From: Chlamydiae bacterium RIFCSPHIGHO2_12_FULL_49_11
Lineage (GTDB): Bacteria; Chlamydiota; Chlamydiia; Chlamydiales; 2-12-FULL-49-11
Length of the DNA: 13,543 bases
NCBI GenBank assembly: GCA_001794905.1
Contig: MGLW01000003.1
Location: forward strand, 1-13,543
Direction of reading: 5' to 3'
Shown here one piece after another: positions 1 to 13,543 of this stretch (positions are counted from its first letter, which is position 1; each line of letters begins with the position of its first letter). The translations under genes were made by a program, and so were the position numbers. The notes beneath the pieces are model-generated. The model saw only the letters and a program-made list of their open reading frames with translations, ran no database searches and was not told where the DNA came from.

Positions 1-937
1 CAACCGCCCAGCGCGGCGTCTTCCCCGTCGCCCCGATCGGCCCTCTTGCTCGAATATCGTCGAGCTTGACGACAATCCCGTCGATATCGAACGCCACGGC
101 GCGCCGCTTTTTTTCTACCATGCGTGCAAATGCCAAAATCTCCTGTAAATTGGTGCACCGTTTCCGCTCATCGTCATCGAAGACGGGAAGCCCCATCTTC
201 TCCAAAAGGGGAGCAACTTCGCTCTGTTGCAAAATGCCGCTCTTGCCGTCCACATCGTATATTTTGATATGCAAACACCGTTTCTTCGTTTCGCTGGAAT
301 CGAGGAGTTTCAGCGAGCCCGAGGCGGCATTTCTCGGATTGGCGTAGACCATTTCCCCCGCCTCTTCTTTTTCGCGGTTCAACTTCTGGAACACGGCGTG
401 CGGTATGAAAATTTCGCCGCGGACCTCTAGCTCGTCCGGAAACTTTCCTTTCAGCGTATGAGGCAGATTCTCGATTCCACGGGCATTTTGGGTCACATCG
501 TCCCCTTTCGTTCCGTCTCCGCGCGTGATCGCCCGGACAAGTTTCCCCTTCTTGTAGCGCACGGCAACGGCAACCCCGTCGATTTTCAACTCGGCATGAA
601 ACGCCGGCTCCTTTTTCTCGAGAAACTTTTGCATCCGCTTCACCCAAGCGCCGAGCTCCTCTTCGCTGTAAGTATTTGCAAGGGAGAGCATGGGCGAAGT
701 GTGCGCTACCGTCTTGAATCCCTTCGACACGTCGGAGCCGACCTTGGCCGTCGGGGAAGAATCGATGAGCCAGTCGGGGTGCTCTTTTTCGATTGCCTCA
801 ATCCGGTTCAAGAGCCTGTCAAATTCGTAATCGGAAATCTCCGGCGCGTTATCAATGTAGTATAGCTTGTTGTGATGCTTGGCCTCCTCGACCAGCTCCT
901 GATACATCTCGTATGTAACATCGCCCTGTTTTGTCAT
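1..937 (-). CDS. ligA: NAD-dependent DNA ligase, N-terminal/adenylation part (partial; runs off the left edge)
   Basis: Hand translation from ATG at 937: MTKQGDVTYEMYQELVEEAKHHNKLYYIDNAPEISDYEFD...PMLSLANTY...ELKIDG (adenylated Lys)...TRGDG...EVRGE...ANPRNAASGSLK...DIDGIVVK...PRWAV. The frame is open to the window edge. Absent from the ORF track because its stop lies outside the window. Confidence 0.98.
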   Translation of the reverse strand, partial: MTKQGDVTYEMYQELVEEAKHHNKLYYIDNAPEISDYEFDRLLNRIEAIEKEHPDWLIDSSPTAKVGSDVSKGFKTVAHTSPMLSLANTYSEEELGAWVKRMQKFLEKKEPAFHAELKIDGVAVAVRYKKGKLVRAITRGDGTKGDDVTQNARGIENLPHTLKGKFPDELEVRGEIFIPHAVFQKLNREKEEAGEMVYANPRNAASGSLKLLDSSETKKRCLHIKIYDVDGKSGILQQSEVAPLLEKMGLPVFDDDERKRCTNLQEILAFARMVEKKRRAVAFDIDGIVVKLDDIRARGPIGATGKTPRWAV

Positions 938-947
938 CGCAAAAGAA

Positions 948-976
948 AGTATCTTCCATTTTCCAAAATTTTTCAA
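948..976 (-). promoter_or_regulatory. Putative sigma70/sigma66-type promoter for ligA
   Basis: TTGAAA (976-971), 17-nt spacer, GATACT (953-948). Predicted +1 near 941, about 4 nt before the ATG at 937. Confidence 0.5.
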
Positions 977-996
977 CATCCCGTTATATCAATCCT

Positions 997-1054
997 AAAA
1001 AGTGACAAATTTGTCATTTATTCGTACGAAAAAGTGACAAATTTGTCACTTTTT
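997..1054. repeat. Tandem palindromic operator-like boxes forming one 58-bp near-perfect inverted repeat
   Basis: Box 1 is AAAAAGTGACAAATTTGTCATTTATT (997-1022). Box 2 is AAAAAGTGACAAATTTGTCACTTTTT (1029-1054), a perfect 26-bp palindrome. Their centres are 32 bp apart. The linker TTCGTACGAA (1021-1030) is also palindromic. 27 of 29 pairs match across the whole element. Confidence 0.95.
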
Positions 1055-1062
1055 GATACATT
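1034..1062 (+). promoter_or_regulatory. Putative sigma70-type promoter for the DUF4143 ATPase, with -35 inside palindrome box 2
   Basis: GTGACA (1034-1039), 17-nt spacer, TACATT (1057-1062). Canonical spacing puts +1 at about 1069, the A of the ATG. No Shine-Dalgarno sequence precedes the ATG. Confidence 0.55.
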
Positions 1063-1068
1063 CGTGCC

Positions 1069-2409
1069 ATGCAACGCTTCATGATGGAAAAACTGATCGC
1101 CTGGAAAGCCGATCCGCAAAGAAAACCTCTCCTTCTAAAGGGAGTCAGGCAAGTTGGAAAAACAACTCTTCTCTTAGAATTCGGAAAGAAATATTTTTCC
1201 GGTGTCCACTATCTCAACTTTGAGAAAGAGCCTCAAATTGCCTCTATTTTTGAACCCGACCTCGTCCCCACGCGCATCCTCAGTGATCTTGCTTTTTTTC
1301 TGGAAAAACCGATCCGACCGGGAGAAGATCTTGTTATTTTTGATGAAATTCAAGAAGCTCCCCGGGCTCTCACCTCACTAAAATACTTCAGGGAAGAATG
1401 CCCGAACTTGCACCTTTGCGCTGCAGGATCGCTTCTAGGTCTTTCGCTCGGAAGCTCCTCTTTTCCCGTCGGAAAAGTCGATTTCGAAACACTAAGGCCA
1501 ATGTCATTCGAAGAATTTCTGACAGCGCAGAATGACAAGTCTCTCCCTTATTTCAAAAATATCACATCGAATTCTGCAATCCCGAGTGCGGTTCATGAGC
1601 ATCTCCTCCAAGAACTAAAACATTATTTCGTGGTCGGAGGGCTTCCTGAAGCGGTTTCCACTTACTGCCAACATAAAGGTGATATAACGGAAGCCTTCTC
1701 TCTGGTCCGAAAAAAGCAAAGCGACCTTCTTCTTTCTTATTACGCCGATATTGCCAAACATGCAGGAAAAGTCAATGCAATGCATATCAATCGAGTCTTT
1801 CAGTCAGTTCCTGCACAAATGAGCCATGCCCAAGACGGCTCGATCCGCCGATTCAAATTTAAAGGAGTTGTGCCGGGAATATCACATTACGACAGATTGG
1901 CCGGGGCCATCGATTGGCTGGAAGCCACCGGCATGATCCTCAAAATTCCGATTGTGGAATCGGCTCTGGTTCCCTTTCAAGCCTACGCAAAAGAAAACTG
2001 CTTTAAATTACTCGTATTTGACGTAGGAATGCTGGGACTCATGACAAGCCTCTCGCCCAAAGCCATTCTTGACGGAGATTACGGCAGTTACAAGGGATAT
2101 TTTGTTGAAAACTTTGTTGCGCAGGAACTATTGCTGCGTACCACCCCCCTTCTCTATAGTTGGCAAGAAGGAAATGCCGAAATCGAATTCCTCCTTGAAA
2201 TCGGCGGCAAAGCGGTTCCGGTAGAGGTCAAATCAGGCACTCTCACAAAAGCAAAGAGCTTACAATCTTTTCGGGAAAAATACCGGCCGCCCCTGCAAAT
2301 CATTTTAAGTTCTAAACGCCTTAATATCGGTAATAAAAACGCTGTCCAATATTGCCCCCTCTACTTTACCGACCGTTTCTTCGGCAAACCTAATCCAACT
2401 CGCAGATGA
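1069..2409 (+). CDS. AAA+ ATPase (AAA_14) with C-terminal DUF4143 / PD-(D/E)xK-like domain
   Basis: Walker A GVRQVGKT, Walker B LVIFDEIQ, AAGSLL, GGLPE, DUF4143-type KLLVFDVGML and GYFVENFVAQEL, and terminal EIEFLL...PVEVKSG. 446 aa. Confidence 0.92.
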   Translation: MQRFMMEKLIAWKADPQRKPLLLKGVRQVGKTTLLLEFGKKYFSGVHYLNFEKEPQIASIFEPDLVPTRILSDLAFFLEKPIRPGEDLVIFDEIQEAPRALTSLKYFREECPNLHLCAAGSLLGLSLGSSSFPVGKVDFETLRPMSFEEFLTAQNDKSLPYFKNITSNSAIPSAVHEHLLQELKHYFVVGGLPEAVSTYCQHKGDITEAFSLVRKKQSDLLLSYYADIAKHAGKVNAMHINRVFQSVPAQMSHAQDGSIRRFKFKGVVPGISHYDRLAGAIDWLEATGMILKIPIVESALVPFQAYAKENCFKLLVFDVGMLGLMTSLSPKAILDGDYGSYKGYFVENFVAQELLLRTTPLLYSWQEGNAEIEFLLEIGGKAVPVEVKSGTLTKAKSLQSFREKYRPPLQIILSSKRLNIGNKNAVQYCPLYFTDRFFGKPNPTRR

Positions 2410-4486
2410 GGCTGGAAAGAGGGGCCAGAGTAAGCCACACGCCGGTGCCCGGTTCAATCCGGATGCTTGCGTTCATGACGCCGCCGCCGCCATAGTCCAT
2501 TCCGTCCGTATTGAGGAGTTCGCGGATCGTGGAGGCATTCCGAAGGGGAATAAATTCGTTTTCATAATACATCGGCGTAAAATTGTGCACGAAAAAGAGA
2601 CGCTTCTCTCCTCTCCGGATATAGGCAATGATCGACCGGTCGACATGCTGGTGCACCCACTCGAACGAGCCGGGATCAAAGTCGGTCTGCCATAGGGTCG
2701 GCTCACTGAGATAAAATCGGTTCATGTATTTGACGAAGTTGAACCACTTCCTGTGATTCTCTTCTTGGAGCAAATGCCACGGAAGCTCTTTGTGCGGATC
2801 CCATTCTTCTATCTGGGCAATTTCGATCCCCATAAAGAAGAGCTTTTTCCCGGGATGGCACATGGCATACGAATAACAAAGGCGCATATGTCCGAACTTG
2901 TGCCACATGTCGAGCGGCATTTTTAAGATGAGGTGTTTTTTTTCGTGCACCACCTCATCATGAGAAAGGGGGAGAATGTATTTTTCACGAAACACTTCGG
3001 TAAAGGTATTCAGGAGCTCTTGCAGGTGGTACTTGCGGTACACGGGATCTTTGACGAAAAAGCGGAGGGTGTCGTTCATCCAGCCGATGTTCCACTTGAG
3101 ATCGAAACCGAGTCCACCCTGATAGGTAGGGATCGTGACGGAAGGGTAAAGGGAAGCGTCTTCGGCAATCATGATGGCAGACGCGCTCCTTTTCGCCATC
3201 ATCGAATTGAGATGCTTGAGAAATTCGATCGCCGCCAAATCTTCAGGCCCTCCATATTGGTTGGGAACCCACGCCGTGCCATGACGGGAGTAGTCGAGGT
3301 AGAGGATCGATTGCACCGCATCAACGCGAAGTCCGTCGACGTGAAGCTTCTCAACCCAGAAAAAGGCGGAAGAGAGAAGAAAGGCGACGACTTCCGGTTT
3401 TTCGTAATCGAAAATGAGGGTATCCCATTCGGGGTGCCAGCGCATCACATCGTGATTTTTCTCGTAGAGAGGCCCTCCGTCAAACTCCCGCAAGGCAAAA
3501 CCGTCGGCGGGGAAATGGCCGGGGGTCCAGTCCAAAATCACTCCGATCCCGTTTTCATGCAGGTGGTTGACAAAGTAGGCAAAGTCGTCATAGTTTCCGT
3601 ACCGCGAAGTAGGTGCAAAATAGCCTGTCACTTGGTAGCCCCATGATTCGTCCAGGGGATGCTCGCACACGGGAAGAATCTCGACGTGGGTAAACGACAT
3701 CTCCTTGAGATACTCGGCAAGCAGGTGCGCAAGGGTGCGGTAATTGATCTCTCCGCTAGAGCGCTTCCACGATCCGAGGTGCATTTCGTACACGTTGATG
3801 GGCCGGCTGAGCACTTCATGTTTCACCGCCGGCTTGTTTTTCATCCAAGCCTCGTCGGTAAAGACAAACGTCTCTTTGCATACTCGTGCCGCCGTCTGCG
3901 GCCTGAGCTCATATCCCCTCGCCATAGGATCGGTTTTGTACACAACGCCGCCCGTATCGGAATAAACGGCATATTTATACAGCATCCCTTCGAGAGGCTT
4001 GGAAAAAAAGAGCTCCCAAATGCCCGAATCGCCAATGCGGCGCATCGGATGATATCCCGCTTCAAAGCTGTTGCAATCGGCAATCAGGGCGACCGACTTT
4101 GCTTTCGGAGCCCAGACGGAAAACCGGGTACCTAGAATCCCTTCATGTTCCAAAATTTTCGCTCCGAGCACTTCAAAAAGAGTGTAGTGGACCCCTTGCG
4201 CAAAATAGTACTCGTCCTCTTTTGAGGTGATGATCGAAAAATTGTACGGGTCAAAGTAGGATGCACCGTCGGGAAATAGAAGCGTATAACCGAATTTGCC
4301 GACCTCTTCCGAAAAGGTGTACGAAAACACGCCCCGTTCATCTACCATGGTGGCCGCAACTACATCGCGCCCATATAGAAACACGAGTTCTTTCCGGTTA
4401 GGAGCCAAAATAGTCACGGTCTTATCTTTGAGGCCAAGAAGCATTTCGGGATTACGACACGAATGCTCGAAAAGTTCATTATACAT
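2390..4486 (-). CDS. glgB: 1,4-alpha-glucan (glycogen) branching enzyme, GH13
   Basis: FSVWAPKA, GIWELF, INVYEMHLGSW, SWGYQVTGYFAPTSRYG, VILDWTPGHFP, catalytic DGLRVDAV, IAED and LPLSHDEVVH, and HPGKKLFFMG. 698 aa. Confidence 0.98.
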   Translation of the reverse strand: MYNELFEHSCRNPEMLLGLKDKTVTILAPNRKELVFLYGRDVVAATMVDERGVFSYTFSEEVGKFGYTLLFPDGASYFDPYNFSIITSKEDEYYFAQGVHYTLFEVLGAKILEHEGILGTRFSVWAPKAKSVALIADCNSFEAGYHPMRRIGDSGIWELFFSKPLEGMLYKYAVYSDTGGVVYKTDPMARGYELRPQTAARVCKETFVFTDEAWMKNKPAVKHEVLSRPINVYEMHLGSWKRSSGEINYRTLAHLLAEYLKEMSFTHVEILPVCEHPLDESWGYQVTGYFAPTSRYGNYDDFAYFVNHLHENGIGVILDWTPGHFPADGFALREFDGGPLYEKNHDVMRWHPEWDTLIFDYEKPEVVAFLLSSAFFWVEKLHVDGLRVDAVQSILYLDYSRHGTAWVPNQYGGPEDLAAIEFLKHLNSMMAKRSASAIMIAEDASLYPSVTIPTYQGGLGFDLKWNIGWMNDTLRFFVKDPVYRKYHLQELLNTFTEVFREKYILPLSHDEVVHEKKHLILKMPLDMWHKFGHMRLCYSYAMCHPGKKLFFMGIEIAQIEEWDPHKELPWHLLQEENHRKWFNFVKYMNRFYLSEPTLWQTDFDPGSFEWVHQHVDRSIIAYIRRGEKRLFFVHNFTPMYYENEFIPLRNASTIRELLNTDGMDYGGGGVMNASIRIEPGTGVWLTLAPLSSLICELD

Positions 4487-4501
4487 ATAGAGTATGTATA
4501 A
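4479..4501 (-). promoter_or_regulatory. 9-bp inverted repeat covering the glgB start codon
   Basis: In mRNA sense: TTATACATA-CTCTA-TATGTATAA. The glgB ATG (4486-4484) lies in the 3' arm. The stem begins 2 nt after the upstream TAA. Confidence 0.45.
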
Positions 4502-4503
4502 GC

Positions 4504-5415
4504 TTAGCTTTCAAATTTGTCTAGCAGGTAAATCGACCCCGCCTTGAGTTCGAAGGGCCTGTCCAGTACAAACAGGCGTCGCTTTTGTTTGAGGTAAAGC
4601 CGCACGCCGCACGTCTTATGCAGTTTGGATACAAGAACAATCTCGGCATTTTGGGTGCAGCGGAAAATGCACGTTTTGAGCTTGTATCCGCTCCACTGCA
4701 TGTCCAAAGTTCCGAAATCGGTATGCACCCCGACCATCCGTCCGCGATCGAACGGAGAGACAACCTTTGGAAGAAGCTCGATCTTTTTTCCGTCTGCAAC
4801 GATGAAACGGTTCCTGATCGATTGGAAAAACGCATGGTAGAGAGAAAAAAGAGGAACGGGAAGAGGCCTGAGATCGAGCCCCTGAAATTGCACATCGCCC
4901 GTTTCCGCTTTCAAAAATGAAGACAGATATCCCAAAAGGTGCGCCGGAGCAGCGTCAAGAGGATGCGGCGCTTTCGGCCCCATTTGCCCCATGAGGAAGA
5001 GGATCGGATACCACTCGCGCAGGTCGAACCGGCTCGCTACTTTTTCCCATTCCAACTTTTTCAAAGAGCCCAGGAGGAGTTTTTCTTTCGGAAAAGGTAA
5101 AATTGTTTCACACGGTAGCGTCCATTCTTTTTTCTCTCCGCGCACCATCCTGATGACGAGCCGGTTATTTTCGCCAAATATATTCAGCTGAAAAAACCCG
5201 TCGCGCCCCTCCCCAAACACCTCAACTCTTCCCTGCTCCAAATTGAGGAGCACGGTGAATTTTTTAACCGGGCCTTTCACGGGAAGATCGATTCCCCTAT
5301 CTCCCACAAACAATTTTGCCGGATAGACACGGACAAAACAGTCCGTGTAGGGAACCCATACGGTGCTTCCGATTTCGTGCGTAAAGGGGGTAATTTTCTC
5401 ACGAATCTTAATCAC
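4504..5415 (-). CDS. Conserved hypothetical protein resembling the chlamydial glgB-adjacent (CT865-like) family
   Basis: 303-aa ORF with GTG start, 17 nt upstream of glgB on the same strand. Segments PFTHEIG...VRVYPAKL, LLLGSLKKLEWEKV...DLREWYPILFLMGQ and terminal YLLDKFES resemble the chlamydial protein as I recall it. The family assignment needs a search. Confidence 0.75.
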   Translation of the reverse strand: MIKIREKITPFTHEIGSTVWVPYTDCFVRVYPAKLFVGDRGIDLPVKGPVKKFTVLLNLEQGRVEVFGEGRDGFFQLNIFGENNRLVIRMVRGEKKEWTLPCETILPFPKEKLLLGSLKKLEWEKVASRFDLREWYPILFLMGQMGPKAPHPLDAAPAHLLGYLSSFLKAETGDVQFQGLDLRPLPVPLFSLYHAFFQSIRNRFIVADGKKIELLPKVVSPFDRGRMVGVHTDFGTLDMQWSGYKLKTCIFRCTQNAEIVLVSKLHKTCGVRLYLKQKRRLFVLDRPFELKAGSIYLLDKFES

Positions 5416-5573
5416 ATCATTTTTCCAAGCAGCCCGAATAGGGTATTTTCTTCCACGGCCTTTTCTTCATCACCTGCGGTTGAGAATGCAAACGACTCAT
5501 GTTGAGTTTGATATGCATCCAATTCGGTTTGGTTTCTCCGGTATCCGAGGGTTGCGATTTTGAATTTCTTCAT
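5412..5573 (-). pseudogene. mtaB: 53-aa in-frame remnant of an MtaB/YqeV-type radical SAM methylthiotransferase
   Basis: Hand translation: MKKFKIATLGYRRNQTELDAYQTQHESFAFSTAGDEEKAVEENTLFGLLGKMM*. The N-terminus fits the UPF0004 start pattern F.I.TLGC..NQ.E..AY..Q with Cys replaced by Tyr. There is no radical SAM CxxxCxxC. The stop overlaps the next gene's start (GTGA). Confidence 0.75.
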
Positions 5574-5638
5574 GATGGCATAGATTATAATTCCGTATTT
5601 CCTTTAAAAAAAAGAAAAAAGCCGGTGTCCTTAATTTC

Positions 5639-6301
5639 ATGAGTGTTGTTTCGTTTGCTTTCACCCTGTTTCTCGTCTTCAATTCCTTGGGGAGCATCCC
5701 CGCCCTTGTGGCTATGTTAAAGCCGTATTCACCTCACAGGCAAAGGATTATAATTATTCGAGAAATGCTGATCGCCCTCGGGATCTTACTCATGTTCGGT
5801 TTTTTCGGGCAAACGGTCCTCGACTTCCTCGGAATCACTCCCGCCGTGATCGGGCTTGCGGGCGGCATCTTGCTCCTCATCATTGCGCTTACCATGATTT
5901 TCCCCAAACCGAGCGACGCAAATACAACCATGCGCCCCGTGCAGCACGAGCCGTTTGTCGTCCCGATCGCGATCCCCCTTCTCGCCGGGCCGGGAAGCAT
6001 CACGTCGATCATGCTTTTTGCCACCTATGAGCCGGTGATGTGGAAGATCCTTTTTACCGTCTTCCTTGCGTGGCTCCCGTCTTTTATCATCGTCCTTTCT
6101 TGCTCTTATGTGAAATACCTCGTCGGAGAAAAAGGACTGGTGGCCTTTGAACGCCTTGGCGGCCTCCTCATCGCACTTCTTGCCGTCCAAATGATGGCCT
6201 CCGGTTCGGTTAAACTGGTGCGCGAAAACTTCCTCGTCCCCGAGAAACCGTCTAAAAGTCGAATTGAAAGCCCAGCGCAAAATCCAGAGAAAGGTATTTA
6301 G
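5639..6301 (+). CDS. MarC/YhgN family integral membrane protein
   Basis: LFLVFNSLGSIP, IIREMLIAL, AGGILLLIIALTMIFP, PFVVPIAIPLLAGPGSITSIML and ERLGGLL. About six hydrophobic segments; 220 aa. Confidence 0.93.
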   Translation: MSVVSFAFTLFLVFNSLGSIPALVAMLKPYSPHRQRIIIIREMLIALGILLMFGFFGQTVLDFLGITPAVIGLAGGILLLIIALTMIFPKPSDANTTMRPVQHEPFVVPIAIPLLAGPGSITSIMLFATYEPVMWKILFTVFLAWLPSFIIVLSCSYVKYLVGEKGLVAFERLGGLLIALLAVQMMASGSVKLVRENFLVPEKPSKSRIESPAQNPEKGI

Positions 6302-9300
6302 GCGCGAGGCTGCCGCGGAAAGCGCCATACCATTTGAAAAGGTCGGAATACCTTGCATCGATCCCCACACGGAGAGAGGCCAAATTATAACTTTTCGAAT
6401 AGGTGACCACATCGAAATAGGGAGTCGAATAGTTTTGGAAACTTGGCATTCTTGTCGGAACTCCGAGAGGTGCTATGTAGACCCAGCTGAGGGCTACCTC
6501 GGGACGAAAGCAATGGTGCCCTCTTTTCACATCCACACTCACTTCGAGTCCCAGTTCGGGACGGATGTAAACGTCGCGGCTGTGTTTGACGTGCAGATTC
6601 AAACTTTCGGCTCCCGTTTCGGTAAACCCTTGGCGCCAAAGAATGTCGGTGTCGAAATGGAAAAACGGTTTCACGGTTGTAATTCCGAGAAGGGCGTTGT
6701 AGGCCATCCCAATATGGGTATCGAAAGAATATCCCCAGTGTGAATTCGTTGCAGTGGCATTCACTGTAGCAAACTGCATGCCGCGGGATAAATGTACTTT
6801 GTCAAAGGTGCCCATCAGGGCAATGTCGAGCACCGTGTGCAAAGCGGTCCAATGCATGTACGGCCCCATAAATCCGGAGTTGTCCTCCCCTTTGGAACCG
6901 TAATCTTTCTTCCATCGGAGCGAGCTGTAGAAATATCCGCCTGAAATTCCAAGAAGGAGATCATCTACCGGCATCACATCAAAGCCAACCGCGCCGCCGA
7001 AATTTGCCGTTTGAAACCCTTTGTTCAGGTTGAAGAATCCGCCAAACTTTTTCTCGTATGCACGCACCGTTTGGGTATCGGCAAAGGGGGTAAACCACAC
7101 GTCGAAAAGATGCTTCCGGCACACTTGACGTGTGTGGAGCACGATATCGAAGATCGAACTCATCACTTCCTGCCTGAGAAGGCTGAGCGCACCGAAGATC
7201 GACGGCTGCATGCTATCGAGCGCGTTTGTGAGCGCTGCCGAATCAAGGCTGTCGAGATCGTTCTCGACAATGGAGAGAAGGCCCGTTGAATCATTAGTGA
7301 CAAACGTTTCGAGAAAATTGTTCACTTGCAATGGATTGTACCGGTCAATCGTTTTATTCACGAAAAAGTCGTTTTGTATCACTGTGAGAAGGATGCTATT
7401 CGGAGTGTAAATTAGATTGAGAGTGAGGGGAAGAGTCCCGAGATTCGTGCTGTTCCATGTGCCGCTGATGCCCCCTTCTGCCTGAAGAAGCGTGTAGGTG
7501 CGCCCTTTTACATACGATGTGCCGAGAAGGATCACTTCGAGCGTGCCGTCCAGAGACGCCGCTCCCGACACATCGAGAAGGTCGGAGCGTCCCTTGTTAT
7601 CAATTTCTGCGATATATACGGCGCCTGTCAGTTGCGTATAATCTCCTGCAATCTCAATCGTTCCGATGGAGTGGCCGGGAAAAACCGTTCCGCTGCTGAC
7701 GAGGTGCCCCAGAAAACCGTTTCCCGAAAGACGTGCTGTCGGATGCAGGTATAGCTGACTCTTGCATCCCAGTCCGCCGCGATCGAGATCCAACTTTCCT
7801 TCATGAATTTCCAGGGCTCCCGTAAAATCGTCGCATGGCTCTTGCAAGAGAATGGTTCCGGGTCCTGTCTTTTGAGCAATCCCGCTCCCGGAAAAAGAGT
7901 GGAATCGGTGGCTTCCCTCTTCCAGATGAAATGCCGTCTCTCCTTCAACGGCAATATGACTTGGCACCTTCTGGGATTGCAGCCAGAGTTCAGTCTGATG
8001 ACACAGTGTTACAAGCACGTTTTCATGGAGAGCATGATGACAAAACGTGAGTTTTCCTTCTTTTGCAGTAATCGTTCCGGAAAAGGCATCGATGTCGGAA
8101 AGGGAGAGTTCTCCACTTCCCGTTTTGGTAAGGGATGCACTAGAGCCGATGAGGGCCCCCGTTAGTGCTACCGTATTCTGTACTTCTATTGTCGCGTTTT
8201 GACTGACCGAAATCGGCACGACACCGTCGGACATAAGTCCTAGGGTAGCAGCATCTTCAAGTATAACCGGCCCGCACATCCCGCAATCTAAAAACAGCGA
8301 GCCTTCCCGGACGGAGGTCGTTCCCGCATATCCCCCTTTTTGTCGGAGACAGAGCATTCCCTTTCCCGTCTTAATGAGGGATCCTCCGCCCCCAACTAAG
8401 CCGGCAAGGACCACTTCCCCTGCTTCCACCTCTATAACCGCATCCCCTGCCAATGTGACAGATGCTTCCACGGTTTGATTTTCCAATGCCAGGCGCGCCC
8501 TATGCCCGATCTCAATGGAGATGGCCTTTAGCGCCTCCTTGTCTTTCAAGGCTAAACACCCCTCTTCAAGCAGGATCTTCCCTTCCAATCCGGAAAGGTC
8601 GTGTATAACAAGCCTGCCCGCTCCCCCTTTGTACAACGTCCCGGAACCCTCGACCCGTCCCGTGAGCTCCGCGCTTCCTTCCAGAACATCGATCGCCCCC
8701 TCTCCGACCTGCATGAGGTCCGAGAGAAACGGCTCCTCCCTTCCATGAAATGCAATTCTTCCTTTTTCCATGAGGGAAACGGGGCCGGTTCCGATCCTTT
8801 GTGCCCTCGAGTTCAGAATGAGCGTTCCGCCCAGCACCACCGTTTCGCCGGTAAAAGAAGCCTCATTTGAGAGGGTGACCGTGCCGATGCCGCGCTTGAT
8901 GAGTTTGCCGCTCCCGCGGATGTCCCCCTCGAGGACAGCACTCCCCCCCTCGGTCCACAAGGTAAAGTCACCGCTGAGACGGAACGGATTAGCAAGCGTC
9001 ACATCTCCTTCCAAAAAAGTAAGATCCCCTCCCTCAATCTGACATCTTTCCCGGCCAAGATGGACCCCGCTCCCTTTTAAGGCAAGTGTGCCTTCGGACA
9101 AAACGGTTCCCGACTCGCATGTTACGGGTTTTGTGAGTGTGAGTCTGCCGCAGCCCCGTTTGACAAGCCCTCCGAGGCCGTCCACTTTTTCGAGGAAGGT
9201 CGCATCGGAACCCGCCTCTACCGTCACCGACGTAACGGGAGCAAGTTCCACCGGGCCGCGAATTTCCGTTCCGGGTGCCGTTATATGAAGCGCAGCACCT

Positions 9301-9437
9301 GTTTTCAAGCGAAGAGGCGAAGTTCCGAGAAGTTCGTTTCCCGAAGAGAGAACTTGCTCTTTCTCATCGAGAATGAAAATTTTTTCCTCGCCTTGGAGAA
9401 GGGCCGCAAGCAAAAGAGCCGCAAAAAAAAGCCGCAT
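6252..9437 (-). CDS. Type V autotransporter with passenger-associated transport repeats (PATR) and C-terminal beta-barrel
   Basis: Preferred start is ATG 9437, giving signal-peptide-like MRLFFAALLLAALLQG (the ORF track extends to TTG 9482). Six KxGxGxL-type repeats, a junction PGHSIGTIEIAGDYTQ...SDLLDVSGAASLDGTL, a barrel from about DVWFTPF, and an outer-membrane-type end LDFALGFQFDF with terminal Phe. Confidence 0.92.
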   Translation of the reverse strand: MRLFFAALLLAALLQGEEKIFILDEKEQVLSSGNELLGTSPLRLKTGAALHITAPGTEIRGPVELAPVTSVTVEAGSDATFLEKVDGLGGLVKRGCGRLTLTKPVTCESGTVLSEGTLALKGSGVHLGRERCQIEGGDLTFLEGDVTLANPFRLSGDFTLWTEGGSAVLEGDIRGSGKLIKRGIGTVTLSNEASFTGETVVLGGTLILNSRAQRIGTGPVSLMEKGRIAFHGREEPFLSDLMQVGEGAIDVLEGSAELTGRVEGSGTLYKGGAGRLVIHDLSGLEGKILLEEGCLALKDKEALKAISIEIGHRARLALENQTVEASVTLAGDAVIEVEAGEVVLAGLVGGGGSLIKTGKGMLCLRQKGGYAGTTSVREGSLFLDCGMCGPVILEDAATLGLMSDGVVPISVSQNATIEVQNTVALTGALIGSSASLTKTGSGELSLSDIDAFSGTITAKEGKLTFCHHALHENVLVTLCHQTELWLQSQKVPSHIAVEGETAFHLEEGSHRFHSFSGSGIAQKTGPGTILLQEPCDDFTGALEIHEGKLDLDRGGLGCKSQLYLHPTARLSGNGFLGHLVSSGTVFPGHSIGTIEIAGDYTQLTGAVYIAEIDNKGRSDLLDVSGAASLDGTLEVILLGTSYVKGRTYTLLQAEGGISGTWNSTNLGTLPLTLNLIYTPNSILLTVIQNDFFVNKTIDRYNPLQVNNFLETFVTNDSTGLLSIVENDLDSLDSAALTNALDSMQPSIFGALSLLRQEVMSSIFDIVLHTRQVCRKHLFDVWFTPFADTQTVRAYEKKFGGFFNLNKGFQTANFGGAVGFDVMPVDDLLLGISGGYFYSSLRWKKDYGSKGEDNSGFMGPYMHWTALHTVLDIALMGTFDKVHLSRGMQFATVNATATNSHWGYSFDTHIGMAYNALLGITTVKPFFHFDTDILWRQGFTETGAESLNLHVKHSRDVYIRPELGLEVSVDVKRGHHCFRPEVALSWVYIAPLGVPTRMPSFQNYSTPYFDVVTYSKSYNLASLRVGIDARYSDLFKWYGAFRGSLAPKYLSLDFALGFQFDF
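7790..9175 (-). repeat. Six degenerate ~86-aa PATR-containing modules in the passenger (protein-level repeat)
   Basis: GGLVKRGCGRLTL, GKLIKRGIGTVTL, GTLYKGGAGRLVI, GSLIKTGKGMLCL, ASLTKTGSGELSL and GIAQKTGPGTILL. The conserved Lys falls at ORF-track residues 108, 196, 285, 371, 453 and 538. Confidence 0.85.
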
Positions 9438-9491
9438 CGGTGTACAGAATCCCTTTTCCGTCACACTACAAAAAAACCGCAAGCTCCGCCA

Positions 9492-10175
9492 CTAGTTTTT
9501 CATTAGTGTAAAGATTCGATGGTGCTTAAAAGAGTAGAATCCGCCCGCGCCGCAAATGAGATGATCTTGTAAAATCACGTCCAAAAGCTCGGAGCCTTTG
9601 ATGAGATGGTCGGTGATTCTCAGGTCTTCTTTCGAAGGAGAGAGGTCGTTCGTGGGATGGTTGTGACAAAGGTAATAGGAATGGGCGTGCCTTTTGAGCA
9701 CTTCGGTAAAAAGCTCTCTCGGATGAATCAGGACCCGGTTCAAAGTTCCGATACTTAAGAGATGCCTTCCGATCATCCGCTCTTTCGTATCGAGAAAAAG
9801 CAAAACCACTTTTTCCTTGTCATTTTCATAGAAGAGATCGCGTACCATCAGATAAGCATCCTCACTTGCAGCGATGCGGCCGGGCTCTTTTTGATAAAAA
9901 TCGGAAAAGCGGCGGGCGAGGGAAAAAACCGCTTTGAGCTCTAACGCTTTAACCGTACCAATCCCGTGATGCTCCATGAGGTCTTCCTGAGAAGCAAGAA
10001 AAAGGGCGTGGAGCGTTCCGAACCGTTCCAAAAGCGATTGTGCCAGTTCGAGTACCGAAAGTTCTTTCGTCCCGCTCCCCAGTATAATGGCAAGAAGCTC
10101 CGCATCTGAAAGACTTTCCTCTCCCCGAGCGGCGAGTTTTTCCCGCGGACGCTGGTCCCTGTCCATCGCTTTCAT
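9492..10175 (-). CDS. radC: RadC family protein (HhH + JAB/MPN domain)
   Basis: RPREKL...LSDAELLAIILGSGT, HhH GIGTVKA, GTLN...HPRELF, JAB motif HNHPTNDLSPSKED, and DHLI. The start overlaps the hflX stop (ATGA). Confidence 0.95.
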   Translation of the reverse strand: MKAMDRDQRPREKLAARGEESLSDAELLAIILGSGTKELSVLELAQSLLERFGTLHALFLASQEDLMEHHGIGTVKALELKAVFSLARRFSDFYQKEPGRIAASEDAYLMVRDLFYENDKEKVVLLFLDTKERMIGRHLLSIGTLNRVLIHPRELFTEVLKRHAHSYYLCHNHPTNDLSPSKEDLRITDHLIKGSELLDVILQDHLICGAGGFYSFKHHRIFTLMKN

Positions 10176-11497
10176 TCGGTTTCCACTTCACGCGTTACAT
10201 AGAAAGGGGCCAGTTTTTTTTCCAGGGCGGTGGGAATTTCCACCCGCATCAAAATGTCGTTTTCTTCATACTCCATCTGAATCACGCGCCCTTCCTGCAG
10301 TACGGCGTGCACCAAAGCATACTTTTCTTGGGGAATGCGAAGGTCAACCACCTGCCGGAGCCTTTGCACCTCTTTTTCCATCATTATGAAAAGAGAGTCA
10401 AAACCGGTCCCATCTTTGGCAGAAATGAAAACCGAATTCGGATACAACGAAGAGAGCCTTTTCAGATGGATCGGATTTTCCACACGGTCACACTTGTTGA
10501 ACACAAAAATCACCGGCTTATCAACCACTCCGAGCTCGTGGAGCACTTTTTCCGTTTCCTGAATGTAAATCTCGGCCTTCGGATCGGAAGCATCCACAAT
10601 GTGGAGGAGCGAGTCGGTATAGATCGACTCTTCCAGAGTGCTTTTAAATGCGGCTATCAGAAGGTGGGGAAGTTTGCGAATGAACCCTACCGTATCGATG
10701 AGGATGATTTGCTGGTGATTGGGAAGGGTAAAGCGGCGTGCCGTTGTATCGAGCGTAGCAAAGAGTTTATCTTCAACATACACATGCGCATCGGTCAGGC
10801 GATTGAGCAGCGTCGACTTGCCGGCGTTAGTATAACCTACAATGGCAAAGGTCGGAATCGCGCTTTTCTTGCGCGCCTTGCGCTCCACACCCCGCTGCTT
10901 TGCTACCTGCTTGATTTCCCGTTTGAGGGTACTCACCCTTTCTTTGATGATACGGCGGTCTAATTCGATTTGCTTCTCCCCTTCTCCGCGGAGTGGGCCC
11001 CGGCCCGATCCCGACATGCGTTGGCGCGACAGATGCGTCCACATCCTCTTCAGTCGCGGGAGCTGATATTCGCTTTGTGCAAGCTCGACCTGCAGCATCG
11101 CCTCTTTCGTTTTGGCCCGTTGATGGAACACTTCCAGGATAAGTGCGGAACGTGTGAGTACGGGGCGGCGGATGATTTCTTCGAGATTTTTTTCCTGATT
11201 GGGAGAGACTTCGTCATCGAAAATGACAAGGTCGATTTTTTCCGCTTCGCATATTTCGGCAATCTCTTCCGCCTTTCCTTTACCAATGAACGTTGCTGCC
11301 GAATATTCCTTGATCGGACAAAATAGTTTGCGCCTTGTTACGAGGCCGTACGTCACGGCAAGCGACTCGAGCTCAGCAATCAGATCTTCCACTCCGAGCC
11401 TGCTTCCGCCTGACGGATATGTGGTGATAAGAATCGCCGACTTCAACTTGTCCAGTTCAAAACGGAGCCCTTCGTGTGATTTTTTATCGGAATGCAA
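10172..11497 (-). CDS. hflX: Ribosome-splitting GTPase HflX
   Basis: FIGKGK, LILEVFHQRAKTKEAMLQVELAQ, GEGEKQIELDRR, G1 GYTNAGKSTL, DKLFATLD, G3 DTVGFI, G4 NKCD and SAK. Start reassigned to TTG 11497 because GGAGGT lies 5 nt upstream; the ORF track gives 11563. Confidence 0.97.
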   Translation of the reverse strand: MHSDKKSHEGLRFELDKLKSAILITTYPSGGSRLGVEDLIAELESLAVTYGLVTRRKLFCPIKEYSAATFIGKGKAEEIAEICEAEKIDLVIFDDEVSPNQEKNLEEIIRRPVLTRSALILEVFHQRAKTKEAMLQVELAQSEYQLPRLKRMWTHLSRQRMSGSGRGPLRGEGEKQIELDRRIIKERVSTLKREIKQVAKQRGVERKARKKSAIPTFAIVGYTNAGKSTLLNRLTDAHVYVEDKLFATLDTTARRFTLPNHQQIILIDTVGFIRKLPHLLIAAFKSTLEESIYTDSLLHIVDASDPKAEIYIQETEKVLHELGVVDKPVIFVFNKCDRVENPIHLKRLSSLYPNSVFISAKDGTGFDSLFIMMEKEVQRLRQVVDLRIPQEKYALVHAVLQEGRVIQMEYEENDILMRVEIPTALEKKLAPFYVTREVETE

Positions 11498-12239
11498 AGC
11501 CCACCTCCAATCCGTCATAGGCAAGTTCAAATCCGGGCGGCAGCTCGCTATTTTTCTTCTCATGATTGATTTCGTGAGAAAGATGAGTCAAGTATACCTT
11601 GCGTGCACTCGTCTTTTTTGCAAAGGCAACAGCCTCATCGAGAGAAAAATGCATGTGCGTTCCCTCTTCATGAATAGCCCCGAGAATGAGCGTATCGATT
11701 TGTTGTAAATATTCAAACACCGACGTTTCATATTCGCGGATATCGGTCACATAGGCAAGGTTGCCGAAACAAAAACCGGTCACGGCCACTTCCTGCTGCC
11801 GGTAGCTGATGAAACGGAAGGGCACATCCAGAATCTCCCCTTCTCCATATTTTTCTTCGAGCACCTTCACTTCAAACCAGTGCATAAAATAATGGAAGCG
11901 GATCGAGAGTTCTTCGGCCGTTTCTTTCGACATAACCATCGGAATGCTCCTTACAAGCGTCTTTATCACGGCACGGAGGTCGTCAATGCCGCCGATGTGG
12001 TCCTGATGCGCATGAGTGATCATAACACCGTCAATCCGGGAAATCCCGTTTGCGAGCGCCGCCGCGCGAAAGTCGACCGACACATCGACCAGGATATTTT
12101 TCCCGCGCACCATAACAAGAATGCTCGAGCGCAATCTCTTATTCCTGGGATCGTGCGAGATGCAGACAGGGCACTTGCACCCGACGAGCGGCACGCCGAG
12201 CGACGCTCCCGTTCCCAAAAACCGCACTTTCCCGTCCAT
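11484..12239 (-). CDS. MBL-fold metallo-hydrolase, PhnP-like (Lactamase_B_2)
   Basis: FLGTGASLGVP...CKCPVC...RLRSS, metal motif THAHQDHIGG, AYVTD, HMHF, YLTHLSH and LAYDGL. 251 aa. No phn operon is present, so the substrate is unknown. Confidence 0.93.
   Translation of the reverse strand: MDGKVRFLGTGASLGVPLVGCKCPVCISHDPRNKRLRSSILVMVRGKNILVDVSVDFRAAALANGISRIDGVMITHAHQDHIGGIDDLRAVIKTLVRSIPMVMSKETAEELSIRFHYFMHWFEVKVLEEKYGEGEILDVPFRFISYRQQEVAVTGFCFGNLAYVTDIREYETSVFEYLQQIDTLILGAIHEEGTHMHFSLDEAVAFAKKTSARKVYLTHLSHEINHEKKNSELPPGFELAYDGLEVGFAFR
11503..11508 (-). promoter_or_regulatory. Shine-Dalgarno sequence for hflX, inside the 3' end of the upstream gene
   Basis: GGAGGT-gggct-TTG, with the TTG in the hflX frame. 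Confidence 0.7.
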
Positions 12240-12264
12240 AAGGAGCGCAGTTTATCAAAGAAGA

Positions 12265-12293
12265 ATTATACCGTCCATAGAAGGTTATACCAA
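12265..12293 (-). promoter_or_regulatory. Putative sigma70/sigma66 promoter for the MBL hydrolase-hflX-radC unit
   Basis: TTGGTA (12293-12288), 17-nt spacer, TATAAT (12270-12265), within the 55-nt intergenic gap. Confidence 0.6.
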
Positions 12294-12294
12294 T

Positions 12295-13170
12295 TTAGCC
12301 GAAGGCGGCGGCAAGGCGGCGGCCGAAGAGGGCACTGTAGAGAAGGCCGCGAGAACCAAGACCGGTGAAAACCGCGATGTGCTCCGAAATCGGTTCGGCA
12401 AAGGGCAAATAGGTTCCTGAACGGGCAACGCGAAAAGCACTGAAAATACCGGTGGTGTCAGCCTCTTTCACGGAAAGGCCCATGAGTTCCATCCTCGGGC
12501 CCATGTATCGCAAGGCAGCACCGATGTCTGCTGCTTCTTCCCCGGTGTGCTCGTACGTACTGCCCAGCCAAAACCGGCCCTCAGCGTCCTCAGAAAGATG
12601 GAGGGATGAAAGGAGAGGTAGCCGCGTATCGAACGGATTTTTGGCAAGGGAGACCATTTGCCCCTTTACAAGGAAAAATCCTTTCATTGGGAGAAGGTCT
12701 AAAGTGCCTTTTCCGAGCGCGACAACGACCCGATCAAATACGTCAAAAGAGTCGAGGGAAGAAATGGGGGCAACGACGCTCCGATGGGGAATGATACTCC
12801 GAAGTGCGGCAAGGTAATTGCCCATGTAAACGACACGTCCGCCCCGGATGAGGACATGGGAAGAGGTCCTTTCAATCCACAAGTCATCTGCGCTTTCGAT
12901 CGCATCGCAAATCATGTCTGTTTTGCACGAAACGGCTTTCCCCGTCTCTTGTTCGACTACATCAATTAAAGAACAGGAAGCTTCCATCGCCTCCTCTGCA
13001 AAGTGGTTCTTCCGGTGCCACTTGCCGACAAAGGGATGAAGAAAAGCGGAGGGAACGGAAGATGCACCGCCTTTTCCGTCATCGAAAATCGTGATCCGCG
13101 CCCCTTGTTTAGCAAGAAAGTAGGCAACCGAAAGACCGGCCAGCCCGCCTCCTAGGACGGCGTACTCCAC
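12295..13170 (-). CDS. FAD-dependent oxidoreductase, DAO/MnmC-C-like family
   Basis: GTG start, Rossmann motif AVLGGGLAGLSVAYFL, GASS, VKGQ, LGSTYEH and FTGLGSRGLLY. 291 aa. Confidence 0.88.
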   Translation of the reverse strand: MEYAVLGGGLAGLSVAYFLAKQGARITIFDDGKGGASSVPSAFLHPFVGKWHRKNHFAEEAMEASCSLIDVVEQETGKAVSCKTDMICDAIESADDLWIERTSSHVLIRGGRVVYMGNYLAALRSIIPHRSVVAPISSLDSFDVFDRVVVALGKGTLDLLPMKGFFLVKGQMVSLAKNPFDTRLPLLSSLHLSEDAEGRFWLGSTYEHTGEEAADIGAALRYMGPRMELMGLSVKEADTTGIFSAFRVARSGTYLPFAEPISEHIAVFTGLGSRGLLYSALFGRRLAAAFG

Positions 13171-13543
13171 TCTTTGTTTTCCTGTTTGACTGCACCTGTT
13201 TTTTTACTGCGCTGGTAAAGGGCAAAGCCTTCCACGGCAAAGTGGAAGAAGAAAATCACGAACGGAGTCAGGCACAAACTGATCGGAATCATCATGATCA
13301 TCGACCCCATCGACATGCCGATGACCGCTTTGACCGTGAGAAAATTCGTCTTGGTCAGACTCATCGCCGAAAACAGGATGAGGCTCATGACGACAAGAGG
13401 AAATGAGCCGATGAGGAAAAGGACAATATTTCCGAACGGGTTAGATTTGAGCCGGTCCAAAATGTCATCGACCAAGCCGAATTCGAGGTTTTTTTTGGCT
13501 GCCACATGCGGCGTCACAAAGAACAGAAGGGCAAGAGTGAGAA
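13152..13543 (-). CDS. Hypothetical multi-pass membrane protein (5'-partial)
   Basis: The frame stays open from the track's GTG at 13517 to the window edge (..LTLALLFFVTPHV..). Several hydrophobic segments. The 3' end overlaps the downstream gene by 19 nt. Confidence 0.75.
   Translation of the reverse strand, partial: LTLALLFFVTPHVAAKKNLEFGLVDDILDRLKSNPFGNIVLFLIGSFPLVVMSLILFSAMSLTKTNFLTVKAVIGMSMGSMIMMIPISLCLTPFVIFFFHFAVEGFALYQRSKKTGAVKQENKEWSTPS

What the first reader, a model, noticed from the sequence alone, without database searches (positions are those of the whole stretch)
5412..5573. Unannotated 53-aa mini-gene: an mtaB-like methylthiotransferase collapsed to its two ends
Seen: an intact ORF below the track's length cut-off. 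Its first ~39 residues follow the methylthiotransferase N-terminal (UPF0004) pattern, with the Fe-S ligand Cys of TLGC changed to Tyr (TAC, one substitution from TGC). Its last ~14 residues (VEENTLFGLLGKMM) resemble how I recall chlamydial YqeV/MtaB C-termini. Its stop overlaps the next start (GTGA). Established: full-length MtaB is over 400 aa and makes ms2t6A37 in tRNA. Recalled: Chlamydia pneumoniae has the order phnP-hflX-yqeV-hypothetical-glgB. Inference: an in-frame deletion of over 1 kb removed the radical SAM core, and the stub may persist as a leader that delivers ribosomes to the glycogen operon, i.e. a dead enzyme gene reused as a coupling element.
Basis: partly seen in the sequence, partly recalled or inferred. 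Interest (0 to 1): 0.7.

Follow-up and report, generated by a model that had tools for sequence, protein, structure and literature searches.

The report
Collapsed remnant of tRNA-modifying gene mtaB
A 53-codon open reading frame in an environmental chlamydia-like genome is what is left of the tRNA-modifying enzyme gene mtaB after its middle was deleted in frame, a tidy snapshot of ordinary gene loss rather than a new kind of element.

Summary
The ORF at 5412-5573 lies on the minus strand. Its residues 2-39 match the N-terminus of MtaB from relatives (23.9 bits; second-best of 28,804 open frames in the genome). Its last 14 residues match MtaB C-termini in the same frame (10.9 bits; reached by 5e-6 of random 14-mers). 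It sits where mtaB sits in relatives: marC (opposite strand), mtaB, a conserved hypothetical gene, glgB. About 360 codons are missing, so the radical-SAM core, two of the three N-domain cysteines and most of the TRAM domain are gone. The remaining cysteine is Tyr (TAC). Contigs from three sequencing runs bridge the stub without a difference, so it is not a misassembly. No intact mtaB was found in the 82%-complete assembly.

The GTGA stop/start overlap is inherited, not new: 7 of 16 relatives with mtaB have the same 4-base overlap. Only 17 of 41 related genomes have an mtaB over the family cut-off, and their relics differ: none, a start-less scrap, or a fusion to the next gene.

The stub is best read as a decaying relic. 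Its two ends carry the operon's promoter-proximal start and the next gene's start region. A selected ribosome-delivery role is possible but unproven.

The parts
5412..5573 (-). 53-codon stub ORF (ATG to TGA), the remnant of mtaB
5457..5573 (-). Codons 1-39, derived from the MtaB N-terminus (start of the UPF0004 domain). Profile positions 4-41 match residues 2-39.
5541..5543 (-). Codon 11, TAC (Tyr), in the column where 16 of 16 MtaB have the first cluster-binding Cys of TLGC
5415..5456 (-). Codons 40-53, derived from the last residues of MtaB (end of the TRAM domain). The deletion joint lies at about 5456/5457.
5412..5415 (-). GTGA: the stop of the stub (TGA, 5412-5414) overlaps the GTG start of the next gene (5413-5415). 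This junction is inherited from the ancestral mtaB.
4504..5415 (-). Conserved chlamydial hypothetical gene (303 aa, P0002) that follows mtaB in relatives. A GH95-like fold is a lead only.
2390..4486 (-). glgB (glycogen branching enzyme), 17 bases after the hypothetical gene
5584..5589 (-). TATAAT, a -10-like hexamer 10 bases upstream of the stub's ATG. The same position is conserved in related loci.
   Evidence: the consensus scan called no full promoter
5602..5614 (-). Conserved block CTTTTTTTTAAAG, which ends 12 bases before the -10-like hexamer in the loci that have it
5639..6301 (+). marC-family membrane protein gene, divergent neighbour that marks the ancestral locus

Best explanation
The ORF is a dead relic of mtaB, the gene for the radical-SAM methylthiotransferase that turns t6A37 of tRNA into ms2t6A37 (function known from the family, not tested here).

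Shown: an internal deletion of about 360 codons joined codon 39 to the 14th codon from the end, in frame. This removed two of the three N-domain cysteines, the whole radical-SAM core and most of the TRAM domain. The peptide cannot be an enzyme.

Shown: the two ends that survive are the two pieces of mtaB that also serve the downstream genes. The 5' end sits directly behind a conserved promoter-like block and carries the first start codon of the transcript. The 3' end carries the start region of the next gene, including the ancestral 4-base stop/start overlap.

Inferred: the stub is still transcribed as the first, very short cistron of a stub-hypothetical-glgB message, probably with almost no 5' leader. 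Ribosomes that translate it end exactly on the next gene's GTG, as they did when mtaB was whole. I take this as passive inheritance, not a new function. The peptide has no role of its own, the middle went because mtaB is dispensable in this group, and the rest is eroding.
For: Homology of both ends in one frame.

Synteny: 16 of the 17 relatives with an mtaB over the NCBIfam cut-off have it directly upstream of the P0002 homologue on the same strand. marC lies divergent upstream.

The relatives' gene is MtaB by the equivalog model TIGR01579 (445.9 bits against a cut-off of 357).

Decay: 3 of 10 near-invariant columns covered by the stub are changed (Cys to Tyr, Tyr to Thr, Gly to Ala).

Real DNA: the exact peptide is on record from 6 contigs. 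Contigs of 3 runs from 2 studies bridge 5412-5573 with no difference, gap or joint. These runs may include the source sample.

Dispensability: only 17 of 41 related genomes have an mtaB over the cut-off. All 13 mtaB-less loci examined have marC directly beside the hypothetical gene. A tree of the hypothetical protein needs at least 4 presence/absence changes on well-supported branches.

Inherited overlap: ATGA or GTGA in 7 of 16 loci with mtaB, and a longer overlap in 2 more by my reading.

Conserved promoter-like block with the first start codon 6-10 bases after the -10-like hexamer in loci with and without mtaB.
Against: The frame has stayed open over 53 codons and the deletion is in frame (a 1-in-3 chance), which fits selection for translation as well as it fits luck.

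No transcript, start-site or ribosome data exist for this organism.

The consensus scan found no sigma-70-type promoter in 5300-5750. The -35 region is not canonical.

Leaderless mRNAs are rare in the Chlamydia species mapped so far: 5 of 437 mRNAs in C. pneumoniae (PMC3333780, passages read) and 3 in C. trachomatis (PMC2817459, passages read).

The assembly is 82% complete, so an intact mtaB elsewhere is not excluded.

No sister genome carries the stub, so its age and any constraint cannot be measured.
Confidence: 0.68

Rival explanations
1. Reused leader cistron. The stub is kept by selection because ribosomes that start at its promoter-proximal ATG are handed to the next gene by termination-reinitiation at GTGA. 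On this view the hypothetical gene, and perhaps glgB, depend on it for translation.
For: The deletion is in frame, and the ORF is open despite changes at near-invariant residues.

The exact ancestral stop/start overlap is kept.

The next gene has only GGA about 11 bases upstream of its GTG, so no clear Shine-Dalgarno sequence.

In other lineages the first start behind the conserved -10-like hexamer also stays connected to the hypothetical gene. In two genomes (L019, L020) the hypothetical gene's frame extends 15 codons up to an ATG at the old mtaB start position. In five genomes of one genus its start lies 6 bases after the hexamer.
Against: Two mtaB-less relatives (L016, L018) have roughly 35-40 bases between the hexamer and the start with no upstream start codon. 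One (L004) has about 65 bases and its own GAGGA. So the gene is expressed there, presumably, without any leader cistron.

Most genes in this window lack a Shine-Dalgarno sequence too, so its absence is not special.

The junction RNA shows no structure that translation would have to open: z = +0.70, and 152 of 200 shuffles fold at least as well.

An in-frame deletion has a 1-in-3 chance. 53 open codons after modest drift is not improbable.
Confidence: 0.25
2. Assembly artefact. A full mtaB exists here and the assembler collapsed it.
For: The genome is a fragmented metagenome bin (71 contigs, 82% complete). Depth is low, about 4-6 per run.
Against: Separately assembled contigs from 3 runs of 2 studies cross the stub with 0 differences, no joints and no loose ends. 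The identical peptide is recorded from 6 contigs, the longest 17,657 bases. No radical-SAM or MtaB-type sequence without a home was found elsewhere in the assembly. A unique 1.1 kb stretch is not what assemblers collapse.
Confidence: 0.02
3. A small protein with a function of its own, for instance one that binds a partner of the former enzyme.
For: Only that the frame is open and has a start codon.
Against: It keeps 39 residues of a roughly 100-residue domain and 14 of a TRAM domain. The conserved Cys, Tyr and Gly are changed. No similar short protein exists in the 5.8-billion-protein collection other than itself. No relative keeps such a peptide.
Confidence: 0.03
4. A chance ORF with an accidental likeness to methylthiotransferase ends.
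For: Pfam and NCBIfam give no hit. The search of the big protein collection among longer proteins found nothing.
Against: It is the second-best hit of 28,804 frames to the MtaB profile. The tail matches independently. It has the exact ancestral position and strand.
Confidence: 0.01

Closest known systems
MtaB / YqeV, tRNA t6A37 methylthiotransferase (NCBIfam TIGR01579; MiaB/RimO radical-SAM family)
   Same: The stub descends from this gene. Its first 39 residues and last 14 residues align to MtaB of relatives in one frame, and the stub occupies the mtaB slot of the conserved locus. The N-terminal motif is the MtaB type (TLGC-R-x-NQ-Y-E). It scores 24 bits on the MtaB profile, against 6.6 for the genome's MiaB N-terminal fragment.
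   Different: It has 53 residues instead of 402-433 (ORF lengths). There is no radical-SAM core, most of the TRAM domain is gone, and the one remaining cluster cysteine is Tyr. It is a gene remnant, not a member of the enzyme family.
Gene remnants left by deletion in shrinking genomes of intracellular bacteria (Rickettsia, Mycobacterium leprae, insect symbionts; recalled, no paper read here)
   Same: A dispensable gene is lost by deletion at its ancestral locus with flanking synteny intact, and related lineages show different stages of erosion.
   Different: Here the deletion is in frame and leaves an intact start, stop and stop/start overlap. The remnant therefore still looks like a gene and may still be translated.
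Translational coupling through overlapping stop and start codons (ATGA/GTGA; textbook cases in the trp operon, recalled)
   Same: The stub's TGA overlaps the next gene's GTG by 4 bases. This is the geometry of termination-reinitiation, and it is the same in 7 of 16 relatives with a whole mtaB.
   Different: Coupling has not been measured in this organism or its relatives. Several relatives have the downstream gene with no upstream cistron at all.
Leaderless mRNAs (described in Chlamydia pneumoniae and C. trachomatis start-site maps: PMC3333780, PMC2817459, passages read)
   Same: The first start codon lies 6-10 bases after a conserved -10-like hexamer in this locus across the family, which would give a 5' leader of zero to a few bases.
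   Different: No transcription start has been mapped here. Such mRNAs are rare in the mapped species (5 of 437, and 3). The promoter call rests on conservation only, and the consensus scan found none.

Membership tests
MtaB (TIGR01579), functional enzyme | Whole-protein score over the curated cut-off (357 bits) | tested here: not met
   No NCBIfam hit at E<=1 for the stub. The genome-wide search with TIGR01579 finds only the RimO paralogue, below the cut-off.
MtaB (TIGR01579), functional enzyme | N-terminal UPF0004 domain with three cysteines that hold the second iron-sulfur cluster (feature recalled from the family literature) | tested here: not met
   Only the first 39 residues remain. The TLGC cysteine is Tyr. 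The stretch with the NTC motif seen in 16 of 16 relatives is deleted. Pfam PF00919 gives no hit.
MtaB (TIGR01579), functional enzyme | Radical-SAM core (PF04055) | tested here: not met
   The ORF is 53 residues. The 4 PF04055 matches in the genome all lie on other contigs.
MtaB (TIGR01579), functional enzyme | C-terminal TRAM domain | tested here: not met
   Only the last 14 residues remain.
mtaB gene remnant (descent from mtaB) | Significant similarity to MtaB at both ends, in one frame | tested here: met
   23.9 bits for residues 2-39 and rank 2 of 28,804 frames. Tail 10.9 bits, reached by 5e-6 of random 14-mers. MAFFT --add splits the peptide the same way.
mtaB gene remnant (descent from mtaB) | Located at the ancestral mtaB locus | tested here: met
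   marC (divergent), mtaB, hypothetical gene, glgB in relatives. 16 of 17 mtaB are directly upstream of the hypothetical gene.
Translationally coupled leader cistron | Stop of the upstream ORF overlaps or abuts the downstream start | tested here: met
   GTGA at 5412-5415.
Translationally coupled leader cistron | The upstream ORF is translated | not testable with these tools
   No RNA run holding the region was listed. There are no ribosome data.
Translationally coupled leader cistron | Downstream translation depends on upstream translation | tested here: inconclusive
   No occluding RNA structure and a weak Shine-Dalgarno sequence. Relatives both with and without any upstream cistron exist.
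Leaderless mRNA | Transcription start at or within a few bases of the start codon | not testable with these tools
   Only a conserved -10-like hexamer 10 bases upstream. The scan called no promoter.

The most novel reading that the evidence does not exclude
The two ends of a dead enzyme gene have been kept as a mini-cistron of 53 codons, with almost no 5' leader, because the downstream glycogen-linked genes have no ribosome entry of their own. Ribosomes load at the 5'-terminal ATG inherited from mtaB and are passed on at the inherited GTGA overlap. The different outcomes of mtaB loss in relatives (in-frame stub, in-frame fusion to the next gene, next gene moved to the leaderless position) would then be alternative solutions to one constraint: keep the first start codon connected to the next gene.
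Probability: 0.2. Interest if true: 0.55.

Novelty: new member of a known kind. Interest (0 to 1): 0.3.

Why it matters
In itself this is ordinary: a dispensable tRNA-modification gene caught halfway through its loss in a small chlamydia-like genome. It has three modest uses.

First, annotation. The ORF should be labelled an mtaB remnant, not a small protein. The organism should be scored as lacking ms2t6A unless an intact copy turns up in the unassembled 18%.

Second, the locus offers a natural series of independent mtaB losses with different scars. At least 4 presence/absence changes are forced on well-supported branches among 31 loci. Such a series shows which parts of a lost gene are protected because they serve its neighbours.

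Third, if the leaderless-plus-coupling reading were confirmed, it would be a clean example of expression signals outliving the gene that carried them.

Tried and rejected
Generic libraries. Pfam and NCBIfam on the stub gave no hit. The PF00919 genome search at E<=10 did not list the stub either. A lineage-specific profile was needed.

Big protein collection. At similar lengths only the stub itself was found. Among longer proteins 13 word-sharing candidates were collected and none scored. That search needs exact 5-residue words, so this is weak evidence.

Sister genomes. The window's genus has no other genome among the 41 searched. The metagenome scan with the neighbouring protein returned only the window's own record. 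No test of ORF retention or dN/dS was therefore possible.

Expression. No RNA holder was listed for the region.

Runs X4-X6 hold only small shares of the region. X4's contigs do not cover the stub, so they say nothing about it.

Promoter and terminator scan of 5300-5750: none found.

RNA fold of the start-to-junction region: no more stable than shuffles, z = +0.70.

Rfam on 5200-5800: two chance-level hits, E 0.8-0.9.

Opposite-strand and overlapping mechanical ORFs: one weak sub-threshold Pfam hit, 16 bits against a cut-off of 27. Rejected as chance.

Pairwise DNA alignments with a cheap long gap, meant to locate deletion endpoints in mtaB-less relatives, were noisy in the middle. Only the promoter-proximal and start-of-next-gene blocks aligned convincingly. 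The relic readings for L016, L018 and L019/L020 therefore rest on my eye over.

One script printed nothing useful because of a slicing slip and was repeated.

My pattern for pulling MtaB ORFs missed one of the 17 (L034), so the profile has 16 sequences.

Earlier notes of this scan: nothing near this place.

The paper search for MtaB with Chlamydia listed 10 of 71 papers. None is about mtaB loss by title or abstract, and I did not open them.

Full report
WHAT IS THERE

The window is the first 13,543 bases of a 14,389-base contig. The contig belongs to a 1.26 Mb, 71-contig, 82%-complete metagenome bin. The bin looks chlamydial: the Atlas clusters nearest to the neighbouring protein are mostly Chlamydiota.

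An ATG-to-TGA ORF of 53 codons lies on the minus strand at 5412-5573. The genes on that strand, in order, are:
- a DAO-type oxidoreductase;
- a metallo-beta-lactamase-fold (phnP-like) gene;
- hflX;
- radC;
- a 1,076-residue autotransporter;
- marC, which is on the plus strand (5639-6301);
- the stub;
- a 303-residue hypothetical gene (4504-5415, GTG start);
- glgB (2390-4486).

IS IT mtaB COLLAPSED TO ITS ENDS? YES

Generic libraries miss the stub, so I used relatives.

Synteny. The hypothetical gene has homologues in 37 of 41 related genomes, counting the window's own. The MtaB equivalog model TIGR01579 is met over its cut-off in 17 of 41. In 16 of those 17 the mtaB lies directly upstream of the hypothetical gene on the same strand (coordinates). 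One of these genes scores 445.9 bits against the cut-off of 357.

N-terminal part. Stub residues 2-39 align to the N-termini of these syntenic MtaB at 34-53% identity. On a profile of 16 of them the stub scores 23.9 bits, covering profile positions 4-41. Among all 28,804 six-frame open frames of 25 aa or more in the assembly, the stub is the second-best hit (E 2.4e-5). Only the RimO paralogue on another contig scores higher, and the MiaB N-terminal fragment at a contig end scores far lower, at 6.6 bits.

C-terminal part. The last 14 residues align without gaps to the MtaB C-terminal consensus (..EN.P.GL[IV]GK..). They score 10.9 bits on a position matrix. That score is reached by 5e-6 of 200,000 random 14-mers from the genome's long open frames, by 0 of 3,536 C-termini of those open frames, and by 1.5e-4 of shuffles. 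I chose the columns after seeing the alignment. However, this is also the best offset over the whole peptide, and MAFFT --add places the peptide as one N-terminal block and one C-terminal block on its own.

The deletion. Both ends are in one reading frame, so the deletion was in frame. The joint lies between codons 39 and 40 (window 5456/5457). MtaB ORFs of relatives are 402-433 codons, so about 360 codons, or 1.1 kb, are missing.

What is lost. The NTC cysteine motif, the radical-SAM core and most of the TRAM domain are gone. The remaining TLGC cysteine is Tyr (TAC), in a column where 16 of 16 relatives have Cys. In all, 3 of the 10 near-invariant columns that the stub covers are changed (Cys to Tyr, Tyr to Thr, Gly to Ala). 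Mean identity to MtaB in the covered columns is 0.40, against 0.49 among MtaB themselves. So the stub has drifted beyond what working enzymes allow.

IS IT REAL DNA? YES, AS FAR AS CONTIGS CAN SHOW

The identical peptide is on record from 6 contigs, the longest 17,657 bases. Three runs from two studies hold 97-98% of the sampled words of 4900-6100. Their separately built contigs cross 5412-5573 with no other letter, gap, joint or loose end (records 2, 4 and 8). These runs may include the source sample and depth is only 4-6, so this is not fully independent evidence. No sign of a collapsed full gene exists.

No intact mtaB was found elsewhere in the assembly. TIGR01579 hits only RimO, below the cut-off. 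The four radical-SAM matches are RimO and three other genes. The missing 18% of the genome leaves this open.

THE LOCUS IN RELATIVES

mtaB is widely dispensable in this group: 24 of 41 genomes, the window's own among them, lack a match over the cut-off.

In all 13 mtaB-less loci that I fetched, marC lies divergent and directly beside the hypothetical gene. tblastn with MtaB finds no remnant there at E<=1. I printed the results of two of the five queries. Apart from the full-length genes and the window's stub, their only hit was a weak one at E 0.15 in L010.

A quick tree of the hypothetical protein (31 rows, poorly resolved in its deep branches) needs 7 presence/absence changes by parsimony. 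At least 4 are forced by branches with SH-aLRT of 95 or more. They include changes inside two genera.

A conserved block, C-T(7-8)-A(3-4)-G/C, followed after 12 bases by a -10-like hexamer (TATAAT, TATACT, TATGAT, TAGAAT), is present in 14 of the 18 loci I searched with a pattern. A variant of it is visible in L017.

The first start codon follows that hexamer closely:
- by 8-10 bases in the three loci with mtaB that have the block, and in the window;
- by 6 bases in five mtaB-less genomes of one genus, where the first start is the hypothetical gene's own start (L009, L010, L011, L015; L017).

In L019 and L020 the hypothetical gene's frame extends 15 codons upstream to an ATG 8 bases after the hexamer, within the 8-10-base range of the mtaB starts. 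In L018 the corresponding triplet reads TAG and about 40 bases follow before the start. L016 keeps CTT ATA TGA, the same last codons as the mtaB of L006. L004 has about 65 bases and its own GAGGA. These last readings are by eye. My gapped DNA alignments were too noisy to fix the endpoints.

THE OVERLAP IS INHERITED

In 7 of 16 loci with mtaB, its stop overlaps the next start as ATGA or GTGA. In 2 more the overlap is longer by my reading, and 2 have gaps of 4 and 14 bases. The closest case, L008, reads ..GGAAAAGTGTTGTGATTAAA.. where the window reads ..GGAAAAATGATGTGATTAAG...

HOW IT MOST LIKELY WORKS

Shown: the peptide cannot be an enzyme. The two retained ends coincide with the promoter-proximal start and with the next gene's start region.

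Inferred: the stub is the first cistron of a stub-hypothetical-glgB transcript with a very short leader, and ribosomes translating it terminate on the next gene's GTG.

Whether that matters is open. Four points favour a selected role:
- the in-frame deletion;
- the open frame despite drift;
- the weak Shine-Dalgarno sequence of the next gene;
- the first start staying connected to the hypothetical gene in three kinds of relatives.

Five points count against it:
- an in-frame deletion has a 1-in-3 chance;
- Shine-Dalgarno sequences are weak for most genes in the window;
- the junction RNA has no structure to be opened (z = +0.70);
- at least three relatives have no upstream cistron;
- leaderless mRNAs are rare in the mapped Chlamydia species (5 of 437 in PMC3333780; 3 in PMC2817459; passages read).

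I put the passive relic at about 0.68 and the selected leader at about 0.25.

OTHER STRAND AND RNA

The mechanical ORFs on the plus strand, and the one overlapping on the minus strand, have no family support. Rfam gives only chance-level hits.

COMPARISON AND NOVELTY

The stub is a remnant of MtaB, not a member of the enzyme family. Every defining feature of the enzyme that I could test is missing. As a phenomenon it belongs with gene remnants of reductive genome evolution and with overlapping-codon coupling, both well known (recalled). What is a little unusual is the tidy in-frame collapse to both termini and the comparative series of scars at one locus. The paper search for MtaB with Chlamydia listed nothing on this by title or abstract (10 of 71 listed, none opened), which is weak evidence that it is not in print.

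VERDICT

The deletion reading is supported. The coupling-element reading is unproven, and the overlap is inherited. Interest is low to moderate.

Noticed in passing
window 5584-5614 (minus strand), and L004, L006, L009-L012, L015, L016, L018-L021, L029: A conserved block C-T(7-8)-A(3-4)-G/C, followed after exactly 12 bases by a -10-like hexamer, sits in the marC/(mtaB or hypothetical gene) intergenic region in 14 of 18 loci searched. The first start codon follows 6-10 bases after the hexamer in most of them, which suggests a leaderless or near-leaderless message.
   Followed up: partly
related genomes G001-G040: mtaB over the family cut-off is present in only 17 of 41 related genomes. It is present in some and absent in other members of two genera. 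The tree of the neighbouring protein forces at least 4 gains or losses on well-supported branches.
   Followed up: partly
L019 and L020, about 40-100 bases after the conserved block: In two mtaB-less genomes the hypothetical gene's frame extends 15 codons upstream of its usual MIKI start, to an ATG in the 8-10-base range where related genomes have the mtaB start. It looks like a fusion of the old first start to the next gene.
   Followed up: partly
L018 and L016, between the -10-like hexamer and the hypothetical gene's start: L018 appears to keep about 20 bases of the mtaB 5' end, with TAG where relatives have ATG. L016 keeps the last two mtaB codons and the stop (CTT ATA TGA) overlapping the next start. 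Both are start-less scraps.
   Followed up: partly
window 4504-5415 (minus strand): The conserved chlamydial hypothetical protein next to glgB has no Pfam or NCBIfam family. The Atlas model of it aligns to glycoside hydrolase family 95 catalytic domains (TM 0.67-0.77 by query), and its nearest clusters carry a GH95 C-terminal domain in 16-58% of members. This is a lead that it is a sugar-acting protein.
   Followed up: no
window 6252-9482 (minus strand): A 1,076-residue autotransporter with PATR repeats lies between radC and marC. In two relatives (L014, L015) radC abuts marC directly, so this gene looks like an insertion in the window's lineage.
   Followed up: no
G000 contig C19, last 100 bases (L002): A MiaB-type N-terminus (..YIRTYGCQMNE..) runs off the contig end. 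Its radical-SAM part was not found anywhere in the assembly, so miaB is probably split by an assembly gap.
   Followed up: no
G000 contig C46 (L001 448-2439, minus strand): The RimO gene (496.6 bits, over its cut-off) lies in a 663-codon ORF whose RimO part begins at residue 219. The long N-terminal stretch may be an over-called start or a real extension.
   Followed up: no
window, start regions of 11 genes: Hardly any of the genes in the window has a recognisable Shine-Dalgarno sequence within 15 bases of its start.
   Followed up: no
window 5837: The contig of one run (X1) reads C where the window and two other runs read A, inside marC. This was the only difference found over 4300-6500.
   Followed up: no
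window 2390-2409 and 11484-11563: The 3' ends of glgB and the AAA_14/DUF4143 ATPase gene overlap convergently by 20 bases. The called hflX start overlaps the phnP-like gene's end by 80 bases, so the hflX start may be over-called.
   Followed up: no
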